Source of the DNA: a virus
Virus genome (UHGV): UHGV-0120697
Strand: one strand, 5' to 3'
Length of the DNA stretch: 28,017 bases
The notes under the pieces were generated by a model that was given only the letters and a program-made list of their open reading frames with translations, ran no database searches and had not been told where the DNA came from. Both the position numbers and the translations under genes were made by a program. Positions 1 through 28,017 of this stretch are shown one piece after another; within the stretch, counting starts at the first letter, position 1, and every line of letters starts with the position of its first letter.

Positions 1-49
1 TTTCAATGGATAAGACCAAACAGGGGGAACAAATCAACACAAATTATAA

Positions 50-1042
50 CTAATCGATGGACAGTTTATGGACACTTTCAGCCAGCGGATTAAAGTTGAT
101 CGCGTCCTGTAAGAAGTCCGGCGAAAAATGAGCGTACGTCATTGTCTGCTGAATCGTGGCGTGTCCAAGGATTCGTTGCAACGTAACAATATTTCCACCA
201 TTCATCATAAAGTGTGTGGCAAATGTATGACGCATGACATGCGTAGCCTGCCCCTTCGGCAAATCCGGTTTCACCTCCTGAAGAATCTCCCGGAACTCCA
301 GATAATTAACCTGATACAACAACCCCGTCCGACGGGTTTTAATCAGAGGCACAACCGAATCCGCCACAGGAACCGAACGGGATTTTCCGTTTTTGGTGTT
401 AAAGAACGTCACCCGGTTGCCAACGATATGCTCTCCACGTAGTTCCGATGCTTCACTCCATCGGGCACCAGTAGAAAGACACAGAATGGCAACACGACGC
501 GCATCACCCTCCAGTCGCTCAAGAAGCCGTTCAATCTCATCATCAGAAAGAAAGGCCATCTCTGTGTTCTGAACTTTCAGTTTTCGTATACCGCGTACAG
601 GGTTCGCGTTGTGAAAGACCTCAGCTTCAATCAGCACCGTGAACATGGTAGACAGTACGCATAAGTCACGATTAATACTGGACGGCATTAATCCGGCCTG
701 TAATTTCTCTGACCGATATTCAAGCATAAATTTTCGCGTCATCTGACTGGCGCGAGGATCTCCCATTTCACGAACAACCTTCCCTAGCCTAACCCTGTAG
801 CTATCCCCGTAAGCCTGATTACGCCCATCAAGCATCCACCACGCATCAAGCAGCTCTGATAATCGCCGCTGATCAGCTGGCTTAGCCTGCCATGGCTTGT
901 CATGAAAGTTCTGTAACACATACTTCTCAAACTCCTGAGCCTTTGATTTCAGGGCAAAGATTTTTCGAATCCGCTTTCCTTCCGCCCCCTGCGGTCTGAC
1001 ATCGACCTGATAACGTCCGTCTTTGAGTTGCTTAATCGACAT
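50..1042 (-). CDS. int: Tyrosine integrase, P2 Int-like (site-specific recombinase)
   Basis: About 331 aa. C-terminal catalytic region has the R..HxxR..Y pattern (MRHTFATH ... LGHATIQQTMTYAHF). GGAGG RBS before the ATG at 1040-1042; the track ORF extends to a TTG at 1057. First gene at the prophage end, same orientation as the repressor, as in P2. Confidence 0.9.
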   Translation of the reverse strand: MSIKQLKDGRYQVDVRPQGAEGKRIRKIFALKSKAQEFEKYVLQNFHDKPWQAKPADQRRLSELLDAWWMLDGRNQAYGDSYRVRLGKVVREMGDPRASQMTRKFMLEYRSEKLQAGLMPSSINRDLCVLSTMFTVLIEAEVFHNANPVRGIRKLKVQNTEMAFLSDDEIERLLERLEGDARRVAILCLSTGARWSEASELRGEHIVGNRVTFFNTKNGKSRSVPVADSVVPLIKTRRTGLLYQVNYLEFREILQEVKPDLPKGQATHVMRHTFATHFMMNGGNIVTLQRILGHATIQQTMTYAHFSPDFLQDAINFNPLAESVHKLSID

Positions 1043-1111
1043 GATTAGCCCCTCCAACGGATAAATTAACTAAACACTCCTTGCGATATGTAATTCGCTC
1101 AATGTGTAAAG

Positions 1112-1453
1112 TCAGCCAACATTGCGGCCTGATCGGGGTGATTTTTGGGTAATACCGATTGAAACCTGATCGCCCTCCGACTGAATAGATCCATCAAGAG
1201 AGAGAGCCGGAGCAATCTGCCCGGCGACAGGTAGCGTCTTATCTTTTATTAGCCACAGCATGTATTTTTCAAAGCGATCGACTTGCAGAACCGCCTCAAC
1301 GATTTTTGCTCTAGCGTTCTTTTGCCCCGATTCGTAATTCCTTATGGTTGCCAAAGACAACCCAGTAATATCCGCAAACTGCTTTTGTGTTAACCCTTCC
1401 GCCTTACGTATCTGACGTAACTTTTTTGCGTAGTCTATTGACAAGATAACCAT
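1112..1453 (-). CDS. Phage immunity repressor, XRE/Cro-C1-type HTH
   Basis: N-terminal helix-turn-helix (LTQKQFADITGLSLATIRNYESG). Start taken at the internal ATG (1451-1453) with a GAGAGG RBS; the track start at 1507 is a TTG. Divergent from the early operon across an operator-like palindrome. Confidence 0.75.
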   Translation of the reverse strand: MVILSIDYAKKLRQIRKAEGLTQKQFADITGLSLATIRNYESGQKNARAKIVEAVLQVDRFEKYMLWLIKDKTLPVAGQIAPALSLDGSIQSEGDQVSIGITQKSPRSGRNVG

Positions 1454-1474
1454 TTGAGTATTAACCTCTCGCAC

Positions 1475-1498
1475 AAAGATAACCTTTTGGTTATCTTT
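1475..1498. promoter_or_regulatory. Putative operator: perfect inverted repeat AAAGATAACC-TTTT-GGTTATCTTT between the repressor and the early operon
   Basis: 10-bp perfect arms with a 4-bp spacer, read directly; sits in the divergent promoter region (1454-1557). Confidence 0.45.
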
Positions 1499-1557
1499 AC
1501 AAGCCAAAACAAACCATCACAAGGCGCAACAAGCGCACCAACGCAAGAGGATAACAA

Positions 1558-2079
1558 ATGCGGGACTTCATTGCCGATAAAGAGTTATCTGACCACCAAC
1601 CACTTCAGGAAAGTGACACACTCAGCGGATCCATTGATGCCGCCAACGACGACGAACACGAAGAAAACAAGAAAAAGCGTTCCTACAAAAAAGGAGCGAC
1701 TTTGCGGCTGGATGGTCCGATCGCCGGGCTTTGCTCTCTGGAAAAAGGCGCGGCATATATTGGGCTAACAAAATCTGCACTGCGCGTAGCCATTCATCGC
1801 GGTCAAATGCCGGGACACAAGACGCGCACAAACCCGGAAGATGAAAACTCAGAGGGTGTATGGTGGTTTAACGCCAAAGAGTGGGGCAAGTTGGCTGATG
1901 AGCTACCAGAGCACGAGCCCCCAGAATGGCACAACTGGAAAAGTTACTGGACGTATGACCGCCAGAAAAGGAAGTTCTCTCCAGCTAATAAAGAAGACTG
2001 CCAGACCATTAACGGTAAGCGAGTTTATACAGGCAGAAGCTCAAAACTGGACCAACTCAGAAACAACAGAGGCAACTAA
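1558..2079 (+). CDS. First early-operon protein with a central HTH-like segment (possible Cox/Apl-type regulator or excisionase, unusually long)
   Basis: AAGAGGA RBS; segment AAYIGLTKSALRVAIHRGQMPG resembles a DNA-binding HTH; occupies the P2 cox position. 173 aa against about 90 aa for Cox/Apl; acidic N-terminal extension. Confidence 0.45.
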   Translation: MRDFIADKELSDHQPLQESDTLSGSIDAANDDEHEENKKKRSYKKGATLRLDGPIAGLCSLEKGAAYIGLTKSALRVAIHRGQMPGHKTRTNPEDENSEGVWWFNAKEWGKLADELPEHEPPEWHNWKSYWTYDRQKRKFSPANKEDCQTINGKRVYTGRSSKLDQLRNNRGN

Positions 2080-2083
2080 TCGT

Positions 2084-2506
2084 ATGAAAACAAACACGTC
2101 AGATTTCACAATAACTATTTCAAAAAATGACCAAGCATTAATTGATAACCTGAAATACCTTGCGGAAAAACATAATAACGGACGAATTGCAATTAATTTA
2201 CGACACATCACAGGAGTAACAATTGTAACCAGTTACTGGCATCTATATCTAATCGCTAAATCAGTACTTGAAAACAAAGATTCTGTTGTCAATGGAAGAG
2301 ATATAGATACTCTTCCTGCACAAATCAAACCGATAGCCTATCAATTGCGTAATCGTTTTAAAAATGAAGGTGGGATTATATTTGACTTTCCCGCAGCTGT
2401 AGCCGTGAGCTTCTCTCGGGAGGATATACTTCACTCATTTCGTTTTGCTCTATCAGGTGACGAGACATTATGGCAGCTAGAAGATGCCGGGAGCAGCCCG
2501 GCATAA
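2084..2506 (+). CDS. Hypothetical protein in an AT-rich island (moron candidate)
   Basis: Track ORF trimmed to the internal ATG at 2084 because 1841-2083 overlaps the preceding gene in another frame. Visibly lower GC than the flanks. No recognisable domain. Confidence 0.45.
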   Translation: MKTNTSDFTITISKNDQALIDNLKYLAEKHNNGRIAINLRHITGVTIVTSYWHLYLIAKSVLENKDSVVNGRDIDTLPAQIKPIAYQLRNRFKNEGGIIFDFPAAVAVSFSREDILHSFRFALSGDETLWQLEDAGSSPA

Positions 2507-2512
2507 ATCAAA

Positions 2513-2704
2513 TTAAAAATCAACCAGTTGTGTGACAGGTGGGTATTTACGCTGAATTTTGTCAGTTACTAACGCCAGTAATATATGAATCTCTGTGTTT
2601 AATGCGTCTTTATCACCCGTCGTTTTTACCCTGGGAGGGTTAATGTTATCCAGAGCAGCACTAAGTTCACTCAACAAATTAACAACTTTTTTATCTTCTG
2701 ACAT
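2513..2704 (-). CDS. Hypothetical small protein (63 aa), convergent with 2084-2506
   Basis: ATG with an AAGAGG RBS on the minus strand; AT-rich putative promoter region 2705-2840 upstream. Confidence 0.4.
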   Translation of the reverse strand: MSEDKKVVNLLSELSAALDNINPPRVKTTGDKDALNTEIHILLALVTDKIQRKYPPVTQLVDF

Positions 2705-2841
2705 GAAAACCTCTTAACAATTTAATTAAACATAAGCCAGGACCTGAACCGGCCAGTCCAAGTCCTAGACACACAAAAAAAATACCACAAATCAATACAA
2801 GGTGACACGAGTACACCTTACCGAAGGTACAGAGTTTTAAT

Positions 2842-3192
2842 ATGAAACTACAGCGCAATTCTTCACAGCAACGTTTCCGCAACGGTGCGGAACGCCATGC
2901 TAACCGTTTCGCTACCAGTGCATCACGTAGCAACTCTCGCTACAGCCTGAGCGAAACACACGCAACACCGGATGGCTACCCAGTAAAACAAATTGGTGAA
3001 CACACTTGGCTGATTGAAAAAGCAGGAATCGTGGTTCACAGATGCCAGCGCAACCCATTTACCGGAAAACGCATTTTTGCACTGAGCAACGGCGACAATC
3101 AGTTCGGGCAGGATTTCACATTGTACGAAGCACTTCGCACAGTTGATCGTCTGCTTCGCGGACAAAGTTTTATTAAACAGGCTGATTTATAA
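2842..3192 (+). CDS. Hypothetical early protein
   Basis: ORF in the early operon orientation; no recognised domain. Confidence 0.5.
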   Translation: MKLQRNSSQQRFRNGAERHANRFATSASRSNSRYSLSETHATPDGYPVKQIGEHTWLIEKAGIVVHRCQRNPFTGKRIFALSNGDNQFGQDFTLYEALRTVDRLLRGQSFIKQADL

Positions 3193-3202
3193 CAGGTGCT
3201 TT

Positions 3203-3490
3203 ATGACCAAAGACCATGCACAAGGTGTATTTATCCGTTTTATTGATTTTCGCGGTGAACTGTTATTACGTGCATCCGCTATTGACGGAGTGACTCCGGC
3301 GGGTAAAAACGGAGCCGACGAAGCCACTTACGTTTATCTGAACGGCACACGACTGCTTGTGGAACTTCCGTACCAGACCGTACGAGAAATCATCAGCGAA
3401 GCTGAAAAGGCACGCCAGGTTAATGGCGATGAACCCTATATCGAAATTATTTGTATGGATTCAGAAGCTGAAATACAGAAAGCAGATTAA
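3203..3490 (+). CDS. Hypothetical early protein
   Basis: Internal ATG at 3203 preceded by an AGGTG RBS (track ORF starts 3143). Confidence 0.5.
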   Translation: MTKDHAQGVFIRFIDFRGELLLRASAIDGVTPAGKNGADEATYVYLNGTRLLVELPYQTVREIISEAEKARQVNGDEPYIEIICMDSEAEIQKAD

Positions 3491-3501
3491 AGGGCGTTGT
3501 G

Positions 3502-3744
3502 ATGGGCAAAGAATATAAAACTCTCATTAACAAAGCACTTGAGCGTTTTTATTTTCGCTTAAGTGCATCAGGCGTTCATGCTGAACGTGCAGCCCGTGAC
3601 TCATTGACCAGGGCAATCCGGAGTCTGTATGACGTGGCTTTTTACGCTGATGATCTGGATGCACTTAACGAACTTTCCGAGCTGATCTGTGCCGCAGAAT
3701 GCGGGGAACATATTGAACCGTATAAGCTGGGGAATATTGCATGA
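3502..3744 (+). CDS. Hypothetical early protein
   Basis: ATG at 3502 after a GTG at 3499; tightly packed with neighbours. Confidence 0.5.
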   Translation: MGKEYKTLINKALERFYFRLSASGVHAERAARDSLTRAIRSLYDVAFYADDLDALNELSELICAAECGEHIEPYKLGNIA

Positions 3745-3854
3745 GTATATTTATCTCATGGCTTGTTCTGATTATTTCAGTGGTCTGCGCAATTGGCATT
3801 GTGCGAATTATTCATTCAGTAAAAAAGATTGAGCGTTTTTTCACTGAAGAATAA
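3741..3854 (+). CDS. 37-aa single-pass membrane micropeptide (MSIFISWLVLIISVVCAIGIVRIIHSVKKIERFFTEE)
   Basis: Not in the ORF track (below its size cut-off). ATG overlaps the upstream stop (ATGA coupling); a hydrophobic stretch of about 20 residues followed by a charged tail. Confidence 0.4.
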   Translation: MSIFISWLVLIISVVCAIGIVRIIHSVKKIERFFTEE

Positions 3855-3944
3855 CAGCACAAATAAAACACACGATTAAATAAGAAAACATGAAAACAAT
3901 CCGCACTCGCGGAGGGCTTTGTACATTCAAATAAGGCGGCAACG

Positions 3945-4262
3945 ATGAAACAAAATAAAGAAGACAAAATTCAATGCGACGCATTAGCTATTCTTGCTCA
4001 TCTCCAGGATTGCAAACTGGAAGAGGCGCTCCCCGTCGCTCTTGAACTAACCAGAACACTTGTTAGTGAAATTGACCCGGAACGCGACATCGGCACGTTT
4101 ACTGTTGCACTGGCGGCAAAGGCCCTGTTAACGGAACTCTCATCAACCCTTGATTCGCTTTTCGCCGAAATAGACGAGTTGCACGACCACATTGAAGAGC
4201 TGGAAATCCAGCTATCCCGCATCCGTCGCCAGAAACAGAACAGTGGGCGCAATGGCAATTAA
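3945..4262 (+). CDS. Hypothetical early protein (acidic, helical)
   Basis: ORF with an AAGGCGG RBS; no recognised domain. Confidence 0.5.
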   Translation: MKQNKEDKIQCDALAILAHLQDCKLEEALPVALELTRTLVSEIDPERDIGTFTVALAAKALLTELSSTLDSLFAEIDELHDHIEELEIQLSRIRRQKQNSGRNGN

Positions 4263-4455
4263 GCACTTTCCTGTCGTTCGTTTTACCTCCAGAGGACGTG
4301 AATACGAAGTCGACGAACGCCTGATTACCACAATCGACAAACACCGTTCAGAAAAGGATGCACACCACATCTACCTCACTGACGGCACTTACTTCTGCGC
4401 CACCAACGTGGTGCGGGTGAACCTTATCCGACAGGTACAGGAGTCATGCAGATGA
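4252..4455 (+). CDS. Hypothetical small protein
   Basis: Internal ATG at 4252 overlapping the upstream gene end by 11 nt (track ORF 4192). Confidence 0.4.
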   Translation: MAIKHFPVVRFTSRGREYEVDERLITTIDKHRSEKDAHHIYLTDGTYFCATNVVRVNLIRQVQESCR

Positions 4456-4697
4456 CCATTCTGGACTATATCGCCGCCAATCCGGGGTGTAGCGGTGGAG
4501 AAATCGCCGCAGCACTGAATACCCCAACCACAGCTATTAATGCGGAGTTACGCCGACTCTGGCGTAGCGGTTCAGTCATAAGAAAAGAGCGCAAAACAGG
4601 TGGTCGCTTCTCTTACCAGGTAAACCCGATGCCGTTCGGGTGCGGCAATCCACTTACCAATATGTTTAACCAGTTACTGAAGGAAGCCAGAGCATGA
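4452..4697 (+). CDS. Small winged-helix-like DNA-binding protein (putative)
   Basis: MTILDYIAANPGCSGGEIAAALN... resembles a wHTH recognition unit. CAGGAG RBS favours the ATG at 4452 over 4446. Confidence 0.4.
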   Translation: MTILDYIAANPGCSGGEIAAALNTPTTAINAELRRLWRSGSVIRKERKTGGRFSYQVNPMPFGCGNPLTNMFNQLLKEARA

Positions 4698-4990
4698 GCA
4701 TCATCAACCACCAGGAACTACGCGAACTGGCGACTGCCGTGCAAAGAATACCCCCCCGTGAATCACTACCATCTCGCGTGAGCTTACAACCGTCAGTGGT
4801 GTTGGCACTGCTGGATGAGTTGGAGCACGCCAGAACCACGGCCCCTGCCATTCGCCTGACACTCCATCATGAAATCGCTGATTTCTGCGCGACGTTGGAG
4901 GCGCCAGGCGAACCGGAAACGCCGGAAGCAATACAGCAAGAGCTGCTGCAACGCATTGACAAGGTTTTCGATTTTTTCCTTAACCAGTAA
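4694..4990 (+). CDS. Hypothetical early protein
   Basis: ATGA-coupled to the upstream gene; no recognised domain. Confidence 0.5.
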   Translation: MSIINHQELRELATAVQRIPPRESLPSRVSLQPSVVLALLDELEHARTTAPAIRLTLHHEIADFCATLEAPGEPETPEAIQQELLQRIDKVFDFFLNQ

Positions 4991-5000
4991 GGGCCGCAAC

Positions 5001-5204
5001 ATGAACAACAAGACATGGTTTCGTGCATATGCATGGGCGCTGGTATGCGTCCTCGTCTCTCTCATTCTGTATGTAGGGGTACTCCCCCGAATGATTTCAT
5101 CAGACAGCTCCTTCCTGGTATTGTTGGGCATTTTCATTGCCATGCTGTACCCGGCAGGCGTTGTTCGCCTTTTCAGTAAGTACATCAAGGAAATTAAACA
5201 ATGA
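5001..5204 (+). CDS. Small membrane protein, two predicted TM helices (67 aa)
   Basis: Internal ATG at 5001 with an AAGGG RBS after the previous stop; two hydrophobic segments; ATGA-coupled to the downstream SPFH gene. Confidence 0.5.
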   Translation: MNNKTWFRAYAWALVCVLVSLILYVGVLPRMISSDSSFLVLLGIFIAMLYPAGVVRLFSKYIKEIKQ

Positions 5205-6031
5205 AGAAATTCAGACTCTTTCAGATTCTCCCGCTTTTTGCCGCCATCCTGCTGGTTGGCTGCGATCGCGTTGAGCCAGGTAATATGGGCATCAAAGTCA
5301 ACAAGCTGGGCGACGACAAAGGCGTTGGCGAAGTGGTTGGCGTTGGTCGCTACTGGACTGGCTGGAATACCGAGGTTTACATCTTCCCGACCTTCAAACA
5401 AATGAAGACCTACGATGAGCCGTTCAGCTTTCAGATGAGTGACGGCACAACCATCGGCTATCACATCGGCGTGGCCTACAAAGTTGATCCATCCAAAGTT
5501 ACCACGGTGTTTCAGACCTACCGCAAAGGCGTGGACGACATTACCGACACTGACCTGCGCCAGAAGATCGCCGATGCACTCAACCGACTGGCCAGCAAAA
5601 TGACCACCGATAAGTTTATCGACGGTGGTAAGTCTGAACTGCTGGATTCAGCACTTAAAGATATTCAGGAAGAGATGACCCCCATCGGTATTCAGGTCAT
5701 GAGCCTCTCTTATGTCGGTAAACCGGAATATCCGCCAACCGTTATCGACAGCATTAACGCCAAAGTCACGGCAAACCAGAAAACCCTGCAACGTGAACAG
5801 GAAGTCAAGCAACGCGAAGCTGAAGCCAACATGCTGCGCGCAGAAGCTGCCGGACAAGCCGATGCCATTCGCACAAAAGCCCAGGCTGAAGCCGACGCCA
5901 TTCGTTTACGCGGCGAAGCTCTGCGCCAGAATCCCGGCGTTATGGAGCTGGAAGCGATTAACAAATGGAACGGCACGCTACCGCAATACATGACCAGTAA
6001 CACCGCTGTTCCGTTTGTTCCGGTGAAGTAA
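5201..6031 (+). CDS. SPFH/band-7 (HflK/C-, prohibitin-like) domain lipoprotein
   Basis: Signal peptide with lipobox LLVGC; SPFH-like core followed by an Ala/Glu/Gln/Arg-rich coiled coil (EAEANMLRAEAAGQADAIRTKAQAEADAIRLRGEA) and a WNGTLP tail typical of band-7 proteins. Confidence 0.7.
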   Translation: MKKFRLFQILPLFAAILLVGCDRVEPGNMGIKVNKLGDDKGVGEVVGVGRYWTGWNTEVYIFPTFKQMKTYDEPFSFQMSDGTTIGYHIGVAYKVDPSKVTTVFQTYRKGVDDITDTDLRQKIADALNRLASKMTTDKFIDGGKSELLDSALKDIQEEMTPIGIQVMSLSYVGKPEYPPTVIDSINAKVTANQKTLQREQEVKQREAEANMLRAEAAGQADAIRTKAQAEADAIRLRGEALRQNPGVMELEAINKWNGTLPQYMTSNTAVPFVPVK

Positions 6032-6037
6032 TTAAAC

Positions 6038-6081
6038 CCGGCCAGTGAAAACCGCTGGCCGGAGCAGTATCAGGATTTTTT
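6038..6081 (+). terminator. Hairpin (CCGGCCAG/CTGGCCGG) with a distal T-run after the SPFH gene; weak terminator candidate
   Basis: 8-bp GC-rich stem read directly; the T-run is 14 nt downstream, so not canonical. Confidence 0.3.
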
Positions 6082-6198
6082 AGTATGCCGTTCTCACAAA
6101 AAAACCGCTTGCCATGCCGCAATCAGTCAGGTTACATTTCCGCTGCACCTCATAAAACGGGTGCCGGGATTGGAACCCCGCTGACTATGCACGCGCAC

Positions 6199-6220
6199 AA
6201 CCGCGCCAGCGGTTTTTTTG
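6199..6220 (+). terminator. Intrinsic terminator-like hairpin AACCGC-GCCA-GCGGTT followed by T7
   Basis: Stem-loop plus U-tract read directly, inside a roughly 340-bp region with no convincing ORF. Confidence 0.4.
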
Positions 6221-6274
6221 TGCGTACCGTATCGCCACGTCTTTTTCGCGTCAGAATTATGGTGGGGCGTATGG

Positions 6275-6371
6275 GGCCGACTTCGGTCGGGCCGGATTCG
6301 TGCGTAGCCGGTAGTTCCAACCCTGTACGTCTCACCACCCCGAGCTTGGAACCTCTGGATGGTGAGTTTTT
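6275..6371 (+). ncRNA. Candidate structured RNA: UUCG-tetraloop hairpin (6275-6293), helix GTTCCAA/TTGGAAC (6314-6320 with 6346-6352) crossing helix CTCACCA/TGGTGAG (6331-6337 with 6360-6366), then T5
   Basis: Complementarities read directly. ORFs on both strands here translate to low-complexity, non-protein-like sequence. Function unknown. Confidence 0.3.
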
Positions 6372-6398
6372 AAAACTTACTACGTACGAGGCCACCCC

Positions 6399-6629
6399 AT
6401 GGCAAACCGCAAACAACAGCGCGCATACGCTGCGCGTCGTCACATCCAGACTGAAATCAACCGCAGACTTTTCCGCGCATTCCGCGTCGCGCATATCATG
6501 CACATCAATATGCTGCATGAGCGCAGCCACGCACTATCAAACATCTATTCCGCCGCTGTTTTCAGCTATCTGGCGGATGATCTGCGCGAGCTTCAACAGC
6601 TCATCCAGCAGCAAAACAAACTCCATTAA
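6399..6629 (+). CDS. Hypothetical small basic protein
   Basis: ORF with a GAGG RBS directly after the structured non-coding region; weak support. Confidence 0.35.
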   Translation: MANRKQQRAYAARRHIQTEINRRLFRAFRVAHIMHINMLHERSHALSNIYSAAVFSYLADDLRELQQLIQQQNKLH

Positions 6630-6701
6630 TTCCTGTTCCGGGCCTTTCCTGCACCTTGCGGCGGGAGGCCTTCGCACATCTGTAACAAGAGGATTGCCGC
6701 A

Positions 6702-7067
6702 ATGATTCTCGCCAACGACTTTCTTGAATACCTGCTCAACACAGAACGTGATCTTGCCGCTCGCGTGCGTGATCGTTATGACATGTACCTGAAATCCCTG
6801 CCTGTACCGCAGCTCGCTGACGGAAAGATTGTTATTGATGGTCGCTACATGATTGACAGCCACGAGGGAAATTACAGGCTTTACCGCATTGAAGGTGGCA
6901 CCCCGTCCGTTATTGGCATTTACCAGCGCCCATCCTCTGCAATCGTCGATGTGATTGCCGACAGCATCCGCATCACACATCGCCATGCCGACACAGAAGA
7001 CACCGTGCTGGAAATTCAGCGGCTGGCTACAGTCTGCCGCGACACCCTGAATGGCATGACGAAGTAA
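6702..7067 (+). CDS. Hypothetical protein immediately upstream of the replication gene
   Basis: ORF in the operon orientation; ends 7 nt before the A start. Confidence 0.5.
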   Translation: MILANDFLEYLLNTERDLAARVRDRYDMYLKSLPVPQLADGKIVIDGRYMIDSHEGNYRLYRIEGGTPSVIGIYQRPSSAIVDVIADSIRITHRHADTEDTVLEIQRLATVCRDTLNGMTK

Positions 7068-7073
7068 ATCACT

Positions 7074-9896
7074 ATGACGGCAGAGTACATCAGGGACTGG
7101 CAACAACCGCGCCACGCAGTAGGACGTGAAGGAACGGAGATCCCCGCACCTGAATCCGCACTTTCCTCCTGGCTGGATGCCTACCGGGCAGAGAACGAAC
7201 GCCGCCAGGAAATGGCTGATGCGGCGTTCTCCGCCACACCGCTGGGCAACCTGATTAATAAAAGCCTGGACGCACAGGAAAAACAGGACAAAACCATCAC
7301 ACTGGCAGGAGACGCCAGAAAACGGGCACGCGGCGCGGTGGATGAAGCCATGGCCTCGCTGCGCCTGCTGCCGTCCTATCTGCGCGATCCGCTTATTCGC
7401 CACCTCTCCTTCCTGCGCAAAAAACAGGAAGCCGATCGCCGGAAAGGCAAAAAGAGCTGGCAGGCGGAACGCTATGCACGCGGAACCCTGCGCAAAATAT
7501 TCGAACGTCTGGATCGCACTGACAGACGCTGGCTGACACCGGGTTATCGCTCCCTTGCCGGACGCGAACGCCTGGACGATTTGCTTTACCTGCCGCAGCT
7601 CAACAAACACCAGATACAGACGCTGGCCACCATGACGGCGGCGATGTTCAGCAGCACCTTCGAAAAACTCTGCGATGGCTTTGGCGCGACTGATGGCGAA
7701 CTGACCATGGATGTAACGCTGAAGGCGTATCAGATGCTGGCCCGCATGGCGTTACACCTGCACGCCATGCCTCCACATTATGACGCACTGACAACAGACA
7801 AAGACCGGAGGAACGAACCGGACACGGAGCTGCTGCCGGGCGCAATCCTCCGCCTGACCTGTGCGGAATGGTGGAAACGCAAACTGTGGCTGTTACGTTG
7901 CGAGTGGAGAGAAGAACAACTCCGCGCCGCCTGTCTGGTTTCCAGAAAAACATCGCCCTATCTGAGCCAGGACGCGTTAAGCGAGTTTCGCGCACAGCGC
8001 GAGAAAACACGCGATTTCCTGAAAAGTTTCATGCTGGAAAATGAAGACGGGTTCACGATTGATCTCGAGACGGTGTATTACGCGGGAGTAAGTAACCCGG
8101 TTCACCGTAAGGCAGAAATGATGGCCACCATGAAGGGACTGGAACTTCTGGCCGAAGCCCGTAGCGACAGAGCGGTGTTTCTGACCGTCACCTGCCCGTC
8201 AAAATACCACGCAACAACGGAGAACGGTCATCCGAACCCCAAATGGAACGGGGCCACCATGCGCGACTCCAGCGATTACCTGGTTAACACGTTTTTTGCG
8301 GCAGTCCGCAAAAAACTGAACCGCGACGGCCTGCGCTGGTATGGCATCCGCACGGTGGAGCCTCACCATGACGGCACCGTGCACTGGCATATGATGGTCT
8401 TTGCTCATCCGGAAGAAATCGACAGCATCGTGGCCATCACCCGCGATATTGCCATTCAGGAAGATCGTCACGAACTGGGCGATGATATTACTCCGCGCTT
8501 TAAGGCGGAGTATGTCGACGGCTCAAAAGGCACACCAACCAGCTATATCGCGACCTACATCGGAAAAAACCTGGACAGCCGCGCCGTAGATGGCATCGAC
8601 CCGAAAACGGGCAAGCCACGCGTTGACCACGAAACCGGAAAATCAATGGCCGAGAGCGTGGAGCGCGCCATTGGCTGGGCGCGTCTTCATCGGGTCCGCC
8701 AGTTCCAGTTCTTTGGCATCCCCTCCCGTCAGGTATGGCGTGAACTCCGCCGCCTTGCCAGCCAGATGGCACGCAACCCGGAAGGCCCGCAACGGCTGAA
8801 GGATGATGCAATGGATGCGGTACTCGCTGCCGCTGATGCCGGGTGTTTTGCCTCCTACATTGAAAAACAGGGTGGCGTGCTTGTTCCACGCAAGGACTAC
8901 CTGATTCGCACCGCCTACGACCTCGCAGATGAGCTGAACGATTACGGCGAACAGAGCGTACAGATTTACGGGATCTGGTCACCACTCATCGGGGAATCCT
9001 CCCGTGTGTGCACGCATCCGGATAACTGGAAGTTGGTAAGACGTAAACCAGAACCAGAAGACAACGCCCGCGAAAATGGTTTTGACCTTCAGGGCGGCCA
9101 TGCCGCCCCTTGGACTCGTGGCAATAACTGTCCCCGTGTACAGGAAACGGACAACAACGGGACAGAACAGCCGGAAGAACGGCCAGCACCGTGGCCGCAG
9201 CTTCCTGACGGCGTTGACGTGAACGAATGGATGCGCTCACTGAAACGGCACGAACGCCGGGCGCTGATGCGTTCGCTTCGTGACAAACAGGCAAAAAACA
9301 GCAGTGATGAAATGCAGAGCTGGACACAGAGCCGCAAACAGCAGCGGCCTTTGCCTGATAACCACGAATTACTCGCTAAAGAATGGCGGGAATCTGCCGA
9401 ATCTCTCGGCCTGCATATCGGTGAACAGCAGATGCAGCACCTGTTACGGGGCGGCAGTCTGTACGTTGACGGCAGCATCATTGCACCGCAGGGATTTGAA
9501 ATTGTACGCAAACCGGATACCCGACCGGACAGCCGGATCACGCAGCTCTGGCAGCGCCTGAGCCGTAACCACGGCGTAAGCAGTACGGAGATCCGCCATA
9601 ACCCGGTCGCCAGCTATCTGGAACAGCTGAGGGCATCAGACCCCGAAGCCGCCGCACGCCTGGCATCCACACTTCAGCAAGACCAGAACACCATGAAAAC
9701 ACCCGTTACCGTGCTTTCTGACATGCTGCGCGCCATCCGCGACGCAGAGCACGCACAGAGAATCAGTGAAACCACTGAACGCGCCCGCCGCAAAGCAGAC
9801 CTGCTGCGGGGTGGCCTGACCAGTGGAAACAAAAAACAGACAGAAACGGGATTCACAAATCCCGTAAATGAGCAAAAAACGCGCCGCGATATATGA
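7074..9896 (+). CDS. A: Rolling-circle replication initiator, gpA family (HUH endonuclease)
   Basis: HUH motif (TVHWHMMVFAH) and paired active-site tyrosines (TSYIATYIGKN); position after the early operon as in P2. 940 aa, longer than P2 gpA (about 760 aa), with a C-terminal extension. Confidence 0.9.
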   Translation: MTAEYIRDWQQPRHAVGREGTEIPAPESALSSWLDAYRAENERRQEMADAAFSATPLGNLINKSLDAQEKQDKTITLAGDARKRARGAVDEAMASLRLLPSYLRDPLIRHLSFLRKKQEADRRKGKKSWQAERYARGTLRKIFERLDRTDRRWLTPGYRSLAGRERLDDLLYLPQLNKHQIQTLATMTAAMFSSTFEKLCDGFGATDGELTMDVTLKAYQMLARMALHLHAMPPHYDALTTDKDRRNEPDTELLPGAILRLTCAEWWKRKLWLLRCEWREEQLRAACLVSRKTSPYLSQDALSEFRAQREKTRDFLKSFMLENEDGFTIDLETVYYAGVSNPVHRKAEMMATMKGLELLAEARSDRAVFLTVTCPSKYHATTENGHPNPKWNGATMRDSSDYLVNTFFAAVRKKLNRDGLRWYGIRTVEPHHDGTVHWHMMVFAHPEEIDSIVAITRDIAIQEDRHELGDDITPRFKAEYVDGSKGTPTSYIATYIGKNLDSRAVDGIDPKTGKPRVDHETGKSMAESVERAIGWARLHRVRQFQFFGIPSRQVWRELRRLASQMARNPEGPQRLKDDAMDAVLAAADAGCFASYIEKQGGVLVPRKDYLIRTAYDLADELNDYGEQSVQIYGIWSPLIGESSRVCTHPDNWKLVRRKPEPEDNARENGFDLQGGHAAPWTRGNNCPRVQETDNNGTEQPEERPAPWPQLPDGVDVNEWMRSLKRHERRALMRSLRDKQAKNSSDEMQSWTQSRKQQRPLPDNHELLAKEWRESAESLGLHIGEQQMQHLLRGGSLYVDGSIIAPQGFEIVRKPDTRPDSRITQLWQRLSRNHGVSSTEIRHNPVASYLEQLRASDPEAAARLASTLQQDQNTMKTPVTVLSDMLRAIRDAEHAQRISETTERARRKADLLRGGLTSGNKKQTETGFTNPVNEQKTRRDI
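9846..9865. promoter_or_regulatory. 20-bp palindrome ACGGGATT-CACA-AATCCCGT (copy 1, inside the 3' end of A)
   Basis: Perfect 8-bp inverted arms; an identical-arm copy lies 73 bp downstream. Confidence 0.5.
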
Positions 9897-9918
9897 AGCG
9901 CGCATAAAACAGGCAAAA

Positions 9919-9938
9919 ACGGGATTTCAGAATCCCGT
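9919..9938. promoter_or_regulatory. 20-bp palindrome ACGGGATT-TCAG-AATCCCGT (copy 2, 35 bp upstream of the parM-like start)
   Basis: Same arms as copy 1; both copies preceded by AAAACAG and followed by AAA(T/C)GA; positioned as an operator or centromere-like site. Confidence 0.5.
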
Positions 9939-9972
9939 AAACGATTAATTAATCAACATAAGGAAAAGCGAC

Positions 9973-10932
9973 ATGAAAATTTGTATCGATGACGGCTCCA
10001 CCAACATCAAGCTGGCATGGACTGAGAACGGCGAACGCCGCAACGCCATCAGCCCGAACAGCTTCAAGTCGGAATGGTCTGCGCCGTTCGGTGGCACGCA
10101 GCCCGCGAACTACATGCTTGATGGCGTGCGCTATGGTTTTGATCCGGTCAGCGATCGCTTTGTCCAGACGACTGACACGCAATACCAGTACAGCGATGTG
10201 AATGTCATTGCCATTCATCACGCGCTGGTCAAATCAGGCATCACGCCACAGGAGGTGGATGTGGTTGTCACCCTGCCACTGAGCGAGTATTTCGACACAA
10301 ACGCACAGCCGGACATAGCCAACATCAACCGCAAAAAAGCGAACGTTATGCGCCCGGTGGAGTACCAGAACGGCGAAGCATTCACTATCCGTAACGTACG
10401 GGTTATGCCTGAATCCATTCCGGCTGGCTTTAAGGCACTGGCTGACATGAGTCCGTTTGAATCCCTGCTGATTGTGGATTTAGGCGGAACCACGCTGGAT
10501 GTGGCAAAGGTTCAGGGACAACTGGCAGGTATCAGCCAGGTGTTTTGCGATCCACACGTAGGCGTTTCCCTGATGGCCGATGCCGTACTGTCGGTGATGG
10601 CCACTAACGGTATGCGTACCAGTCACCACATCGCCAATACCATTATCGAACATCGCCATGATGAAGCCTGGCTGCGCCAGCACATCCACAATGACGCGCA
10701 TTACGCCAGCCTGATGGCGGTTATTCGTGAAAAGGAAGAAACACTGAAACAACGCGTGATCCGCGCGCTGGCGGGTTTTTCGGGTTACGGGCGGGTGATG
10801 GTTGTCGGTGGCGGGGCAGAGATTGTGGCACCCGCTATCCGCGAAGCCTGCGGAGTTAATGCGACTTTCATCGCGGACGGGGTGCCACAGTTTGCTCTGG
10901 TTAATGGGCTGTACGCAATGGGCAAGGAGTAA
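9973..10932 (+). CDS. parM: Actin-like segregation ATPase, ParM/StbA family
   Basis: Actin-fold motifs: phosphate-1 (IDDGSTNIKLAW), phosphate-2 (VDLGGTTLD), adenosine (VVGGGAEIVAP). N-terminus closely resembles plasmid R1 ParM as recalled from memory (not searched). Confidence 0.7.
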   Translation: MKICIDDGSTNIKLAWTENGERRNAISPNSFKSEWSAPFGGTQPANYMLDGVRYGFDPVSDRFVQTTDTQYQYSDVNVIAIHHALVKSGITPQEVDVVVTLPLSEYFDTNAQPDIANINRKKANVMRPVEYQNGEAFTIRNVRVMPESIPAGFKALADMSPFESLLIVDLGGTTLDVAKVQGQLAGISQVFCDPHVGVSLMADAVLSVMATNGMRTSHHIANTIIEHRHDEAWLRQHIHNDAHYASLMAVIREKEETLKQRVIRALAGFSGYGRVMVVGGGAEIVAPAIREACGVNATFIADGVPQFALVNGLYAMGKE

Positions 10933-10936
10933 ACCA

Positions 10937-11248
10937 ATGACGACACCAACCAGACGGATAAGTTTCTATCTGAAGCCCGCCGCCGTCAAGAACGAAGGCG
11001 AAGCATGCGCCTGGCTGGACAGCCTTACACCAGAAGCCCGCAAAAGTGGTCAACGCGTGGCTTTTCTGGCCGGGCTGGCACTACTGAAAATGAATCCGGC
11101 AGAGGCTTACCGACTGGCTGCATGGGCTGATGATGAGGCGTTATCAATGACACAAACCAGGACAGAACGCCCCGCGTCACAGCCAGTATCAGCCGCACAG
11201 ATAACCAGTCAGATGGCCGGAAATATCCGGGCGTTATTTCCCGAATAA
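10937..11248 (+). CDS. parR: ParR-like small DNA-binding adaptor (ribbon-helix-helix type)
   Basis: Directly downstream of the ParM-like gene with an AAGGAG RBS; N-terminal RRISFYLKP...LDSLTPEAR...AFLAGLALLKMNP and C-terminal NIRALFPE resemble R1 ParR as recalled from memory. Confidence 0.55.
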   Translation: MTTPTRRISFYLKPAAVKNEGEACAWLDSLTPEARKSGQRVAFLAGLALLKMNPAEAYRLAAWADDEALSMTQTRTERPASQPVSAAQITSQMAGNIRALFPE

Positions 11249-11253
11249 CACAA

Positions 11254-11277
11254 CATCAGGGCGCATCCGCCCTGATG
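11254..11277 (+). other. Perfect 10-bp-stem hairpin (CATCAGGGCG-CATC-CGCCCTGATG) between the parR-like gene and the next operon
   Basis: Read directly; no U-tract, so a processing, stability or protein-binding role is as likely as termination. Confidence 0.45.
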
Positions 11278-11311
11278 ACTTTAACCCGGGAGCATAAACA
11301 AGGGGGACACA

Positions 11312-11644
11312 ATGCAACACATTGACAGAGAAAAAGCGCAGCGACTGATTGAGCGGATGGAAGCGCTGGCGAAAGAAGAAAATGTCAACATCCAAAAAAT
11401 AGCTGAATGTGGCCAGATAGTTCTTCGTCGTGAAAAAGACCTCAAACAACTGATGTCTGGCGAAACCAGCAAAACATGGACTTCAGGCGAGAAGACGGTT
11501 TATTGCAGCTTCTGCAATAAATCCCAGTACGAAGTCACAAAGGTGATTGCCGGACCGTCTGTTTACATCTGCAATGAGTGCGTGGATTTGTGCAATGAAA
11601 TTATCAGGAAAGAAGTGACAGACAAAAAGGAAAAAAACGCATGA
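11312..11644 (+). CDS. Small protein with a ClpX-type C4 zinc-binding domain (host ClpX N-domain mimic)
   Basis: C-terminal [38 protein letters not shown] has the C-x2-C-x18-C-x2-C spacing and is near-identical to the E. coli ClpX N-terminal zinc-binding domain as recalled from memory. No AAA+ module follows. Confidence 0.6.
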
Positions 11645-11955
11645 ACAGAAAACAGAAACAAGAGTTGAAATACTTCTTACGTAAAGAAATTGCCAGGCTT
11701 GAAGATGCAGAGTCACAATCATCAGAAATTCCGTTCGGAATGGATATCAACGACGCCCGTATGCTCCAGGCATACCGCATAGCTCAGGCTGCACTACAGG
11801 CAAAACCGTCAGATGGACTGGTTAGAGCAGTACATTTCTATGAACAGGTAAAGCGTGAGAATCCGCCAGTCGAAACCGGAGCATGGAAAGACGCTGTTGA
11901 CTGGGTGCTCAAAGAGGCTTGCCAGTCTGTAAACATTGGCATCAAAGGAGAGTGA
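11641..11955 (+). CDS. Hypothetical protein (operon gene 2)
   Basis: ATGA-coupled to the upstream gene; ends ...IGIKGE with the stop inside a 17-bp repeat. Confidence 0.5.
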
Positions 11956-11957
11956 GA

Positions 11958-12449
11958 ATGCAAATTTCACCGGTTACTCTTCGTGTTGCGAAGGCGTTTA
12001 TATCCAGACATCACCGACACAATAAACCCCCGGTGGGGCATAAATTCAGCATTGGTCTGAGAAATGATGCCGGAGAATTGATAGGTGTGGCGACAGCCGG
12101 TAGACCTGTTGCACGACATTTGGACGATGGATTAACGCTTGAAGTAAATCGCACATGTACCACAGGAGAACGCAACGCTAACAGCGCGCTTTATGGTGCT
12201 GTCTGGCGGGCAGCAAAGGCTATGGGTTATCAACGTTGTATTACGTACACCCAGGCAGATGAATCAGGAGCATCTCTCCGCGCAGCTGGTTTTGTTCGTG
12301 TGAAAGAGCTTCCTCCAAGAAAAAGCTGGGCGGAATCAAGCGTCGCCCTGCGGAGTAAACGCGATCCGGTCGGAAACGGTGGTGTTCCTCGTGTGCTCTG
12401 GGAAATCAGGAGAATGAGTACCACTGGCATTCGCATCAAAGGAGAGTGA
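11958..12449 (+). CDS. Hypothetical protein (operon gene 3), basic/His-rich N-terminus; possible acyltransferase-like fold
   Basis: ATG 2 nt after the upstream stop; ends ...GIRIKGE with the stop inside the second copy of the 17-bp repeat. Fold assignment is a weak impression only. Confidence 0.45.
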   Translation: MQISPVTLRVAKAFISRHHRHNKPPVGHKFSIGLRNDAGELIGVATAGRPVARHLDDGLTLEVNRTCTTGERNANSALYGAVWRAAKAMGYQRCITYTQADESGASLRAAGFVRVKELPPRKSWAESSVALRSKRDPVGNGGVPRVLWEIRRMSTTGIRIKGE

Positions 12450-12450
12450 T

Positions 12451-12714
12451 ATGGCAACTTTGACAAAAAAAGAACAAGCATGGTTGAGCGAATTACAGGA
12501 CGTTCTTGATCGCTGTCCATCACCGAAAAAAATTGGTTTTTACACCATTGGCGATAAAAGCATTTACCTGTATGACCTGCGCCGCATGGATGAAATCATG
12601 GAGGCTCTTGATAATCGTTCGTCAATGGATTGGTGTGTTGCTGTCCATGATATGAATGCAGGGTTTGATGAAAAGATTTTGTTCCCCTCATCAGTTGAAA
12701 GCACAGCAGGATAA
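12451..12714 (+). CDS. Hypothetical small protein (operon gene 4)
   Basis: ATG 1 nt after the upstream stop; followed by a strong terminator. Confidence 0.5.
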   Translation: MATLTKKEQAWLSELQDVLDRCPSPKKIGFYTIGDKSIYLYDLRRMDEIMEALDNRSSMDWCVAVHDMNAGFDEKILFPSSVESTAG

Positions 12715-12750
12715 GGACCCAGCAAATATACACAACCTATAAAACACTAA

Positions 12751-12774
12751 AGCGCCTCAGGGGCGCTTTTTGTT
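12751..12774 (+). terminator. Rho-independent terminator (AGCGCC-TCAGG-GGCGCT + TTTTTGTT)
   Basis: GC-rich stem-loop with a U-tract 36 nt after the last operon stop. Confidence 0.65.
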
Positions 12775-12801
12775 TGCACAAAAGTGCACAAATTTGCACA
12801 A
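12775..12801. repeat. Three direct TGCACAA repeats at exact 10-bp phasing (12775, 12785, 12795)
   Basis: Read directly; helical-repeat spacing suggests a protein-binding array (iteron- or centromere-like, or a packaging-protein site). Confidence 0.55.
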
Positions 12802-13172
12802 TTTTTTTGAACGACTTTTTACCCTTCCGGCCCGCATGGCGGCTGGATCCGTCAAGGATCCGTGCGTGCACAAAAAAACGCGCTTTTTCTGCGCGCAGGT
12901 GACGGGGGAACAGCCCGCGTTTCAGGGGGTAAATAGCATTCCCTGAACGATGTCGCAGAGACACAACAGAATGGCCATATTTCTCACGCTGAGCATGAAA
13001 AAGGCGTGAGGGCTTTTGATTTGATGGGGTGAAAGGTAAGGCCGTCAAAATCGCACTGAGGCAGCGAGAACATACAGTCAACGCGGTGGAATTGCGTAAG
13101 AGTCTGACCGTCGATGGTGGCGATAAACTGGAAGGCGTCGTGAAATTATCTGATTGATACAGGAGCTGGAGA

Positions 13173-13201
13173 GCCGGGGCATAAATTTTTTATGCCCCGG
13201 C
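13173..13201. other. Near-perfect 29-bp palindrome GCCGGGGCATAAA-TTT-TTTATGCCCCGGC
   Basis: 13-bp perfect inverted arms read directly in the non-coding stretch between the accessory operon and the orphan gene; candidate protein-binding or cos-associated site. Confidence 0.4.
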
Positions 13202-13300
13202 GAAGCAGCAGACAAGCGAAGCGCGTCAGCGATACGGCACCTTGCCGACCATACTTCATAAGTGCAAAATACGAGCAAAGAAATCAATGGAGGCTGTCTT

Positions 13301-13825
13301 ATGGTCATTAATTACAAGCAGTTAAGAGAAAAACGGGAGCAGGTAAAGGAGAGCTTTCGCCGCAATGAAGATCTGACCCCGCTTGTACGCCTTGCCCAGG
13401 GCATTGTTGATGCTTATGAAATCTCGCTGGAGCTGCCATCACAGACCTGGACAGATAGCGACGGTAATCGCCAGCATTACGTTTCATGCGGACTGGAAGC
13501 AGCCGAAGGATTTCGCAGAATGCCTTTATCCCAGATCCCTGCCGCTACCCCCAAAGCACGGGGCAGCAATGATGAGCGAAAACTGACTTTTAGTATTGAA
13601 ACGGTGGTTGACGACACACCTGGCGAAGTCGCGTTCGTGCACACGCCTGTTTCGATCGCAATGTATAACGATGAAATACAGGTTCGCGTTAATAATAATA
13701 TCGTGCCACTTAAAGAAGGTAATTCACCCTACACCACCGTTTGTGAAGCCATTCAATATTACGTTCTCTCTGAAATTGATAATCTCAAGCCTGACGGCAC
13801 CCAGAAAATGGTTCAACTCTGGTAA
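13301..13825 (+). CDS. Hypothetical protein (orphan gene next to the portal gene)
   Basis: ATG at 13301 preceded by GGAGG (track start 13262 is a GTG); ends at a bidirectional terminator; no recognised domain. Confidence 0.5.
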   Translation: MVINYKQLREKREQVKESFRRNEDLTPLVRLAQGIVDAYEISLELPSQTWTDSDGNRQHYVSCGLEAAEGFRRMPLSQIPAATPKARGSNDERKLTFSIETVVDDTPGEVAFVHTPVSIAMYNDEIQVRVNNNIVPLKEGNSPYTTVCEAIQYYVLSEIDNLKPDGTQKMVQLW

Positions 13826-13831
13826 AAAGGA

Positions 13832-13856
13832 CAGCCCCATCACGGGGCTGTTTTTT
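13832..13856. terminator. Bidirectional intrinsic terminator (CAGCCCC-ATCAC-GGGGCTG) shared by the orphan gene (+) and portal gene Q (-)
   Basis: Stem-loop with T6 on the plus strand and a T-rich tract on the minus strand; the Q stop codon lies in the loop. Confidence 0.55.
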
Positions 13857-14886
13857 CATCAAGAAGAGCATAAGAGTTAAAACGGATCACCTCTTCGCCA
13901 AGCCAGTCATTGATGTGCTTCATAGCCTCCATGACGGGCATCAGCTCGTTAATTGCGTAAACCCGCGCTGCCTTCTCCACATCGCCAAACGCACTTTTTT
14001 CGCCCGGCATCGCCCCCATCAGTTGCGGCGGAACGCGGTGCGCAGCCAGCACATCATCACGGGATGCCGCCTTAACATTCATGAATTCATCTTTTGCGGT
14101 GATCTGCTGGAACGGCAAAATTTGCACCCCCTCTTTGCCCCCGTTGGGCGCATGAATGAGCACGTTTTTAAACGCACCACCACCACGTGCCCCCTGTAGC
14201 GTTTCTTTCAGGGAGTCCATGCTTTCGCGGTTTACCTGCGCTGCACCGATGTAGATGATGCACCCGGCGTGGGATCCGTTGTCGTAGTACAGTTTTCTGA
14301 ACATGTCCGCCGAATGAGAAAGGCTGGCCGAGAGTAATGCGCCAAGATATTCCGGCATGCCGTAGATTTCCTGGTTAATATCCGGATTCATCAGGTGGCA
14401 CACTTTGCCAGGACGAAACTGAAACGCGTCCTTGCCATCCTGCACATACCACCATGATTCAAGATCGCTTCCGCGTCGCATGTATTTCGCCAGGGCGTGC
14501 CGTAATTTAAGCGGTTCGCCGAGCATATTGCTTCGAAGCTCAAGGAATGCGTTACCGAACACAAACCAGTCCAGCGCCAGCGCCGAGAAATCCTGCCGGG
14601 AAAGCAGCGGGTGCGGGATGTAGCAACCGAGTAATACATTGCGCTTAAAGTAAAGCGCAGACTGATGCCAGGACGTTTGCCGGGCTGCTCTTGCCAGACC
14701 GTACCAGTCCACCGGGGTTTCATACCACCGCCCGTTATCAGCACAGTACATATTGTCCAGCAGGTCATGCCCGGTCAGGCGATAAGGACCATCAAATGTG
14801 AATGCACTGAGCGATGATTCTTTCCTGAGCGCATCAGCGAGATCAATGCGTGAACTCATGCGCACTTTTTTATTTTTTCTGCTCAT
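13840..14886 (-). CDS. Q: Portal protein, P2 gpQ-like
   Basis: About 348 aa, size and position match P2 gpQ; downstream of and overlapping the terminase gene on the same strand. Confidence 0.9.
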   Translation of the reverse strand: MSRKNKKVRMSSRIDLADALRKESSLSAFTFDGPYRLTGHDLLDNMYCADNGRWYETPVDWYGLARAARQTSWHQSALYFKRNVLLGCYIPHPLLSRQDFSALALDWFVFGNAFLELRSNMLGEPLKLRHALAKYMRRGSDLESWWYVQDGKDAFQFRPGKVCHLMNPDINQEIYGMPEYLGALLSASLSHSADMFRKLYYDNGSHAGCIIYIGAAQVNRESMDSLKETLQGARGGGAFKNVLIHAPNGGKEGVQILPFQQITAKDEFMNVKAASRDDVLAAHRVPPQLMGAMPGEKSAFGDVEKAARVYAINELMPVMEAMKHINDWLGEEVIRFNSYALLDEKTAP

Positions 14887-16637
14887 CAGAACTCCATAAC
14901 TGTGAAACGCTCGTTTTCTCCTTCGCCGCCAATTGGTTCGTTAATGACAGCAAGCATGGTTGCCCACGCAAGGTCGCCGTGGCTGATCCCCCTCGCGCGG
15001 TCCGTTTCGTAAGTGATAAAGCCGCCCGGTGTTTTCACCTTACGCACGGCGTTAAAGGCTGCGACCAGCTCGCGTTCGGCGCGATCGTATTCCCACCGCC
15101 CGGCACGCATTATTTGCAGCATTTTCAGTACCAGCGACCGTTTTGATGACAGCGTGAAGGTGTACGGAATAGCAGCAGGGAAAAACCGTTTCACTATCTG
15201 ATAAACAGCCTCCCCGTTCCCGCCCGTCACATCAATGCCGATGTGTTCCACGTTGTAGCGACACGTGAACTCTTCAATGACTCTGGCCTGTTCTTCAAAC
15301 TCCAGCCCCTGAACGCGTCGCGTCTCCACCGTTCGAAAACGGCCACCAGGAACAGACGGAGGAACCACCACGGACACAGCGCCGCTGTCGCCGTTGCCAC
15401 TGCTGCCGTTTGCGTCATACCCAATCCATACCGGACGATTCCCCATCGGGCGGGGAGCAAAAGGTTTCCAGTCTTTCCAGTCGTCGTATCCGTCAACACC
15501 ACAGCCAATCAGGATATTCAGGTTAAATGCCGATTCCCCTTCGCGGACAAACTCACACATATAGAGATTGAGGAACTCGTCTTCGGTGTTTTCATCACGA
15601 ATTTCATCAATATCGGTGTGTTTCCAGCCGTGATTAACCACATCTTCCAGCGTGACAATTTGCCGCCACGTCCGGTCAGGGCAGATAAGCCCGTTATGCA
15701 GCGTTTTCCAGTCCACAGAAAAACGCTGGCGTTTATGCGTGGCCTTTTTCTCGTTCCAGCGGTCGCCGTTCCAGTAGGCGTATGCCTCGTGCGTTTCGGT
15801 GGATGGCGTGGAGAAGTAGGTGCGCCGCAGTCCGCTGAGGGTTGCCATAGCGCCAGCCACCTTGCGCAGTTCAGCAAAGCGACTGACCCAGAAAAATTCA
15901 TCAAAATAAAAATTGCCCGTATAGGACTGCGCCGACGCAGCAGAAGTGCCGAGAAAATGCAGCTCTGCGCCGTTGGAGAGGATGATTTTATCGCCCCCTT
16001 TCAGCTCCACATCAACTTCAGCCGCGGCCTTCTGAATAATGCTTTTAAACTGGAACGCCTGACGACGCGACGCAGACAAAAAAATCTGGTTACGCTGGTA
16101 AGGTTGCGCCACATCGTCACGCAGCGCCATCAGCAGTGCTTCCTGTGCAAAATACCAGGTCGCGCCAATCTGTCGGGATTTCAGGATCATCCTGTTACGT
16201 ATCCCGGCTTCCCTGCAAAGGGTCAGGGAGTCAAACCAGCCCCGCTGATGCCACTCCAGCCTGCTGATGATTTTTTCCCGCAGTGCGGCAATCTGTTCCG
16301 GCGTGAAATGATTTTTGAGTTTTTTCGCCCGGCCTTTCTTTCCTGTGGCCGTCGCATCCGGCTGGCCATCATGCAGTTTTTTAAGCTGCCGGGTCAGCAG
16401 GTCTATTTCCTTAAAGTCACCGCCTGTTTTATTCTGTTTTTCAGTAAGCTGGATGAGGCGCGCATCGATGGACTGCGTGACACGCTGCACGGGTGGCGTT
16501 TCATCCCACTGGTCGCGTTTTTTCCACGCATAAATCGTGTTCGGGTTTATTCCCATCAGACGTGATATTTCTGCGGGCGGATAACCCTGCCAGTAAAGTT
16601 GCCGCGCACGCTGGCGCACAAAAGCGTCCTGAATCAT
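14886..16637 (-). CDS. P: Terminase large (ATPase) subunit, P2 gpP-like
   Basis: 583 aa; N-terminal HTH-like segment; divergent from the O-N-M-L capsid genes as in P2. Confidence 0.9.
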   Translation of the reverse strand: MIQDAFVRQRARQLYWQGYPPAEISRLMGINPNTIYAWKKRDQWDETPPVQRVTQSIDARLIQLTEKQNKTGGDFKEIDLLTRQLKKLHDGQPDATATGKKGRAKKLKNHFTPEQIAALREKIISRLEWHQRGWFDSLTLCREAGIRNRMILKSRQIGATWYFAQEALLMALRDDVAQPYQRNQIFLSASRRQAFQFKSIIQKAAAEVDVELKGGDKIILSNGAELHFLGTSAASAQSYTGNFYFDEFFWVSRFAELRKVAGAMATLSGLRRTYFSTPSTETHEAYAYWNGDRWNEKKATHKRQRFSVDWKTLHNGLICPDRTWRQIVTLEDVVNHGWKHTDIDEIRDENTEDEFLNLYMCEFVREGESAFNLNILIGCGVDGYDDWKDWKPFAPRPMGNRPVWIGYDANGSSGNGDSGAVSVVVPPSVPGGRFRTVETRRVQGLEFEEQARVIEEFTCRYNVEHIGIDVTGGNGEAVYQIVKRFFPAAIPYTFTLSSKRSLVLKMLQIMRAGRWEYDRAERELVAAFNAVRKVKTPGGFITYETDRARGISHGDLAWATMLAVINEPIGGEGENERFTVMEF

Positions 16638-16791
16638 TGCTCCCCCTGAGTAATTACAGGAAGATTACCCGCGCGCGAAACTGTTCTCCTTAACCCCCTG
16701 TTCTGGCCGTTTTCTTACAACAAAAGCCCTTTGTATCAGCCTGTTACGCTTTGCCATCATGACTGAAGAACCAGTCAGAGGGGCAAAAACT
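16638..16791. promoter_or_regulatory. Divergent late-promoter region between P (leftward) and O (rightward)
   Basis: Positional inference from P2 synteny; a clean TGT-N12-ACA activator dyad was not found by eye. Confidence 0.3.
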
Positions 16792-17628
16792 ATGGCTAAT
16801 GAAAAAAAGACATCCCGCAAAAAGTTTCGCGTGGCTGTCTCCGGATCAACTGTTGATGGCCGTGAAATCAGTCCGGTGCATCTGCGTGAAGCCGCCGAGA
16901 ACTTCAACCCGGATGTTTACGCTGCCCGCGTGAACGTTGAGCACTATCTCTCGCCATGCCCGTCAAGCGAATTTTCCGCAATGGGCGATGTCACCGCACT
17001 GAGTACGGAAGACATTACGGAAGGTCCGCTGGCCGGACGTACTGCGCTGTATGCAGAAATCGAACCGACCGAGCGCATGAAGCAGCTTGTCGCGGACGGC
17101 AAGAAAATCTATTCCAGTATCGAACTGCACCCGCAGTTCTCCGTTAACGGGCGCGCCTATCTGGTCGGGCTGGCGATGACCGACACCCCGGCAAGCCTGG
17201 GCACTGAGCGCCTGAAATTCACGGCACAGCAACGTCAGGCGGTGATGACGTTCAACAGTATCCAGGGTGAAGCGCCGCTTATCTCCGAAGCCATTGAGTC
17301 TGAAATCATCGAAATGGCAGAACAACGCCAGGAAGAAGGCACCCAGTGGGTTAACCGCGTAATGGGGATTATTGGCCGTGGCCGCAAAGCGGATGACGCC
17401 AGTTTTTCCCGTATTCAGGAAGCGGTGGAAGGCGTCGCAACGTCACAGGCCGACATTATCGACCGTTTTAATGTGCTGGAAGCCCGCCATAAGCAGGACC
17501 GTCAGAAAATCACGTCACTGACCACAGAGCTGACAGCACTGAAGGAAAAACTGCGCACGCAGGACGGCGATCCGCAGAACCGCTTCACCGCAACGGGCGC
17601 AGCCTCCGACCAGCTGGCTGACTTCTGA
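16792..17628 (+). CDS. O: Capsid scaffolding protein, P2 gpO-like
   Basis: Starts MANEKKTSRKKFRVAVSGSTVDGREISP..., matching my recollection of the gpO N-terminus; ATG at 16792 with a GAGGGG RBS (track ORF starts 16759). Confidence 0.85.
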   Translation: MANEKKTSRKKFRVAVSGSTVDGREISPVHLREAAENFNPDVYAARVNVEHYLSPCPSSEFSAMGDVTALSTEDITEGPLAGRTALYAEIEPTERMKQLVADGKKIYSSIELHPQFSVNGRAYLVGLAMTDTPASLGTERLKFTAQQRQAVMTFNSIQGEAPLISEAIESEIIEMAEQRQEEGTQWVNRVMGIIGRGRKADDASFSRIQEAVEGVATSQADIIDRFNVLEARHKQDRQKITSLTTELTALKEKLRTQDGDPQNRFTATGAASDQLADF

Positions 17629-17651
17629 TAAGACAAAGGAGCAAATTTTTT

Positions 17652-18704
17652 ATGAATCTGGTGATGTCAGATATTACCCGCAACAAGCTGGGTTGCTATA
17701 TGGCGCAGCAGGCGTCGCTTAACAATATCCCGGTATCTGCACTGGTATCGCGATTTACCGTGGAACCCGCGGTGCAGCAGCGTTTTGAAAACGCCTCAAA
17801 GGAAAGTACCGAATTTACGAAAAGAATTAACGTGATCGGCGTGACCGACCAGAAAGGCGAAAAAATCCTCCTGGACACCACCGGGCCAATTGCGCGCACG
17901 AATAGCAGTTATGACGGCATCAAACGCCGTAACCCGAATAACGTGATCGATATGAAGTCTCGTCAGTACCAGTGCGAACAGGTGAACTACGATACCTTTA
18001 TTTCGTACCCACAGCTTGATACCTGGGCGGCCCACAGCGATTTTCAGTCCCGTATCAGTACACAGATCGCCCGGCAGGTAGCGCTTGATCGCATCATGAT
18101 TGGCTTTAACGGCACATCCCACGCCTACGAGTCTGATTTTCACACCAACAAGCTGCTTCAGGACGTTAACGTGGGCTGGCTGGAGCACATCAGAACCGAT
18201 GCCAGCGAGCGCGTAATGAATGACGTGACGCTGACCTCCCGCAACATGGACAACACTGTGGCGCACGCGGGTAAGTATGCGAATGCCGATGCTCTGGTAC
18301 AGGATGCGCGCTCATCCCTGCTGGATGAATGGCACAAGGAAGCTGACGACCTCGCGGTGATTATGGGGCGCAACCTGTTTAACTCGCTGCGTCTGCCCGT
18401 GCTGAACAGCATCAGCGGCCAGAATCCCAATGCGGAATTACTTGCCGGGCAGCTCATCCTGTCATCGCGCACCATTGGCGGGCTGGGCGTGTTCCTTGCG
18501 CCGTTCTTCCCGGATGCAACGATGCTTATCACCTCGTTCAACAACCTGTCGATTTACTGGCAGAAAGGTTCAATGCGTCGCCTGATGAAAGACGAGCCGG
18601 AATACAACCGCATCGCCACCTACCAGTCCATCAATGACGCTTATGTCGTTGAAGACTATGGCAAGTGCGCGATGATCACTGGCCTGAAGTTCGCCGACAG
18701 CTAA
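17652..18704 (+). CDS. N: Major capsid protein, P2 gpN-like
   Basis: 350 aa; position between scaffold and small terminase; segments recalled as conserved in gpN (FTVEP, GFNG, LQDV.VGWL, VVEDY). Confidence 0.9.
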   Translation: MNLVMSDITRNKLGCYMAQQASLNNIPVSALVSRFTVEPAVQQRFENASKESTEFTKRINVIGVTDQKGEKILLDTTGPIARTNSSYDGIKRRNPNNVIDMKSRQYQCEQVNYDTFISYPQLDTWAAHSDFQSRISTQIARQVALDRIMIGFNGTSHAYESDFHTNKLLQDVNVGWLEHIRTDASERVMNDVTLTSRNMDNTVAHAGKYANADALVQDARSSLLDEWHKEADDLAVIMGRNLFNSLRLPVLNSISGQNPNAELLAGQLILSSRTIGGLGVFLAPFFPDATMLITSFNNLSIYWQKGSMRRLMKDEPEYNRIATYQSINDAYVVEDYGKCAMITGLKFADS

Positions 18705-18713
18705 TCAACTCAC

Positions 18714-18732
18714 GGCGGGCATCATGCCCGCC
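18714..18732 (+). other. Stable hairpin (GGCGGGCA-TCA-TGCCCGCC) immediately after the major capsid gene
   Basis: 8-bp GC-rich stem, no U-tract; likely an mRNA stabiliser or attenuator. Confidence 0.4.
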
Positions 18733-18749
18733 TGTAACGGAGAGAAAAA

Positions 18750-19550
18750 ATGATTACTCCTGCACAACAACACTGGCTGAACGTGATGGCACAGCGCGCA
18801 GGCCGGGCGAATGAAGGTGTGGACCACGCCGCGCGTACCGCGCATGAAGAGGTGCTGTATCGTCTGCGTCTGGCACAGGCCAGGCTAAAGGGCGTACAGG
18901 CCAGAAGCGCGAAAGCCGCCATCAAAAAAGAGTTGTTGCCGGATTTTTCCGGCTGGATTGAGGGAACGCTGGAAGCTGACGGCGGGCAGCAGGATGAAGT
19001 GATTGCCACGCTGATGGTGTGGGCGATTGACTGCGGCGATCTTCCGCTGGCGCTGCGTATTGGTGCATATGTGGTCCGTCACAACCTCATCATGCCGGAT
19101 AACTTTGGCCGTACTGCTGCCACGGTACTGACCGAAGAAATCTGCAACCCGGTACTGACGCAGGCCGGGACGGATGCCGACGCGGATTTATCCGCCTTTA
19201 TCGAACCACTGGACACACTTTGGGAAATTGTCGCCAACCAGGACATGCCGGACGAAGTGCGCGCCAAATTATGCAAGGCGTGTGCCTTTGCCCGTCGTGG
19301 CCTGACCGATGCAGACAACATGGCCTCATCACTGAAGCTGCTGCGCGAAGCGATGCACCTGAACCCGAACGCAGGTGTGAAACGCGAGATTGCAACCCTT
19401 TCCCGCGCCCTGAAAAAAGCCGATTCCGCAGCCGCACCAGAAGACGCCAGCGCACAGCAGACGCAGGACGAAAGCAGCAAAAGTAAAAAGACAACGCAGA
19501 AGCCTGCAACACGAAAAATCACCGCGTCGCAGAAGGCGAAGCGCGGTTAA
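18750..19550 (+). CDS. M: Terminase small/endonuclease subunit, P2 gpM-like
   Basis: 266 aa; order O-N-M; conserved MPDEVRAKL segment; basic Lys/Arg-rich C-terminus. Confidence 0.85.
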   Translation: MITPAQQHWLNVMAQRAGRANEGVDHAARTAHEEVLYRLRLAQARLKGVQARSAKAAIKKELLPDFSGWIEGTLEADGGQQDEVIATLMVWAIDCGDLPLALRIGAYVVRHNLIMPDNFGRTAATVLTEEICNPVLTQAGTDADADLSAFIEPLDTLWEIVANQDMPDEVRAKLCKACAFARRGLTDADNMASSLKLLREAMHLNPNAGVKREIATLSRALKKADSAAAPEDASAQQTQDESSKSKKTTQKPATRKITASQKAKRG

Positions 19551-19565
19551 CGACTGACCCCGTCA

Positions 19566-19640
19566 GCGGGCGGCGTGCGCGGTGTTCCGGTTTGACTCCG
19601 TGACCGTTTACACCGCGCACCCACCGCCCGATTTTTTTTT
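19566..19640 (+). terminator. Long imperfect hairpin (about 18-bp arms) followed by T9 between M and L; terminator or attenuator candidate
   Basis: CGGGCGGCGTGCGCGGTG ... CACCGCGCACCCACCGCCCG then A + T9, read directly. Confidence 0.4.
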
Positions 19641-19654
19641 CAGGAGTGAACTCC

Positions 19655-20149
19655 ATGAGTATGGTTGCCAGAACTGAACCAGGACCCGCAGAGGACGACA
19701 TCACCGATACCGATGATGGCGACACTCGCATTTCAGCAGGTGCATTCTGGCCGGATATTGTGCTGCGCGAGCTGCGTCTGGCGGTACGACTGCCGGGCCG
19801 CGTGACCACCTCCCGCCTGCTGCATACCGCCACTGGGGCCGTGGCTCACGTTACCCGCGAACTGGAAGCGTGGCAGCAGGAACAGCAGGCGGCTGGCCAT
19901 CAGACGCTGGCCGATGTTCCGGCACCCGTAATTAACGGAGAAAGCGTCAATCTCTGGCACTGGCGCAATGCTGTTTATACCGCCACACGTGCCCTGATTC
20001 TGGAGCGTTACCGCGATGCGGACACAACGGACAAGGGCGATCGCCGGGCGGACGCACTGGATATACAGACATCGGATTTGTGGCGCGATGTGAGCTGGGC
20101 CATCTCTGACATTCTGTGCCGCCCGCGAATCTTTGCGGAGTTGTGCTGA
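19655..20149 (+). CDS. L: Head completion/stabilisation protein, P2 gpL-like
   Basis: CAGGAG RBS before the ATG at 19655; order after M; conserved FWPDI and LWRD segments. Confidence 0.8.
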   Translation: MSMVARTEPGPAEDDITDTDDGDTRISAGAFWPDIVLRELRLAVRLPGRVTTSRLLHTATGAVAHVTRELEAWQQEQQAAGHQTLADVPAPVINGESVNLWHWRNAVYTATRALILERYRDADTTDKGDRRADALDIQTSDLWRDVSWAISDILCRPRIFAELC

Positions 20150-20349
20150 TGAAAGTGAAGGCACTGGAAGACGACACCGTGGATTCGCTCTGTTTCCGGT
20201 ACTACGGCACGACGCAGGGCGTCACCGAAAAGGTGCTGGATGCCAACCCCGGACTCTGTCAGCAGGTATTTCTGGACGCCGGGCAGGAAGTGGAGATGCC
20301 GGAGCCGGAGAAGAAGAAACGAGAAATGATTCAGTTGTGGGGGGAGTAG
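20149..20349 (+). CDS. X: Tail protein X, P2 gpX-like
   Basis: 67 aa; start overlaps the L stop; N-terminal ...DTVDSLCFRYYGTTQGVTEKVLDANPGL... matches my recollection of gpX. Confidence 0.75.
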   Translation: MKVKALEDDTVDSLCFRYYGTTQGVTEKVLDANPGLCQQVFLDAGQEVEMPEPEKKKREMIQLWGE

Positions 20350-20351
20350 CA

Positions 20352-20675
20352 GTGAGCACCATTCAAACAGGGATCACAGAGCAGGTTATTGCGTGGCTCT
20401 TTGACCACCTGCCAACGGTTTATGCAGTAGGCGCGGCGGTCAGCATTTCCGCGCTGATGAGTCTTTATGACGGACGAACACTGGTTCAGACCGTAACGGG
20501 ATCGCTGGCGTGCGGCGTTCTTGCCATGGCCGTGGCCGGGTCGTTGCGCTTCTTCGGGTTTCCTGAAGATGCCGTAACGTTTATCGGCGCATCAATCGGT
20601 TTTATGGGGGCAGAGAAAGTACGCGACAAGGTTATTGCGGCCTTTAATCGCAGGGTGAAGGAGAAGGACGAATGA
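20352..20675 (+). CDS. Putative holin
   Basis: GTG at 20352 with a GGGGGAG RBS; small protein with hydrophobic TM segments and a charged C-terminus, directly upstream of the endolysin. Confidence 0.5.
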   Translation: MSTIQTGITEQVIAWLFDHLPTVYAVGAAVSISALMSLYDGRTLVQTVTGSLACGVLAMAVAGSLRFFGFPEDAVTFIGASIGFMGAEKVRDKVIAAFNRRVKEKDE

Positions 20676-21064
20676 GCAACACATTTAAATTCAGCAGCCG
20701 GAGCGAAAAGAATTTGCAGGGCGTAAATCCTGATCTGGTGAAAGTGACCCGACGGGCACTGGAAATTTCGGAAGTGGATTTTGGTATCACCGAAGGATTG
20801 CGCAGTCGTTATCGTCAGAAGCAGCTCGTGACCACAGGCAAGAGCCAGACCATGAACAGTCGCCATCTCACAGGGCATGCCGTGGATGTTGTGGCTTATG
20901 TCGGCAACCAGGTGTCATGGGAATGGCCGCTGTACGAAAAAATCGCAGCAGCATTCAGACAGGCCAGCCAGGAACTGAATATTCCGGTGGAATGGGGCGG
21001 CGACTGGAAGACCCTGAAAGACGGACCGCATTTTCAGTTACCACACGGAGCCTATCCGGCATGA
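20672..21064 (+). CDS. Endolysin, peptidase M15 family (zinc D-Ala-D-Ala carboxypeptidase or L-Ala-D-Glu peptidase type)
   Basis: SRHLTGHAVD and DGPHFQL zinc-ligand-type motifs; ATGA-coupled to the holin; first gene of the lysis block. Confidence 0.75.
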   Translation: MSNTFKFSSRSEKNLQGVNPDLVKVTRRALEISEVDFGITEGLRSRYRQKQLVTTGKSQTMNSRHLTGHAVDVVAYVGNQVSWEWPLYEKIAAAFRQASQELNIPVEWGGDWKTLKDGPHFQLPHGAYPA

Positions 21065-21456
21065 AGCTCTGGCCCACGCTTGGCGTCGCTTTCCTTCTGA
21101 TTACATCCATGCGTCTGTCGTGGTCGCTGGGCCGGGAGAACGCCAGAAACGAAGCGCAGGCCAGCACCCTGAAAAGTACCGTCGACACACTGAATATCAT
21201 CAGCGCCGGGGTACAGGATATGCAGCAGGTGCTGGCTCAGCTCCGCGCGGAAAATCAGCAACGCAATCAGGACGGAGAGGTAAGACGTGAACAGCTACGC
21301 AACGATATTGCAAAAGATGAATGCGCCCACGCTTTGCCTGACGCTCGTTTTACTGACAGGTTGCGCAGGCACGCAGAACGCGCCAGGGCCAGCGCCGTCA
21401 GTCCGGCTTATACCGCAGACGCTGACCATGCCGGTAACGCCTCCCCCCTTCCCTGA
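21061..21456 (+). CDS. i-spanin (Rz/LysB-like)
   Basis: ATGA-coupled to the endolysin; N-terminal TM anchor followed by a charged coiled-coil region. Confidence 0.55.
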   Translation: MKLWPTLGVAFLLITSMRLSWSLGRENARNEAQASTLKSTVDTLNIISAGVQDMQQVLAQLRAENQQRNQDGEVRREQLRNDIAKDECAHALPDARFTDRLRRHAERARASAVSPAYTADADHAGNASPLP

Positions 21457-21598
21457 CCCACCCACATGGGGAAACCTCGGAATATGGGGCGACCGCCTTC
21501 TGGATGCACTGGAAACCTGTAACGCGGATAAACGGGCCATTGCTGAACTGGATAAGAGAATAGCCGAACTGACACACCAGACGGGAGTAACACAATGA
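21317..21598 (+). CDS. o-spanin (Rz1/LysC-like outer-membrane lipoprotein) in the +1 frame, overlapping the i-spanin
   Basis: Signal peptide with lipobox LLTGC and a Pro-rich mature region; starts inside the i-spanin gene and runs past it. Confidence 0.55.
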   Translation: MNAPTLCLTLVLLTGCAGTQNAPGPAPSVRLIPQTLTMPVTPPPFPDPPTWGNLGIWGDRLLDALETCNADKRAIAELDKRIAELTHQTGVTQ

Positions 21599-23475
21599 CC
21601 AGTAAGAACTTTGCACTGATTACAGCCATGACACAGGCTGAACTGACTCAAAAGGTGAATGAACATCTTGCGAAAGGGTGGCATCTTCAGGGGGAGACGC
21701 GGGTTGCCTACGAACCCGGCACCCCGTGGTATCTAATGCAGGCAATGGTGGCCGATGGCACTACAGACATCTCACCTGATTCCCCCCAGCACGGCAGCGT
21801 GCCGGAGTGGTATTACGTGGTGGTACTTGCTGGTCAATCCAATGCCATGTCATATGGTGATGGAATGCCGCTGCCGGATTCTTACGATGCGCCCCACCCA
21901 CGCATTAAGCAACTGGCCCGTCGCAACACAGTGACTCCCGGTGGTAAAGCATGCGCATTTAACGACATCATTCCGGCAGACCACTGCCTGCATGATGTTC
22001 AGGATATGAGCGCACTGAATCATCCGAAGGCAGACCTGAGCAAAGGGCAGTACGGCTGTGTCGGCCAGGGCTTACATATTGCCAAAAAACTGCTCCCGTA
22101 TATCCCGAATAACGCGGGGATCCTGCTGGTACCATGCTGCCGTGGTGGTTCGGCATTCACTCAGGGCGCGGAGGGAACATTCAGTACGACCACGGGGGCC
22201 AGCCAGGATTCGGCGCGCTGGGGTGTGGGTAAACCGTTATATCAGGACCTGATTGCGCGCACTAAAGCTGCATTACAGAAGAACCCGAAAAATGTGTTGC
22301 TGGCGGTGTGCTGGATGCAGGGCGAATTTGACATGAGCGCTGCCACCTACGCACAGCAACCGGACCTGTTCACGGCCATGCTGAAGCAGTTCCGTACTGA
22401 CCTTTCCGGATTTAACGCGCAGTGCCATGGCGGCAGTGCTGCAGTTGTACCGTGGATTTGTGGCGACACGACGTATTACTGGAAAAACACATACGGCACA
22501 CAGTATGACTCCGTCTACGGCGCGTACAAAAACAGGGAGAGCGACAACGTTTTCTTTGTGCCGTTCATGACCGACGGTAACGGCAACAACACGCCCACCA
22601 ACTTACCGGCAGAAGACCCGGATATTGCTGATGCAGGTTATTACGGCGCGCAATCCCGTAGTAATGGTAATTGGGTATCGTCAAATCGTCCGACACATTT
22701 CAGTTCATGGGCGCGCAGGAGCATTATTTCGGATCGCCTGGCAACCGCTATTCTGAACGCAGTTGGTCGAACCAGCGCCTTCATCAGCGGTACCGCACCG
22801 GAGATTAAACCCTCGCCCGGCGGCGACACTCCATCGGGGCCGTCTGATGGTGACACATCCGTTCGTACAGTCTCCCTGCTGCCGACAGCCGGAGAGGCTG
22901 CTGCGCAGGGCTGGACCATCACCGGCGGCAGTGTTGCGCTGGAAGATGGTGTGTTTAAGGTTACCAAGCAGAGCAATAAAACCTGGTCCCTGATGCATCC
23001 GGTGGATGACGCAGTCTCCCTGCTGACACGGGGTGGCAGACTGAGCTGTAAGTTTCGACTGTCAGGCGCACTGACCAACAACCAGTTCGGTCTGGGAATT
23101 TATCTGTATACCGATGTAGCGTTACCTGACGTCGTGGCGATGACCGGGACTGGTAACCCGTTCCTGATGTCGTTCTTCACCCAGACCACAGACGGCAAAC
23201 TGAATCTGATGCATCACAAGAAAGCCGGAAACACAAAGTTGGGCGAGTTCGGGAATTACAGTAACGACTGGCAGACGCTGGAGCTGGTGTTCACCGCCGG
23301 CAGTGCCACGGTTACTCCGAAACTGAATGGAGTGGCTGGCCCGGCATTCCAGGTCATAAAAGACAGTCTGACACTGGGGCTGAATGCGCTGACGTTAACT
23401 GATATCACTAAAAATGCCGCGTACGGCGTCGATATCGGCAGCCTGGTGCTGGAAATCAATAATCCCGCAGCATAA
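21595..23475 (+). CDS. SGNH-hydrolase esterase with N-terminal DUF1737-like region and C-terminal lectin-like domain (NanS-p-like sialate O-acetylesterase candidate); moron
   Basis: GQSN block (VVVLAGQSNAMSYGDG) typical of SGNH/sialate O-acetylesterases; ATGA-coupled to the o-spanin stop; there is no counterpart between lysis and R in P2. Confidence 0.65.
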   Translation: MTSKNFALITAMTQAELTQKVNEHLAKGWHLQGETRVAYEPGTPWYLMQAMVADGTTDISPDSPQHGSVPEWYYVVVLAGQSNAMSYGDGMPLPDSYDAPHPRIKQLARRNTVTPGGKACAFNDIIPADHCLHDVQDMSALNHPKADLSKGQYGCVGQGLHIAKKLLPYIPNNAGILLVPCCRGGSAFTQGAEGTFSTTTGASQDSARWGVGKPLYQDLIARTKAALQKNPKNVLLAVCWMQGEFDMSAATYAQQPDLFTAMLKQFRTDLSGFNAQCHGGSAAVVPWICGDTTYYWKNTYGTQYDSVYGAYKNRESDNVFFVPFMTDGNGNNTPTNLPAEDPDIADAGYYGAQSRSNGNWVSSNRPTHFSSWARRSIISDRLATAILNAVGRTSAFISGTAPEIKPSPGGDTPSGPSDGDTSVRTVSLLPTAGEAAAQGWTITGGSVALEDGVFKVTKQSNKTWSLMHPVDDAVSLLTRGGRLSCKFRLSGALTNNQFGLGIYLYTDVALPDVVAMTGTGNPFLMSFFTQTTDGKLNLMHHKKAGNTKLGEFGNYSNDWQTLELVFTAGSATVTPKLNGVAGPAFQVIKDSLTLGLNALTLTDITKNAAYGVDIGSLVLEINNPAA

Positions 23476-23498
23476 GGAAGAGCAGGAGAGCAAAACAG

Positions 23499-23966
23499 AT
23501 GCTTAAGACAAACAGTCTGCGAGAGTCCATGCTTCATGGGTGTCGGTGGTGCCAGGCTAATCCCGAGAAATTCACCATTTTCGTGGAGAGCGGCAACATT
23601 GAAACGACCGGAGAAGCGCCCTCGTTTGTTTACCGCTATCAGATGGTGATGTTTGTCATGGATTACGCCGGAGAGCTGGACGACCTCACGCTGCCGCTGC
23701 TGGCGTGGTTATCCGAAAATCAGCCACAGTTGTTGCTCAATCCGGAGCGTAATCAGGACATCAAATTTTCTGCCGTTATCAATGACGATGACAGCGCCGA
23801 TCTCCTGTTTACGCTCCCCCTGCGGGAACGCGTTCGCATCACGCGCAACAGTCAGGGCACACCGCAGGCAGAACACCTGCCGGAGCCAAAACCCCGTCTG
23901 CCTTCTTCCGAAGGCGACTGGTCGCATGTATTCCAGGATGTGACGTGGGGTGAAAGCGATGGATAA
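23499..23966 (+). CDS. R: Tail completion protein, P2 gpR-like
   Basis: 155 aa; N-terminus MLKTNSLRESM... and LPLLAWLSENQP segment match my recollection of gpR; position before S. Confidence 0.8.
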   Translation: MLKTNSLRESMLHGCRWCQANPEKFTIFVESGNIETTGEAPSFVYRYQMVMFVMDYAGELDDLTLPLLAWLSENQPQLLLNPERNQDIKFSAVINDDDSADLLFTLPLRERVRITRNSQGTPQAEHLPEPKPRLPSSEGDWSHVFQDVTWGESDG

Positions 23967-24594
23967 GGCATTCACCAGCGTGGATGAAACCTTTGAGGCT
24001 ATCCGCGACAGCCTGAATCAGCAGGCCATCAATAACATCGCCAGAAAGCTGGCACAGGATTTACGTCGCGCCCAGCAGGCGCGTATCCGGTCACAAAAAG
24101 CGCCGGACGGGACCGAATGGACACCACGCAGACGCCGCGTAACCCGGATACAGGAGCGCATTCGCTTTATCTGGAATAACGAAGCACGCACGCTGAAAAA
24201 CTGGCATCACGACACGGGGAAATACGGGCGAACCATTACCGGGTGGGATGAGGATAAAAACAATATCCGCACGTTTTACCGGGATGACATCGACCGTTTT
24301 CTGGAAATACGCACCCGGCGCATCAACCAGGACAGCACAAAGCGCGTCCCCATGTTCGTAAAACTGCGCACCGCCCGCTACCTGAAAGCCCGTGCAGATG
24401 CCTCCGGTGTGACGGTGGGTTACAGCGGCGTGGCCGCACGTATTGCACGCGTTCATCAGTTCGGTGAGCGCGATCAGGTTGCGCCGGGCATTTTCACCGA
24501 TTACCCGGTACGTGAGCTGTTGGGTATCAGCCAGGCAGATGAGCGCCTGATTTATAACACGGTGCTGGGCCGGATTGCGGAGGCTGTACGGTGA
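23959..24594 (+). CDS. S: Tail completion/virion morphogenesis protein, P2 gpS-like
   Basis: Position between R and V; ATG at 23959 overlaps the R end; longer than P2 gpS, so assignment rests mainly on synteny. Confidence 0.65.
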   Translation: MDKAFTSVDETFEAIRDSLNQQAINNIARKLAQDLRRAQQARIRSQKAPDGTEWTPRRRRVTRIQERIRFIWNNEARTLKNWHHDTGKYGRTITGWDEDKNNIRTFYRDDIDRFLEIRTRRINQDSTKRVPMFVKLRTARYLKARADASGVTVGYSGVAARIARVHQFGERDQVAPGIFTDYPVRELLGISQADERLIYNTVLGRIAEAVR

Positions 24595-25172
24595 GCGCAG
24601 AACTCATGCGACTGCTGAGCAACATCATCCGCACCGGGATCATCTCTGAAGTTGATGAGAAGTCCTGGCGCGTGCGCGTTCGCAGCGGCGAACTGGAAAC
24701 AGGCTGGTTGCGCTGGAACACCACGCGCGCGGGAGCCTTCAATGTGTGGCTGCCGCCATCACCAGGCGAACAGGTGGTAATTGCCTGCATTGGCGGCAAC
24801 CCGGAAACCGCCATGATAATTGGCAGCCTGTGGAGTGATGCCAGTCCGGCCCCCGGCAAAAGCCTGAAAGAAATCGTGGTCAGCGCGCCGGATGGCGCGG
24901 TGTTCCGCTACGACGCAGACGCTGGCGCACTGAGCGCCAGCGGCATGAAAACAGCCACCCTGCAGGCATCCGTCAGCGTGACACTGGATACGCCCGTCGT
25001 GGAATGCACAAACCTTCTGAGAACAGCGACGCTTGACGTCACAAAAGGGGGAAAGATGAGCGGCAATATCACGCACAGCGGCGGCAACTTCACCTCAAAC
25101 GGCATCACAGTGCATACGCATAAACACGGTGGTGTGAAAGGCGGCAGCGATTCGACAGGAGGCCCGCAGTGA
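24591..25172 (+). CDS. V: Baseplate assembly/spike protein, P2 gpV-like
   Basis: IRTGII..., ...VHTHKHGGV... segments match my recollection of gpV; GTG start overlapping the S stop. Confidence 0.85.
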   Translation: MSAELMRLLSNIIRTGIISEVDEKSWRVRVRSGELETGWLRWNTTRAGAFNVWLPPSPGEQVVIACIGGNPETAMIIGSLWSDASPAPGKSLKEIVVSAPDGAVFRYDADAGALSASGMKTATLQASVSVTLDTPVVECTNLLRTATLDVTKGGKMSGNITHSGGNFTSNGITVHTHKHGGVKGGSDSTGGPQ

Positions 25173-25519
25173 CAACCCGCTACACAGGAATGAATCCGGA
25201 CGGGACGGGAAACCTGAATGATATGGAGCACCTGAAACAGTCAGCCAGGGACATCCTGACCACCCCGCTGGCCAGCCGGGTTATGCGACGGGAATATGGC
25301 AGCCTTGTACCTGATTTGATTGACGAACCCATGAATAACACCACGCGTCTGCAATGCATGAGTGCTGCCGTGATTGCGCTGACACGATGGGAACCCCGCA
25401 TTGCCCTGGACGCCATCGACGTTGTCTGGAAAGCGGGAGGCCGCGCCGGGGTGACGCTGTCGGGCACTGTCATGCAGACCATGCAGAATGTTGAGTTAAC
25501 CATCACGCTGAGGGAGTAA
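25169..25519 (+). CDS. W: Baseplate wedge protein, P2 gpW-like
   Basis: MTTRYTGMN... and PLASRVMRREYGSL match my recollection of gpW (GTG start). Confidence 0.85.
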   Translation: MTTRYTGMNPDGTGNLNDMEHLKQSARDILTTPLASRVMRREYGSLVPDLIDEPMNNTTRLQCMSAAVIALTRWEPRIALDAIDVVWKAGGRAGVTLSGTVMQTMQNVELTITLRE

Positions 25520-25522
25520 ATC

Positions 25523-26419
25523 ATGCCTGCTGTTGACCTTTCCCAGTTACCGGAACCCGCCATCATCGCGAAGCCTGATTTTGAGGCAATTCTGGCTGAC
25601 ACAAAGGCCATGATGATTGCGTCCTATCCTGCCGAACAGCGTGAAGCCGTCTCCGCCGCGCTGGAGCTGGAATCGGAACCCCTGAACGTTATCGCCCAGA
25701 CAACAGCGTTTCGTGAAATGCTGTTACGCCAGCGGGTCAATGAGGGTGCACGCGCCTGCATGTTAAGCCACAGCGCCGGGACAGACCTGGACAACCTCGC
25801 GGGCAATATGAACACAAAGCGCCTGGTTATCACTCCGGCAACGGATACCACCGACGCGGTGATGGAAAGCGACACATCGCTGAGACTGCGGGCGCAACGG
25901 GCGTATGACGGTCTGAGTGTTGCTGGCCCGTCAGGCGCATACGAGTATTTTGCACGCAGCGCCAGCGGTCTGGTACGCGACGCGCGAGCCATCAGCCCGT
26001 CTCCGGCCAACGTGACGGTTTCCATCCTGTCCACTGAAGGCGACGGCACAGCAACGGAGGCGTTGCTTAATACCGTTCGCGCCGTTCTGAATGCAGAGGA
26101 TACCCGCCCGGTGGCCGACCGCCTGACCGTACAGAGCGCCAGAATCGTGACATGGCGGCTGAATGCAAAACTGTACTTTTACCCCGGCCCGGAATCCGAA
26201 CCTATTCTGGCCGCGGCTGAATCGTCGTTCAGGAAGTGGCTGGCTGAGCAGGGGCTTATCGGTCAGGACGTGGCGTTGTCCGCCATTGCTGCCGCACTGC
26301 ATGTGCACGGTGTGCAACGCGTGGAGATAATCGAACCCACACAGAATATGGCCATCAGCGACATACAGGCGGCGCGCTGTGAGTCATTCACCATCAGCGA
26401 AGGTGGACGCAATGAGTAA
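25523..26419 (+). CDS. J: Baseplate assembly protein, P2 gpJ-like
   Basis: 298 aa; order V-W-J-I. Confidence 0.85.
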   Translation: MPAVDLSQLPEPAIIAKPDFEAILADTKAMMIASYPAEQREAVSAALELESEPLNVIAQTTAFREMLLRQRVNEGARACMLSHSAGTDLDNLAGNMNTKRLVITPATDTTDAVMESDTSLRLRAQRAYDGLSVAGPSGAYEYFARSASGLVRDARAISPSPANVTVSILSTEGDGTATEALLNTVRAVLNAEDTRPVADRLTVQSARIVTWRLNAKLYFYPGPESEPILAAAESSFRKWLAEQGLIGQDVALSAIAAALHVHGVQRVEIIEPTQNMAISDIQAARCESFTISEGGRNE

Positions 26420-27020
26420 TTCGTTGTTACCCCCATCAGCCAGCAATTTCATGCGTTGTGCCGAAGCCGTCGGAACACGCATTACAGACATTCCGGTAGA
26501 CCTCAACACGTTGTGGTCGCCGGACACCTGCCCGGTGCATCTGCTGCCTTATCTCGCCTGGGCGTTTTCCGTTGACCGCTGGGATCGCAACTGGCCGGAA
26601 GAGACAAAGCGACAGGTGATTCGTGATGCATGGCTGATACACCGACACAAAGGGACCATCAGCGCACTGCGAAGAGCCGTGGAGGCTCTCGGCTACCTGA
26701 TTGAAGTAAAGGAGTGGTGGCAACTCAATGAGGAGCCTGGGACATTTCGCATTGTTGTCGGAGTACTTGATCAGGGCATCACCGATGAAATGTATCAGGA
26801 ACTTGAGCGCCTTATTGCGGATGCAAAACCAGTAAGTCGCCATCTGACGGGGCTGGCGATCAGCCTGAGTGTGAACGGAAAGATTTTCGTTGGTACGGGA
26901 TGCTATTACGGCGACGCCCTGACGGTTTATCCCTACACCCCGGAGTCCATTATTGTCGAAGGGGATTATTTCCCTGCCCCGGCCATTCATTTAATTGATA
27001 ATCTGAGAGTAAACGCATGA
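26412..27020 (+). CDS. I: Baseplate protein, P2 gpI-like
   Basis: ATG at 26412 overlaps the J end; order J-I-H. Confidence 0.8.
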   Translation: MSNSLLPPSASNFMRCAEAVGTRITDIPVDLNTLWSPDTCPVHLLPYLAWAFSVDRWDRNWPEETKRQVIRDAWLIHRHKGTISALRRAVEALGYLIEVKEWWQLNEEPGTFRIVVGVLDQGITDEMYQELERLIADAKPVSRHLTGLAISLSVNGKIFVGTGCYYGDALTVYPYTPESIIVEGDYFPAPAIHLIDNLRVNA

Positions 27021-28017
27021 CAGTGAAATACTACGCCATTCTGACTAATCAGGGCGCGGCACGACTGGCTAACGCGACGATGCTCGGCAGTAAGCTGAAT
27101 CTGACGCAAATGGCCGTTGGTGATGCAAATGGTGTGTTACCAACACCAGACCCTGCACAAACAAAACTGATTAACCAGAAACGCATTGCACCGCTGAATC
27201 TTCTGAGTGTTGACCCTAACAATCAGAGCCAGATTATTGCGGAGCAAATCATCCCTGAAAGCGAGGGAGGATTCTGGATCCGTGAGATTGGTCTTTATGA
27301 TGATGAAGGTGTACTCATTGCGGTGGCAAACTGCCCGGAAACGTACAAACCGCAGTTGCAGGAAGGCAGTGGACGCACCCAGACTATCCGCATGATTCTG
27401 GTTGTCACGAACACCGAAGCCATCACGCTGAAAATCGACCCGTCTGTGGTTCTGGCAACCCGCAAATATGTGGATGATAAAATCTCAAAGCACGAACAGT
27501 CACGACGTCACCCGGACGCCTCGCTGACCACAAAAGGCTTTGTTCAACTTAGCAGCGCCACCAACAGCACCTCTGAAACGCTGGCCGCCACACCAAAAGC
27601 CGTCAAGGCGGCATACGACCTTGCAGCCGGCAAGGCCCCCGTCAGCCACACTCACCCGTGGAGTCAGATAACGGGAGTGCCTGCTGCCTCGCTGACGGCA
27701 AAAGGCACCGTACAATTGAGCAGTGCCATCAACAGCACGTCTGAAATACTGGCCGCCACACCGAAAGCGGTCAAGGCTGCATACGATCTGGCAAACGGAA
27801 AACAACCGGCAGATGCCACGCTCACTGCTCTGGCAGGACTTGCCACTGCAGCAGATCGGTTGCCTTATTTTACCGGAGCAGACCGCGCAGCGCTGGCAAC
27901 CCTTACAGCTATTGGTCGCGCTATTATCGCTAAGGGCAGTATAAAAGATGTCCTCAATTACCTTGGTTTGGGGGAAGGCTCTGCATTGCCTGTTGGTGTA
28001 CCGGTTCCATGGCCCAC
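27017..28017 (+). CDS. H: Tail fibre protein, P2 gpH-like (5' partial, runs off the window)
   Basis: ATGA-coupled to I. Not in the track because no stop is reached; translation MTVKYYAILTNQGAARLANATMLGSKLNLTQMAVGDANG... with a repeated KG(F/T)VQLSSA(T/I)NSTSE(T/I)LAATPKAVKAAYDLA motif. Confidence 0.85.
   Translation, partial: MTVKYYAILTNQGAARLANATMLGSKLNLTQMAVGDANGVLPTPDPAQTKLINQKRIAPLNLLSVDPNNQSQIIAEQIIPESEGGFWIREIGLYDDEGVLIAVANCPETYKPQLQEGSGRTQTIRMILVVTNTEAITLKIDPSVVLATRKYVDDKISKHEQSRRHPDASLTTKGFVQLSSATNSTSETLAATPKAVKAAYDLAAGKAPVSHTHPWSQITGVPAASLTAKGTVQLSSAINSTSEILAATPKAVKAAYDLANGKQPADATLTALAGLATAADRLPYFTGADRAALATLTAIGRAIIAKGSIKDVLNYLGLGEGSALPVGVPVPWP
27518..27793 (+). repeat. Two in-frame copies of a roughly 108-bp (36-aa) repeat within the tail fibre gene, 168 bp apart
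   Basis: ASLTTKGFVQLSSATNSTSETLAATPKAVKAAYDLA and ASLTAKGTVQLSSAINSTSEILAATPKAVKAAYDLA; coordinates approximate. Confidence 0.5.

Follow-up and report, generated by a model that had tools for sequence, protein, structure and literature searches.

The AT-rich island at positions 2084 to 2840 of the stretch of DNA analyzed here (28,017 nt, hereafter called the window) is a real accessory cassette of two genes that moves horizontally and can be called a moron in the wider sense of the term; it occupies a variable slot between cox and a DUF4761 gene. Both of its genes, orf140 on the plus strand and orf63 on the minus strand, truly code for proteins and are under purifying selection. They represent two small families without known relatives, and they are co-inherited, always tail to tail. 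The pair is genuine and previously uncharacterized, in a locus of known type.

An AT-rich gene pair in the early operon of a P2-like prophage

The window belongs to the P88 group of P2-like prophages (Xuanwuvirus, Peduoviridae) and is integrated beside dmsA. Virtually the same prophage is found in Escherichia coli UTI89, in NU14, and in members of ST131 (Phi1 of EC958, for example), and two deposited phages, vB_EcoM-569R5 and 705R2, also match the window. A sequence-only reading of the window had described a convergent gene pair inside the early operon, and this placement was borne out. The island sits in the operon that runs from cox to gpA, with int, the C repressor gene, and cox to its left and the DUF4761 gene to its right (Table 1). 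The first gene of the operon, cox, is also the left anchor of the variable site. Both ORFs, their coordinates, their tail-to-tail arrangement, and the 6 bp between their stops (2507 to 2512) are as that reading had given them. RefSeq lists the products of orf140 and orf63 as hypothetical proteins.

Table 1. Features of the cassette and of its surroundings in the window
Feature	Position	Strand	Remarks
int	50-1057	-	Left of the island
C repressor gene (C-type, HTH)	1112-1507	-	Left of the island
cox (173 aa)	1558-2079	+	PF10743 Phage_Cox, phrog_23196; RefSeq "Cox family DNA-binding protein"
Core inserted segment	2080-2768		Flanks CTAA (2076-2079) and CTAG (2765-2768); from alignments to EC361 and PRO_A
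orf140 (140 aa)	2084-2506	+	ATG at 2084, TAA at 2504-2506
GC-rich stem-loop, ATGCCGGG-AGCAG-CCCGGCAT	2484-2504	-	∼10 nt beyond the stop of orf63, within the final orf140 codons
orf63 (63 aa)	2513-2704	-	ATG at 2704, stop at 2513-2515
Shine-Dalgarno sequence, AAGAGG	2710-2715	-	5 nt before the orf63 ATG; read from the sequence
14-bp stem-loop	2737-2768	-	Predicted to begin the orf63 mRNA; lies at the margin of the insert
T8 homopolymer	2775-2782	-	Between the -10 and the 5' hairpin
Predicted extended -10 of orf63, TGTGGTATTTT (TGTG-G-TATTTT)	2779-2789	-	Motif conserved in relatives
Weak -35 of the orf63 promoter, GTGTCA	2803-2808	-	Predicted
DUF4761 gene	2842-3192	+	Right anchor of the variable site
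940-aa ORF	7074-9896		Early operon; counterpart in relatives annotated as replication endonuclease

The visible drop in base composition that the sequence-only reading had reported was confirmed by GC profiling. Positions 2084 to 2840 contain 37.9% GC (0.379) versus a mean of 0.531 for the window (standard deviation of 0.045 for windows of 757 bp), which puts the island among the lowest 0.15% of all 757-bp windows. The global GC minimum at this size, found at 1983 to 2739, overlaps the island. The deviation extends to third codon positions, where GC3 is 0.29 for orf140 and 0.31 for orf63 versus 0.53 for cox and 0.44 for the DUF4761 gene.

The junction downstream of cox is a variable cargo slot

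Related prophages carry different sequences at the position of the island. In P88, the site is empty and the cox-DUF4761 spacer is 37 bp, and in P88_4B11, three other small ORFs are found at the cox-DUF4761 junction. EC361 and APEC E12053 have int, C, and cox genes of the window type but contain a single 68-aa membrane (TM) protein in the slot. The cargo of OkiPb01677 consists of genes for 131 aa and 172 aa on the plus strand and for 107 aa on the minus strand. Strain PRO_A has an exact deletion of window positions 2076 to 2763, and its Cox is extended to 185 aa. In EC361, ACACACAAAAA (window positions 2769 to 2779) directly follows the cox TAA. Because the EC361 cox stop abuts this sequence, the core of the insert can be delimited as given in Table 1. 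Homology to the P88-type backbone restarts at about 2825 to 2835. The region as a whole shows cassette shuffling, in the form of fusions and repeated start blocks.

A window-type cox is present in 311 of 5426 complete E. coli genomes, and the island is present in 270 of the 5426, always in a single copy and always in the chromosome. A tblastn search against 50,697 phage records returned three near-identical phages and no others. The suggestion that the island is a horizontally acquired moron is therefore supported by its presence and absence among near-identical prophages, by alternative cargo at the same site, by the PRO_A deletion, and by its deviant GC content. Two properties that define morons, variable occurrence between homologous phages and deviant base composition, are both observed. 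A third, a promoter and terminator of its own, is predicted for orf63 from a conserved extended -10 and a conserved post-stop hairpin, and orf140 has neither. The cassette is dispensable to the phage backbone, and close relatives do without it.

The main described cargo hotspot of P2-like phages lies between gpA and gpQ (Rousset et al. 2022, PMC9122126). The cassette is outside this cos-proximal hotspot, at cox-DUF4761 and upstream of gpA. Its slot falls within a minor interval, from integrase to primase, to which a 2026 NAR survey assigned 8% of P2 defense systems (PMC13586616).

orf140 and orf63 belong to two small protein families

The orf140 product is a soluble protein of 140 aa (pI 6.4), and the orf63 product (RefSeq WP_001287827.1) is a hydrophilic protein of 63 aa (pI 5.6) without a transmembrane segment. 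GRAVY is about -0.2 for both, and both are soluble and mildly acidic. The sequence-only reading had recognized no domain in either protein, in agreement with searches of Pfam, PHROGs, PADLOC, and NCBIfam, none of which gave a significant match for orf140 or orf63. PADLOC returned 0 families for the two, so that neither is a catalogued defense protein. A profile search of the PDB with orf140 and orf63 was empty, and a search of the literature by protein accession found no mention of either. A weak full-length match to phrog_35031, a family of unassigned function, was obtained with three of the six small proteins described below (E value of 0.1).

Word-indexed searches of 5.8 billion proteins with orf140 and orf63 retrieved solely near-identical copies from E. 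coli. Remote relatives of orf140, with 30 to 34% identity, were first found by an exhaustive phmmer search of 1.84 billion representatives. orf140 is the founding member of a small uncharacterized family, which a profile search traced to E. coli and Salmonella enterica only. A 1073-aa repeat protein (P0015) that phmmer also matched with orf140 was rejected as spurious. AF2 modeling of orf140 from the single sequence gave a pLDDT of 36, while the 16-sequence family alignment raised the pLDDT to 69 with a pTM of 0.65. The model built with the alignment has an alpha/beta layout, and Foldseek comparison of the orf140 model with the PDB and BFVD gave no fold match (E values of at least 1).

The convergent pair is kept in divergent relatives

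The pair was found in six divergent versions in prophages from E. coli, Salmonella, and IMG/VR, all of them in Enterobacteriaceae. In every version, a plus-strand gene of ∼131 to 147 aa lies downstream of a gene in the cox/apl position and converges on a minus-strand gene of ∼60 to 63 aa, with stops that overlap by 4 nt or are 4 to 6 bp apart. The large and small products have 140 and 63 aa in the window, 138 and 62 aa in locus L010, 146 and 62 aa in L025, 131 and 60 aa in L026, 147 and 62 aa in L027, and 139 and 60 aa in both L028 and L029. Identity to the window proteins is 21 to 39% for the large protein and 25 to 40% for the small protein, and homologs of orf63 itself are found in L010, L025, L026, L027, and L028. 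L010 is a Salmonella P2-like prophage in which the orf140 homolog is likewise downstream of cox. The stops overlap there in CTAG, and the small product is clearly homologous to orf63 (MNEDEKIINLL...ALNNINPPR...EKYP). On the basis of this conservation, the possibility that orf63 is a chance ORF was rejected. The sequence-only reading had staked its interpretation on a deviant composition and on conservation of the minus-strand ORF in related prophages; the GC content does deviate, and orf63 is conserved, with the convergent layout kept over all six versions.

Near-identical E. coli variants differ by only 3 to 4 substitutions per gene, too few to assess selection, and divergent loci were used for this purpose. 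In two unsaturated comparisons of such loci, dN/dS was 0.14 to 0.15 for the small gene and 0.23 to 0.32 for the orf140 family. Ten residues are invariant over the six versions of the small protein, whose pI ranges from 4.6 to 5.6. As distant relatives in E. coli and Salmonella have retained both genes side by side, the two probably work as a pair. Their tail-to-tail layout has been kept far beyond what drift would preserve by accident in a recombination-prone region. Co-inheritance of adjacent genes can, on the other hand, be explained by linkage alone.

Some members of the orf140 family lack a small-gene partner, namely those at L012 and at the L006 locus type (E. coli), as well as the fusion proteins P0016 and P0021. 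A small gene without an orf140-family neighbor was found in none of the collections scanned (genome, viral, and metagenome contigs), an asymmetry that rests on a handful of locus types. Among further relatives of the small gene, the genome, viral, and metagenome contigs added L025 alone, and no complete E. coli genome contains a pair of the L025 type.

orf63 has predicted transcription signals of its own

The orf140 start codon is 4 nt past the cox stop. As this leaves no upstream space and no promoter of its own, orf140 must be read with the early operon. The minus-strand gene had been credited with its own upstream region, and the conservation of a predicted extended -10 that is unique in the window supports this. 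The motif TGTGnTAynTT, in which TGn and TAynTT make up an extended -10, is found upstream of six of six small genes. The order of elements is the same in the six loci, with the motif followed 0 to 10 nt on by a strong stem-loop and then by a leader of ∼25 to 30 nt that includes a Shine-Dalgarno sequence. TGTGNTAYNTT has a single match in the 28-kb window, compared to 0.39 expected on both strands, and the chance of finding it in the 137-nt spacer on the correct strand is about 1e-3 by an arithmetic estimate. A generic sigma-70 promoter scan did not call the orf63 promoter.

Transcription of orf63 is predicted to start at about position 2772, so that the mRNA would open with the 14-bp stem-loop. 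A stem-loop in this terminal position is a known arrangement for stabilizing an mRNA. Hairpins at the equivalent position were found by folding in L010 and L025 (z = -5.4 for L025) and by reading the sequence in L026, L027, and L028. The T-tract between the -10 and the hairpin differs in length among strains, from T6 to T8, and a homopolymer discrepancy has been flagged between EC958_1049 and EC958_1050 (PMC4134206). A search for operator-like words found none of 7 nt or more that are common to the Pe/Pc region and the orf63 promoter; hence, nothing suggests that orf63 is controlled by C or Cox.

A GC-rich hairpin follows the stop of the small gene in six of six loci, with canonical U-tracts in L026, L027, and L028 and without a good U-tract in the window. 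The GC-rich stem-loop of the window (Table 1) is the predicted 3' end or terminator of the orf63 transcript. It lies within the coding sequence of orf140, and the C-termini that orf140-family genes encode across it are not conserved in amino acid sequence. Since the hairpin is kept and the encoded amino acids are not, the constraint on the 3' codons of orf140 appears to be structural. With these elements, orf63 looks like a self-contained unit of ∼290 nt that is transcribed against the early operon.

The segment missing from PRO_A and EC361 ends at 2763 to 2768, at the outer foot of the orf63 5' hairpin, and the predicted promoter remains in place. A promoter that stays behind would fit awkwardly with a self-contained cassette. 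Either it belongs to the retained flank, or deletions may recur at the foot of the hairpin.

orf63 is dispensable in a lysogen

orf63 corresponds to EC958_1050, to which it was mapped by the 1662-nt distance from the start of int. The mapping is confirmed by the published placement of position 985718 between EC958_1049 and EC958_1050 (PMC4134206). In the EC958 TraDIS data set (PMC3789825, Table S1), EC958_1050 has 19 distinct insertion sites in 174 bp, an insertion index of 0.11, and is classed as non-essential. Because insertions are tolerated and the gene was scored non-essential, orf63 is not an antidote needed by the lysogen.

This result bears on one possible explanation for a two-gene module of small proteins on a mobile element, a classical toxin-antitoxin addiction module of type II, or of type I as in txpA/RatA. 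The Bacillus subtilis prophage type I systems txpA/RatA and bsrG/SR4 have convergent, 3'-overlapping transcripts, and the cassette resembles them in its convergent genes, in its overlapping 3' ends, and in its location on a prophage. In those systems, however, a small hydrophobic membrane peptide serves as the toxin and a noncoding antisense RNA as the antitoxin, whereas both cassette products are soluble proteins (GRAVY of -0.2), neither hydrophobic nor membrane targeted, the small gene is dispensable, and the "antisense" partner codes for a conserved protein. Type II modules are co-directional bicistronic operons in which the antitoxin gene cannot be disrupted and the products are homologous to known toxin or antitoxin families. 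Here, the genes are convergent and not cotranscribed, transposon insertions in orf63 occur at normal density in EC958, no toxin-antitoxin family was matched in Pfam or PADLOC, and similarities to PDB entries were nonsignificant. A classic toxin-antitoxin system was rejected on the basis of the convergent orientation, the TraDIS insertions in orf63, and the missing family match; this explanation is largely refuted, and we consider it very improbable.

A proposed opposite-phase antagonist pair and the competing explanations

Our best explanation, which we put forward tentatively, is that of an accessory cassette whose two genes are expressed in opposite phases and whose products are mutually antagonistic. 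Expression in opposite phases is suggested by the anatomy of the locus. orf140 would be made only when Pe fires, on infection or induction. orf63 would be expressed by the repressed prophage, from a stable monocistronic mRNA that is short (∼290 nt), since orf63 has an extended -10 of its own, a 5' stem-loop, a good Shine-Dalgarno sequence, and a hairpin or terminator. In lytic growth, head-on polymerases driven by Pe would shut orf63 down. The two proteins would form a cognate antagonist pair in which the small acidic orf63 protein is the effector during lysogeny, perhaps one that excludes superinfecting phages or modifies the host by binding a target, and orf140 is an early-lytic counter-factor that neutralizes orf63 and so spares the prophage's own lytic cycle. 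This polarity is weakly favored because orf140 persists alone but orf63 does not, because conservation is stronger in the small protein than in the large one, and because the lysogen tolerates disruption of orf63. Against it, a soluble acidic protein of 63 aa is small for a defense effector and has no PADLOC or PDB match. That the cassette represents a new kind of two-protein system, with a lysogen-only effector, an early-lytic-only antidote, and head-on transcription as the switch, strikes us as rather unlikely.

The polarity could also be reversed, an explanation that we rank just below the favored one and find nearly as good, although doubtful in its own right. orf140 would then be an early-lytic effector (a host-takeover, Kil-like toxic, or anti-defense protein), and orf63 would be a lysogeny-phase inhibitor that buffers leaky Pe transcription until, on firing of Pe, convergent transcription silences orf63 and releases orf140. 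The position of orf140 as the second gene of the early operon is the usual place of host-takeover and anti-defense genes, and the sizes and charges resemble those of a toxin (∼140 aa, alpha/beta) with a small acidic antitoxin (pI 4.6 to 5.6). The dispensability of orf63 in the TraDIS data would fit as well, provided that Pe is tightly repressed. However, homologs of orf140 persist without the small gene in L012 and L006, and no orphan small gene was found in the collections scanned, although an orphan antidote, being harmless, would be expected often. Of the two proteins, the small one is also the better conserved, whereas antidotes usually evolve faster, and orf140 has no match to a toxin or anti-defense fold or family.

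Two further explanations do without a protein-level antagonism, and both appear improbable to us. In one, the cassette acts as an RNA-level brake: transcription from the orf63 promoter would oppose Pe read-through into the replication genes by collision, by an antisense duplex, or by both, and the protein would be secondary. There is no room for a terminator between the convergent genes, the early transcript must cross all of orf63 in antisense, and lambda OOP and the BTP1 antisense RNA STnc6030 are precedents. Yet the small ORF is under purifying selection at the protein level (dN/dS of 0.14 to 0.15, with the same 10 invariant residues in six versions), close relatives without the cassette argue that it is not a component of the core switch, and searches of positions 1900 to 3000 on both strands with Rfam covariance models gave no matches at E values of ≤1. 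The orf63 transcript, moreover, apparently ends ∼10 to 30 nt past its stop. A regulatory antisense arrangement had been offered by the sequence-only reading next to the moron. With a predicted terminator ∼10 nt past the stop, overlap would be restricted to the last ∼20 to 25 nt of orf140, which disfavors antisense regulation as the main role and leaves it as an extra layer at most; the observation itself was confirmed, and the moron reading was supported. In the other explanation, to which we likewise give little weight, orf140 and orf63 are functionally unrelated accessory genes that travel together by adjacency in one small cassette. The cassette shuffling in this region and the occurrence of orf140 homologs beside other neighbors are consistent with such a history, but the stop-to-stop geometry and the embedded predicted terminator are kept in six versions at 21 to 40% identity to the window proteins, a persistence that linkage should not achieve in a recombination hotspot.

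Comparison with known systems

The cassette shares several properties with the morons, or lysogenic-conversion cassettes, of P2-like phages, such as old, tin, and Z/fun of P2. Like them, it is a short AT-rich insertion of <1 kb with a conserved phage gene on either side, its occurrence differs even between close relatives, and a separate promoter and terminator are predicted for one of its genes. It differs from them in lying outside the gpA-gpQ hotspot, in having no match to a known defense family, and in consisting of two convergent genes, one of which lacks a promoter and depends on the early lytic operon.

The proposed logic of the favored explanation, a factor expressed by the prophage and a linked element that lets its own lytic cycle escape, resembles that of BstA/aba. 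BstA is reportedly a large single protein, and aba is said to be a DNA element inside bstA. Both parts of the proposed system, in contrast, are small proteins. For BstA, prophage defense with cognate self-immunity was described by Owen et al. 2021 (PMC8585504).

STnc6030 mediates exclusion in BTP1 (PMC7067206). Like this RNA and lambda OOP, the orf63 transcript would be a short lysogen transcript, antisense to an early or lytic transcript, with its own promoter and terminator (both predicted for orf63). Unlike them, it codes for a conserved protein, and it would overlap an accessory gene only. Finally, the switches of P2 and 186 (Pe/Pc and pR/pL interference) are head-on units whose relative strength is set by the lysis/lysogeny state, as proposed for the cassette. 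Those switches involve core regulators that face each other at their 5' ends in the immunity region, whereas the cassette genes are accessory and meet at their 3' ends.

Implications for P2-like prophages

The junction downstream of cox in P88-like phages is a cargo slot distinct from the gpA-gpQ hotspot. About one in 20 complete E. coli genomes (∼5%) carries the cassette that fills it here, among them those of the pandemic ST131 clone (EC958 Phi1) and of the uropathogenic model strain UTI89. The cassette is a candidate for new prophage exclusion, self-immunity, or host-modifying functions and a well-defined, inexpensive target of 690 bp and two small proteins, present in strains for which genetics and TraDIS libraries are already available. 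If the two genes are indeed wired to opposite phases, convergent transcription would tie an accessory function to lysis or lysogeny.

The same early regions contain a second, unrelated convergent pair, which consists of a plus-strand gene of 172 to 259 aa and a minus-strand gene of 103 to 107 aa. If the mechanism proposed for orf140 and orf63 is true, this second pair would make the opposite-phase design a general one in P2-like early operons.

Convergent gene pairs in the early regions

A second convergent pair, unrelated to orf140/orf63, was found in the early regions of three related prophages, the Salmonella loci L010 and L027 and the E. coli locus L006. The plus-strand gene encodes 172 to 259 aa, the minus-strand partners (103 to 107 aa) are homologous among the three loci, and the 3' ends of the two genes overlap by ~20 to 50 nt. 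The presence of a second, unrelated pair in the same early regions suggests that convergent pairs are a recurring design of P2-like early operons.

Coordinates of the second convergent pair and of other early-operon cargo
Feature	Locus	Coordinates	Strand	Remark
Second convergent pair	L010	4766-5545 / 5493-5804	+ / -	
Second convergent pair	L027	4001-4678 / 4626-4937	+ / -	
Second convergent pair	L006	3448-3966 / 3944-4267	+ / -	
37-aa ORF	Window	3741-3854		Predicted membrane protein; within second-lowest-GC stretch
SPFH-domain lipoprotein gene (276 aa)	Window	5201-6031		Inside early operon

In L027, a single Salmonella prophage, an intact orf140/orf63-type pair (3245-3881) is followed directly by the pair at 4001-4937, which consists of an orf140-like fusion gene and a minus-strand partner of the second kind. 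This adjoining arrangement indicates that cassettes accrete in tandem at the slot downstream of cox. The fusion proteins P0016 and P0021 (225 and 234 aa) join an orf140-like N terminus to the C terminus of the 259-aa neighbor in L010. Near-identical copies of an RBS/start block, TTAACGAGGTACAAAATGAAAnTCACCAnnGAAGAT, precede two successive plus-strand genes of L010 (3985-4020 and 4750-4790), and this repeated block is likely a recombination joint for cassette shuffling.

Variation around cox and orf63

The cassette is precisely deleted in strain PRO_A (L007 1983-2540), corresponding to window 2076-2763; the cox stop codon is lost with it, so that Cox acquires a new C-terminal tail and is 185 aa long. 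In APEC E12053 (L005 1241-2454), an IS3-family element that has inserted between the C repressor gene and cox truncates cox at its 5' end, and the prophage is probably locked in.

Between the predicted orf63 -10 element and the 5' hairpin, a T/A homopolymer (window 2775-2782) varies in length among strains: the window has 8 residues, C311 has 7, and UTI89 and ETEC4077 have 6 each. In EC958, this homopolymer was noted as a sequencing discrepancy (PMC4134206). Its length might tune the output of the predicted orf63 promoter.

Other cargo of the early operon

Window 3144-3900 has the second-lowest GC content of the window (0.423), and its 37-aa ORF is followed by a region in which the window and UTI89 are not alike. 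The low-GC stretch may be another small variable slot of the early operon. The SPFH-domain lipoprotein gene is unusual early-operon cargo, annotated as "SPFH domain-containing protein" in UTI89 versus "lipoprotein/serine protease" in P88.

Follow-up and report, generated by a model that had tools for sequence, protein, structure and literature searches.

A 37-residue single-helix membrane peptide gene coupled to a DUF4754 gene in the early operon of P88-like prophages

Is a 37-codon reading frame that begins inside the stop codon of a prophage early gene a real gene, and what could a peptide of this size do for the phage? We examined this question for an ORF in a 28,017-nucleotide stretch of viral DNA (UHGV-0120697), called here, in its full length, the window. 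The ORF runs from an ATG at 3741 to a TAA at 3854 (3741..3854, plus strand) and encodes MSIFISWLVLIISVVCAIGIVRIIHSVKKIERFFTEE. It follows a gene for an 80-aa protein (3502..3744, plus strand) that matches the Pfam family DUF4754 (PF15946, E = 7.6e-54) and is annotated as such in RefSeq. As read in the preliminary description, the start of the peptide ORF overlaps the upstream stop, the ATG of the peptide and the TGA of DUF4754 sharing the four nucleotides ATGA (3741..3744, plus strand). This translational coupling junction is present in 85 of 85 close loci and in all of the lineages A to D described below, which supports the proposed coupling to the upstream early gene. A Shine-Dalgarno-like GGGGA (3729..3733, plus strand) lies 7 nt 5' of the peptide ATG. 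The anti-Shine-Dalgarno duplex energy at the peptide start is -5.5 kcal/mol in lineage A and -7.6, -8.5 and -7.9 kcal/mol in lineages B, C and D, against a mean of -2.1 kcal/mol for all ATGs of the window, 15% of which reach -5 or lower. The Shine-Dalgarno sequence, placed 6-9 nt 5' of the start in lineages A-D, is kept in all four although the overlapping C-terminal residues of DUF4754 differ in each.

The window corresponds to a P2-family prophage whose closest named phages are the P88-like Xuanwuvirus, and over the kilobase tested it is 100% identical to Escherichia coli DA33135 (NZ_CP029576). The integrase (50-1057) and the C-type repressor (1112-1507) are encoded on the minus strand, cox (1558-2079) is followed by a run of small plus-strand genes, and replication endonuclease A is found at 7074-9896, with the late genes further on. 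The peptide ORF sits between cox and A, in the early (Pe) operon as annotated for P2 and 186. In P88-like phages the promoter-proximal block has the order cox, DUF4761, a hypothetical gene, DUF4754 and the peptide, and then a hairpin. Relative to P88, the window carries a two-gene insertion between cox and DUF4761 (2084-2768), composed of a 140-aa ORF (2084-2506, plus strand), a convergent 63-aa ORF (2513-2704, minus strand) and a hairpin with a 14-bp stem (2737-2768). The insertion resembles a moron-type cassette that breaks up the early operon, and may influence whether Pe transcription reaches the DUF4761-DUF4754-peptide block. The same operon also holds a second coupled membrane pair on the plus strand, with a 4-nt overlap: a 67-aa protein with two hydrophobic segments (5001-5204; phrog_1130, "membrane protein", host-takeover category) and a 276-aa SPFH-domain lipoprotein (5201-6031; phrog_200). 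The arrangement of this pair recalls NfeD/SPFH pairs, and it is absent from lineages C and D.

The ORF had been described as unannotated, which is incorrect for the public records, where it is a CDS in RefSeq, in phage P88 and in vB_EcoM-569R5. The RefSeq entry WP_074517553.1 ("hypothetical protein") is 100% identical to the window peptide, and gp07 of P88 ("membrane protein", YP_009113050.1) is the same gene, 92% identical and in the same position after DUF4754. The ORF is named "putative membrane protein" in vB_EcoM-569R5, and a member of its UniRef cluster is named "Prophage membrane protein"; the names in the P88, RefSeq and UniRef records are automatic and give no function. The window peptide is recorded, without a change, on 139 contigs. 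A 154-nt region around the ORF occurs in 1,376 of 5,426 complete E. coli genomes (about 25%), including ST131, O157:H7 and O111 strains, and a CDS is annotated under all the matches listed; O104:H4 strains matched a wider 1-kb query. With a natural 45-aa variant of the peptide as query, a word-indexed search across 5.8 billion proteins returned 64 clusters, all with Escherichia names, and the window peptide's own cluster also has members labelled Salmonella, Shigella and multispecies Enterobacteriaceae. Searched exhaustively with an HMM, 1.84 billion representatives gave 17 hits, all of the same peptide family. The family does not extend beyond Escherichia and its close relatives, which indicates a shallow evolutionary depth. 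One 226-kb contig labelled Vagococcus sp. WN89Y, a Gram-positive (NZ_JBQPOM010000071.1, our locus L004), carries an E. coli-type DUF4754 gene (96% identical) with an intact peptide and hairpin, and is most likely a contaminated or mislabelled assembly. No model in Pfam, PHROGs, NCBIfam or PADLOC came up to its cut-off for the peptide or close to it, Pfam giving only noise below its cut-offs, and the peptide had no relative among PDB sequences; the PADLOC defence models matched neither the peptide nor DUF4754 nor DUF4761. Literature searches on the accession, DUF4754, the peptide sequence and 186 fil/dhr found nothing. The gene call is sound and already in the databases, and its product belongs to a familiar class, the small phage membrane proteins.

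Since automated pipelines call many spurious small ORFs, and this one is short and belongs to no known family, we considered that it could have arisen by chance or been over-annotated, and have no function. The composition of the product argues against this. Its Kyte-Doolittle 19-residue maximum (2.93) is the highest among the 197 ATG-ORFs of at least 30 aa on both strands of the window, and none of the 2,549 ORFs of 30-60 aa obtained from 20 shuffles of the window reaches 2.9. Hydrophobicity, conserved columns and the helix model together place a transmembrane segment at residues 3-24 (IFISWLVLIISVVCAIGIVRII; 3747..3812, plus strand), and AlphaFold2, run with a 19-sequence alignment, modelled one continuous helix over residues 2-35 with a mean pLDDT of 86. 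The hydrophobic helix noticed at first reading is thus borne out by both the hydropathy ranking and the structural model.

The conservation of the ORF points in the same direction. We retrieved 85 close loci (lineage A) through the neighbouring DUF4754 gene; a scan of genome contigs with DUF4754, mostly by pattern matches, gave at least two loci. The best 80 matches of an alignment-based viral scan were the same close relatives, and the deeper lineages came from a look-up of encoding contigs. The peptide ORF is open from the same ATGA junction in 85 of 85 loci, with a length of 37 aa in most and 45 aa in six, so that the check proposed earlier, conservation against frame disruption in relatives, came out in favour of the gene both here and in all four lineages. 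The only disrupted copies are decayed ones: in the prophage-derived record of phage 503458 (L087, NC_049341) the peptide and DUF4754 are both frameshifted, and in E. coli O111:H- 110512 (L088) only the first 7 codons of the peptide are left, joined through a deletion to a truncated replication endonuclease gene.

Among 70 distinct sequences, variable sites at codon positions 1, 2 and 3 number 11/35, 4/36 and 16/36 in the peptide ORF and 17/81, 10/81 and 45/80 in DUF4754, compared with 52/90 in the downstream spacer. The pN/pS ratio, calculated from summed pairwise Nei-Gojobori estimates, is 0.31 (residues 2-27) or 0.22 (residues 2-32) in the annotated frame of the peptide and about 0.94-1.5 in the off-frames of the same region in lineage A. 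DUF4754 has a ratio of 0.06, and selection on the peptide is thus weaker within this lineage. The pS of the peptide (0.13-0.15) equals that of DUF4754 (0.12), which indicates that the pattern is not plain nucleotide conservation. Three divergent lineages, B (L086, P0065), C (L090, P0066) and D (L094, P0069), carry an 80-aa DUF4754-type gene, the ATGA overlap and then a 41-aa peptide. Between lineages A-D the identity is 51-62% for the peptide, 28-61% for DUF4754 and 61-75% for the DNA, and the pN/pS of the peptide is 0.34-0.50, against 0.74-2.6 in the off-frames. Purifying selection specific to the annotated frame, the hydrophobicity unmatched among shuffled small ORFs, and the start, Shine-Dalgarno sequence and overlap kept in four lineages, with an intact ORF in every close locus, leave the chance-ORF explanation with a negligible probability, and for practical purposes we regard it as excluded. 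The ORF very probably encodes a real, translated membrane micropeptide. The initial proposal of a genuine single-TM micropeptide gene is supported by the hydrophobicity, the single modelled helix and the frame-specific selection.

The residues conserved in all lineages are S6, W7, [S/A]13-xxx-A17-x-G19, R/K22, I23, I24, K28, I30, E31, F34, T35 and G36. The juxtamembrane segment and cytoplasmic tail comprise residues 22-37 (3804..3851, plus strand), delimited by conserved columns and tail charge, and the tail motif of the deep lineages is [RK]-I-I-x-x-[VIL]-K-x-I-E-x-[FL]-F-T-G-[DE]; the window copy has E and not G at position 36. The small-residue face and the interfacial Trp are typical, in our reading, of helix-helix packing surfaces. 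The net charge is +1 to +3 in the tail and 0 in the N-terminal flank. According to the positive-inside rule, membrane topology can be predicted from the charge of the flanks, and the net positive tail together with the uncharged N-terminus predicts an N-out/C-in topology. The "charged tail" of the preliminary description holds insofar as positive charge is present; the charge is weak (net +1) and evolutionarily labile in lineage A.

The tail codons contain two homopolymer runs, A6 (3821-3826) and T6 (3836-3841; both within 3821..3841, plus strand), which are natural indel sites. Indels in these runs in lineage A shift the last 5-10 codons to another open frame and give the 45-aa peptides, whose tails read ...KRLNAFSLANN... 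or ...FSLVNNDTNKTSN and which account for 6 of the 85 loci (about 7%). In the isolated phage Chuche and in an E. fergusonii copy the peptide stops after residue 30. The tail is not essential to the peptide, and these indels and truncations define the TM helix plus the juxtamembrane R-I-I-x-x-V-K-K as the core unit. The A run also forms, at 3821-3827 (plus strand), the heptamer A_AAA_AAG, a dnaX-type -1 slippery sequence in the correct zero frame (GTA AAA AAG), and a -1 shift there would yield a 30-aa product ending in ...KKD, with a stop at 3832. We rejected programmed -1 frameshifting because the heptamer is absent from lineages B-D, and it is probably incidental.

Downstream of the peptide gene, 45 nt 3' of its stop codon, an RNA hairpin of the form TCCGC-N4-GCGGA followed by GG(G) (3900..3916, plus strand) marks the 3' border of the module. 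The hairpin is kept in 85 of 86 loci, including all four lineages (at about 1660 in L086 and about 4158 in L090 and L094), with a variable loop and a poorly conserved surrounding spacer. A compensatory stem, TCCGT/ACGGA (C:G to U:A), otherwise perfect, is found in 14 loci, and 6 further loci have G.U pairs that are valid on the plus strand RNA only; these loci are not independent, and the changes therefore represent few separate evolutionary events. At least four alternative downstream gene modules start directly after the hairpin. The annotated P2 terminator after gene B (a hairpin followed by GGGGCTTCTTTTT) and the terminator tR1 of 186 after dhr occupy the same operon position and are partly similar in sequence. 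The P88-type hairpin has no strong U-tract and a folding z of about -1.7; it may be a weak attenuator of the tR1 kind, or else serve in processing or stability.

The position of this hairpin raises the question of whether translation itself, and not its product, is what matters. In that case the ORF would serve to hold ribosomes on the interval of about 200 nt that separates DUF4754 from the following gene, and their presence would either block Rho-dependent polarity or, as with a leader peptide or attenuator, control the hairpin. A conserved hairpin 45 nt 3' of the stop at the module border is consistent with such a function, as are the terminators of 186 and P2 at the equivalent place, which the 186 record calls anti-terminated, and the tolerance of the ORF 3' end to frameshifts, which is expected if only the passage of ribosomes mattered. 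However, the amino acid sequence is under purifying selection in the correct frame alone, both within and between lineages, and what is kept (51-62% identity, versus 61-75% for the DNA) is an extremely hydrophobic helix with S6, W7, A17, G19 and R/K22. Judging from the size of the ribosome footprint, moreover, a ribosome terminating 45 nt away would not reach far enough to cover the hairpin. We consider it very unlikely that translation alone explains the conservation of the ORF.

A product-based alternative is a membrane-damaging toxin of type I-like character, or a holin/antiholin-like peptide timing lysis, which would form oligomers in the inner membrane that dissipate the proton-motive force, with no specific partner. 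The size, the very hydrophobic single helix and the short polar tail resemble toxins of the Hok, TisB, Ibs and Ldr class and minimal holins (PMC12648545), and the small-xxx-small face could equally serve self-association. The peptide is indeed, like type I toxins, a small hydrophobic single helix (37 aa, 19-residue maximum 2.93), but its gene is a translationally coupled member of an operon and not a toxin locus standing by itself. Rfam gave no antisense or sRNA match at the locus. Lineages C and D have lost the sole antisense promoter-like site (3799-3771), and shuffled sequence contains promoter-like sites at least as often as the peptide region does. No match to toxin or holin families was found in Pfam or NCBIfam, and no holin-family homology in PHROG or Pfam. 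Given the lack of an Rfam match and the non-conserved antisense promoter-like site, a type I toxin-antitoxin arrangement is not supported. A depolarising toxin on the earliest transcript would also be expected to hurt phage replication. The suggestion that the peptide acts as a holin-like regulator is disfavoured too, since the holin/antiholin (phrog_126), endolysin (phrog_465) and spanins are encoded at about 20.1-21.6 kb in the late region, 16.5 kb from the peptide gene, which makes such a role unlikely. Taken together, a toxin or lysis-timing peptide appears improbable.

The known genes closest in position are those of phage 186. There fil (cell division inhibitor) and dhr (host replication inhibitor), which overlap each other, are the last two genes before tR1, and the peptide gene likewise ends the promoter-proximal part of a P2-family early lytic operon before a hairpin. 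Fil (75 aa) and Dhr (66 aa) are also small non-essential products, but unlike the peptide they have no strongly hydrophobic TM segment (19-residue maxima of 1.26 and 0.49, against 2.93). Homology of the peptide region to 186 Fil, 186 Dhr and P2 Orf78 was looked for by sequence comparison and none was found. The peptide segment IVRIIHSVKK (window 3798-3827) does show a ten-residue similarity to residues 59-68 of Fil, IIRIVHFVIK, which is not significant (E = 0.044 against five sequences, with composition correction off), and the H25 of this stretch is not conserved across the peptide family.

Several small single-pass membrane proteins of phages or bacteria, among them SidA of Caulobacter and Gp56 of SPO1, inhibit the divisome or the synthesis of the envelope. 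The early small membrane protein Gp11 of the staphylococcal phage PhiNM1 blocks division through MurG and DivIC (PMC11237401). Like the reading that we favour for the peptide, these are early- or stress-expressed bitopic proteins that bind membrane proteins with no catalysis; they differ from it in having other hosts and unrelated sequences. The AcrZ, MgrB, MgtS, KdpF and CydX class of E. coli similarly consists of proteins of less than 50 aa with a single TM segment that modulate larger membrane proteins (PMC12648545), whereas the peptide is phage-borne, operon-coupled to a soluble 80-aa protein and shows no homology to them. Inhibition of a host protein, in cell division or transport, as suggested in the preliminary description, is a reasonable analogy, for which the one local support is the matching place of fil and dhr in the operon of 186; that any specific target class, such as the divisome, is the right one we consider doubtful.

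The soluble partner was modelled by AlphaFold2 as a generic three-helix bundle (residues 4-23, 25-48 and 52-66; pLDDT 89) with a disordered C-terminus of 14 residues, and a fold search of this model against PDB and viral models gave no significant match (best E = 0.24). We see about an even chance that the peptide works together with DUF4754; their co-occurrence could stem from tight linkage and not from joint function. A more elaborate scheme, which we judge unlikely, would join DUF4754 and the peptide in a two-component, membrane-tethered host-takeover device specific to P88-like phages, with a tR1-like hairpin. The TM helix would dock on a protein of the host's inner membrane, such as a bitopic component of the divisome or the FtsH/HflKC system, and the docked peptide would recruit or activate the soluble three-helix DUF4754; the hairpin would serve as a tR1-like attenuator, so that the immediate-early transcript would end with the peptide gene. 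If this were true, the pair would be the functional counterpart of 186 Fil/Dhr.

Considering all of these data, we lean, by a modest degree, towards a host-modulating, bitopic inner-membrane micropeptide that is coupled to DUF4754 and acts in early lytic growth. Conservation of a specific helix face, the location on the earliest lytic transcript and the linkage to DUF4754 in every lineage make a membrane-inserted modulator the best supported reading. Termination and reinitiation at the ATGA overlap would bring ribosomes to the peptide gene, helped by its own Shine-Dalgarno sequence, and both features suggest that the peptide and DUF4754 are made together. The peptide would be inserted as a single TM helix (residues about 3-24), with a periplasmic N-terminus and a short amphipathic tail in the cytoplasm. 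Because a single helix of 37 residues has no catalytic capacity, it would act by helix-helix packing with a membrane protein, probably one of the host, and the likely contact surface would consist of the conserved Trp at the interface, together with the small-residue face [S/A]13-xxx-A17-x-G19. The juxtamembrane segment may tether the soluble DUF4754 or cooperate with it. In early lytic growth the peptide would thereby serve a non-essential function in host takeover or host modulation.

So far the peptide adds no new principle. Its shortness, its spread through E. coli, the selection on it and the ready candidate partner recommend it as a good, inexpensive target for experiments. The small phage membrane proteins form a large class, most of it uncharacterised, in which several members have proved to be precise inhibitors of essential envelope processes, and the selection acting on this peptide and its fixed genetic partner make it a tractable candidate for a new host-targeting micropeptide.

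Follow-up and report, generated by a model that had tools for sequence, protein, structure and literature searches.

An IsrK/SeqA-type RNA and a C4/CI-type antisense RNA precede the replication operon of a P88-like Escherichia coli prophage

The immunity region of phage P4, which served as the reference for the comparisons made here, has the order PLE, seqA with terminator t1, the cI RNA (seqB), seqC with terminator t4, eta/kil, epsilon, orf151 and alpha. The terminator t4, located between cI and timm, is Rho-independent, has an atypical structure and is needed for immunity. In phage P1, the C4 RNA constitutes a second layer of immunity beside the protein repressor and controls an anti-repressor-type gene. 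A third system is found in the Salmonella prophage Gifsy-1, where IsrK is a structural homologue of the P4 SeqA RNA and where STnc1160, a processed RNA located downstream of IsrK, is complementary to IsrK (Hershko-Shalev et al., PMC4825925). IsrK and the downstream STnc1160 are stable RNAs produced from one promoter, and the read-through mRNA is a trans target of IsrK (PMC4825925). The biology of the locus described below is largely foreshadowed by P4, P1 and Gifsy-1.

Two RNA genes upstream of the replication operon

The DNA analysed here (the window, 28,017 nucleotides) is a P88-like (Xuanwuvirus, P2-like) E. coli prophage, and its segment 5900-7100 is 95.7% identical to Escherichia phage P88 (Peduoviridae, Xuanwuvirus). 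An earlier note on this DNA had described positions 6038-6398 as an ORF-poor region that could contain one or two sRNAs or a regulatory leader for the replication module, and had proposed an Rfam scan and a covariation analysis across related prophages as checks. Both checks were positive. With curated thresholds, the Rfam scan of the window gave exactly two matches, isrK (RF01394) and C4 (RF01695), both above the gathering score and both inside 6038-6398; a tRNA/tmRNA scan found none. The RNAs of the region are both phage regulators of known kinds, a decoy of the IsrK/SeqA type and an antisense RNA of the C4/CI type, in a P4-like arrangement. They precede an anti-repressor-like gene and the replication gene of this P2-like prophage, and both RNAs lead the operon ORF76 (epsilon-like), ORF121 and gpA, in keeping with the two proposals of the note. 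Its description of the region as ORF-poor was incorrect, because a 206-codon ORF (6085-6705, + strand) spans the region and, together with a 126-aa ORF (6150-6530, - strand), covers it. The elements of the region are the following:

5201-6031: SPFH/Band_7 accessory gene, upstream neighbour of the RNA region
6038-6062, + strand: perfect 10-bp hairpin without a U tract, 7 nt past the SPFH stop codon
6109-6138, + strand: sigma-70-like promoter TTGCCA-18-TACATT, predicted transcription start at about 6145
6145-6219, + strand: IsrK/SeqA-type RNA (Rfam RF01394, 67.4 bits for a gathering score of 50)
6145-6164, + strand: IsrK hairpin 1
6165-6180, + strand: IsrK hairpin 2, whose 8-nt loop holds b1 (UUGGAAC, 6170-6176)
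6185-6193, + strand: a1, CUAUGCACG, in a single-stranded stretch of IsrK
6199-6219, + strand: IsrK terminator, a 6-bp stem (6199-6214) followed by U7 to 6219, equivalent to P4 t1
6255-6342, + strand: C4/CI-type antisense RNA (Rfam RF01695, 79.8 bits for a gathering score of 45)
6260-6276 with 6321-6337, + strand: C4 closing stem, 17 bp
6277-6290, + strand: C4 hairpin 1 with a UUCG loop, CCGAC-UUCG-GUCGG
6291-6312, + strand: C4 hairpin 2, with a' (6297-6307) in its 12-nt loop
6299-6307, + strand: a' core, CGUGCGUAG, with pairing extendable to 6297
6314-6320, + strand: b', GUUCCAA, in the single-stranded joiner of C4
6331-6337 with 6360-6366 and inner pairs, then U5 (6367-6371), + strand: alternative hairpin with b2 in its loop
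6346-6352, + strand: b2, UUGGAAC, downstream target of b', in a hairpin loop
6380-6390, + strand: a2, CUACGUACGAG, overlapping the ORF76 Shine-Dalgarno sequence GAGG (6388-6391)

Regarding the upstream boundary, the SPFH accessory-gene insertion has its 3' end at the hairpin of 6038-6062 (-22.8 kcal/mol, z -3.6 for this segment), which lies at the periphery of the RNA module. Phages without the SPFH gene are homologous to the window only from about 6095 onwards, which places the beginning of the conserved module just upstream of the promoter at 6109-6138. This promoter-like site agrees with the consensus at 9 of 12 positions, and 7 nt separate its end from the isrK match; it does not vary among six phages.

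The isrK match covers the full length of the model (1-77) with an E-value of 1e-12 for the whole window. The RNA folds into three hairpins, the last of which is an intrinsic terminator; it corresponds to the terminator that had been read at 6199-6220 and consists of a 6-bp stem (6199-6214) and a T7 run to 6219. Taken alone, the isrK fold is not unusually stable (z -1.4), and its helices are conserved, yet they show no covariation in the close set of P88-type loci.

The C4 match is likewise full length (model 1-87), with an E-value of 2e-14 for the whole window. The minimum free energy fold is identical to the Rfam structure (-43 kcal/mol, z -3.0, and -4.1 for the core), the closing helix resembles an acceptor stem and the CCACCC 3' tail is conserved. 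Across 25 related loci the C4 stems are 100% paired, and two pairs of the closing stem change on both sides. The UUCG hairpin that had been placed at 6275-6293 is real and is C4 hairpin 1, but the true helix is CCGAC/GUCGG and spans 6277-6290 only; the outer G and C bases that had been added to it are part of the C4 closing stem and of hairpin 2.

Downstream of C4, the previously proposed helix between 6331-6337 (CUCACCA) and 6360-6366 (UGGUGAG) is exact and forms the stem of a predicted hairpin (-16.2 kcal/mol, z -2.9) that presents b2 in an 8-nt loop. Since the 3' strand of the C4 closing stem also serves as its 5' arm, this alternative hairpin and the closing stem are mutually exclusive. 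Of 105 loci compared, about 95% keep the hairpin, and its arms occur in at least 12 different sequences, such as CUCACCA/UGGUGAG, GCUAUCGCC/GGCGAUAGC (P4), AGCUGCCAC/GUGGCAGCU and GCCCGCC/GGCGGGC, and such a variety of arms with the predicted pairing kept is covariation at the level of the family. As judged from the sequences, it corresponds in position to the hairpin (GCUAUCGCC/GGCGAUAGC) that presents b2 after cI in P4; the location of this P4 hairpin fits t4, and we presume it to be that terminator. The U5 tract (6367-6371) noted earlier as the end of the structure is specific to this variant, the relatives reading UUUUC, CUAUU or UAUCC. A conserved intrinsic terminator formed by the b2 hairpin and the U5 tract was considered and rejected, the U tract being absent in most relatives; the tail is usually not U-rich, and the hairpin is therefore not a general intrinsic terminator.

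Matched antisense and target blocks

Each of the two antisense segments of C4, a' and b', is complementary to one site in IsrK (a1 and b1) and to one site downstream (a2 and b2). The complementarities in the window are exact or G.U-tolerant: the pairing of a' with each target contains one G.U, and that with a2 reaches into the GAG of the ORF76 Shine-Dalgarno sequence. In the 28-kb window, the b-target 7-mer occurs at b1 and b2 only. The other long-range helix of the earlier note, 6314-6320 (GUUCCAA) with 6346-6352 (UUGGAAC), is exact as well and corresponds to the b'/b2 antisense-target pairing. The interleaved helices had been interpreted as a pseudoknot or an alternative structure; they are better described as an antisense-target pairing together with an alternative hairpin that is opposed to the C4 closing stem.

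When the window and five close phages were aligned (93% mean identity), nearly all differences fell into six short blocks that change together. The b1/b'/b2 blocks read UUGGAAC/GUUCCAA/UUGGAAC in the window and in phiSM, UUUCCAC/GUGGAAA/UUUCCAC in P88 and UUCGCAG/CUGCGAA/UUCGCAG in the P88_4B11 group, and four different matched versions of a1/a'/a2 were present among these six sequences. The a blocks of phiSM, unlike its b blocks, differ from those of the window. In P88, a' is CUGUAGUUG and b' is GUGGAAA.

A scan of a viral contig collection with the C4 core yielded 120 loci, of which 105 were distinct and had enough flanking sequence to be analysed. The spacing is constant across these 105 loci: b2, a2 and the start codon lie about 33, 65 and 85 nt, respectively, past the end of C4 hairpin 2. 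The matching of antisense and target was assessed by a crude test of the longest complementary run (G.U allowed), which separated own from foreign loci well at the a sites and poorly at the 7-nt b sites; it was replaced with pair counts made column by column on 25 distinct P88-type loci (alignment A2). For a'/a2, 6 of 11 pairs changed on both sides and 94.9% of the cells were paired; the values for b'/b2 were 5 of 7 pairs and 100%. At the upstream targets, 7 of 9 pairs changed on both sides for a1/a' (99.1% paired) and 5 of 7 for b1/b' (99.4% paired). When the partners were slid by 1-3 columns as a control, 31-47% of the cells were paired. One exception was observed, a relative (L017) in which b1 is mismatched to its own b'. 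Outside the six blocks, the locus is nearly invariant across the 25 loci.

Among these 25 loci, a' is of 11 types and b' of 7, and 16 combinations of the two occur; a single a' type was found with three different b' types, which indicates that the two specificity determinants reassort. The a' type of the window is unique among the 25 loci, and within the sample no complete a'+b' specificity was common to the P88-like, P4-like and Rha-like classes. It should be noted that a fourth a-type site, located in gpA (7472-7480, CTATGCACG), was considered as an additional target; it is identical in P88 despite the different a' of that phage and was treated as a chance occurrence.

The downstream operon and the read-through frame

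The protein-coding frames of the operon and of its leader are listed below.

6085-6705, + strand: 206-codon eta-like read-through ORF (33.2 bits with Pfam Phage_ASH, aa 17-110)
6399-6629, + strand: ORF76, with its ATG at 6399, a distant homologue of P4 epsilon, named 'derepression protein' in relatives
6702-7067, + strand: ORF121 (phrog_3237), whose start overlaps the stop of the eta-like ORF
7074-9896, + strand: gpA, P2-type nicking endonuclease of 940 aa (Pfam Phage_GPA, 432.8 bits)

ORF76, whose Shine-Dalgarno sequence GAGG (6388-6391) lies 7 nt before the AUG, is the first gene under the predicted C4 control. Its match to the Pfam family Derepression (PF25738) is marginal, 27.4 bits for a cut-off of 27. 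It is 29% identical to P4 epsilon by BLASTP (E 1e-7), and the comparison by hhalign of the small families of the two proteins gave a probability of 94.8% (E 5e-8). Variation within ORF76 peaks at codon position 3 (102, compared to 70 and 58 at the other positions), which marks it as a real protein-coding gene. From these sequence similarities, ORF76 is a candidate anti-repressor of the epsilon type. The search of ORF76 against solved structures returned nothing meaningful, and NCBIfam provides no name for ORF76, ORF121 or gpA. The P2 C protein represents the class of repressor that is inactivated by epsilon. The repressor of the present prophage is a homologue of P2 C (PDB 2XCJ/2L49, E 1.7e-14). 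ORF121 shows no similarity to P4 ORF151, and the replication initiator gpA is the last gene of the controlled operon.

The eta-like ORF starts at an ATG that precedes the RNA promoter, passes through the two RNA genes and crosses ORF76 in another frame, and its stop codon overlaps the ORF121 start (ATGA, 6702-6705). The in-frame ATG is kept even where the upstream gene differs, and the Phage_ASH match falls on the stretch of codons spanning isrK and C4. The corresponding eta frame of P4, which we take to extend from upstream of PLE through seqA, cI and seqC, matches Phage_ASH with 82 bits over the seqA-cI-seqC span; P4 epsilon matches the Derepression family only (170 bits) and not Phage_ASH. 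Around the C4 core, the eta-like frame is open over a span of at least -100 to +90 in 26 of 27 P88-like, 29 of 29 P4-like and 25 of 25 Rha-like loci, that is in 80 of the 81 loci of the three main classes, and the other two frames are open in 0-3. No codon-position bias was detected for the eta-like frame across 6145-6398 (57/58/54), and where it overlaps ORF76, its codon position 2 is the most variable. 'Ash' as a conventional protein was rejected on this codon-position evidence. By analogy with P4 eta, the simplest reading is that the frame would be translated for the sake of translation and not to produce a folded protein. The Pfam family Phage_ASH corresponds to the translated RNA leader and not to epsilon, which affects surveys that use Phage_ASH as a marker of P4.

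Comparison with known systems and proposed mechanism

The order of the P4 elements, from the promoter through seqA with its terminator, the antisense RNA and seqC to the first gene, is found again in the window. P4 itself gives isrK (60.8 bits) and C4 (74.9 bits) matches in the same order and orientation, and a promoter-like motif of the same geometry, TTGCCT-18-TATAGT, which we take to be PLE, just upstream (6-7 nt) of the isrK match. Further likenesses are the equivalent terminator inside the first RNA, the two-segment antisense with targets on either side of it, of which a2 lies at the first gene's ribosome-binding site, the hairpin that uses the 3' strand of the closing stem to present b2, the long ORF that starts upstream of the promoter, passes through the RNAs in the same frame and matches Phage_ASH, and the epsilon homologue downstream. 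By contrast, P4 is a satellite whereas the element in the window is a full P2-like phage. In the window, the epsilon homologue itself follows a2 as the first gene, in a frame that differs from that of the eta-like ORF, and there is no in-frame nested kil; the gap between C4 and the first gene is about 56 nt, compared to about 245 nt between C4 and epsilon in P4. ORF121 and P4 ORF151 are not related, the replication gene is a P2-type gpA instead of the alpha primase-helicase of P4, and the specificity sequences are distinct from those of all P4-like loci sampled.

With the immI region of P1 and P7 (c4 antisense RNA, icd, ant), the locus shares membership in the C4 family and the a'/b' segments with a1/b1 upstream and a2/b2 downstream. 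By analogy with P1, the C4 RNA of the window would act as a second layer controlling an anti-repressor-type gene. Unlike in P1 and P7, the upstream targets of the window lie in a separate, terminated isrK-type RNA, and the cargo is an epsilon-type protein and a replication gene instead of icd/ant. Membership of the upstream RNA in the c4-a1b1 family (RF03163) was considered and rejected with only 19 bits for a gathering score of 46.7, the same bases being covered by the isrK model; P4 itself reaches 44.1 bits with the c4-a1b1 model and is likewise below threshold.

The likeness to Salmonella Gifsy-1 (isrK, STnc1160/orf45, anrP) consists of the membership in the isrK family, of the use, predicted for the window, of one promoter for a short terminated RNA and a read-through RNA with a complementary C4-like RNA (as in PMC4825925 for Gifsy-1), and of an anti-repressor cargo (PMC4825925), for which ORF76 of the window is a candidate only. 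Gifsy-1 differs in being a lambdoid prophage and in its cargo, a Rha/Ant-type anti-repressor that feeds into an anti-terminator.

The interval is very probably an RNA-based, second immunity control region, built like the leader of the P4 left operon and working like P1 immI. We infer processing and trans action at this locus from P4, P1 and Gifsy-1. In the lysogen, the promoter would yield mostly the 75-nt IsrK-type RNA, stopping at the IsrK terminator. The read-through RNA would be processed to release C4, with RNase P cutting its 5' end. C4 would then pair in trans with b2, by contact with the hairpin loop, and with a2 at the ribosome-binding site, so that ORF76 translation would be blocked, and the resulting termination, or the polarity of the untranslated RNA, would turn off ORF76, ORF121 and gpA. 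Pairing of C4 with a1/b1 on the nascent RNA could strengthen IsrK termination and provide autoregulation of C4, while free IsrK could titrate C4 and turn the operon on, as in Gifsy-1. During lytic growth, transcripts from the upstream early operon would be translated through the eta-like ORF from 6085, and the ribosomes would override the RNA structures, prevent the immunity shut-off and couple into ORF121 and gpA. The a and b blocks would set the specificity of immunity. In the predicted minimum free energy fold of the full leader (6145-6410; -110 kcal/mol, z -3.8), a1/b1 pair with a'/b' in cis and the b2 hairpin can form; this modelled fold resembles the inactive 'structure A' of Gifsy-1. 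Regarding induction, P88 is mitomycin-inducible (PMC5285337); a LexA-box scan of the window gave 11 matches for 9.2 expected, none of them near the promoter, and neither an SOS box nor another input signal was found nearby.

The same elements could be arranged into a circuit dominated by Gifsy-1-type logic, in which the short IsrK would be the main effector, as an activator, and a free C4 repressor would be secondary or absent; IsrK would pair with the C4-like part of the read-through transcript and open a translationally silent mRNA. The short IsrK of Gifsy-1 turns on translation of the read-through transcript in trans (PMC4825925), the isrK match of the window is full length with its own promoter-like site and terminator, and the fold of the full leader pairs a1/b1 with a'/b' in cis as in 'structure A'. 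We nevertheless regard the dominance of this logic as unlikely, for it leaves unexplained that a2/b2 covary with a'/b' as tightly as a1/b1 do and that the 17-bp closing stem of C4 is conserved through compensatory changes, and the C4/CI RNA is the immunity factor in P1 and in P4 (summarised for P4 in PMC4825925). The two readings are not exclusive, and the action of IsrK is probably a part of the circuit in which C4 is the repressor.

Two other explanations dispense with a diffusible C4 repressor. A purely cis-acting leader, in which the three-way complementarity would only set alternative folds that decide on termination or translation and no diffusible sRNA would be made, agrees with the sharing of a strand between the alternative hairpin at 6331-6366 and the C4 closing stem, conserved across the family, and with the cis pairing of a1/b1 with a'/b' in the predicted full-leader fold. 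It is nonetheless quite improbable: the strong terminator at 6199-6219 would free a separate 75-nt RNA, the above-threshold matches are to RNA families whose characterised members are separate, trans-acting RNAs, and hypervariable, reassorting blocks are predicted by immunity in trans whereas a cis switch need not differ between phages. That the region would simply be a protein-coding gene of the 'Ash family protein' type with incidental RNA-like structures is barely credible, even though the 206-codon ORF has a Phage_ASH match, relatives keep its frame open, the start codon of the next gene overlaps its stop and RefSeq annotates it as such in matching complete E. coli genomes. Against this stand the lack of codon-position bias across 6145-6398 (57/58/54), the position-2 maximum within the ORF76 overlap, and the concentration of change in blocks that preserve RNA-RNA complementarity and not amino acids.

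Under the reading preferred here, with C4 as a trans-acting repressor, RNA immunity of the P4/P1 type would also operate in P2-like phages of the helper class, directly upstream of the replication gene. We found no paper discussing these RNAs in P88-like phages. Matches with at least 80% query coverage are present in 1152 of 5426 complete E. coli genomes. Among the 15 RefSeq matches listed, the only labels under the match are 'ash family protein', 'derepression protein' and 'hypothetical protein', and none has an ncRNA feature there; a function is proposed here for a stretch labelled only 'ash family protein | derepression protein' in RefSeq.

A more extended proposal, possible if on balance doubtful, is that P88-like P2-type phages possess a two-tier immunity of the P1 kind, in which a P2 C-type repressor would be joined by a C4 RNA gating the phage's own epsilon-type anti-repressor and A. 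If so, the immunity-epsilon cassette of P4 satellites would have its helper-phage counterpart in this module and may even have evolved from it. The independently reassorting a and b blocks (at least 11 x 7 types) would then be an RNA barcode setting heteroimmunity among prophages that are present in about one fifth of complete E. coli genomes, and the choice between the b2 hairpin and the C4 closing stem would be the decision between repressor RNA and read-through. The natural matched a/b triplets also represent a ready panel of orthogonal antisense-target pairs.

Distribution of the RNA region and the Phage_ASH profile

A nucleotide search with window positions 6095-6400 as query against 5426 complete E. 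coli RefSeq genomes, retaining matches that covered at least 80% of the query, found this region in 1152 genomes, in up to four places per genome, with 47 of the places located on plasmids. Most of the matches were only 80-90% identical to the query, a range that fits, at the sequence level, with the existence of many specificity variants, and the exact window variant was present in 5 genomes.

Read as protein in the eta frame, the isrK-C4 RNA leader (window 6085-6705) matched the Pfam family PF10554 (Phage_ASH). The same profile matched the eta frame of P4 (8168-8812, minus strand), with 82 bits over the seqA-cI-seqC span. In a survey of P4-like satellites, the profile named 'epsilon' is PF10554 (PMC8628076). 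This marker is neither epsilon nor specific to P4, because PF10554 also matched P88-like phages, the 'Ash' frame is kept open in lambdoid Rha-type loci and, in the Pfam profile search, PF10554 gave no match to the P4 epsilon protein, which matched PF25738 only.

Tandem modules and specificity segments

Two C4 cores were found on a single viral contig (L062), at 7050-7082 and 7920-7951, about 870 nt apart and with different a'/b' specificities. Since each core is followed 3' by a Rha-like ORF, their arrangement indicates that the pair constitutes tandem RNA-immunity modules.

Reverse-complemented, the b' segment of P88 (GUGGAAA) reads exactly UUUCCAC, the sequence that serves as b' in some Rha-like and P4-like viral loci (L010, L041, L056 and L090). 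The antisense segment of one element is therefore identical in sequence to the target of another, and cross-talk or role swapping between elements carrying such b' segments is possible. The sole clear break of the three-way rule was observed in the P88-like locus L017 (IMGVR_UViG_2547132417_000016), where b' (GUGGAAA) and b2 (UUUCCAC) match each other, unlike b1, which reads UUCUCAC in the region aligned to window 6170-6176. The upstream target of this locus may be recombinant.

Features flanking the RNA genes

Two further features lie on either side of this region:
6038-6062, perfect 10-bp hairpin (CCGGCCAGUG/CGCUGGCCGG), 7 nt 3' of the SPFH stop codon, without a U tract
9973-10932, 319-aa ORF, matching in position the P88 partition genes, in a region homologous to P88 8856-10131

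The hairpin marks the 3' boundary of the SPFH insertion, which is absent from several phages that are collinear elsewhere. Within gpA, an exact copy of a1 (CTATGCACG) occurs at 7472-7480; its candidacy as an a-type site was rejected as probably due to chance, because the stretch is identical in P88 although a' differs there, that is, without co-variation. Directly 3' of gpA, the P88 annotation lists two proteins, one for plasmid segregation (ParM-type) and one for partition, which are unusual cargo in a P2-like phage.

Follow-up and report, generated by a model that had tools for sequence, protein, structure and literature searches.

The actin-type segregation cassettes closest to the locus described here are R1/R100 ParMRC (parA/stb), in which a centromere of about ten 11-bp direct iterons precedes parM and parR, and the ParMR genes of D6, a P1-like plasmid prophage kept as an extrachromosomal 91-kb phage-plasmid. 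Actin-type partition also occurs in elements that are normally chromosomal. The srpMRC system of SXT/R391 ICEs stabilizes the excised form of its element alongside a toxin-antitoxin system, and is expressed from an upstream activation-dependent promoter; its centromere is small and consists of four repeats, direct and inverted, located in the 5' UTR (Carraro et al. 2015, PMC4489591). In Corynebacterium glutamicum, prophage CGP3 encodes AlpAC, a system that connects the circular phage DNA with actin-like filaments and that the phage requires to replicate efficiently (Donovan et al. 2015, PMC4446434).

We analyzed a 28,017-nt stretch of viral DNA (UHGV-0120697; hereafter the window), which carries a plasmid-type ParM/ParR DNA-segregation module that is intact and strongly conserved (Table 1). 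The element is a P88-like Peduoviridae prophage of the genus Xuanwuvirus, an integrating P2-like family common in E. coli, and near-identical copies are found in E. coli chromosomes, for example adjoining pdxB. An earlier note on this DNA had taken it for an integrative P2-like prophage, in agreement with the integrase, HTH repressor, Cox-like protein and P2-type structural genes found in the window. P88-like genomes also contain a hok/gef gene, and with it another stability function of the plasmid kind. The cassette genes are already named by PGAP, PHROGs and phage records, so that as a discovery claim their identification adds little; our literature search found no experiment on the P88-like parMR cassette.

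Table 1. Positions of the parMR cassette, its putative sites and neighboring genes in the window
Feature	Position	Strand	Evidence or remark
Tyrosine integrase	50..1057	-	PF24624 1e-27, PF00589 7.7e-19
HTH repressor (C-type), next to integrase	1112-1507	-	
Cox-like ORF	1558-2079	+	
gpA-type rolling-circle replication endonuclease, 940 aa	7074..9896	+	PF05840 9e-130
Putative centromere/operator repeat 1: A-rich tract and palindrome ACGGGATT-CACA-AATCCCGT (9846-9865)	9830..9871		Within gpA 3' end
Putative centromere/operator repeat 2: A-rich tract and palindrome ACGGGATT-TCAG-AATCCCGT (9919-9938)	9903..9944		Intergenic, 34 nt before parM start codon
parM, actin-like segregation ATPase, 319 aa	9973..10932	+	PF06406, PF21523, R1 ParM structures, PHROG 691 ("partition protein")
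parR (stbB), putative centromere-binding adaptor, 103 aa	10937..11248	+	PF10784, PHROG 2515, 2JD3 profile match
GC-rich hairpin, 10-bp stem, 6 nt past parR stop	11254..11277		Cassette downstream edge, start of variable gpA-gpQ cargo region
Intrinsic-terminator-like site, the first strong one past gpA; probable end of parMR transcript	12749..12769	+	Terminator scan

The ParM and ParR assignments that the earlier note made from sequence resemblance both hold under the family HMM searches that it proposed. The parM gene starts 76 nt past the gpA stop codon, and the motifs on which its recognition was based (IDDGSTNIKLAW, DLGGTTLD and VVGGGA) are all present. Both Pfam ParM domains are matched at full length, with residues 1-157 corresponding to PF06406 (StbA_N, 3.6e-82) and residues 159-316 to PF21523 (ParM C-terminal domain, 1.3e-68), while residues 2-317 match solved R1 ParM structures in the PDB (E 2.5e-93). 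Identity to R1-type ParM is 47% over 319 aa, and the phosphate 1 (DDGSTNIK), PESIPAG, phosphate 2 (DLGGTTLD) and adenosine (GGGAE) motifs are identical to those of R1 ParM in the alignment; PESIPAG contains what we take, from established knowledge of R1 ParM, to be the catalytic Glu. The closest plasmid ParM shares 52% identity and none is nearer, and the phage protein therefore represents an old phage lineage of the family. Its ORF is intact in 85 of 85 loci with a dN/dS of 0.05, as against 0.23 for gpA, so that parM is under strong purifying selection, stronger than that on the phage's own replication gene. Because of this dN/dS and the intact ORFs, decay of the cassette is excluded.

The likely start of parR is an ATG 4 nt past the parM stop; a 148-aa TTG-started ORF from the mechanical ORF list is a less likely form of the gene. 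Residues 6-76 match PF10784 (Plasmid_stab_B, 2.5e-24), and a ParR profile matches pB171 ParR (2JD3) at E 3e-14 with plasmid ParRs included and, as its top match, at 0.0096 with phage alleles only. Identity to R1-type ParR is 34% over 56 aa of the N domain. Comparison of alleles reveals a conserved N-terminal domain (residues 1-65), a hypervariable linker (66-92), and a conserved C-terminal NI(R/Q)ALFPE motif, with dN/dS values of 0.12-0.20, about 0.9 and 0.12, respectively. Constraint at both ends of a neutral linker is what would be expected if a flexible tether joined a DNA-binding domain to a ParM-binding helix. The AF2 monomer (pLDDT 61) places helices at residues 20-61 and 86-100 with disorder at 66-86, and is without the N-terminal strand; Foldseek returned no match, nor does the monomer confirm an N-terminal ribbon-helix-helix fold.

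Upstream of parM, the two palindromes described in the earlier note are present and their 8-nt arms are identical, but the 4-nt spacers differ (CACA and TCAG), so they are not identical over 20 bp, and the first is not intergenic, falling within the last 17 codons of gpA. Each sits in a 42-nt direct repeat that opens with an A-rich tract, the two repeats being 81% identical and 73 bp apart from start to start. The pattern CGGGATT-N4-AATCCCG, with up to 2 mismatches allowed, has no occurrence beyond these two sites, either in the window or across the complete P88 genome of 35.8 kb; shuffled sequences predict 0.09-0.12 occurrences, and two occurrences arose in 0 of 100 shuffles. The core GGGATT-N4-AATCCC is retained in a Hafnia relative despite diverged flanks, the GG/CC core is invariant across 39 distinct sequences, and the two ParR allele classes have their N-terminal strand and their palindrome variants in common. 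From these features we infer that the palindromes are ParR sites. On the other side, the arms tolerate single changes, and there is no palindrome-ParR covariation of the kind that would prove interaction. As a centromere the arrangement would be atypical, with two spaced inverted repeats as opposed to the direct-iteron arrays of R1-type, IncI-type and phage D6 cassettes, and the palindromes may be an operator only, or the true centromere may lie elsewhere. The terminator scan also scores both palindromes as terminator-like on the minus strand, where an 8-bp stem is joined to a T-rich tail, as might be expected were they RNA hairpins or minus-strand terminators in a decaying relic of a cassette. 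We consider this very improbable, since no minus-strand gene converges on the palindromes, none of 16 pairs shows a compensatory change across the 39 sequences, where several variants disrupt pairing, and the selection on parM and its uniformly intact ORFs argue against a relic.

Genes from about position 1558 to 12714 all lie on the plus strand, in the same direction as gpA. Strong plus-strand terminator-like sites are limited to 6199-6214, upstream of gpA, and the site that closes Table 1, with none between gpA and parM. At the scan threshold no sigma-70-like site was detected in 9500-11700, where inspection by eye found poor hexamers only, although a consensus scan can miss a weak promoter; unlike R1 parC, the putative parC has no promoter detectably embedded in it. 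Because parMR lies directly downstream of gpA, with no terminator between them and no recognized promoter of its own, it is probably made with the early/replication transcript, a timing read from consensus scans only. Such co-expression, together with the AlpAC precedent, would fit a cassette that acts mainly as a lytic-cycle organizer, with ParM filaments keeping monomeric circles in place or apart as they replicate, so that replication and packaging are efficient, and having no role in inheritance. Rolling-circle replication of P2-type phages yields monomeric circles that are the packaging substrate, which also speaks for this possibility. It nevertheless seems doubtful to us, since P2, 186 and other Peduoviridae have no ParM and yet replicate well; its molecular mechanism is common to the segregation function that we favor below, and the benefit alone differs.

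The cassette is present in about 1,280 of 5,426 complete E. coli genomes (about 24%), including ST131, O157 and O26 strains. A joint query spanning the gpA 3' end and parMR (coverage of at least 80%) matched 1278 genomes, parM alone 1279 and gpA 1327, and in about 96% of the E. coli genomes that have this gpA type it is accompanied by parM, which is thus linked to one gpA lineage. Among 50,697 phage records searched by tblastn, ParM was found only in Xuanwuvirus members and D6. A segregation module in an integrating phage had been called unexpected, a view not supported in the light of its presence in about a quarter of these genomes, its existing annotation and mention in print, and the actin-type precedents in integrative elements.

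That mention, by Rousset et al. (2022, PMC9122126), came with the same plasmid-maintenance speculation and raised in passing a true plasmid-prophage (phage-plasmid) lifestyle, at least in some hosts. Such a lifestyle is consistent with the hok/gef gene, with the use by D6 of a ParM 48% identical to that of P88-like phages, and with a 34,461-bp circular "plasmid" in one complete E. coli genome that comprises an entire P88-like genome closed at att. The search for extrachromosomal relatives suggested in the earlier note yielded, beyond this one 34.5-kb circle recorded as a plasmid, a chromosomal location for 1441 of 1443 parM copies in complete E. coli genomes. The circle may itself be an excised or induced form, and frameshifts in its record, partly at homopolymers, suggest assembly errors; the other "plasmid" matches are prophages that have inserted into large plasmids, probable fragments of the chromosome, or a linear contig riddled with IS elements. 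Moreover, the integrase and C/Cox switch are kept in every copy inspected, and rolling-circle gpA is the only replication gene recognized, with no theta-type plasmid replicon annotated. The P88-like element thus shows neither the extrachromosomal maintenance nor the plasmid-type replicon, independent of integration, of the phage-plasmid class (P1, N15, SSU5 and D6 type), and we regard a plasmid lifestyle as unlikely.

According to Rousset et al. (PMC9122126), the gpA-gpQ interval that contains the cassette is a defence hotspot of P2-like phages, and the genes immediately past parR are variable cargo that differs between relatives. The cassette could accordingly be hotspot cargo turned to exclusion or defence, for instance against ParM-using plasmids or phages, or to another lysogenic-conversion function. 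Yet neither ParM, ParR nor their neighbors have a PADLOC match, the cassette is fixed beside one gpA lineage and not shuffled, and the full ParM, ParR and repeat architecture is kept along with the ParR C-terminal motif; the variable presence and defence-protein similarity of hotspot cargo are both lacking. Cross-binding to plasmid centromeres is also unlikely because of the divergence of the ParR N domain from R1-type ParR and of the site from R1-type iterons. A defensive role therefore has very little probability in our estimation.

Intact, under purifying selection, tied to one gpA lineage and resident in chromosomes, the cassette is on balance best explained, by a modest preference on our part, as a functional type II ParMRC (R1 parA/stb-family) segregation cassette, carried by temperate P88-like (Xuanwuvirus) phages as a fixed module and not as recent plasmid cargo. 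Most likely, by analogy with ICE srpMRC and prophage AlpAC, ParR would act once the phage has infected a cell or excised, coupling its extrachromosomal circle to ParM filaments. ParR dimers would use the invariant RRISFYLKP strand at the N-terminus to bind the two GGGATT-N4-AATCCC palindromes, one on either side of the gpA stop codon, and the C-terminal helix (..NIRALFPE), on its disordered linker tether, would capture the ends of ATP-ParM filaments, which would push or position circular genome copies. We infer that parMR is expressed while the genome is extrachromosomal, either after infection or after excision/induction, so that replicated circles would be distributed over the whole cell and reach both daughter cells. 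Spreading may reduce loss of the element (abortive lysogeny, or curing after excision), make replication and packaging more efficient, or both. Against this explanation, a partition system brings scant advantage to a phage genome, whether integrated or replicating to high copy number.

A more far-reaching proposal, which we advance only tentatively and think rather improbable, is that the cassette belongs integrally to the Xuanwuvirus life cycle, to which it would be conditionally essential, and is not a stand-by plasmid-maintenance device, with a minimal two-site centromere in the end of the replication gene coupling new rolling-circle monomers to ParM filaments. If so, the cassette would set how efficiently the phage lysogenizes, how often it is cured or what its packaging yields, and might let hosts without the attachment site carry the phage in a plasmid state; a quarter of E. 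coli P2-like prophages would use a bacterial cytoskeleton, with a new minimal parC architecture. More generally, working out the role of the cassette would test how far the idea that a transient episome needs partition, established for SXT/R391 ICEs, extends into temperate phages, would partly account for how stably widespread prophages persist in pathogenic E. coli, and could define a minimal two-site type II centromere.

Compared with R1/R100 ParMRC, the P88-like cassette has the same order of repeats, parM and parR, full-length ParM similarity with all nucleotide-binding motifs kept, and a PF10784 ParR with an N-terminal DNA-binding domain (by family) and a conserved C-terminal segment. It differs in residing in an integrating phage, in its more divergent ParR, in having two spaced inverted repeats where R1 has iterons, and in being without a recognizable autoregulated promoter, with expression probably by read-through from gpA. 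D6 likewise carries a StbA-type ParM followed by a ParR-like gene, with a GenBank note that points to its resemblance to P88 StbA, whereas multiple TCTCA-type direct iterons lie upstream. With srpMRC the cassette shares an actin-type partition system in a usually chromosomal element and would share upstream-driven expression, a small centromere and stabilization of the excised form; srpMRC, however, belongs to an ICE and not a phage, and SrpM is distant from ParM and SrpR has no recognizable ParR domain, whereas the P88-like proteins are clear R1-family members. AlpAC, set beside the cassette by description, comprises another actin-like family and adaptor in a Gram-positive host with a demonstrated role in replication efficiency. 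Like the cassette it is encoded by an integrated prophage and pairs an actin-like protein with an adaptor; its filaments act on circular phage DNA, its adaptor binds repeats upstream of the operon and it is induced early, as may also hold for the P88-like genes.

The gene directly downstream of gpA encodes a ParM protein. Both ParM domains of Pfam align along their whole length with its product (3.6e-82 and 1.3e-68), and the solved R1 ParM structures match it at E 2.5e-93. The protein shares 47% identity over 319 residues with R1-type plasmid ParM, with the phosphate-1, catalytic, phosphate-2 and adenosine motifs all unchanged. The small protein that follows is ParR-like, matching PF10784 (StbB/ParR) at 2.5e-24 and sharing 34% identity with R1-type ParR across the N-terminal 56 residues. 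As a single sequence it had no match among solved structures; pB171 ParR (2JD3) was reached by profiles only, at 3e-14 with a five-ParR profile including the window ParR and, still top-ranked, at E 0.0096 with a profile of phage alleles alone. The Pfam results, from the type of HMM search that an earlier note on this DNA had called for, bear out its naming of the actin-like ATPase and its small neighbor as ParM and ParR. This finding is correct and already known: the genes are annotated in P88, phiSM and other phage records, PGAP names them ParM and plasmid partitioning/stability protein in >1000 genomes, the proteins constitute PHROGs 691 and 2515 (“partition protein”), the D6 record cites “P88 StbA”, and the phiSM paper gives the gene as a fitness factor. 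Literature searches found no functional studies of P88 or Xuanwuvirus ParM. Added here are the selection pattern, the dissection of ParR domains, the finding that linkage to a single gpA lineage is fixed, evidence that plasmid carriage is not routine, and an atypical two-palindrome site.

Features of the partition cassette and its surroundings in the window
Feature	Coordinates	Strand	Description
Tyrosine integrase	50-1057	-	Left end of window
HTH repressor	1112-1507	-	Next to integrase, followed by Cox-like ORF
gpA-type replication endonuclease	7074-9896	+	940 aa; PF05840, 9e-130
Palindrome 1	9846-9865		20 bp; within last 17 codons of gpA
Palindrome 2	9919-9938		20 bp; intergenic, 34 nt upstream of parM start
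parM	9973-10932	+	319 aa; start 76 nt past gpA stop codon
parR	10937-11248	+	103 aa; begins 4 nt after parM stop
Cargo protein 1	within 11312-12714		110 aa; ClpX-type C4 zinc finger alone, PF06689, 6.8e-18
Cargo protein 2	within 11312-12714		104 aa, unknown
Cargo protein 3	within 11312-12714		XF1762-family / Mom-like; NF045478, 5e-61; PHROG 1384
Cargo protein 4	within 11312-12714		87 aa, unknown

We compared 85 loci: 80 IMG/VR contigs, together with the window and records of phages and plasmids. ParM has its full length in 85/85 and ParR in 81/85, the other four being truncated, some at a contig end. The dN/dS of parM is 0.05 and that of a 1.5-kb segment of gpA is 0.23; these selection data exclude the reading of the cassette as a decaying relic. 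Within ParR, dN/dS is 0.12-0.20 in the N-terminal domain, ~0.9 in the linker (residues 66-92) and 0.12 in the C-terminal NI(R/Q)ALFPE motif, the pattern expected if a DNA-binding domain is joined by a flexible tether to a tail that binds ParM. An AlphaFold (AF2) monomer of low to moderate confidence (pLDDT 61) places helices at residues 20-61 and, beyond a disordered stretch (66-86), a further helix at the C-terminus (86-100). Foldseek searches of this low-confidence model against the PDB returned chance matches only, so the ribbon-helix-helix fold predicted for ParR is based on sequence homology. ParR is also far more variable than ParM: its two allelic classes are ~52% identical and carry many linker variants around a common N-terminal RRISFYLKP segment, while ParM remains 98-99% identical. 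Position 10991, near codon 18 of parR, is where megablast matches with 81% query coverage stop; this break marks a recombination boundary where the variable gpA-gpQ region begins to differ.

The two palindromes described in the earlier note are present and share their arms, ACGGGATT / AATCCCGT; their 4-nt spacers differ, and the first lies inside gpA. Both serve as cores of 42-nt direct repeats, which open with an A-rich tract and lie 73 bp apart, and the motif is absent elsewhere in the window and in the complete P88 genome (shuffle expectation, ~0.1 matches). The GGGATT-N4-AATCCC core is kept in a Hafnia relative despite diverged flanking gpA sequence. Single changes are tolerated at outer arm positions. 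Across 39 distinct sequences, the central GG/CC positions are invariant and no compensatory changes occur between the arms, for which reason an RNA hairpin or terminator was rejected as the main explanation. The palindromes are instead putative sites at which ParR may bind. ParR alleles do not covary with palindrome variants; both classes share the N-terminal strand and the site variants, and thus no specificity groups can be drawn. In two of the compared contigs (L043 and L062), the palindromes are altered at the same arm position (ACAGGATT at each site; AAACCC / AACCCC at each site) while ParR is unchanged, which suggests gene conversion between the repeats, or chance. A scan of one genome per species recovered three loci only (E. 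albertii, S. enterica and a probably contaminated Vagococcus assembly), and hence no distant gpA-linked cassettes for comparative centromere analysis.

The cassette belongs to a P2-like element in which integrase, repressor, Cox-like ORF, early genes, gpA, cassette, cargo, and P2-type portal, terminase, capsid and tail genes follow in order. The cassette region is 100% identical to that of Escherichia phage PhiR44_2 and 95-98% identical to those of P88, Xuanwuvirus P884B11, phage 520873 and Citrobacter phage phiSM. These last four belong to the Peduoviridae, and two of them, P88 and P884B11, are assigned to Xuanwuvirus. At a query coverage of at least 80%, 1327 of 5426 complete E. coli genomes matched P88-type gpA, 1279 matched parM alone, and 1278 matched a query joining the gpA 3' end to parMR; the cassette therefore essentially always adjoins this gpA lineage. 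The earlier note also raised a repurposed exclusion or defence function, for which we found no support: the cassette has no PADLOC match, and its linkage to gpA is fixed. Among 50,697 phage records, ParM of the R1-like family occurs only in the P88-like group and in the P1-like phage-plasmid D6 (48% identity). The family is present in >5000 plasmids, and the closest plasmid ParM in PLSDB is no higher than 52% identical, so the phage clade represents an old, separate branch rather than a recent capture. A tblastn search of plasmids with ParR (E 1e-3) recovered P88-like copies only, R1-type ParR being too diverged for such a search. A ParM with 97% identity to that of the E. coli phage is encoded on a 226-kb contig (L095, NZ_JBQPOM010000071.1) of an assembly labelled “Vagococcus sp.”, most likely through enterobacterial contamination.

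A consensus scan of the putative parC region found no sigma-70-like promoter, and strong terminator-like sites on the + strand of the early region are limited to 6199-6214 and 12749-12769; parMR is thus probably read through from the gpA transcript. From this arrangement we infer the timing of parMR expression, and the position of the cassette within the replication transcript suggests that it acts while the genome is outside the chromosome. In gpA itself, only residues 179-503 fall within the Pfam GPA domain, leaving the C-terminal ~430 residues with no recognised domain. Six nucleotides past the parR stop, a hairpin (11254-11277) with a perfect 10-bp GC-rich stem, CATCAGGGCG-CATC-CGCCCTGATG, and no + strand T-run may be an attenuator, protect an RNA end, or form a recombination boundary. 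None of the four cargo proteins beyond it has a PADLOC match, and P88, pZ1323PEC0009-2 and pC-Ec2-KPC carry a different cargo set.

An episomal phage-plasmid lifestyle, proposed in the earlier note and floated in print (Rousset et al. 2022, PMC9122126), would have the element stably maintained as a plasmid. As the norm this is contradicted by the chromosomal position of >99% of parM copies (1441/1443 places in complete E. coli genomes, e.g. adjoining pdxB) and by the retained integration module. A search for extrachromosomal relatives did yield one phage-sized circle on record, a 34,461-bp “plasmid” from a feline E. coli isolate (L003, NZ_CP148288.1), which consists of a whole P88-like genome joined at att. 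It has an intact gpA, parM and parR, but frameshifts, several of them in homopolymers, interrupt the portal, sheath, tape-measure and D genes; these are probably assembly errors in a record that looks error-prone, and we therefore do not call it a defective plasmid-state phage, the less likely reading. Other candidate episomes were rejected: a “plasmid” of Shigella boydii proved to be a linear prophage contig riddled with IS elements, and large “plasmid” records are prophages within plasmids or probable chromosome pieces. One P88-like prophage (L004, NZ_MK439959.1 34014-58325) resides in an IncC conjugative KPC plasmid, where IS26 replaces its left end (int, C, cox) and gpA, parM and parR are kept.

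By homology with R1 ParMRC, ParR seated on both palindromes would link dynamic ParM filaments to the phage genome in its circular, extrachromosomal state, after infection or after excision, and genome copies would be spread through the cell and into both daughters. We lean modestly towards this general partition model, whether its benefit lies in inheritance or in a mixture of inheritance and replication. A purely lytic organiser role would employ the same molecular mechanism and seems rather unlikely. A toxin gene of the hok/gef family lies towards the ogr/att end of P88-like genomes, outside the window (P88, 34928-35068; L003, 1291-1431), which gives these phages counterparts of both R1 stability loci, parMRC and hok/sok. 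In its proposed action on an extrachromosomal form, the cassette resembles AlpAC of prophage CGP3, which the excised circle needs to replicate efficiently (PMC4446434), and srpMRC of SXT/R391 ICEs, which likewise spreads copies of the extrachromosomal form to daughters, is expressed on activation only, and has a four-repeat centromere in its 5' UTR (PMC4489591). The srpMRC system is accompanied by a toxin-antitoxin system. R1-type, IncI-type and D6 cassettes have direct-iteron arrays upstream of parM, whereas the P88-like cassette has only two inverted repeats.

Follow-up and report, generated by a model that had tools for sequence, protein, structure and literature searches.

Twin inverted repeats upstream of parM as a putative parC site of a type II ParM/ParR cassette in P88-like prophages

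Introduction

The parC site of plasmid R1, which belongs to a type II ParMRC system, was reportedly described by Dam and Gerdes in 1994. All characterised parC sites adjoin parM on its upstream side and are bound by ParR (PMC9426499; PMC5016525), and every characterised ParR binds direct repeats (PMC9426499). In R1, parC is curved, A-rich DNA located directly upstream of parM-parR, in which two ParR-binding blocks flank a short core, the 39-bp promoter, and R1 ParR acts as a repressor as well as binding the centromere (Hoischen 2008, PMC2241845). The minimal centromere of pB171 par1 consists of two 10-bp repeats upstream of parM, which are direct according to the description in the citing paper (Ringgaard 2007, cited in PMC9426499). 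In pSK41, as summarised in a review, parC is composed of contiguous tandem 20-bp repeats, and the 20-bp unit is bound by a symmetric dimer-of-dimers of the ribbon-helix-helix (RHH) protein ParR (Schumacher 2007, reviewed in PMC5016525).

Type II cassettes are also carried by a normally integrated element. The srpMRC locus of SXT/R391 ICEs has a centromere-like region upstream of srpM with direct and inverted 13-bp repeats, and stable binding needs paired sites (Carraro 2015, PMC4489591). In the Corynebacterium prophage CGP3, the AlpA/AlpC/alpS system pairs an actin-like filament with an adaptor whose binding sites are repeats within its own promoter region, and AlpAC acts on excised, replicating CGP3 phage DNA (PMC5539076). 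We found no paper on a par locus of P88, Xuanwuvirus or P2-like phages in the literature. Here, we describe a pair of palindromes upstream of a ParM/ParR cassette in such a prophage and compare the locus with these systems.

Results

The analysed DNA, a stretch of 28,017 nucleotides referred to as the window, is a P88-like (Xuanwuvirus, P2-family) prophage in which the genes between 3.9 and 12.7 kb all lie on the plus strand. The gene encoding the replication endonuclease gpA (7074–9896, plus strand, 940 aa; Pfam Phage_GPA, 9e-130) is followed by parM (9973–10932, plus strand), which encodes an actin-like segregation ATPase of 319 aa with full-length matches to Pfam StbA_N (3.6e-82) and to the ParM C-terminal domain (1.3e-68), and by parR (10937–11248, plus strand), which encodes an RHH centromere-binding adaptor of 103 aa (PF10784, 6e-24) with its true start at the ATG at 10937. 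ParM is 47–52% identical to plasmid ParMs. That is, a ParM-type actin-like ATPase is followed directly by a small RHH ParR with a C-terminal ParM-binding tail, as in type II partition loci.

The ParR family profile matched pB171 ParR (PDB 2JD3) over residues 9–75 with an E value of 0.0018; only the profile reached this structure, and a phmmer search of PDB with the single ParR sequence gave no match. The N-terminus of ParR, RRISFYLKP, was invariant and the C-terminal tail NI..LFP was conserved; alignment with the R1-like, IncL and IncI ParR proteins showed R6, F10, P14, R35, R40, G46 and N96 in common. The AlphaFold2 model of the ParR monomer had a mean pLDDT of 57.7 and an unformed N-terminal strand, a quality insufficient for a fold search, as is expected because ParR is an obligate dimer. 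Compared with a Hafnia relative, dN/dS was 0.04 for parM and 0.21 for parR; by this measure, parM is under strong purifying selection.

At the junction between gpA (stop codon TGA, 9894–9896) and the partition pair, the exact 20-bp palindrome ACGGGATT-N4-AATCCCGT occurs twice, with starts 73 bp apart. Dyad 1 (9846–9865; ACGGGATT-CACA-AATCCCGT, i.e., ACGGGATTCACAAATCCCGT) lies within the last codons of gpA and has the core GGG-N10-CCC, and dyad 2 (9919–9938; ACGGGATT-TCAG-AATCCCGT, i.e., ACGGGATTTCAGAATCCCGT) ends 34 nt before the parM ATG; measured from this ATG, they start at −127 and −54. A 42-nt direct repeat with an A-rich left flank surrounds each dyad, and the two copies (unit 1, 9830–9871, entered by the last ~22 codons of gpA; unit 2, 9903–9944) are 81% identical. 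The 53-bp segment between the dyads (9866–9918), which includes the gpA stop codon, is conserved in length and poorly conserved in sequence. The sequence-only reading had reported twin palindromes with identical 8-bp arms in similar A-rich context, the first of them in the final gpA codons, and all of this was reproduced. It had also suggested a motif search over the rest of the prophage: no further dyad was found in the window, even at three mismatches (shuffle mean, 0.12). The arm 8-mer ACGGGATT occurred six times versus 0.85 expected, a count reached in 0 of 100 shuffles. A repeated cis site is thus placed directly upstream of parM, as in type II partition loci, here with two units.

Next to the window, two other contexts define the extent of the cassette. 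In L048, a phage with a different gpA, and in L068, which has another unrelated upstream context, the match to the window begins at 9829/9831 with 96–98% identity, the upstream DNA is unrelated, and homology ends at 11249 (the parR stop) in L068 and at 11645 in L048. Because homology starts at this point despite unrelated upstream DNA, the dyads, parM and parR are, as judged from these alignments, a single mobile unit. The cassette was present in P2-like prophages of 1307 of 5426 complete E. coli genomes (approximately one quarter), including O157:H7 and O104:H4 strains. Of its 1455 places in E. coli, 1453 were in the chromosome; one 34.5-kb circular record was a whole phage genome. A scan of GTDB genomes with the ParR alignment returned only three loci, the peptide patterns being narrow. 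Locus L022, a candidate for an independent context with a single dyad, was rejected, as an IS66 insertion had deleted window positions 9362–9911, and five IMG/VR pattern matches (L042, L053, L113, L117 and L120) proved to be unrelated, and some were ordinary terminators.

These contexts also bear on the overlap of dyad 1 with gpA. In L048, dyad 1 occupies an intergenic position; in the Hafnia relative, the dyad itself contains the gpA stop codon; and the tail of gpA lacks conservation. From these comparisons, the overlap looks incidental. For the same reasons, the earlier suggestion that expression of the cassette is coupled to gpA read-through found no support.

We then considered conservation in related prophages. 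A profile within the clade was uninformative, since the loci were 95–99% identical and had been chosen, with bias, by exact motif match; it was superseded by a set of 78 loci ascertained through ParM and by distant lineages. The spacing was 73 bp in 75 of the 78 loci and 72–73 bp in the distant lineages. Each of four P2-like prophage lineages, which diverge to 62% identity in ParM and 37% in ParR, had exactly two GGG-N10-CCC dyads 72–73 bp apart, located at −125/−52, −124/−51, −128/−55 and −131/−59 from the parM ATG; the homologous dyads of L129, L213 and L215 lie at −124 to −131 (dyad 1) and −51 to −59 (dyad 2). This paired arrangement appeared in 0 of 20000 shuffles. In the Hafnia relative (dS 0.64), the core bases were identical at 24 of 24 positions, compared with 79% over the whole non-coding stretch. 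The motif is therefore conserved in related prophages in number, spacing and place, a point on which the sequence-only reading had staked its interpretation. Perfect 8-bp arms were retained in only about half of the close relatives, and across the four lineages neither the remaining spacer sequence nor hairpin stability was conserved.

The type of repeat changed together with the N-terminus of ParR. All four dyad-bearing lineages had TRR(I/V)SFYL(K/N)P at this position. Serratia and Enterobacter relatives, in which the N-terminus reads NRKISFYLKP, carried other repeats instead of dyads, and plasmid relatives with RKCSFYIYP, RRTIAFKLNP or RRKILFYINP carried split arrays of direct 10–11-bp iterons; this link between N-terminus and site type comes from a handful of lineages. 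It is relevant to the idea that the dyads bind another dimeric protein, such as phage Cox, the C repressor, an Ogr-type protein or a host factor, in place of ParR. Sites in dyad form are typical for many HTH regulators but are not known for ParR proteins. However, the dyads travel with parM-parR into L048 and L068, lie at a constant distance from the parM ATG, not from gpA, change with the ParR N-terminus, and are absent elsewhere in the window. We consider such a binder very unlikely.

The palindromes could instead act in the plus-strand mRNA as hairpins that stabilise the gpA 3' end or control processing or translation of parM. Each folds into an 8-bp stem with a 4-nt loop at approximately −10 to −11 kcal/mol (z, −3.6 to −4.2), the stems are kept and the loop and spacer vary in close relatives, and some common variants of copy 2 (A1>G, C18>T) would retain G-U pairs. 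Nevertheless, the common copy 1 variant T7>C disrupts a plus-strand pair, and no compensatory double changes were observed in ~190 loci. In distant relatives, in which position and spacing are kept, only 3–4 pairs with a 10-nt loop remain, and stability falls to −2.7 to −4.9 kcal/mol on the plus strand and −3.9 to −5.6 on the minus strand. Moreover, no Rfam match was obtained at E <= 1, and the plus-strand stems are followed by AAA, not by a U-run. A role as RNA hairpins is thus very unlikely. Long-range RNA pairing between the palindromes was dropped as a candidate; such pairing follows automatically from two identical palindromes and is no evidence for a role.

A consensus scan for terminators listed both dyads on the minus strand, where the 8-bp stem is followed by TTTTTGCCTG or TTCTGTCTGT, so that they could be intrinsic terminators of antisense transcription protecting gene A. 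We find this hardly credible: the genes from 3.9 to 12.7 kb are all on the plus strand, a stronger hairpin at 11254–11277 stands between the site and the nearest minus-strand genes, the copy 2 variant A1>G (~32 of 78 loci) turns the basal pair of the minus-strand stem into an A-C mismatch, and the hairpins are not conserved in relatives. Taken by the usual features of intrinsic terminators and of Rfam structured RNAs, the dyads belong to neither class.

The expression signals around parM were assessed in the same region. A sigma-70 scan of 9300–11500 gave no site with at least 9 of 12 matches. The conserved element ATTAATTAATCAA (9944–9956, plus strand) is a candidate −10 of the parM promoter that falls below this threshold, and dyad 2 would then cover the −35. 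Downstream of dyad 2, ATTAATCAA is common to the window, L213 and L215, and in L129 the first ATTAAT alone is retained, with AAAGCAA after it. A Shine-Dalgarno sequence for parM, AAGGA (9960–9964, plus strand), was read from the sequence and is conserved in the alignment. TATATG at 9890–9895, between the dyads, was dropped as a promoter candidate, as it is not conserved in Salmonella or L068. In addition, the consensus scan listed no plus-strand terminator between gpA and parM, so read-through from gpA into parM is likely.

These signals are compatible with dyads that serve as a transcriptional operator only, with ParR, or a ParR/ParM pair repurposed by the phage, autoregulating the cassette or gating read-through from the gpA operon, and with no segregation. 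The conserved ATTAATCAA and Shine-Dalgarno region begins shortly after dyad 2, read-through from gpA is likely, ParR of R1 combines repression with centromere binding (PMC2241845), and a prophage that is chromosomal in nearly all places would leave a centromere without obvious cargo in the lysogen. On the other hand, the dN/dS of parM, the conserved ParM-binding tail of ParR, which argues that the linkage from filament through adaptor to DNA has been kept and not repression alone, and the conserved 72–73 bp phasing, which fits a higher-order complex, speak against it. We regard an operator without segregation as unlikely.

Discussion

Our results suggest that the twin palindromes are probably the cis site, a putative parC, of the type II ParM/ParR cassette in P88-like P2-family prophages. 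The best reading is a minimal split parC that would function as centromere and operator through binding of ParR. The sequence-only reading had proposed a helically phased centromere- or operator-like site for the downstream ParR-like protein. That proposal gains indirect support from the co-mobility of the cassette, from the conserved position, number and spacing of the dyads, and from the switch to other repeats where the ParR strand differs; the coupling to gpA read-through is left without support.

By analogy with R1, pB171 and pSK41, we infer the following mechanism. Each 20-bp dyad would bind a symmetric pair of ParR RHH dimers, one dimer per GGGA(T) half-site, with the half-site centres 13 bp apart. 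As 73 bp corresponds to approximately seven helical turns, both dyads would be on the same face of the helix, and the A-tract-rich 53-bp spacer may bend or loop to form a small U-shaped segrosome, in which the C-terminal tails of ParR (NIRALFPE) would capture the ends of ParM filaments. Repression of parMR transcription by this complex is also probable, given that the single conserved −10-like element has its −35 position covered by dyad 2. The operator role is nevertheless uncertain, because no convincing sigma-70 promoter was found.

The locus resembles R1 parC in its location directly upstream of parM-parR, in its A-rich, curved DNA, in having two blocks, here putatively for ParR, around a short core, and in its RHH ParR with a ParM-binding tail; ParM is 47% identical to that of R1. 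The spacing is also shared: iteron blocks are 72 bp apart in an R1-like IncF relative, and 72–73 bp apart in IncF and IncL. However, R1 has two sets of five direct 11-bp iterons in 159 bp, whereas here there are two single 20-bp inverted repeats in 93 bp, so that two sites stand against ten iterons. ParR is only ~25–28% identical to that of R1 and differs in its DNA-facing residues, a core promoter is not evident, and the cassette is carried by an integrating P2-like phage instead of a plasmid. The direct-repeat array of parC is thus replaced by only two inverted repeats. What differs is the architecture; the type of locus is the same.

The other systems share single features with the locus. 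As in pB171 par1, the site is reduced to two repeats upstream of parM, but those repeats, by the citing paper's account, are direct and the dyads are inverted. A 20-bp dyad as the unit fits the pSK41 segrosome, because the latter, in the review's account, is built from symmetric pairs of dimers (PMC5016525); however, the pSK41 units are contiguous, its host is Gram-positive, and its ParM and ParR have no detectable sequence similarity to those described here. The srpMRC cassette is likewise carried by a normally integrated element, although SrpR has no homology to known ParR, the repeats number four, and the carrier is an ICE, not a phage (PMC4489591). The AlpA/AlpC proteins are unrelated to ParM and ParR, alpS consists of repeats of a short motif, TTAAnnG, and the system belongs to an actinobacterial host; AlpAC/alpS is a functional precedent for a role that the P2-like cassette could have.

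Taken as a whole, the data allow a broader reading, which we put forward tentatively and think rather less probable than its alternatives combined. Enterobacterales P2-family prophages may carry their own ParMRC sub-lineage, whose centromere would consist of two phased GGG-N10-CCC dyads, 72–73 bp apart, read head-to-head by RHH ParR. It would act, not on a plasmid, but on the excised phage genome replicating through gpA, whose copies it would position or separate in the manner of AlpAC in CGP3, or allow an occasional plasmid-like carrier state. A dyad site is unprecedented for the ParR family, because the characterised ParR proteins all bind direct repeats; if this reading holds, head-to-head recognition would be a mode of centromere reading so far undescribed for ParR proteins.

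Most likely, the cassette belongs to a known type of system and is unusual in its site layout, with two inverted-repeat sites in place of direct-repeat arrays. If it is only an autoregulated remnant, the result is an ordinary annotation. If ParR binds the dyads, type II centromere reading would extend to inverted half-sites and to only two phased sites, and a very small, defined parC of 93 bp would be available for structural and synthetic-biology work. The locus also raises the question of why strong purifying selection maintains plasmid segregation machinery in an integrating phage.

Results

A pattern search of the 28,017-bp window returned two exact ACGGGATT-N4-AATCCCGT palindromes, at 9846-9865 (copy 1) and 9919-9938 (copy 2). 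The arm ACGGGATT occurred six times against 0.85 expected; no further copy of the complete dyad was found in the window with up to three mismatches (shuffle mean 0.12). Two 42-nt direct repeats (9830-9871 and 9903-9944, 81% identity), both with A-rich left flanks, enclose one dyad each. The copies are spaced 73 bp apart. Copy 1 lies inside the last codons of the gpA ORF (7074-9896), and 34 nt separate the end of copy 2 from the ATG of parM, the gene that follows. These dyads, repeats and positions therefore confirm the sequence-only reading, which had described two exact palindromes 73 bp apart with copy 1 in the 3' end of gpA; the search that it proposed of the rest of the prophage yielded just these two dyads.

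The phage of the window belongs to the P2 family and is P88-like (Xuanwuvirus); Escherichia phage PhiR44_2 is 100% identical to it over 9400-11400, and P88 and relatives are 95-98% identical. The P2-type replication protein gpA (940 aa; Pfam Phage_GPA, 9e-130) is followed by parM (9973-10932; Pfam StbA_N, 3.6e-82; ParM C-terminal domain, 1.3e-68) and parR (103 aa; true start ATG 10937, stop 11248; Pfam PF10784, 6e-24). ParM showed 47-52% identity to the ParMs of IncF, IncL/M, IncI and IncK plasmids, and a profile of ParR homologues matched the pB171 ParR structure 2JD3 (E = 0.0018). Across 17 homologues, the ParR N-terminal RRISFYLKP, the ribbon strand of the RHH fold, and the C-terminal NI..LFP tail were invariant or nearly so, and the central portion was mosaic. 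In the P88-like phages ON470623.1, ON470599.1 and PV468777.1 the middle of ParR is swapped, with a breakpoint near window 10991 (residue ~18), and the DNA-binding strand and C-terminal tail are retained; in some such phages ParR is just 52% identical, yet ParM and the upstream DNA are ~98% identical. Together, parM and parR are a genuine type II partition pair. The centromere of such loci, parC, is sited immediately ahead of parM, where ParR binds it (PMC9426499; PMC5016525).

Among the accessory genes around the cassette, one in the early operon encodes an SPFH/Band 7 protein (5201-6031, 1.3e-30), and the one directly following parR encodes a small ClpX-type C4 zinc-finger protein (11312-11644, 6.8e-18). 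A weak Mom-like match (11919-12449, 8.6e-5) fell under the Pfam cut-off. Directly past the parR stop, a 10-bp GC-rich hairpin, CATCAGGGCG...CGCCCTGATG (11254-11277), was scored as terminator-like on the minus strand; it sits where locus L068 places the right end of the cassette.

We compared loci in which the upstream DNA differs. In the IMG/VR contig L048 the locus is preceded by another gpA, of 773 aa, and by an additional ORF of 159 aa, and homology to the window spans 9831 to 11645 (97.7% identity). In L068 the ORFs ahead of the locus are unrelated, and homology spans 9829 to 11249, ending with the parR stop (95.7% identity). In both, the left homology boundary coincides with the start of repeat unit 1, indicating that the dyads are part of the parMR cassette, not of gpA. 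Copy 1 is intergenic in L048, and in the Hafnia locus L129 the gpA stop codon falls within the spacer of copy 1; thus the last ~22 gpA codons are simply cassette DNA being read. The proposed functional coupling to gpA found no support in these layouts. The only gpA DNA of the window that still aligns with the diverged L048 gpA is 8342-8390 (82% over 49 nt). P2-type phages carry their replication origin/nick site inside gene A, and this segment could be that site or a region coding for a catalytic motif. We rejected L022 as a one-dyad context: an IS66-family element (L022 560-3270) has entered this prophage immediately ahead of dyad 2, and the accompanying deletion of 9362-9911 has taken out dyad 1 along with the 3' end of gpA.

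Variation among close relatives was then assessed. The IMG/VR pattern scan gave 120 loci, 115 of which were the dyad locus of the window, and a second set ascertained independently via the ParM protein gave 78 usable loci. The two cores were always present in the latter, spaced 73 bp apart in 75 loci, 74 bp in two and 72 bp in one. Only about half of these 78 loci had perfect 8-bp arms; the common variants were single transitions at positions 1, 7 and 18, and the N4 spacer varied (CACA, CACG, TCAG, TAAA). Such close relatives span too little divergence, and their sampling is in part too biased, to separate hypotheses. We therefore fetched intermediate-distance ParM homologues with flanks, a comparison that we deemed decisive.

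With the exception of Pantoea L219, the fetched loci are in P2-like prophages and follow gpA, immediately in L129, L215, L216 and L220, or with one or two extra ORFs intervening in L213 and L218. Exactly two GGG-N10-CCC dyads occur in the 250 bp upstream of parM in the window (-125/-52 from the parM ATG, 73 bp apart), in L129 (ParM 95%, ParR 75% identity; -124/-51, 73 bp apart), in Hafnia L213 (62% and 39%; -128/-55, 73 bp) and in Plesiomonas L215 (63% and 37%; -131/-59, 72 bp); such a pair arose in 0 of 20,000 shuffles. In L213 and L215 the sequence that separates the dyads cannot otherwise be aligned. Between the window and L129, the 24 core bases are identical despite a synonymous divergence of dS = 0.64 (dN/dS 0.04 for parM and 0.21 for parR). 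A pair of dyad cores 72-73 bp apart is thus conserved in related prophages, across four lineages including that of the window; the sequence-only reading had named a lack of conservation as part of what would refute it.

The palindromes might instead act as RNA or cruciform structure, or as a terminator. Either strand of each window copy can fold into an 8-bp hairpin of ~-10 kcal/mol, and a loose scan scored both as terminator-like on the minus strand. However, the plus strand lacks a U-run, no minus-strand gene lies upstream before 12.7 kb, and the dyads had no Rfam match. Across close-relative loci the stems showed no covariation, and no compensatory double changes were found in the arms of those examined. 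In L213 and L215, position and spacing are conserved, whereas the plus-strand hairpin drops to -2.7 to -4.9 kcal/mol, with 3-4 pairs and a 10-nt loop. The conserved element is a spaced triplet pair with dyad symmetry on one helical face, which is the signature of a protein site and not of RNA or cruciform structure; the dyads are unlikely to be terminators.

The four dyad-bearing loci share the ParR N-terminus TRR(I/V)SFYL(K/N)P. In Serratia L216 and Enterobacter L218, where this strand reads NRKISFYLKP, the upstream region holds long inverted repeats together with other GC dyads. IncI1/B/O, IncL/M, IncK and IncF plasmids and the Pantoea replicon have split arrays of 10-11-bp direct iterons, with blocks 72-73 bp apart in IncF and IncL. 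So, as judged from sequence in this handful of lineages, the site type follows the ParR DNA-binding strand. The sister parMR cassettes of L216 (2370-2480) and L218 (1880-1990), also in P2-like prophages, are preceded by a different arrangement, in which inverted repeats of ~14-20 nt bracket a central GC dyad and a second dyad is present (GCCGTTTAAACGGC in L216); the left end of this layout, CAGGCAAAAACGGGAAC, still resembles the flank in the window. HicAB follows parR in L216.

Discussion

Both its proteins and the placement of its repeats make the locus a type II ParMRC member. It differs from each parC characterised so far both in having inverted in place of direct repeats and in having just two sites. 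Our literature search found no publications on the P88-like parMR/dyad locus. The suggestion in the sequence-only reading that the dyads are a centromere or operator has held up as the best explanation: they move with the cassette and are conserved in four lineages, and we consider it probable that they are the predicted centromere/operator of parMR.

In R1, one ParR dimer binds each 11-bp iteron, and two blocks flank the promoter in a U-shaped complex (PMC2241845); the pSK41 segrosome is made of symmetric dimer pairs (PMC5016525). By analogy, a ParR dimer-of-dimers would bind each 20-bp dyad, with the dyads about seven turns apart on the same face and the 53-bp A-tract-rich spacer bent between them, and the ParR tails would engage ParM filament ends. 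Autoregulation of parMR is plausible but unproven. The promoter scan found no sigma-70 consensus site, and the sole conserved promoter-like element, ATTAATCAA (9948-9956), is common to the window, L213 and L215; L129 retains just its first ATTAAT. With ATTAATCAA as a candidate promoter element, dyad 2 would lie over the -35 position. With no plus-strand terminator between gpA and parM, read-through from the early operon into parM is also likely.

Of 5426 complete RefSeq E. coli genomes, 1307 carry the cassette (9826-11250), among them O157:H7, O104:H4 and 55989, and some have up to three copies; 1453 of the 1455 places are chromosomal and two are on plasmids. A 34.5-kb circular E. coli 'plasmid' record (L132; NZ_CP148288.1, 1-34461) comprises an entire P88-like phage genome, in which integrase, cox, gpA, parMR and structural genes are all present; it reflects either the phage as an episome or an assembly of its excised form. 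The same enterobacterial prophage region, at ~95% nucleotide identity, is also found in a contig labelled as the Firmicute 'Vagococcus sp.' (L001; NZ_JBQPOM010000071.1), which is probably assembly contamination or mislabelling. The cassette is carried by an integrating P2-like phage, and functional precedents for a partition system on an integrated element are srpMRC of SXT/R391 (PMC4489591) and AlpACS of CGP3 (PMC5539076).

Follow-up and report, generated by a model that had tools for sequence, protein, structure and literature searches.

We find that the four small genes g1 to g4, which lie in a 28,017-nucleotide window (the whole stretch of viral DNA analyzed here), very probably make up a mosaic of separately exchangeable accessory genes joined by a repeated linker and do not constitute an autonomous system. 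The host element is a P88-like (Xuanwuvirus, P2-family) Escherichia coli prophage, and Escherichia phage PhiR44_2 matches the region at 100% identity. The block occupies the P2 A-to-Q slot, being flanked by a gpA-like replication gene (7074-9896) and by a portal gene on the - strand (13840-14886). Between A and the block lie parM (9973-10932) and parR (ending at 11248), a correction to the first-pass annotation. Phage P88 has only g1 and a g2 variant of the four genes. Literature searches on P88/ParM and on PhiR44_2 returned nothing relevant. The features of the block are listed in Table 1.

Table 1. Genes, linker repeats, and flanking structures of the g1-g4 block
Feature	Position	Strand	Description
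Stem-loop between parR and g1	11254-11277	+	Perfect 10-bp stem, 4-nt loop
g1	11312-11644	+	110 aa
g2	11641-11955	+	104 aa
Linker repeat copy 1	11934-11970	+	CATTGGCATCAAAGGAGAGTGAGAATGCAAATTTCAC; g2 end, Shine-Dalgarno, g3 start
g3	11958-12449	+	163 aa
Linker repeat copy 2	12428-12464	+	g3 end, Shine-Dalgarno, g4 start
g4	12451-12714	+	87 aa
Intrinsic terminator	12749-12777	+	9-bp GC-rich stem (12749-12769), then TTTTTGTTT

The first-pass annotation had described four tightly spaced genes on one strand, and the ORF list and the sequence returned exactly the sizes and spacings claimed: g1 and g2 share an ATGA overlap, g2 and g3 are separated by 2 nt, and g3 and g4 are separated by 1 nt. A Shine-Dalgarno-like sequence was read directly 5' of the start codon of all four ORFs. 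Tight translational coupling with an ATGA overlap is equally expected of a functional operon. The strong terminator that had been placed at 12751-12774 is present, and its displacement by 2 nt is immaterial; the stem folds with a dG of -21.4 (z = -4.6 versus shuffles), and the terminator closes the + strand transcription unit. Folding also bore out the perfect 10-bp hairpin upstream of g1 (dG, -18.6 kcal/mol; z = -3.9 versus shuffles). The GC content changes along the region, from 55 to 57% in A and parMR to 42 to 47% in g1 and g2, about 50 to 54% in g3, and 41% in g4.

The claim that these elements delimit a self-contained, insulated operon was not upheld. On the + strand the hairpin is followed by ACTTTAACCC, and a U-run is absent; it is therefore unlike an efficient intrinsic terminator, and a terminator scan found it to be terminator-like on the - strand only. 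No sigma-70-like promoter was found by consensus scan between the hairpin and g1 (11249-11311). The same scan extended over 9800-13900 yielded 3 sites, compared with 4.1 expected by chance, using a simple sigma-70 consensus that may miss weak, activator-dependent, or non-sigma-70 promoters. Rfam and tRNA scans gave no match inside 11254-12774. In a survey of 41 P88-like viral loci carrying g1, 39 of which were readable at the parR-g1 junction, the spacer and its hairpin were unchanged in 39 of 39; the hairpin is nearly invariant in these loci and lies at a constant distance 5' of g1. Rather than an insulator, the structure is probably a stem-loop or a partial attenuator in the RNA of a longer transcript.

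The slot itself is a variable cargo hotspot, as the first-pass annotation had supposed. In 38 P88-like loci, g1 and the portal gene lie 849 to 2462 bp apart, with 22 distinct lengths represented. Relatives carry other cargo here, such as Ead/Ea22 genes and a toxin-antitoxin pair, phd-doc. Within the slot, g1 is linked to the P88-like backbone and stands at a constant distance downstream of parMR in every one of the 39 readable loci, and g2, g3, and g4 behave as swappable cassettes. g2 is absent from 14 of the 41 loci; its N-terminal half is found in 27 of the 41, with another C terminus in 4 of those 27. g4 occurs without g3 in 6 of the 41. The complete set of four genes was seen in only 5 of the 41 g1 loci and in 5 of the 80 viral loci surveyed for g3. 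Of the 5,426 E. coli genomes searched, 112 contain g1, 154 contain g3, and 979 contain g4; the whole block, counted at a coverage of at least 80%, is in 30. Co-occurrence and co-linearity are not kept across diverged relatives, and no co-occurrence is left where g3 falls below 92% identity.

The boundaries between cassettes suggest how such exchange may take place. When its halves were searched separately by tblastn, g2 proved to be a chimeric ORF composed of an N-terminal part of 55 aa and a C-terminal part of 49 aa that differ in distribution. The N-terminal part was found in P88-like phages only, and the C-terminal part, which ends in IKGE*, is 83 to 96% identical to several unrelated lambdoid early-region proteins. 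phrog_26213, phrog_660, and phrog_250 cover the C-terminal half only. The same C-terminal module is also carried by a protein with a Pfam Ead_Ea22 N-terminal domain. A Pfam search of g2 itself gave no match, Ead_Ea22 (PF13935) included, and a PDB sequence search against solved structures gave no informative match, the lambda Ea22 C-terminal domain included. Downstream of this module, g3 is bracketed exactly by a 37-nt direct repeat (family D1), the two copies of which are 84% identical and spaced 494 nt apart. The linker has the consensus ...ATCAAAGGAGAGTGA(N1-2)ATG and supplies one gene with its C-terminal KGE-stop and the next with its ribosome-binding site. Two loci (L087 and L088) contain the exact g2-g4 recombinant junction expected if the 494-nt g3 cassette is lost between the repeat copies, and in Kapi1 and 689R5 the same linker stands 5' of other cassettes. 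The linker would offer homology for the gain and loss of cassettes, and g2 may be a coiled-coil chimera whose C-terminal module chiefly marks a recombination joint.

The first product had been described as ClpX-ZBD-like, and this was corroborated by profile and structure database searches. g1 comprises a helical N-terminal region of about 55 aa followed by a ClpX-type C4 zinc-binding domain (ZBD). It passes Pfam zf-C4_ClpX (PF06689) with 64.7 bits (cutoff, 27 bits; E = 6.8e-18), matches the E. coli ClpX ZBD (PDB 1OVX) with an E value of 6.9e-20, and also matches phrog_6797. Counted from the 1OVX alignment, residues 58 to 104 of g1 are about 79% identical to the E. coli domain (PDB 1OVX and 2DS5-8), and both the four zinc-binding cysteines (CSFC...CNEC) and the hydrophobic-pocket residues F16/I46 are retained. 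The AAA+ ATPase module of a ClpX unfoldase is missing from the 110-aa protein. TIGR00382 and NF003745 match at model positions 3 to 54 only, with scores of 51 bits (cutoff, 371) and 49.5 bits (cutoff, 359), respectively. g1 further differs from E. coli ClpX in having a different helical N-terminal extension, in being phage encoded, and in its position beside parMR. This extension is kept in a 36%-identical homolog from a distant P2-like phage.

In E. coli, the ClpX ZBD is the docking site of lambda O, SspB, RssB, and trigger factor, which it contacts via F16/I46 (PMC7804408). Judged by its conserved pocket, g1 may act as a free ClpX N-domain that dimerizes with the ClpX ZBD or competes against it. 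A contest over adaptors and ZBD-dependent substrates would then reprogram the ClpXP turnover of phage or maintenance proteins. g1 also adjoins a phd-doc pair in two lineages, one of them distant. The Phd antitoxin of P1 is a ClpXP substrate. Literature searches on phage ClpX-ZBD proteins found neither a published function for a g1-type protein nor any earlier description of a free ClpX ZBD encoded by a phage. We also considered g1 as a Com-like activator of g3, and this was rejected, as no alignment of g1 to Mu Com was obtained at an E value of 100 or below.

No domain beyond the ZBD had been recognized in the block. This view needs correction for g2, whose C-terminal module is common to Ead/Ea22-type proteins, and for g3, which belongs to the XF1762 family and has a predicted GNAT fold. 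g3 scores 204.7 bits against NCBIfam NF045478 (cutoff, 50 bits; E = 5e-61; residues 3 to 136), and identical copies carry the RefSeq label XF1762 family protein. Profile comparison and structure modeling further indicate that it is a short homolog of Mu Mom. g3 matches phrog_1384, "Mom-like DNA modification protein," with an E value of 4.4e-42. Its AF2 model (pLDDT, 90.5) has GNAT topology, and the top Foldseek match in the PDB was Mu Mom (8BV8; E = 6.3e-8; TM, 0.68 to 0.71), with generic GNATs close behind. Alignment by hhalign to 9 Mom-family sequences, which we assembled for profile-profile comparison, gave 98.8% (E = 7e-16). g3 falls below the gathering score of Pfam Mom (PF25680), reaching 22.4 versus 27.1 bits (E = 1.1e-4; profile positions 3 to 124 of 202), and some of its XF1762 relatives clear it (27.3 to 32.5 bits). 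Both pairwise BLAST against Mu Mom (E = 0.25) and hhalign against a single Mom sequence (E = 0.026) were marginal, and PDB sequence searches with g3 alone or with a 42-sequence profile did not recover Mom. The homology is therefore visible only by fold search and by profile-profile alignment with the Mom family.

Mu Mom is a Gly-tRNA(Gly)-dependent GNAT that makes N6-carbamoylmethyl-adenine (PDB 8BV8; PF25680), and its chemistry, which uses charged tRNA, was solved only recently (PMC13219725). In Mom, R111, S124, D149, and R151 are essential and Y159 is important, and an HTH-like insertion of about 35 aa (residues ~175 to 209) is required for activity (PMC13219725). Mom and g3 have in common the GNAT fold and the motifs E-[LV]-N-R and R-N-x-x-S, so that g3 retains counterparts of Mom R111 and S124, namely, R65, which is invariant in the family, and S76, which is nearly invariant. 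The position of Y159 is occupied by L107 in g3. D149 and R151 align with Q99 and D101 by hhalign and with D101 and S103 in a manual "ADE" register. Between beta6 and beta7, topologically where Mom has its insertion, g3 also carries one, a candidate equivalent. In g3 it is 26 aa long (residues 119 to 144), modeled with low confidence (pLDDT, 61 to 67), and basic, with a conserved W124, in contrast to the longer HTH-like insertion of Mom. g3 is also shorter overall (163 versus 241 aa) and lacks the N-terminal extension of ~39 residues. The genetic settings differ as well. Unlike mom in Mu, g3 has no com gene upstream, with g2 standing between the ClpX-type g1 and g3, and it lies in an early, not a late, transcription unit.

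The XF1762 family comprises 3,313 clusters at 50% identity, and its members include fusions to D12 and C5 DNA methyltransferases, a PAPS-reductase domain, and polyvalent-protein domains. A literature search on XF1762 found no paper naming the family. By analogy to Mom, g3 may counter restriction by modifying a nucleic acid, probably DNA, through transfer of an acyl or aminoacyl group.

In the survey of viral loci, g3 was found mostly in lambdoid early-left regions with changing neighbors, among them genes for Ead_Ea22, dATP/dGTP pyrophosphohydrolase-DUF551, DUF3850, and other proteins. The last gene, g4, encodes a small alpha/beta protein of a prophage family (ORFan) restricted to the Enterobacteriaceae. 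PDB sequence searches with g4 gave no informative match, and fold searches were also empty. Two candidate g4 homologs were examined and rejected: an 87-aa Klebsiella gene parted from g3 by a Kiwa system and an 88-aa Edwardsiella gene are both unrelated to g4. We suggest that g4 may be an independent small effector.

Three other explanations were weighed against a mosaic. The first-pass annotation had singled out g1 to g4 as one self-contained, previously undescribed defense or anti-defense system in the tin/old-equivalent slot. The ORFs are indeed compact, on the same strand, and translationally coupled up to a strong terminator, and the slot is a real cargo hotspot. The functions of all four genes are uncharacterized, and none of the products falls in a characterized housekeeping or structural family. 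This reading nonetheless is very unlikely, given that the genes assort independently in both viral contigs and E. coli genomes, where the intact block is found in fewer genomes than g1, g3, or g4. Linker repeats bracket g3, and natural g3-less variants exist. The sigma-70 scan found no promoter-like site for such a unit, and the proposed check for known defense genes was negative: no PADLOC-DB 2.0 family matched g1 to g4, ParM, or ParR at an E value of 1 or below. A smaller unit, in which g3 and g4 form a two-gene module loosely like com-mom and g1 and g2 are unrelated neighbors, would pair a Mom-like GNAT with a small regulator, specificity factor, or inhibitor. g4 starts 1 nt past g3 and lies directly 3' of it in 32 of 43 loci in which g3 is at least 98% identical, and this adjacency in most of the closest relatives makes a facultative partnership compatible with the genomics. 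The link fades with divergence, however, to 3 of 17 loci at 92 to 97% identity and 0 of 18 below 92%, and g4 is absent from all six g3 loci of Edwardsiella, Klebsiella, and Cronobacter. Moreover, g4 is six times commoner than g3 in E. coli, it can follow g2 directly, or Ea22 genes, where g3 is missing, and g3 is followed by at least six gene families other than g4. We therefore consider the two-gene module improbable.

g3 could instead be the GNAT toxin of a type II toxin-antitoxin system, TacT/AtaT-like and acetylating charged tRNA, with a neighboring gene as its antitoxin; the pair would be an addiction or abortive-infection module beside parMR. Its 163 aa are a toxin-like size, Mom itself works with charged tRNA (PMC13219725), and a phd-doc pair occupies the same slot in sibling phages. 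A conserved antitoxin-like neighbor is absent, however, and no RHH or HTH gene lies upstream of g3. The genes on both sides of g3 vary, with no RHH protein encoded among them, and g3 occurs widely on its own in the early regions of lambdoid phages. In addition, TacT and AtaT were not among the top 50 fold matches of g3, and Mom was first. We regard this as the most improbable of the explanations considered.

The mosaic reading is consistent with what is known of accessory regions in related phages. The exo-xis/ea genes of lambdoid phages (Ea22, Ead, orf61/63, and others) undergo modular exchange likewise, and in P22-like and lambda-like phages the exo-xis/ea region houses homologs of g3, g4, and the g2 C-terminal module. 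These homologs adjoin Ead_Ea22 genes and are flanked by the recombination genes on one side and xis/int on the other. Like the block, these regions consist of small, tightly packed, translationally coupled ORFs with conserved boundary sequences. Unlike in the lambdoid pL operon, the cassettes described here are in a P2-family phage and lie 3' of parMR and g1. The P2 tin/old genes and other A-Q (cos-proximal) cargo occupy the same slot, and its content is likewise variable among relatives. The proteins of the block, however, have no homology to Tin or Old, and the block consists of several independent cassettes and not one system. We propose that the block is the variable distal end of a rightward early/maintenance transcription unit, in which the backbone-linked g1 would be followed by cassettes drawn from the lambdoid early-left (exo-xis/ea) accessory pool. 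Expression would probably depend on read-through from parMR or an early operon, together with translational coupling.

As a system, the block is of little importance. It adds one to the mosaic accessory arrays of phage cargo hotspots, and dozens of E. coli genomes already contain it in annotated form. It does provide a very clean case of how lambdoid and P2-family phages exchange cassettes through a coding linker that also serves as a ribosome-binding site, and natural variants occur with and without the cassette. As single genes, g1, with its copy of the ClpX ZBD, and g3, a Mom relative, are worthwhile leads. It is conceivable, if somewhat short of probable, that at least one of two proposals is true, namely, that XF1762 is a second, minimal Mom-like class or that g1 is a ClpX N-domain decoy. 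The former would counter restriction by placing, early in infection, an adduct other than momylation on DNA or RNA, and g3 thereby raises the question of whether the much larger short XF1762 branch modifies nucleic acids like Mom. The latter would shift the choice of host ClpXP, so that it spares or seeks out certain phage or maintenance proteins, and a phage-encoded free ClpX ZBD could show how temperate phages tune host proteolysis.

The window is a P88-type (Xuanwuvirus) prophage of the P2 family. Over 11200-12800, it matched Escherichia phage PhiR44_2 and several E. coli chromosomes at 100% identity; the left half of this interval was 97% identical to phage P88. The local gene order (gpA-like gene, parMR, the g1-g4 block, portal) places the block in the A-to-Q slot, between the replication and portal genes, which we take from the P2 map to be the site of tin and old in P2; the first-pass annotation had proposed the same position. 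An extra cargo gene, the 187-aa ORF, occupies the terminator-portal interval and is found in some P88-like relatives but not in others. Two RNA matches lie within or overlap a 206-aa regulator-like ORF (6085-6705); in this P2-family phage, the region resembles an immI (c4-icd-ant)-like module of the P1/P7 type. A 20-nt palindrome, ACGGGATT-N4-AATCCCGT, occurs in two copies 73 nt apart; both are candidates for parC/ParR operator sites or for terminators. The TGCACAA repeats directly 3' of the block terminator could be a protein-binding site or part of a cos-proximal region.

Features of the window and of related viral loci
Feature	Position	Strand	Remarks
isrK Hfq-binding RNA match	6145-6219	+	Rfam, 67 bits, above gathering score
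C4 antisense RNA match	6255-6342	+	Rfam, 80 bits, above gathering score
gpA-like replication protein	7074-9896		
Palindrome, copy 1	9846-9865		Inside final 51 nt of gpA-like gene
Palindrome, copy 2	9919-9938		Spacer directly 5' of parM
parM	9973-10932		
parR	End at 11248		
Hairpin	11254-11277		
g1-g4 block	After parR	+	g1 11312-11644; g2 11641-11955; g3 11958-12449; g4 12451-12714
Direct repeat, 37 nt	11934-11970 and 12428-12464		84% identical
TGCACAA, three copies	12775-12802		~11-nt spacing
Stretch without long ORF	~500 bp, 3' of block		
187-aa ORF	13262-13825	+	phrog_5091 (function unknown); Pfam, no match
Portal and terminase genes	3' of 187-aa ORF	-	
phd-doc pair in slot after g1	L103, L112, L114, L115: 4503-5266	-	Pfam Fic E 3.5e-11, PhdYeFM E 8e-7
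phd-doc pair beside g1 homologue	L125: 2825-3630		58% and 29% identical
Kiwa KwaA/KwaB	L146/L147: 3796-5381; L148: 1755-3340	-	

The ORF check bore out the four genes, their lengths (110, 104, 163, and 87 aa) and their spacings (an ATGA overlap, 2 nt, and 1 nt). The perfect 10-bp stem of the hairpin was confirmed (ΔG -18.6, z -3.9), as was the strong terminator, in which a stem at 12749-12769 is followed by TTTTTGTTT (ΔG -21.4, z -4.6). The hairpin is unlike an efficient terminator because no U-run follows it on the plus strand, and a promoter scan found no sigma-70-like site between it and g1 (11249-11311); across 4.1 kb, 3 such sites were found versus 4.1 expected. The description of the operon as insulated is therefore unsupported. 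The simplest reading is that transcription enters the block by read-through, either from parMR or from the early operon. Most likely, the block forms the variable end of a longer unit of transcription, and the g1-g4 products act separately.

The block had also been put forward as a candidate for one self-contained, undescribed system. It is not one system: its genes sort separately across g1 loci, g3 loci, and E. coli genomes. Searches with g1 recovered 41 P88-like viral loci. The parR-g1 spacer and hairpin were the same in 39 of 39 readable P88-like loci, and the content 3' of g1 changed: g2 was absent from 14 of the 41, its N-terminal half was found in 27 (in 4 of these with a different C-terminus), g4 occurred without g3 in 6, and g2, g3, and g4 were together in only 5. 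In 38 loci, the g1-to-portal distance ran from 849 to 2462 bp with 22 different lengths, and the slot of P88-like relatives held other cargo (a phd-doc pair, Ead_Ea22 genes), as anticipated for a cargo hotspot. Searches with g3 yielded 80 viral loci with many different kinds of neighbor, the majority being lambdoid early-left regions (the interval from recombination genes to xis/int), beside Ead_Ea22 genes. Directly 3' of g3, g4 was present in 32/43 loci with g3 at least 98% identical, 3/17 at 92 to 97%, and 0/18 below 92%; none of six g3 loci from Edwardsiella, Klebsiella, and Cronobacter carried it. Because the adjacency is lost with g3 divergence and is missing in all six other-genus loci, it is, on sequence comparison, a recent linkage and no conserved partnership. 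Of 5,426 complete E. coli genomes, 112 carried g1, 154 carried g3, and 979 carried g4; 30 had the whole block. In the Klebsiella prophages L146 to L148, a Kiwa system lies ~300 bp 3' of an XF1762 (g3 family) homologue; the early-left region with g3 homologues is thus also a landing site for defense systems.

The direct repeat brackets g3 exactly. Both g2 and g3 terminate in ...IKGE-stop, and the core of the repeat, ATCAAAGGAGAGTGA, provides the following gene with its Shine-Dalgarno sequence. Two viral loci (L087 and L088) carry the exact g2|g4 junction predicted for recombination between the two copies. The same linker also stands 5' of different cassettes in the phages Kapi1 and 689R5, and the linker 15-mer occurred 115 times in 71 of 136 loci. 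GC content changes in steps, from 55 to 57% in A and parMR to 42 to 47% in g1/g2, ~50 to 54% in g3, and 41% in g4. Modular exchange at conserved gene boundaries has been described for lambdoid phages. The sequences indicate that the block mosaic arose by such exchange in its classical form, at conserved gene-boundary sequences, here extending into a P2-family genome.

Pfam analysis revealed a ClpX-type zinc-binding domain (ZBD) in g1 (E 6.8e-18), which aligned with the solved E. coli ClpX ZBD structure (E 6.9e-20) and was ~79% identical to it across the domain by manual count from the alignment. The four cysteines and the equivalents of F16 and I46 are retained; in the ClpX ZBD, lambda O, SspB, RssB, and trigger factor dock in the pocket made by F16/I46 (PMC7804408). 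Unlike E. coli ClpX, with which it has the ZBD in common, g1 contains no AAA+ module. As a putative free ClpX N-domain, it may compete for, or heterodimerize with, the adaptor/substrate-docking domain of ClpX and would thereby change the turnover of ZBD-dependent clients. Full-length relatives were confined to Escherichia and Salmonella prophages. In L125, a distant P2-like phage, a g1 homologue (36% identity) follows a parR remnant interrupted by an internal stop, and parM is absent, so g1 is independent of ParM. In L125, as in four P88-like loci, g1 has a phd-doc pair for a neighbor. The Phd protein of P1 is among the substrates of ClpXP, and the adjacency may, as a lead only, reflect a functional link of the ClpX-ZBD protein with ClpXP-labile maintenance proteins.

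No domain had been recognized in g2 to g4 by the first-pass annotation. We found that g3 is an XF1762-family GNAT (NCBIfam, 204.7 bits against a cutoff of 50; 3,313 clusters at 50% identity) that matches the PHROG "Mom-like DNA modification protein" (E 4e-42). Its AlphaFold model, with a 42-sequence alignment as input, is a confident GNAT fold (pLDDT 90.5) whose top PDB match was the crystal structure of Mom, the DNA-modifying GNAT of phage Mu (8BV8; E 6.3e-8, TM 0.68 to 0.71), with ordinary GNATs close behind. Profile-profile comparison with nine Mom-family proteins collected for this purpose gave 98.8% probability (E 7e-16). The invariant R65 and nearly invariant S76 of g3 correspond to R111 and S124, which are essential in Mom (PMC13219725). 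The position of Mom Y159 is Leu in g3, and the counterparts of D149/R151 are ambiguous in the alignment. The beta6-beta7 insertion is 26 aa in g3 versus ~35 aa in Mom, where it is required (PMC13219725). Five family representatives (P0389, P0428, P0490, P0463, and P0473) comprise GNAT fusions to a D12 N6-adenine DNA methyltransferase, a C5 DNA methyltransferase, a PAPS-reductase domain, YodL plus LPD28 polyvalent-protein domains, and DUF6884; these fusions, part of which are possibly gene-calling artifacts of metagenomes, would fit a nucleic-acid-modification or counter-restriction theme without proving it. We infer that g3 is Mom-family by fold and profile, and a candidate member of the family as biochemistry narrowly defines it; it would be an acyl- or aminoacyl-transferase with nucleic acid as its target. 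In Microbacterium phage Dropshot (L140, 295-1028), a Mom-like acetyltransferase has a ParB-like nuclease-domain gene on one side and a tRNA-Gly(ccc) encoded by the phage on the other, which fits the reported dependence of Mom on Gly-tRNA (PMC13219725).

No match to g2 was found in Pfam or NCBIfam, and PHROG matches covered its C-terminal half only; this module looks like mainly a recombination joint. The 87-aa g4 family was restricted to Enterobacteriaceae prophages, and its confident predicted small alpha/beta model had no structural neighbor in fold searches. The PADLOC scan suggested earlier for the block matched none of the proteins to a defense system.

What stands of the earlier interpretation is a cargo hotspot with uncharacterized genes; an insulated, self-contained, undescribed system does not, given independent assortment and the absence of a promoter-like site. 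The array is mosaic accessory cargo. All of its components fall into catalogued families, and RefSeq already annotates identical copies as "ClpX C4-type zinc finger protein," "XF1762 family protein," and hypothetical proteins. Our literature search found no mention of XF1762 and no description of a phage ClpX-ZBD protein. Any novelty in the block would rest with g1 and g3, each as a single gene.

Follow-up and report, generated by a model that had tools for sequence, protein, structure and literature searches.

The window, which is the whole 28,017-nucleotide stretch of UHGV virus genome UHGV-0120697 that was analyzed, comes from a P2-like E. coli phage (P88-like, genus Xuanwuvirus), and one of its genes encodes a stand-alone ClpX-type zinc-binding domain (ZBD) joined to an unrelated helical N-terminus. 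For this 110-aa protein we established the domain identity, the predicted fold, the retention of the zinc ligands and of the docking patch, purifying selection, and the mobile-element contexts in which the gene occurs. Our tentative proposal is that the protein may be an in-trans competitor for the ligands of the ClpX ZBD and may in this way damp adaptor- and ZBD-dependent proteolysis by ClpXP. The feature itself is real and well defined; beyond the domain assignment, everything said here about the gene is hypothesis, and the divergence of one subfamily (B) at positions that are invariant in ClpX is a genuine caution.

The ZBD gene and its product

A first-pass annotation, made from the sequence alone, had described an ORF at 11312-11644 whose product contains cysteines with the spacing C-x2-C-x18-C-x2-C, and both were present in the translation. 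The ORF is on the plus strand, starts with ATG, and encodes 110 aa; its stop codon overlaps the start codon of the next gene (ATGA). Its G+C content is 43.5% vs 53% for the window, a low value that is typical for accessory genes. The features of the gene are as follows:

11300..11307, plus strand: Shine-Dalgarno-like sequence AAGGGGGA, read from the sequence, ending 4 nt before the ATG of the ZBD gene
11312..11644, plus strand: hairpin plus ClpX-type ZBD gene (110 aa), 96% identical to P88 gp19 and identical to PhiR44_2 XSB42704; phrog_6797
11327..11455, plus strand: N-terminal helical hairpin, residues 6-48 (helices 6-22 and 27-48), AF2 pLDDT ~85-95, family-specific
11456..11494, plus strand: flexible linker, residues 49-61, with low pLDDT (<50 at 52-59), fast-evolving and variable in length
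11495..11614, plus strand: ClpX-type zinc-binding domain, residues 62-101, with zinc ligands C65, C68, C87, and C90

Searches of the protein against ClpX and against the zf-C4_ClpX profile had been set beforehand as the check on the domain assignment, and both gave significant matches. In Pfam, residues 64-99 matched PF06689 (zf-C4_ClpX) with 64.7 bits (E 6.8e-18) over profile positions 2-38 of 39, and the protein passed the threshold of the profile (gathering score, 27 bits). A phmmer search of PDB sequences returned the E. coli ClpX ZBD at the top (1OVX and 2DS5-8, E 7e-20 to 2.5e-19), with phage residues 53-104 aligned to E. coli ClpX residues 9-60. The four cysteines, in the pattern C65-x2-C68-x18-C87-x2-C90, are invariant throughout the family. 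In the 38-residue core, 31 of 38 residues (82%) are identical to E. coli ClpX and seven are substituted. The annotation had called these 38 C-terminal residues near-identical to the E. coli ZBD; the identification as a ClpX ZBD held (E 7e-20), but "near-identical" slightly overstates 31/38, and the domain lies near the C-terminus rather than strictly at it, because a charged 9-residue tail separates it from the stop codon.

The protein is not ClpX. With the NCBIfam ClpX equivalog models (TIGR00382 / NF003745) it scored 51 bits vs a cut-off of 370.75, and just model positions 6-54 were covered; a score of this size from the first ~50 positions alone indicates that the AAA+ module is absent. The protein departs from these models on two counts: there is no AAA+ module, and the ZBD is C-terminal rather than N-terminal before an ATPase. 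The annotation had likewise described an unrelated helical N-terminus and no AAA+ module, in agreement with the hairpin of the AF2 model and with the 51 bits obtained vs the cut-off of 371.

In PHROG the protein gave a full-length match to phrog_6797, whose function is unassigned (E 2.1e-58, residues 1-106 on profile positions 5-107 of 107). Scans of Pfam, NCBIfam, and PHROG with the 110-aa protein returned ZBD/ClpX models only, apart from a sub-threshold NAF match. The domain content of the gene is already public annotation: RefSeq names the protein "ClpX C4-type zinc finger protein", and a Pfam label appears in Rousset et al. 2022. Older records name it "carboxylate--amine ligase", some with a note naming ClpX.

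Predicted structure

An AF2 model of the protein, made from a 19-sequence alignment, had a mean pLDDT of 80. It begins with two helices (residues 6-22 and 27-48), in which pLDDT reaches 95, and ends with the ZBD; residues 52-59 form a disordered linker between the two parts. When the model was compared with the PDB by Foldseek, the best matches were 2DS5, 2DS6, and 2DS8 (rmsd 0.7-1.0 A, TM(target) 0.87-0.91, probability 1.00), and it superposes at 0.7-0.8 A on 2DS5 and on 2DS8, a complex of the ZBD with the XB peptide. The protein is thus predicted to share the solved ZBD fold, in which two short strands and a C-terminal helix surround the zinc. Residues F67 and I97 of the phage protein correspond to the F16/I46 docking patch of ClpX; of the 18 distinct cores in the family, 17 keep F67, and position 97 is occupied by I or V.

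The hairpin was examined separately. A HMMER search of 1.84e9 representative proteins with the N-terminal 58 residues alone gave 11 matches. Nine of them were members of the ZBD family or fragments of members; of the other two, one was a long repetitive protein that matched weakly, and one was left uninspected. By this sequence search the hairpin is specific to the ZBD family, and because nearly all of its matches are to its own family, hairpin and ZBD appear to form a fixed pair. Hairpin homologues in other architectures were sought in the same 1.84e9 proteins and none were found, and Foldseek searches of the PDB and BFVD returned nothing informative for the hairpin. Within the family, hairpin residues E17, E23, and R40 are invariant.

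Genomic context

The ZBD gene lies between genes A and Q, in the gpA-gpQ hotspot of the phage. At 9900-13900 the window matches Escherichia phage PhiR44_2 with 100% identity and, in parts, phage P88 with ~97% identity. The other features of the region are as follows:

7074-9896: A (replication), the left boundary gene of the hotspot
9973-10932: parM
ending at 11248: parR/stbB
11254..11277, no strand assigned: perfect hairpin with a 10-bp stem, CATCAGGGCG-CATC-CGCCCTGATG, between parR/stbB and the ZBD gene; left edge of the cassette
11641..11955, plus strand: 104-aa gene (phrog_26213, phrog_660), function unassigned, conserved with P88 and not in other contexts
11958..12449, plus strand: Mom-like / XF1762-family gene (NF045478, E 6e-61; phrog_1384, "Mom-like DNA modification protein"), with its start placed according to the PhiR44_2 annotation
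12451..12714, plus strand: 87-aa gene (phrog_1714), the last of the cassette
12749..12769, no strand assigned: bidirectional terminator-like hairpin, AAAGCGCC..GGCGCTTT and then a T-run; right edge of the cassette

Beyond 12769 there are further small ORFs and then the portal gene Q (13840-14886, minus strand). Of the 5426 E. coli genomes, 1307 have the parM-parR genes; homology ends at window position ~11274 in the majority of these, and homology with relatives resumes at ~12750. This break indicates that a single variable cassette lies between the two hairpins; it consists of four genes and starts with the ZBD gene, which agrees with the earlier placement of the gene at the head of an accessory set in the A-Q hotspot.

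The gpA-gpQ interval is a diversity and defense hotspot of P2-like phages, best known for prophage-encoded defense and not for anti-defense (PMC9122126), and it mostly holds anti-phage systems, for example, old and tin (PMC9122126; PMC13586616). About one-quarter of P2-like phages carry a putative partition system there (PMC9122126), and a supplementary table lists the arrangement "StbA + Plasmid_stab_B + zf-C4_ClpX + hypothetical" (Rousset et al. 2022, PMC9122126). When the five cassette proteins were compared with PADLOC-DB v2, none had a match.

A consensus scan of the intergenic segment 11248-11312 revealed no σ70 promoter, and the hairpin at 11254-11277 is not followed by a T-run on the plus strand; transcription of the ZBD gene probably continues from upstream. 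Palindromic repeats at 9830-9944 lie beside parM, and parM-parR may have its own promoter near them.

Elsewhere, on phage-plasmids, family members are embedded among arrayed ead/Ea22-like genes of the early accessory regions; the D6 homologue, for example, is near icd, ant, ref, and ppp. The immediate neighbors differ among P88-like prophages, D6-like elements, and p09EL50-like elements. A conserved partner gene was considered and rejected, since the neighbors vary and only mosaic joints and one 87-aa gene recur. This 87-aa gene, which in the window is 94% identical to a p09EL50 gene located two genes downstream of the ZBD homologue (with a 173-aa gene between), and short gene ends encoding "...IKGE*" are what recur between contexts, and both look like recombination joints.

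Distribution and subfamilies

The ZBD gene was present in 221 of 5426 complete E. coli genomes (~4%), including UTI89, and is also carried by the O104:H4 phage-plasmid p09EL50. Its hosts are P2-like prophages with ParM/ParR and phage-plasmids of the P1/D6-like and p09EL50-like types. Plasmid and phage matches similar over the full length came from Escherichia, Salmonella, and Shigella, and no family member turned up when one genome per bacterial species was scanned. Intact full-length copies occurred in >100 genomes; disrupted copies were occasional. P0010, P0018, and P0122 carry frameshifts or truncations, whereas L011 and L030 are joined to the ORF that follows.

The family is divided into two subfamilies. 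Subfamily A includes the window gene, P88, and copies in many E. coli chromosomes, and it retains all ClpX-invariant positions from K27 to N45 except for a conservative L28V change. Subfamily B, whose proteins begin "MTTSHSAIT...", is carried by some P2-like prophages as well as by phage-plasmids of the D6/P1-like and p09EL50-like types. Its various members have replacements of P32 by D, E, or N; S33 by A, D, or N; Y35 by F; L43 by A, V, or D; and D42 by K or E; the zinc ligands and core are kept.

Between the subfamilies, the dN/dS of the ZBD was ~0.25-0.4, and synonymous sites were saturated in the hairpin. This low ZBD ratio, and a core still 31/38 identical to E. coli ClpX although synonymous sites are saturated against E. 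coli clpX, indicate that selection preserves a ClpX-like surface. The linker, which also contains indels, had dN/dS values mostly near or >1 (10 of 13 informative pairs). Within subfamily B the ZBD values were high in several pairs; these sequences are short and the estimates noisy.

Origin relative to clpX

The annotation had described the domain as a copy of that of the host. The domain is of the ClpX type, but a recent host copy is contradicted by its nucleotide sequence. When the ZBD region was codon-aligned with E. coli clpX, nucleotide identity was 62%; among the 32 identical residues only 12 codons were shared, and third positions matched at 17 of 47, which is near random. A sensitive blastn search of the 5426 complete E. 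coli genomes with the ZBD gene matched the 221 genomes given above and never clpX itself. Recent capture from E. coli clpX was rejected on these grounds.

A special likeness to the host protein was also rejected, because the phage core is about as close to other ClpX proteins (28-31/38) as to E. coli ClpX (31/38); true ClpX orthologues share 28-36/38 with E. coli ClpX. Because the core is as near to other ClpX as to that of E. coli and nucleotide identity is only 62%, the sequences indicate an old or foreign capture, kept near the ClpX consensus by selection.

Discussion

Our proposal for the function of the protein starts from what is known of the domain in ClpX. In ClpX, the adaptors SspB and RssB, trigger factor, and λ O all dock on the dimer of the ZBD, through a hydrophobic patch that includes F16 and I46, and λ O is not degraded when the ZBD is missing (PMC7804408). 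Isolated ZBD added to wild-type ClpXP inhibits RssB-mediated degradation of σS in vitro (PMC7226468). We propose that the free phage ZBD would bind ligands of the ClpX ZBD (SspB, RssB, λ O) in trans and compete with ClpX for adaptors and substrates, so that adaptor- and ZBD-dependent proteolysis by ClpXP would be slowed and substrates recognized by the pore largely spared. The hairpin would supply either oligomerization, giving avidity for dimeric adaptors, or a second specificity. The phage would benefit if, for example, a phage or host protein were stabilized, either in the lysogen or during early development. We infer this benefit, as we do the binding of ligands and the inhibition of ClpXP.

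A role as a decoy or dominant-negative modulator of ClpXP, serving anti-defense or host takeover as the annotation had suggested, is plausible. The inhibition by isolated ZBD in vitro is a direct precedent for such a role (PMC7226468). At the level of sequence, the core identity of 31/38 falls within or at the edge of the range of ClpX orthologues (28-36/38), and the retention of K27-N45 (apart from L28V) and of the equivalents of the F16/I46 docking patch also favors it. The contexts are early or accessory regions rich in host-modulating genes, such as the ea22-like arrays and the gpA-gpQ position beside a Mom-like gene, and 221 of the 5426 complete E. coli genomes carry the gene. A search of the full-text literature, P88 and PhiR44 included, found no functional study of a phage or stand-alone ZBD protein.

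Several observations count against competition of this kind. Subfamily B shares the hairpin and the contexts, yet has changed residues that are invariant in ClpX. Its changes at P32, S33, and L43 weaken the case for strict mimicry, and its substitutions together with the high ZBD dN/dS in several pairs suggest that exact mimicry of the ClpX surface is not needed for the role of the family. A stoichiometric competitor also requires high expression, and the scan of 11248-11312 gave no σ70 promoter. Finally, the hairpin has no detectable relatives or structural analogues that would account for its role.

The same substitutions bear on the first alternative, in which the ZBD is a generic zinc-ribbon module for dimerization or protein binding whose partner lies outside the ClpX network, so that the likeness to ClpX reflects ancestry and not function. 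The partner could be a phage protein, an Ea22-like neighbor, or a host factor bound by the hairpin. Altered surface positions with retained zinc ligands and core in subfamily B favor such a module, stand-alone or differently fused ZBDs occur in many unrelated settings (P0098, P0071, PP9W2, a Klebsiella phage, phrog_12435, and phrog_5259), and family members nearly always adjoin ead/Ea22-like genes. On the other side, subfamily A stays within or at the edge of ClpX orthologue divergence over the whole 38-residue core, at structural positions and beyond, and the neighbors are not conserved, so that there is no obligate partner gene. We regard a partner outside the ClpX network as possible but on the unlikely side.

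A second alternative turns the protein from a competitor into a recruiter: the hairpin would bind a target, and the ZBD would heterodimerize with the ClpX ZBD or bridge an adaptor, so that ClpXP is redirected or gains an extra specificity module. The two domains joined by a flexible, fast-evolving linker resemble tethering adaptors; the conserved, family-exclusive hairpin (E17, E23, and R40 invariant) points to a role of its own; and the ClpX-invariant helix residues required for a heterodimer are retained in subfamily A. Against these stands the way in which ZBDs pair. In ClpX they pair in cis inside the hexamer, at high local concentration, and free ZBD homodimerizes. Crosslinked ZBD dimers have been shown (PMC7226468). 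With pairing in cis and homodimers of free ZBD, exchange of the phage domain into ClpX seems unlikely, and we consider recruitment improbable.

In a third alternative the decoy chemistry is unchanged and its use differs: the prophage gene, expressed in a lysogen, would block superinfecting phages that depend on ClpX, for example, Mu. Mu-type transposable phages need ClpX to remodel the MuA transpososome, and Mu depends on the ZBD. Such exclusion would suit a hotspot whose content is mostly anti-phage systems, old and tin among them (PMC9122126; PMC13586616), and the position of the gene behind parM-parR, possibly with their own promoter, could permit expression in the lysogen. However, none of the PADLOC models matches the five cassette proteins, the family also occupies ea22-type early regions on phage-plasmids, which do not count as classical defense islands, and the Mom-like DNA-modification gene of the same cassette points to counter-defense. 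We give exclusion only a slim chance. That the gene is a non-functional relic, left by the decay of a captured clpX 5' end, is very improbable: some copies are frameshifted or truncated (P0010, P0018, and P0122) or fused downstream (L011 and L030), but intact full-length copies occur in >100 genomes, both domains are conserved across the two subfamilies despite saturated synonymous divergence, the ribosome-binding site is good, and the hairpin is modeled with confidence.

The preferred reading, competition in trans for ZBD ligands, would have consequences beyond this phage. ClpXP controls σS, SOS components, flagellar regulators, several antitoxins, and some phage proteins (λ O and MuA), much of this through the ZBD. 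If the proposal is true, a free phage ZBD would be a simple natural means of switching off the adaptor- and ZBD-dependent branch of ClpXP alone, through which phages and phage-plasmids could influence host stress responses, their own replication proteins, or protease-dependent defenses. Because ~4% of complete E. coli genomes have a member of the family, with UTI89 and p09EL50 among the carriers, effects on host physiology could matter in clinical lineages. Capture of a receptor domain would also join the means by which phages are known to manipulate host proteolysis.

In a broader form of the idea, the receptor domain of ClpX has been domesticated by temperate phages and phage-plasmids of Enterobacteriaceae and acts as a diffusible "receptor decoy" that reprograms the substrate choice of ClpXP in infected or lysogenic cells, with the hairpin adding avidity or a second target. 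In this full form we find the idea doubtful. If true, such a decoy could stabilize a phage replication or regulatory protein or RpoS, or disarm defense or toxin-antitoxin systems that depend on turnover by ClpXP, and among natural inhibitors of bacterial AAA+ proteases it would be the first made from a captured piece of the protease itself.

The gene would belong with phage modulators of host proteolysis or with stand-alone ZBD proteins; the proposed function is a reasonable idea with a precedent in vitro. λ CIII inhibits FtsH, and T4 PinA and T7 Gp4.5 inhibit Lon; all three phage proteins are small and early, and by restraining a host ATP-dependent protease they protect phage proteins or counter protease-dependent defenses. 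They differ from the phage ZBD protein in target protease and are unrelated to it in sequence, and to our knowledge none of them is a captured domain of its own target. The anti-adaptors IraD, IraM, and IraP block adaptor-mediated delivery to ClpXP and stabilize σS (PMC7226468; PMC6546054), an activity that for the phage protein is proposed only. The Ira proteins bind RssB by unrelated folds, whereas the phage protein would imitate the receptor side, that is, the docking domain of ClpX. The Pfam, NCBIfam, and PHROG scans gave no homology to IraD, IraM, IraP, λ CIII, T4 PinA, or T7 Gp4.5.

Comparison with ClpX itself shows what was kept and what was not. The phage protein and E. coli ClpX share the C4 zinc ligands and their spacing, 31/38 core residues, the predicted fold (rmsd 0.7 A), and the equivalents of F16/I46. 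Unlike ClpX, the phage protein has no AAA+ ATPase, pore loops, or IGF loop; its ZBD is C-terminal, behind a novel hairpin; and its gene is borne by phages and phage-plasmids and has 62% nucleotide identity to E. coli clpX. The closest functional parallel is the isolated recombinant ClpX ZBD (Micevski et al. 2020, PMC7226468), also a free ZBD without the ATPase, whose inhibition of σS degradation is the activity proposed here. That ZBD is a laboratory construct of the host protein, whereas the phage protein is the product of a natural gene and has seven core substitutions and an extra domain.

Other ZBDs that stand alone or are differently fused include two 136-aa actinobacterial proteins (P0098 and P0071) and the phage groups phrog_12435 and phrog_5259. 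The phage ZBD-only ORFs (phrog_12435, phrog_5259, and those of PP9W2 and ST846-OXA48phi9.2) resemble the window gene in having no ATPase and in their location in temperate phages, in early or replication-proximal positions, but they are far more diverged from ClpX (22/38 for PP9W2) and have no hairpin. In Pseudomonas phage PP9W2 the ORF encodes a 65-aa ZBD protein, named "Clp protease", after dnaB; in Klebsiella phage ST846-OXA48phi9.2 an unannotated 73-aa ZBD ORF lies between cII and a replication gene.

Edges of the cassette and shared gene ends

The variable four-gene cassette that carries the ZBD gene is flanked by hairpins, and these coincide exactly with the end and the restart of homology to related prophages. 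The left hairpin lacks a + strand T-run, and the right hairpin resembles a bidirectional terminator.

11254–11277, left hairpin
12749–12769, right hairpin
11935–11955, "...G(I/R)IKGE*" end of the 104-aa ORF
12426–12449, "...G(I/R)IKGE*" end of the Mom-like ORF
L005 (phage-plasmid p09EL50 locus) 4798–4821, "...G(I/R)IKGE*" end of the 173-aa ORF
11958–12449, Mom-like/XF1762-family gene (NCBIfam NF045478, phrog_1384)

Three unrelated genes, two in the cassette and one in p09EL50, share the terminus "...G(I/R)IKGE*", and in each case the next ATG follows directly. The p09EL50 gene that follows the 173-aa ORF is 94% identical to window 12451–12714. These ends look like conserved recombination joints by which small accessory genes would be shuffled.

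The Mom-like gene matched NF045478 with an E-value of 6e-61 and phrog_1384, "Mom-like DNA modification protein"; the Pfam Mom score of its product was slightly under threshold. The gene may have an anti-restriction DNA-modification function.

Partition genes and upstream repeats

A complete partition pair, identified by domain matches, is present in this P2-like phage.

7074–9896, replication endonuclease A homologue, 940 aa
9830–9871 and 9903–9944, 42-nt direct repeat present twice at a distance of 73 nt, with 81% identity between the copies
9973–11248, ParM and ParR/StbB

ParM contains StbA_N and the ParM C-terminal domain (E-values of 1e-68 to 4e-82), and ParR/StbB contains Plasmid_stab_B. 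Among 5426 complete E. coli genomes, 1307 have the same pair, nearly always on a chromosome. Rousset et al. (2022; PMC9122126) propose that prophages of this kind might persist as plasmids.

The stop codon of replication gene A falls between the two 42-nt repeats, parM is immediately downstream of them, and both copies contain the palindrome ACGGGATT-N4-AATCCCGT. The repeats may serve the ParM/ParR system as a parC-like centromere or ParR operator, and the area is possibly its promoter region as well. The C-terminal extension of the A homologue is long, charged and of low complexity, and the protein is probably considerably longer than P2 gpA.

Other ClpX-type zinc-finger genes

L038 2501–2722 (MK416022.1 13044–13265), unannotated 73-aa ORF of Klebsiella phage ST846-OXA48phi9.2
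L011 4001–4849 and L030 3965–4822 (two IMG/VR viral contigs), fused subfamily B ZBD genes

In this lambdoid phage, the 73-aa ORF is situated between cII and the gene for the replication initiator and codes for a protein with a ClpX-type zinc finger; a minus-strand ORF is annotated in its place in the record. In both IMG/VR contigs, a frameshift within the zinc finger of the subfamily B gene (from the sister branch of the ZBD family) fuses it with the downstream Ea22-like ORF, giving products of 282–285 aa, which shows that the ZBD gene occasionally decays or is remodelled.

What the first reader, a model, noticed from the sequence alone, without database searches (positions are those of the whole stretch)
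11934..12449. Accessory gene bracketed by 17-bp direct repeats that encode the same stop-RBS-start junction
GCATCAAAGGAGAGTGA occurs at 11939-11955 and 12433-12449 (22 bp with one mismatch if extended upstream). Each copy supplies the last codons (...IKGE), the stop and an AAGGAG RBS for the next gene, so genes 2 and 3 of the operon end with the same tail and the gene at 11958-12449 sits exactly between the repeats. This looks like a footprint of cassette insertion or duplication by recombination at a reusable junction, that is, a modular gene-swapping site.
Basis: seen in the sequence. Interest (0 to 1): 0.55.

Follow-up and report, generated by a model that had tools for sequence, protein, structure and literature searches.

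The report
Reusable gene junction for phage cassette swapping
The two 17-bp repeats are copies of a short junction (last codons, ribosome-binding site, stop, start) found between hundreds of unrelated accessory genes in E. coli temperate phages, and relatives show genes inserted, deleted and replaced exactly at it.

Summary
Observation confirmed. GCATCAAAGGAGAGTGA occurs only at 11939-11955 and 12433-12449 (chance 0.02). Each copy gives the tail ...IKGE, an AAGGAG ribosome-binding site, TGA and the next start.

The window is a P88-like (P2-family) prophage. The repeats are not an insertion scar. They are two copies of a 24-36 nt junction that ends Ea22-like and other accessory genes in lambda, Stx, P22-like, P1-like and P2-like phages (376 phage records; scan of viral contigs capped at 120).

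Across 135 copies it joins 14 unrelated upstream gene ends to 16 unrelated downstream gene starts, in 56 combinations. Likeness between loci stops within a few bases of it.

In P88-like prophages the 494-bp unit is present, exactly absent (L142, L144, L127) or replaced.

The window equals an L142-like backbone plus a patch 99.7% identical to a lambdoid Wanchaivirus. The left crossover lies at 11835-11876. The right one lies at 12433-12455 if the gene was gained.

The cargo gene is a Mom-like, GNAT-fold XF1762 protein whose tail is grafted on.

The kind is known ("short conserved boundary sequences"). This junction also explains the unexplained "+GE" end of Ea22 proteins. Moderate interest.

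The parts
11312..11644 (+). ClpX zinc-finger-only gene, first gene of the small operon. Context only. It joins gene 2 by an ATGA overlap, not by the junction.
   Evidence: Pfam zf-C4_ClpX 6.8e-18. The junction sequence is shown.
11641..11955 (+). Gene 2 (104 aa, no Pfam family). Its C-terminal module from about 11812 is shared with many lambdoid genes (class U2) and ends ...NIGIKGE.
11835..11876 (+). Left crossover interval of the patch. Here the window, the P88-like backbone L142 and the lambdoid donor-like L004 are all identical.
   Evidence: Mismatch maps. The last L004 mismatch is at 11834 and the first L142 mismatch of the cluster is at 11877.
11934..11960 (+). Junction copy 1: tail codons (I-G-I-K-G-E), Shine-Dalgarno AAGGAG 11945-11950, TGA 11953-11955, spacer GA, ATG 11958-11960.
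11958..12449 (+). Gene 3, the cargo: XF1762-family, Mom-like GNAT-fold protein (163 aa) with a grafted 11-residue tail MSTTGIRIKGE.
   Evidence: NCBIfam NF045478 5e-61 over residues 3-136. PHROG 1384 Mom-like 4e-42. The AF2 model's best PDB match is Mu Mom 8bv8. Homologues at about 85% identity end at ...RVLWEIRRGL.
12428..12453 (+). Junction copy 2: tail codons (I-R-I-K-G-E), AAGGAG 12439-12444, TGA 12447-12449, spacer T, ATG 12451-12453.
12433..12455 (+). Block where likeness to the lambdoid L004 ends (at 12456) and alignment to the L142 backbone begins (from 12433). It is the right crossover interval if gene 3 was gained. It is in any case the joint at which the window and L004 lineages part.
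12451..12714 (+). Gene 4 (87 aa, PHROG 1714, function unknown), the commonest downstream cassette (class D1).
12749..12775 (+). Terminator-like hairpin and T-rich tail that closes the operon.

Best explanation
The two repeats are copies of a portable gene junction shared by enterobacterial temperate phages. It is a block of about 24-36 nt, ...(CGCGCC)GCTGGCATT(C/G)GCATCAAAGGAGAGTGA(N1-2)ATG. The block holds the last 6-11 codons of the upstream gene (...AGIRIKGE or ...NIGIKGE), a consensus Shine-Dalgarno AAGGAG written inside the K-G-E codons, the TGA stop and, 1-2 nt later, the next start codon.

It does two things. (1) Inferred from sequence: it gives whatever gene follows a strong ribosome-binding site tightly coupled to termination of the gene before. 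Any cassette can then be expressed in any order within one operon. (2) Shown by comparison; the enzymology is inferred: because the same block ends many unrelated genes, it is a patch of identity at which homologous recombination can insert, delete or replace whole genes in register. The block is about the size of the minimal pairing segment reported for Red-beta. RecA or phage Rad52-like annealing proteins would be the likely agents.

In this window a P88-like (P2-family) backbone of the form ClpX-ZnF | gene 2 | junction | gene 4 differs from its near-isogenic relatives by exactly one cassette. That cassette is a Mom-like XF1762 gene carried on a patch nearly identical to a lambdoid Wanchaivirus. 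The left crossover lies in the shared C-terminal module of gene 2 (11835-11876). The right one lies inside junction 2 (12433-12455) if the gene was gained.

Loss of the cassette in the sister lineage, through import of an L127/L061-type 'gene-2 tail, junction, gene 4' segment, is equally compatible with the data. The right crossover could then lie anywhere in gene 4.
For: The repeat is real and non-random.

Combinatorial joint. It is also in 376 phage records, including lambda, HK630, Stx phages, P7 and Salmonella phages. The 135 copies follow 14 unrelated upstream C-terminal classes and precede 16 unrelated downstream N-terminal classes, in 56 combinations.

Breakpoints. Among 99 unique contexts, 4096 of 4851 pairs are alike on neither flank. 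Pairs alike on one flank lose likeness 0-7 nt after TGA in 355 of 367 cases (the rest by +17), or gain it 17-34 nt before the stop's end. Conservation rises at -34, is 100% from about -24 to -1, and falls after the ATG.

Not an artefact of selecting on the 17-mer. Of 67 Ea22-like genes fetched through their coiled-coil motif, 45 end in the exact 17-mer.

Locus polymorphism in P88-like prophages. Present, exactly absent and replaced alleles all occur. L142 equals the window minus exactly 494 bp.

Patch structure. Window against L142: 2 mismatches in 10900-11876, 8 in 11877-11932, 1 in 12433-12939. Window against lambdoid L004: unrelated before 11815, 2 mismatches in 11835-12455, unrelated after 12455.

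The tail belongs to the junction, not to the protein. Close XF1762 homologues lack it. The family profile stops at residue 136. The tail is low-confidence in the AF2 model, with pLDDT 46-65. It also ends proteins that do not resemble Ea22 by sequence, namely the Mom-like GNAT protein and classes U1, U12 and U14 (only the window's genes were scanned against family libraries).

Nucleotide-level constraint. The K-G-E codons are almost always AAA-GGA-GAG (47, 48 and 54 of 67). Amino-acid-changing variants that keep the Shine-Dalgarno occur (IKGD, IKGG, NKGE, TKGE).

Plausible enzymology. Minimal pairing segments of 23-27 bp for Red-beta and 31-34 bp for RecA are quoted in PMC3945230.
Against: No recombination experiment exists; crossover at the junction is inferred from sequence patterns.

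The direction of the event (gain of gene 3 against loss in L142-like phages) cannot be decided. Under the loss scenario the right crossover need not lie in the junction.

The main sample was selected by the exact 17-mer, so the minimal shared block is 17 nt by construction. The independent Ea22 sample consists of close relatives (at least 94% identity in the probe region).

The first attachment of the tail to a new gene such as XF1762 cannot itself have used homology on the gene side, so illegitimate events are also needed.

P88 itself shows an illegitimate deletion that ends inside the junction.

Some conservation of -34 to -18 could reflect an unknown function rather than recombination history.
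Confidence: 0.85

Rival explanations
1. Coincidental conservation of a translational-coupling signal. Unrelated genes independently evolved the same strong Shine-Dalgarno, stop and start arrangement, and recombination plays no role.
For: The most invariant bases are the Shine-Dalgarno, stop and start. The spacing of 6-7 nt is near optimal. Related junctions exist with other tails but the same core, such as GKGE, NKGE and AAGGAAAACTGATATG.
Against: Identity extends 24-36 nt, well beyond what an RBS needs. All copies use the same reading frame and the same codons. Flank likeness ends precisely at the block. Near-isogenic prophages differ by an exact 494-bp unit, with a donor-like patch 99.7% identical to a lambdoid phage. 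Hybrid tails exist: AACATTCGCATC in L049 and GGCATTGGCATC in L072.
Confidence: 0.04
2. The repeat is kept because the encoded peptide ...AGIRIKGE (the '+GE' end) is a functional C-terminal tag, such as an interaction, localisation or stability signal, shared by proteins of these arrays.
For: Dydecka et al. 2020 (PMC7093339) noted that all Ea22 proteins studied end in K/R-G-E, with unknown significance. XF1762 homologues of other genera carry loosely similar tails, AAGIKVEVK and AAGIQVIEGEDGE.
Against: The tail sits on unrelated folds. It is absent from homologues at about 85% identity. It is predicted to be unstructured. Radical substitutions occur: G to D, V or S; R to C or G; E to D or G; I to N or T. 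The stop can be lost with read-through (L126, P0032). Codon choice is fixed at GGA and GAG. I know these to be minority E. coli codons for Gly and Glu, which points to the RNA or DNA level.
Confidence: 0.07
3. The unit is a mobile cassette inserted by a site-specific or transpositional mechanism (integron-like attC, or a target-site duplication), and the repeats are the recombination site or the duplicated target.
For: Empty sites carry one copy and the filled site two copies at an exact spacing. Formally this resembles a target-site duplication.
Against: There are no inverted repeats and no significant hairpin at the ends (z -0.5 and -1.2). No recombinase or transposase lies in the unit or the operon. 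The same sequence bounds dozens of unrelated cassettes. The insertion comes with a tract of donor SNPs to its left (11877-11932), as expected of homologous exchange and not of transposition. No Rfam family matches there.
Confidence: 0.03

Closest known systems
Short conserved boundary ('linker') sequences between modules of lambdoid phages (Susskind & Botstein 1978; Clark et al. 2001 on HK620; cited in PMC3029335 and PMC2327257)
   Same: A short sequence is conserved between otherwise unrelated flanks. It lies at gene boundaries and coincides with mosaic breakpoints, and it is proposed to act through general homologous recombination. HK620 itself carries the exact 17-mer at the hkaG/hkaF boundary.
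   Different: I could not read Clark et al., so I do not know whether this junction is among theirs. Here the block lies inside the coding tail and doubles as the RBS, stop and start. It is documented in 56 flank combinations and across lambdoid, P22-like, P1-like and P2-like phages. Reviews say such sequences are not found at most mosaic boundaries (PMC3029335).
Mosaic Ea22 / Ead-like proteins of the lambda exo-xis region and their '+GE' C-terminal tripeptide (PMC7093339, PMC10834534, PMC8614690)
   Same: Lambda Ea22 and its Stx-phage relatives share an N-terminal coiled coil, have unrelated C-terminal domains, and end in K/R-G-E. [quoted passage not shown]
   Different: Those papers treat +GE as a protein motif of unknown significance. 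Here it reads as the in-frame shadow of AAGGAG plus a recombination joint. Genes 2 and 3 of the window have no Ead_Ea22 domain and share only the tail.
Mosaicism driven by relaxed homologous recombination through Rad52-like recombinases (Martinsohn 2008, PMC2327257; De Paepe 2014, PMC3945230)
   Same: Exchange occurs at short or diverged homology. The minimal pairing segment quoted for Red-beta, 23-27 bp, matches the size of the block. The arrays lie next to recT or red genes, as in Kapi1.
   Different: De Paepe et al. detected recent mosaics only within the lambda-like group or within the P1-P2-Mu group. Here a 621-nt stretch is 99.7% identical between a P2-like prophage and a lambdoid phage.
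Integron gene cassettes (attC x attI)
   Same: Functionally analogous: promoterless single-gene cassettes are inserted in register into an expressed array, each carrying the same short site at its end.
   Different: There is no attC-like hairpin and no IntI integrase. Exchange appears to depend on homology.
Morons (Juhala et al. 2000; Hendrix; from my own knowledge)
   Same: An accessory gene lies between two genes that are adjacent in related phages.
   Different: A moron brings its own promoter and terminator. Gene 3 has neither and relies on the operon and on the junction's RBS.

Membership tests
Short conserved boundary sequences of phage modules (Susskind-Botstein / Clark) | A short sequence conserved between loci whose flanks are otherwise unrelated | tested here: met
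   4096 of 4851 pairs of junction contexts are alike on neither flank yet share 17-36 nt. There are 14 x 16 flank classes in 56 combinations.
Short conserved boundary sequences of phage modules (Susskind-Botstein / Clark) | Lies at a gene or module boundary | tested here: met
   The block spans the last codons, the stop and the next start.
Short conserved boundary sequences of phage modules (Susskind-Botstein / Clark) | Mosaic breakpoints coincide with it | tested here: met
   Likeness ends 0-7 nt after TGA in 355 of 367 pairs, or starts 17-34 nt before the stop's end. P88-like alleles break at 11951-11970 and at 12428-12447. The patch is mapped.
Short conserved boundary sequences of phage modules (Susskind-Botstein / Clark) | Recombination actually takes place at the sequence | not testable with these tools
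   This needs crosses. Only the sequence footprint is available.
Translationally coupled gene junction | Shine-Dalgarno 5-9 nt upstream of the downstream start, inside the upstream gene's 3' end | tested here: met
   AAGGAG at 11945-11950 and 12439-12444, 7 and 6 nt before the ATGs.
Translationally coupled gene junction | Stop and start within a few nucleotides | tested here: met
   TGA-GA-ATG and TGA-T-ATG. In most copies the start lies 1 nt after the stop; in some it lies 2 nt after.
Translationally coupled gene junction | Downstream translation depends on upstream translation or on this RBS | not testable with these tools
   This needs reporter assays. No conserved sequestering hairpin is predicted.
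Integron cassette / attC site | Imperfect inverted repeat that forms a hairpin at the cassette end | tested here: not met
   No inverted repeats at the repeats. RNA folds are not better than shuffles.
Integron cassette / attC site | Adjacent IntI-type integrase | tested here: not met
   The operon genes are ParM, StbB, a ClpX zinc finger, an unknown, XF1762 and an unknown. The rest of the window was not searched for integrases.
Transposon with target-site duplication | Element with terminal inverted repeats and a transposase, flanked by a newly duplicated target | tested here: not met
   The unit encodes only a GNAT-fold protein. It has no terminal inverted repeats. The 'target' bounds many unrelated genes. 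A donor SNP tract lies outside the unit.
Moron | Own promoter and terminator | tested here: not met
   No promoter-like or convincing terminator-like site brackets 11958-12449. The only strong terminator follows gene 4, at 12749-12769.
Ead/Ea22-like protein family (Pfam Ead_Ea22; the InterPro signature is given as IPR025153 in PMC10834534) | N-terminal or central coiled-coil Ead_Ea22 domain | tested here: not met
   Genes 2 and 3 have no Ead_Ea22 hit in Pfam. They share only the C-terminal tail with Ea22 proteins.
XF1762 / Mom-like family (gene 3) | Match to the family profile above its curated cut-off | tested here: met
   NF045478, 204.7 bits against a cut-off of 50. PHROG 1384 at 4e-42. The Pfam Mom hit is below its cut-off, 22.4 against 27.1.
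XF1762 / Mom-like family (gene 3) | GNAT-like fold resembling Mu Mom | tested here: met
   AF2 pLDDT 85.6. The best PDB match is 8bv8 Mu Mom, E 9e-8, TM 0.69, followed by GNAT acetyltransferases.
XF1762 / Mom-like family (gene 3) | DNA-modifying activity | not testable with these tools

The most novel reading that the evidence does not exclude
The junction is not merely an RBS inherited by descent. It is a selected, portable linker, a homology-based counterpart of the integron attC site. It would be maintained because it lets accessory genes (anti-restriction, defence and similar) be shuffled in register among otherwise non-recombining phage families: lambda-like, P22-like, P1-like and P2-like. 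The bases from -34 to -18, which no RBS needs, would be kept to reach the pairing length that Red-beta or RecT requires.
Probability: 0.15. Interest if true: 0.7.

Novelty: new member of a known kind. Interest (0 to 1): 0.45.

Why it matters
There are two long-standing explanations of phage mosaicism. One is homologous exchange at conserved linkers (Susskind and Botstein). The other is random illegitimate joining followed by selection (Hendrix). Linkers are said to be undetectable at most boundaries (PMC3029335).

This junction is an unusually clean and abundant linker, with dozens of flank combinations. It has a near-isogenic present/absent pair and a reconstructable donor patch. It is short enough to test directly in crosses.

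It also gives a simple explanation for the "+GE" end of Ea22 proteins, whose significance was reported as unknown (PMC7093339). The tripeptide reads as the in-frame shadow of a ribosome-binding site.

It shows that a P2-like prophage draws cargo from the lambdoid exo-xis gene pool. In relatives the same prophage slot holds the IetAS defence system. This is a cross-group exchange of a kind not seen in an earlier survey (PMC3945230).

In practice, annotators and people hunting defence or anti-defence genes could use the junction as a marker for cassette arrays.

Tried and rejected
1. Genus-specific junction variants. XF1762 homologues from Klebsiella and Salmonella have tails such as AAGIKVEVK and AAGIQVIEGEDGE. 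Their contigs (L130-L136) show overlapping start/stop junctions or uncoupled genes in a different region, so they say nothing about this junction. The resemblance of the tails stays unexplained.

2. RNA element. There is no Rfam family at the junction, and folds of 80 nt around each copy are no better than shuffles.

3. Inverted repeats or an attC-like site: none.

4. Defence annotation of the window's operon genes in PADLOC: nothing.

5. A PDB relative of gene 3 by sequence: none. The fold search was needed.

6. Literature. 'IRIKGE' occurs in no searchable paper. Clark et al. 2001 is not held, so I could not check whether this junction is one of their boundary sequences. PMC9836094 says nothing relevant.

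7. Simple deletion by microhomology as the origin of the P88 allele: rejected. P88's gene 2 is fused to the last 8 codons of the last cassette gene of an L126-type array, with no evident homology at the right end.

8. Direction of the gain-or-loss event: not resolvable from the data in hand.
Full report
**1. The observation**

The 17-mer GCATCAAAGGAGAGTGA is present at 11939-11955 and 12433-12449 and nowhere else in the window, even with two mismatches. Shuffled sequence gives 0.02 matches on average. The 12-nt core behaves the same way.

Extended upstream, the two copies read CATTGGCATC... and CATTCGCATC..., which is 22 nt with one mismatch. The repeat finder reports 37 nt at 84% identity with a spacing of 494.

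The gene at 11641-11955 ends NIGIKGE-TGA and the gene at 11958-12449 ends GIRIKGE-TGA. AAGGAG sits 7 nt before the ATG at 11958 and 6 nt before the ATG at 12451. The description is correct in every detail.

**2. Setting**

The window is a P88-like prophage (Peduoviridae, Xuanwuvirus). Over the stretch compared (11250-12800) it is identical to phage PhiR44_2. Downstream of the replication gene lie:

- ParM and StbB partition genes
- a ClpX zinc-finger-only gene (11312-11644)
- gene 2 (11641-11955)
- gene 3 (11958-12449)
- gene 4 (12451-12714)
- a terminator-like hairpin at 12749-12769
- the portal gene on the other strand

Gene 3 is an XF1762-family protein (NCBIfam 5e-61; PHROG "Mom-like DNA modification protein" 4e-42). 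Its AlphaFold model has mean pLDDT 85.6 and is a GNAT fold. Its best solved match is phage Mu Mom (8bv8, E 9e-8, TM 0.69). Genes 2 and 4 have no named family.

**3. The repeat is a widespread junction, not a local scar**

A first comparison with phage genomes showed pieces of this region in lambdoid, P22-like and P1-like phages. The ends of those pieces fall at the two repeats: query positions about 702-708 and 1172-1206, which correspond to window 11951-11957 and 12421-12455.

A 39-nt version of the junction is in 376 of 50,697 phage records. These include lambda, HK630, many Stx phages, Salmonella phages and P7.

I extracted the gene that ends in each copy and the gene that starts after it:

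- The 135 copies follow 14 classes of upstream C-terminal sequence that are unrelated to each other just before the tail.
- They precede 16 unrelated classes of downstream gene.
- These occur in 56 different combinations.

Most upstream genes are Ead/Ea22-like proteins, with a shared coiled coil and unrelated C-terminal domains. Class U10 is the C-terminal domain of lambda Ea22 itself. The same tail also ends proteins that do not look like Ea22: the Mom-like protein, and three others (classes U1, U12, U14) that by eye include a membrane-like and an HNH-like protein. Those three were not scanned against family libraries.

**4. Breakpoints**

There are 99 distinct 270-nt contexts, giving 4851 pairs:

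- 4096 pairs are alike on neither flank and share only the junction. The shared block runs from 17-36 nt before the end of the stop to, in most pairs, 0-6 nt after it.
- Pairs alike only upstream lose likeness 0-7 nt after TGA in 355 of 367 cases, and the rest by +17.
- Pairs alike only downstream gain likeness 17-34 nt before the end of the stop.

With one sequence per class, conservation rises from position -34 (CGCGCCGCTGGCATTCGC...), is complete from about -24 to -1, and falls after the ATG.

The minimal 17 nt is imposed by my selection, but the unrelated flanks are not. As an independent sample I fetched Ea22-like genes through their coiled-coil motif. Of 67 such genes, 45 end in the exact 17-mer and several more in one-base variants.

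**5.

I fetched 80 P88-like loci through StbB. The slot between StbB and the portal gene varies from 1002 to 4188 bp. In some relatives it holds the IetA/IetS defence pair (L165).

At junction 1 the alleles are:

- Gene 3 present: the window, PhiR44_2, L146, and 33 complete E. coli genomes with at least 80% coverage.
- Gene 3 exactly absent: L142 and L144. Window 10900-11970 and 12428-13229 both align to L142, with one junction copy shared and offsets that differ by 494. The O104:H4 prophage L127 has the same direct join.
- Gene 3 replaced by a 95-aa cassette (L147, L152, L155), by an Ea22-like gene (L137), or by a string of other cassettes (L126 type).
- A P88-type fusion (six loci).

The lambdoid phage 689R5 has an Ea22 gene behind the same gene-2 tail and in front of a gene-4 homologue. 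Its two junctions are diverged variants, GTACCAAAGGAGATTGA and GGGAAAGGAGAGTGA. "Present, absent or replaced" are thus all observed, and the refuting pattern is not.

**6. Reconstruction of the event**

Against L142 the window has 2 mismatches in 10900-11876, 8 in 11877-11932, and only 1 in 12433-12939.

Against the lambdoid Wanchaivirus PDP110P2 (L004) the window is unrelated before 11815. It has 2 mismatches in 11835-12455 (99.7% over 621 nt) and is unrelated again from 12456.

The window is therefore an L142-like backbone carrying a patch of lambdoid type. The left crossover lies in the shared C-terminal module of gene 2 (11835-11876). If gene 3 was gained, the right crossover lies within the 23 nt of junction 2 (12433-12455).

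The reverse history is equally possible. L142-like phages may have lost gene 3 by importing an L127/L061-type "gene-2 tail, junction, gene 4" segment. The right crossover could then lie anywhere in gene 4. In either case, the divergence of the window from L004 exactly at 12456 records a past exchange at the junction.

**7. Does the tail belong to the protein or to the junction?**

- XF1762 homologues at about 85% identity from Edwardsiella, Klebsiella and Enterobacter end at ...RVLWEIRRGL. Only members that match the window at 79-99% identity, all those named being from E. coli, carry ...MSTTGIRIKGE.
- The family profile stops aligning at residue 136.
- The last 12 residues have low model confidence.
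- Variants of the junction change amino acids while keeping AAGGAG: IKGD, IKGG, NKGE, TKGE, ADIRIKGE, and G to V or S, R to C or G.
- The K-G-E codons are almost always AAA-GGA-GAG. I know GGA and GAG to be minority codons for Gly and Glu in E. coli.
- The stop can be lost with read-through (L126, P0032).

These points favour constraint at the nucleic-acid level. The core is needed as RBS, stop and start. The rest is shared through recombination and descent.

Dydecka et al. noted that all Ea22 proteins end in K/R-G-E "of unknown significance" (PMC7093339). On the present reading that tripeptide is the in-frame translation of the next gene's Shine-Dalgarno.

**8. Mechanism**

Shown:

- the anatomy of the junction
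- its combinatorial distribution
- the coincidence of breakpoints with it
- the exact indel and the donor-like patch

Inferred:

- The block works as a coupled RBS.
- Exchange is by homologous recombination.

The block of 24-36 nt matches the minimal efficient pairing segment quoted for Red-beta (23-27 bp) and is borderline for RecA (31-34 bp) (PMC3945230). The arrays lie next to recT or red genes in lambdoid phages, for example Kapi1. The first grafting of the tail onto a new gene must have been illegitimate.

**9. Rivals**

- Pure convergence on an RBS fails to explain 24-36 nt of identity, the hybrid tails and the patch.
- A functional peptide tag is unlikely for the reasons given in section 7, but it is not excluded.
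- A site-specific or transpositional cassette is contradicted by four results. There are no inverted repeats or hairpins. There is no recombinase in the operon. The donor SNP tract lies outside the unit. There is no Rfam match.
- Gene 3 is not a classical moron because it has no promoter or terminator of its own.

**10. Comparison with what is known, and novelty**

The kind is known. Short conserved boundary sequences as sites of homologous exchange were proposed by Susskind and Botstein and by Clark et al. for HK620, as cited in PMC3029335 and PMC2327257. HK620 carries the exact 17-mer at the hkaG/hkaF boundary, so it may already have been seen there. I could not read that paper. The mosaic nature of ea22 is also known (PMC10834534, PMC8614690).

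What appears not to be in the searchable literature:

- this junction as a combinatorial joint
- its reach into P1-like and P2-like phages
- the RBS explanation of +GE
- the reconstructed cassette event

De Paepe et al. reported recent mosaics only within the lambda-like group or within the P1-P2-Mu group. The 99.7% identical patch between a P2-like and a lambdoid phage is an exception to that.

I rate it a new member of a known kind, of moderate interest (0.45). It offers a clean, testable model for linker-mediated phage mosaicism rather than a new principle.

Noticed in passing
window 6145-6342: Rfam matches above gathering score to isrK Hfq-binding RNA (6145-6219) and C4 antisense RNA (6255-6342), next to each other on the + strand. 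C4 is the P1/P7-type immunity RNA, seen here in a P2-like prophage.
   Followed up: no
window 9973-11248: A plasmid-type partition pair, ParM (StbA_N and ParM_N domains) and a Plasmid_stab_B protein, lies between the replication gene and the accessory operon of an integrated P2-like prophage.
   Followed up: no
window 11312-11644; L010 and L073: A 110-aa protein consists of little more than a ClpX C4 zinc finger. A homologue (class D10, 107 aa) lies directly after the same junction in lambdoid arrays, so this gene too belongs to the shared cassette pool. Its function is unknown; it could be a ClpX N-domain mimic.
   Followed up: partly
L165 5691-8974, the slot equivalent to window 11250-13830: In other P88-like prophages the slot between StbB and the portal gene holds IetA and IetS defence genes (PADLOC 4e-89 and 7e-41). 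Slot length ranges from 1.0 to 4.2 kb among 80 loci, so this is a cargo hotspot.
   Followed up: partly
L002 (P88) 3690-3730; L126 3070-3096: Gene 2 of phage P88 is fused, just after AAAGGAGA of the junction, to the last 8 codons of the last cassette gene of an L126-type array. This is a deletion with no evident homology at its right end.
   Followed up: partly
L126 2130-2165 (also L138, L139, L143, L148): A diverged junction 1 (ATTGGTATCAAGGGAGGGGGATATGGCAAC) has lost its stop codon. Gene 2 therefore reads 19 nt into the next gene, whose ATG is kept.
   Followed up: no
P0006, P0021, P0033, P0034; L130-L136: XF1762 homologues of Enterobacter, Klebsiella and Salmonella end in AAGIKVEVK, AAGIQVIEGEDGE or TTAGIKLQIEGE. 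These tails resemble AGIRIKGE, although their gene junctions are of another type. This is unexplained. In the Klebsiella locus the gene lies next to KwaA/KwaB defence genes.
   Followed up: partly
L297 (HK620) 2794-2810, minus strand: The exact 17-mer ends hkaG and precedes hkaF in HK620, the genome in which 'boundary sequences' were first proposed.
   Followed up: partly
window 11835-12455 against L004 (Wanchaivirus PDP110P2): There are only 2 mismatches in 621 nt between a P2-like prophage and a lambdoid (Hendrixvirinae) phage. This is a recent exchange across groups that an earlier survey (PMC3945230) found not to exchange.
   Followed up: yes
window 13301-13825: A 174-aa ORF with no Pfam or PADLOC match lies between the terminator and the portal gene. 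It is present in only some P88-like prophages (for example L148, L190, L199, L214), so it is a second variable cargo position.
   Followed up: no

Follow-up and report, generated by a model that had tools for sequence, protein, structure and literature searches.

Phased TGCACAA repeats beside the predicted cohesive-end site of a P88-like phage as a likely recognition part of the P2-family cos region

Results

The window, by which we mean the whole stretch of 28,017 nucleotides analysed here (virus genome UHGV-0120697), belongs to a P88-like (Xuanwuvirus, Peduoviridae) phage or prophage of the P2 family, and Escherichia phage PhiR44_2 is 99.9% identical to it across the repeat region that is the subject of this work. 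The repeats fall within the interval between gpA and Q, which in P2-like phages is a cargo hotspot adjacent to cos (Rousset et al. 2022, PMC9122126). The genes that frame this interval and those of the cognate gpP/gpM terminase, encoded in the same genome and identified with Pfam, are as follows.

7074-9896: GpA (Pfam)
9973-10932: ParM (Pfam)
10937-11248: ParR/StbB-like protein (Pfam)
13840-14886, minus strand: portal gene Q
14886-16637, minus strand: gpP, large terminase (Pfam Terminase_5, HTH_23, Terminase_6N and Terminase_6C; N-terminal HTH at residues 6-63)
18750-19550, plus strand: gpM, small terminase subunit (Pfam Phage_term_smal, E=1e-36)

Downstream of ParMR the cargo extends over 11312-12714, and encodes a zinc-finger protein of the ClpX type (11312-11644) besides a weak Mom-like match below threshold (11958-12449). 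At the end of this region, about 300 bp (12425-12718) match the Ead/Ea22 region of lambdoid and P1/P7-like phages with 95-97% identity, a likeness in sequence that points to a recent exchange between phage families. The cargo operon runs rightward and is closed by an intrinsic terminator, behind which the repeats and the elements associated with them are arranged in the following order.

12749-12774, plus strand: intrinsic terminator detected by a terminator scan (hairpin 12749-12769 and T-run), closing the rightward cargo operon
12775-12781, plus strand: repeat copy 1, TGCACAA, at -123 from the predicted cosN; outer edge of the conserved block
12785-12791, plus strand: repeat copy 2, G-TGCACAA, at -113 from the predicted cosN; high information content
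12795-12801, plus strand: repeat copy 3, T-TGCACAA-T, at -103 from the predicted cosN; best conserved copy
12802-12808, plus strand: T7 tract after copy 3; moderate conservation
12809-12866, plus strand: spacer of fixed length and variable sequence; low information content
12867-12878, plus strand: repeat copy 4, TGCACAA with an A-run, at -31 from the predicted cosN; counterpart of TGCATTAAAA at -29 in P2, 186 and P4
12878-12896, no strand assigned: GC-rich hairpin CGCGC-N7-GCGCG, abutting the predicted cosN; counterpart of CCGCCC-N6-GCGGGCGG in P2 and P4
12898-12916, plus strand: predicted cosN, 19-nt cohesive end GGTGACGGGGGAACAGCCC, with a 13/19 match to P2 cosL/cosR

The first three copies of TGCACAA, all on the plus strand, follow each other at a spacing of exactly 10 bp. 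The sequence-only reading of this DNA had described them as such, as lying in an AT-rich setting that runs into a T7 tract and as standing directly after a terminator, and each of these points holds, A+T content reaching 70% in the 46 bp from 12775 against 47% window-wide, the T7 tract adjoining copy 3, and the terminator hairpin ending at 12769. A fourth copy, unmentioned in that reading, starts 72 bp to the right of copy 3 (12867-12873) and is part of the same system as the triplet. The 7-mer as such is not enriched in the window (10 occurrences observed against 7.5 expected). The triplet, on the other hand, is the sole triple of any 7-mer with a spacing of 9-12 bp in the 28 kb. First-order Markov simulations, 300 in number, yielded neither a 7-mer nor a 6-mer triple spaced by 10 bp, which places the phased triple far outside chance expectation.

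Between the copies there are A4 and A3T3 tracts which, together with the T7 tract, form a series of A/T tracts phased at about 10-11 bp, which may give the DNA an intrinsic bend at the triplet. A promoter scan revealed no sigma-70 promoter-like site within 12775-12810, and an Rfam search of 9800-14000 returned no RNA family. Features of other kinds were seen in the spacer. An imperfect palindrome (GCCCGCATGGCGGC) occupies its middle (12830-12843), the same mid-spacer place in which CGCCAG-N2-4-CTGGCG is found in many lineages (186, P4-likes, Klebsiella types), and direct repeats of GGATCCGT at 12845-12852 and 12856-12863, 11 bp apart, are specific to the P88 lineage.

A search with the P2/186 cos 19-mer, both exact and at three mismatches, gave no match, the homologue in the window carrying six. 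This homologue was revealed by an intergenic alignment with Enterobacter phage phiT5282H and two Klebsiella phages, in which the segment 12898-12916 (GGTGACGGGGGAACAGCCC) proved identical at 13 of 19 positions to the annotated P2 cohesive end (GGCGAGGCGGGGAAAGCAC), while the form found in Klebsiella phages (GGCGAGGCGGGGGAGCAAG) bridges the two. As expected for a P2-family cos, the segment is a G-rich 19-mer located between the gpA-side cargo and portal gene Q; a GC hairpin directly precedes it, as in P2 and P4, and its conservation is near maximal. We predict that 12898-12916 is the cosN of the window, with exact cut positions inferred from this homology. The expectation that the repeats lie beside the cos region is thereby supported, the predicted cosN being situated about 100 bp to their right.

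Records or contigs with ends at 12898-12916 were sought and none was found. The only linear record of a close relative (LR595891.1) opens at window position 12820, which corresponds to -78 from the predicted cosN, and this start may be an arbitrary assembly break or a hint of ends differing from the prediction. Position 12820 was rejected as a cut site, given that it belongs to a poorly conserved segment with no P2 counterpart. Another candidate, 13190-13225 (GGCGAAGCAGCAGACAAGC...), had been considered on the basis of an element of 66-75 bp common to another P2-like lineage, where it stands beside ogr/Q; it was rejected as cos, since it adjoins the portal stop codon and does not share the P2 architecture. 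The element to which this candidate belongs (13161-13225) consists of a hairpin (13164-13192) followed by GGCGAAGCAGCAGACAAGCGAAGCGCGTCAG, with one compensatory change in the stem, and in the other P2-like lineage it makes up nearly all of the non-coding sequence separating the cargo from ogr/Q. Rather than cos, it probably represents the terminator region of the P/Q operon.

The DNA between cosN and the portal gene holds two more features. A conserved ORF of 42 amino acids with a GTG start (13029-13157), hypothetical in several relatives, lies between cosN and the 13164-13192 hairpin, and its changes among relatives include non-synonymous substitutions. An insertion of about 600 bp (13234-13840), absent in P88, separates the cos block from the portal stop codon and contains an ORF of 174 amino acids (13301-13825) with no Pfam match and a terminator of its own (13831-13851); it makes the Q side of cos a second hotspot for cargo.

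For comparison with sites whose cohesive ends are annotated from experiment, the cos junctions of P2, 186 and P4 were built by circularising the reference records, and regions of 250 bp were compared. Each of the four regions (window, P2, P4 and 186) contains exactly four TGCAY motifs. Their offsets from cosN are -123/-113/-103/-31 in the window, -123/-111/-101/-29 in P2, and -124/-111/-101/-29 in both P4 and 186. The elements thus occur in the same order and at the same distances (three TGCAY, a further TGCAY with an A-tract, a GC hairpin and a 19-nt G-rich cosN), and in the same site between the cargo hotspot and portal gene Q. The window differs from P2, 186 and P4 in its motif, TGCAC(AA) instead of TGCAT, in the spacing between copies 1 and 2 (10 bp against 12-13 bp), in six of the 19 positions of cosN relative to P2, and in the distance from cosN to Q, which is at least about 340 bp in the lineage of the window against about 190 bp in the P2 type, the window adding the 600-bp insertion. 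The description of the array as helically phased stands for copies 2 and 3, whose 10-bp step is invariant, and fails as a general rule for copies 1 and 2.

The comparison of P2 with P4 is informative in its own right, as this satellite has only cos in common with P2 (PMC9122126). Identity between the two amounts to 13/16 over copies 2-3, 10/11 over copy 4 with its A-tract and 17/19 over the hairpin, whereas the spacer is unrelated in sequence (12/66 identical) and equal in length, at 66 bp. A packaging site was one of the functions that the sequence-only reading had offered for the repeats, and it is the one that this layout upholds, since the same four motifs flank the mapped cos of P2, 186 and P4.

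Conservation among relatives was examined at several depths. All three repeats were kept in eight related phage records, in agreement with the conservation that the earlier reading had proposed to check, whereas leftward of them the records hold unrelated cargo, homology among these relatives setting in with the first base of copy 1. Of 5,426 complete E. coli genomes, 1,142 carry the block, and among the matches listed most alignments begin at query position 36, which is window position 12775. At least 71 of 76 further viral contigs with the same cosN retain the four motifs at identical offsets, with at least 45 different 12-mers adjoining copy 1. The array is also kept at larger distances: P2-like phages whose portal identity ranges from 100% to about 50% have an NGCAYAA triplet, the proximal copy and cosN.

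A profile of 47 de-replicated regions shows next to no information content as far as 12774; it climbs almost to its maximum over the repeats, where copy 3 exceeds copy 2 and copy 2 exceeds copy 1, takes a moderate value in the T-tract, falls to a low level in the spacer, and returns almost to the maximum at copy 4 and cosN. In copy 1 the TGCA core is conserved and the remaining letters are weaker. The terminator at 12749-12774 accordingly lies outside the conserved block and is specific to the cargo, the left flank being unrelated among relatives. Cargo exchange thus never enters the block, whose outer limit is copy 1, and, on these alignments, the triplet is the outermost conserved part of the cos signal.

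The geometry of the block is likewise constrained. Among 95 distinct cos regions, the distance between copies 2 and 3 is 10 bp in 92 of 92, that between copies 3 and 4 is 72 bp in 87 of 95, and that between copy 4 and cosN is 29 bp (60 regions), 30 bp (3), 31 bp (30) or 38 bp (2). Because 72 bp correspond to about seven helical turns, the four sites would lie on roughly one face of the helix.

P4-like satellites follow the same plan. All four motifs occur in the 66 distinct cos regions of such satellites found in viral contigs, with three single exceptions, and in 34 Psu-encoding satellites from about 15 Enterobacterales genera, with divergent spacers. A TGCAC-type cos had been predicted for the satellites of Klebsiella and Enterobacter, hosts in which TGCAC-type P2-like phages do occur. 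All 34 Psu-encoding satellites were instead of the TGCAT type, and every sampled P4-like satellite encoding Psu combines a TGCAT-type array with a cosN of the P2/186 type. A TGCAC-type cos lacking an adjacent portal gene was also sought among the viral contigs with the same cosN and none was found; no satellite carrying the cos variant of the window was encountered. The uniform TGCAT type of the satellites has no bearing on whether the repeats serve packaging. P4-family satellites may, on this showing, be unable to exploit TGCAC-type phages at the level of packaging.

Discussion

The most likely explanation for these data is that the triplet and the fourth copy 72 bp downstream constitute a conserved recognition part of the P2-family cos (packaging) site, and we hold this reading with good, though not complete, confidence. 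The functional unit would span approximately 12775-12925 and comprise three in-phase TGCAY motifs, a spacer of fixed length, a TGCAY with an A-tract, a GC hairpin and the 19-nt cosN. In the mechanism that we propose, terminase would bind the four TGCAY sites on roughly one face of the helix through the N-terminal HTH of gpP, the small subunit gpM, or both; the phased A/T tracts and the fixed 72-bp spacer would allow the DNA to bend or wrap; and the bent complex would be placed on cosN, ready to make the staggered cut and to couple with the prohead. Cargo exchange would be confined to the outside of the block, and the hotspot would stop exactly at copy 1, since packaging is proposed to require the whole stretch that starts with copy 1 and ends just beyond cosN.

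The repeats could belong to cos and nevertheless be read by a host protein of the IHF, Fis or HU kind, or act simply as bent DNA with no terminase bound to them. The A/T tracts that separate and follow the repeats, in phase at about 10-11 bp, would suit such a role, as would the fixed length of the spacer, and there is a precedent in the cosB of lambda, which employs IHF and an intrinsic bend. The conserved letters, however, are those of the TGCAY cores and not those of the A/T tracts, and inspection by eye found nothing that matches the IHF, Fis, CRP or DnaA consensus well. Furthermore, the cores switch as a set, TGCAT or TGCAC, between lineages that share a host species, a behaviour that a phage-encoded reader fits better than a host one. 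We consider a host reader or pure bending unlikely. A slightly smaller probability is assigned to a conserved element that is merely a neighbour of cos, such as an operator or insulator of the cargo, or a recombination hotspot that generates the cargo junction. The junction does fall exactly at copy 1, the leftward old-tin transcript of P2 starts about 26-50 bp from the triplet, and cos ends have been speculated to promote cargo exchange (Rousset et al., PMC9122126). Yet the distance of the repeats to cosN is fixed although the flanking genes and their orientation differ wholly among P2, 186, P4 and the window, and the cargo hotspot of P4 starts at about +26, across cosN, where TGCAY repeats are absent. 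The empty promoter scan of 12775-12810 and the Rfam search without a match also speak against such an element.

The sequence-only reading had named partition centromeres and iterons next to packaging sites, and neither is sustained. A parC centromere, or an additional ParR-binding array of the adjacent cargo, was suggested by the ParM and ParR/StbB-like proteins encoded 1.5-2.8 kb leftward and by the short phased repeats that typify centromeres; indeed, parC of the plasmid R1 type (ParMRC) is likewise an array of short repeats phased at about 10-11 bp. parC, however, sits upstream of parM and overlaps its promoter, while the repeats of the window lie downstream of the whole cargo operon, about 1.5 kb from parR, with four genes and a terminator in between. 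They also occur where there is no ParMR at all, namely in the P2-like phiT5282H, Klebsiella phage 3LV2017 and CP052639, as well as in P2, 186, P4 and more than 100 satellites. Two palindromes of 20 bp (ACGGGATTnnnnAATCCCGT), at 9846-9865 within the 3' end of gpA and at 9919-9938 just upstream of parM, 73 bp apart, are conserved in every ParMR-bearing relative and are probably the real parC/ParR operator of the phage-borne ParMR. They occupy the canonical parC position, and a centromere role for the TGCACAA array is very improbable. Least credible of all, with hardly any weight, is a reading of the repeats as replication iterons, or else as a product of chance or of low complexity in AT-rich DNA. 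Apart from the AT-rich surroundings, which would be in keeping with either, chance is contradicted by the simulations, in which no such triple arose, and by the deep conservation of the repeats. Replication in the P2 family begins with a nick that GpA makes at an origin within gene A, and the window encodes GpA (7074-9896); moreover, the array follows cosN rather than a replication gene, and it is found in P4, whose replication system is unrelated.

Returning to recognition by terminase, the triplet would be a distal terminase-recognition element whose candidate readers are the HTH of gpP and gpM. The N-terminal HTH of gpP is nearly invariant across the TGCAC-type lineages despite three different cosN sequences. 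One position of its recognition helix is Tyr in every TGCAC-type lineage, including one that is 51% identical in the HTH domain, and Gln or His in TGCAT-type lineages. Since this correlation is confounded by phylogeny, we take it as a lead rather than a result. The gpP HTH and gpM are both about 40% identical to their P2 versions, so that comparing their divergence does not discriminate between the two readers, and a PDB sequence search gave no solved homologue for gpM or for the gpP HTH. A divergent P2-like lineage (L175, IMGVR_UViG_2576861238_000003) was observed to have a mixed array (GCATA, TGCAT and TGCAC) with a TGCAT proximal copy; its gpP helix carries Tyr, which makes it an exception to the association of Tyr with TGCAC and of Gln/His with TGCAT. 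We advance only tentatively, and regard as rather doubtful, the more specific proposal that the four TGCAY motifs form a code read by the gpP HTH and that the TGCAC type is an escape from P4-family piracy at cos.

The cosB of lambda, composed of the gpNu1 sites R1-R3 and an IHF site, offers a parallel in that lambda cosB/cosQ also places several short repeats beside, yet apart from, the nicking site cosN, with bending probably involved. There is no sequence similarity between the two systems. The R sites of lambda are found on the terminase-gene (first-packaged) side of cosN, whereas the P2-family repeats stand opposite the P/Q genes, on the cargo side and not on that of a lambda-type cosB; being at the right end of the mature DNA, they are positionally nearer to lambda cosQ. 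They may serve the initiation of packaging, as cosB does, or its termination, as cosQ does. The reader in lambda is a winged HTH of the small subunit, while in the window it is the large subunit that carries an HTH.

As quoted in the part of PMC5694545 that cites Ziermann & Calendar 1990, the 'core' of the P2-family cos measures 55 bp. The distal triplet lies outside a core of that size. The functional cos defined in the 1990 work is reportedly larger than 55 bp. No description of the TGCAT/TGCAC motifs, or of the functional extent of P2 cos, was found in the searchable literature, a body that does not include Ziermann & Calendar 1990. We regard the site in the window, with its TGCAC motifs, 10/10 spacing and divergent cosN, as a variant that one lineage has of a type already known, and not as a site of a new kind.

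Conclusions

The analysis locates and delimits the likely packaging signal in a family of prophages that is very common in E. coli. It also provides a rule for unannotated P2-like prophages and P4-like satellites (three TGCAY, 72 bp, TGCAY, about 30 bp, cosN), which at the same time marks the boundary of the cargo hotspot. The results point to a functional P2/P4 cos that exceeds the usually quoted 55-bp core, which is relevant to the design of P2/P4 cosmid delivery vectors. The array is a testable candidate for DNA recognition by the P2-family terminase and for packaging compatibility between helper and satellite. If the code read by gpP were true, a single helix position would set the type, Tyr specifying TGCAC and Gln/His TGCAT; the TGCAT and TGCAC types would be packaging-compatibility groups, and the P4 family would be unable to mimic the packaging signal of TGCAC-type phages such as that of the window.
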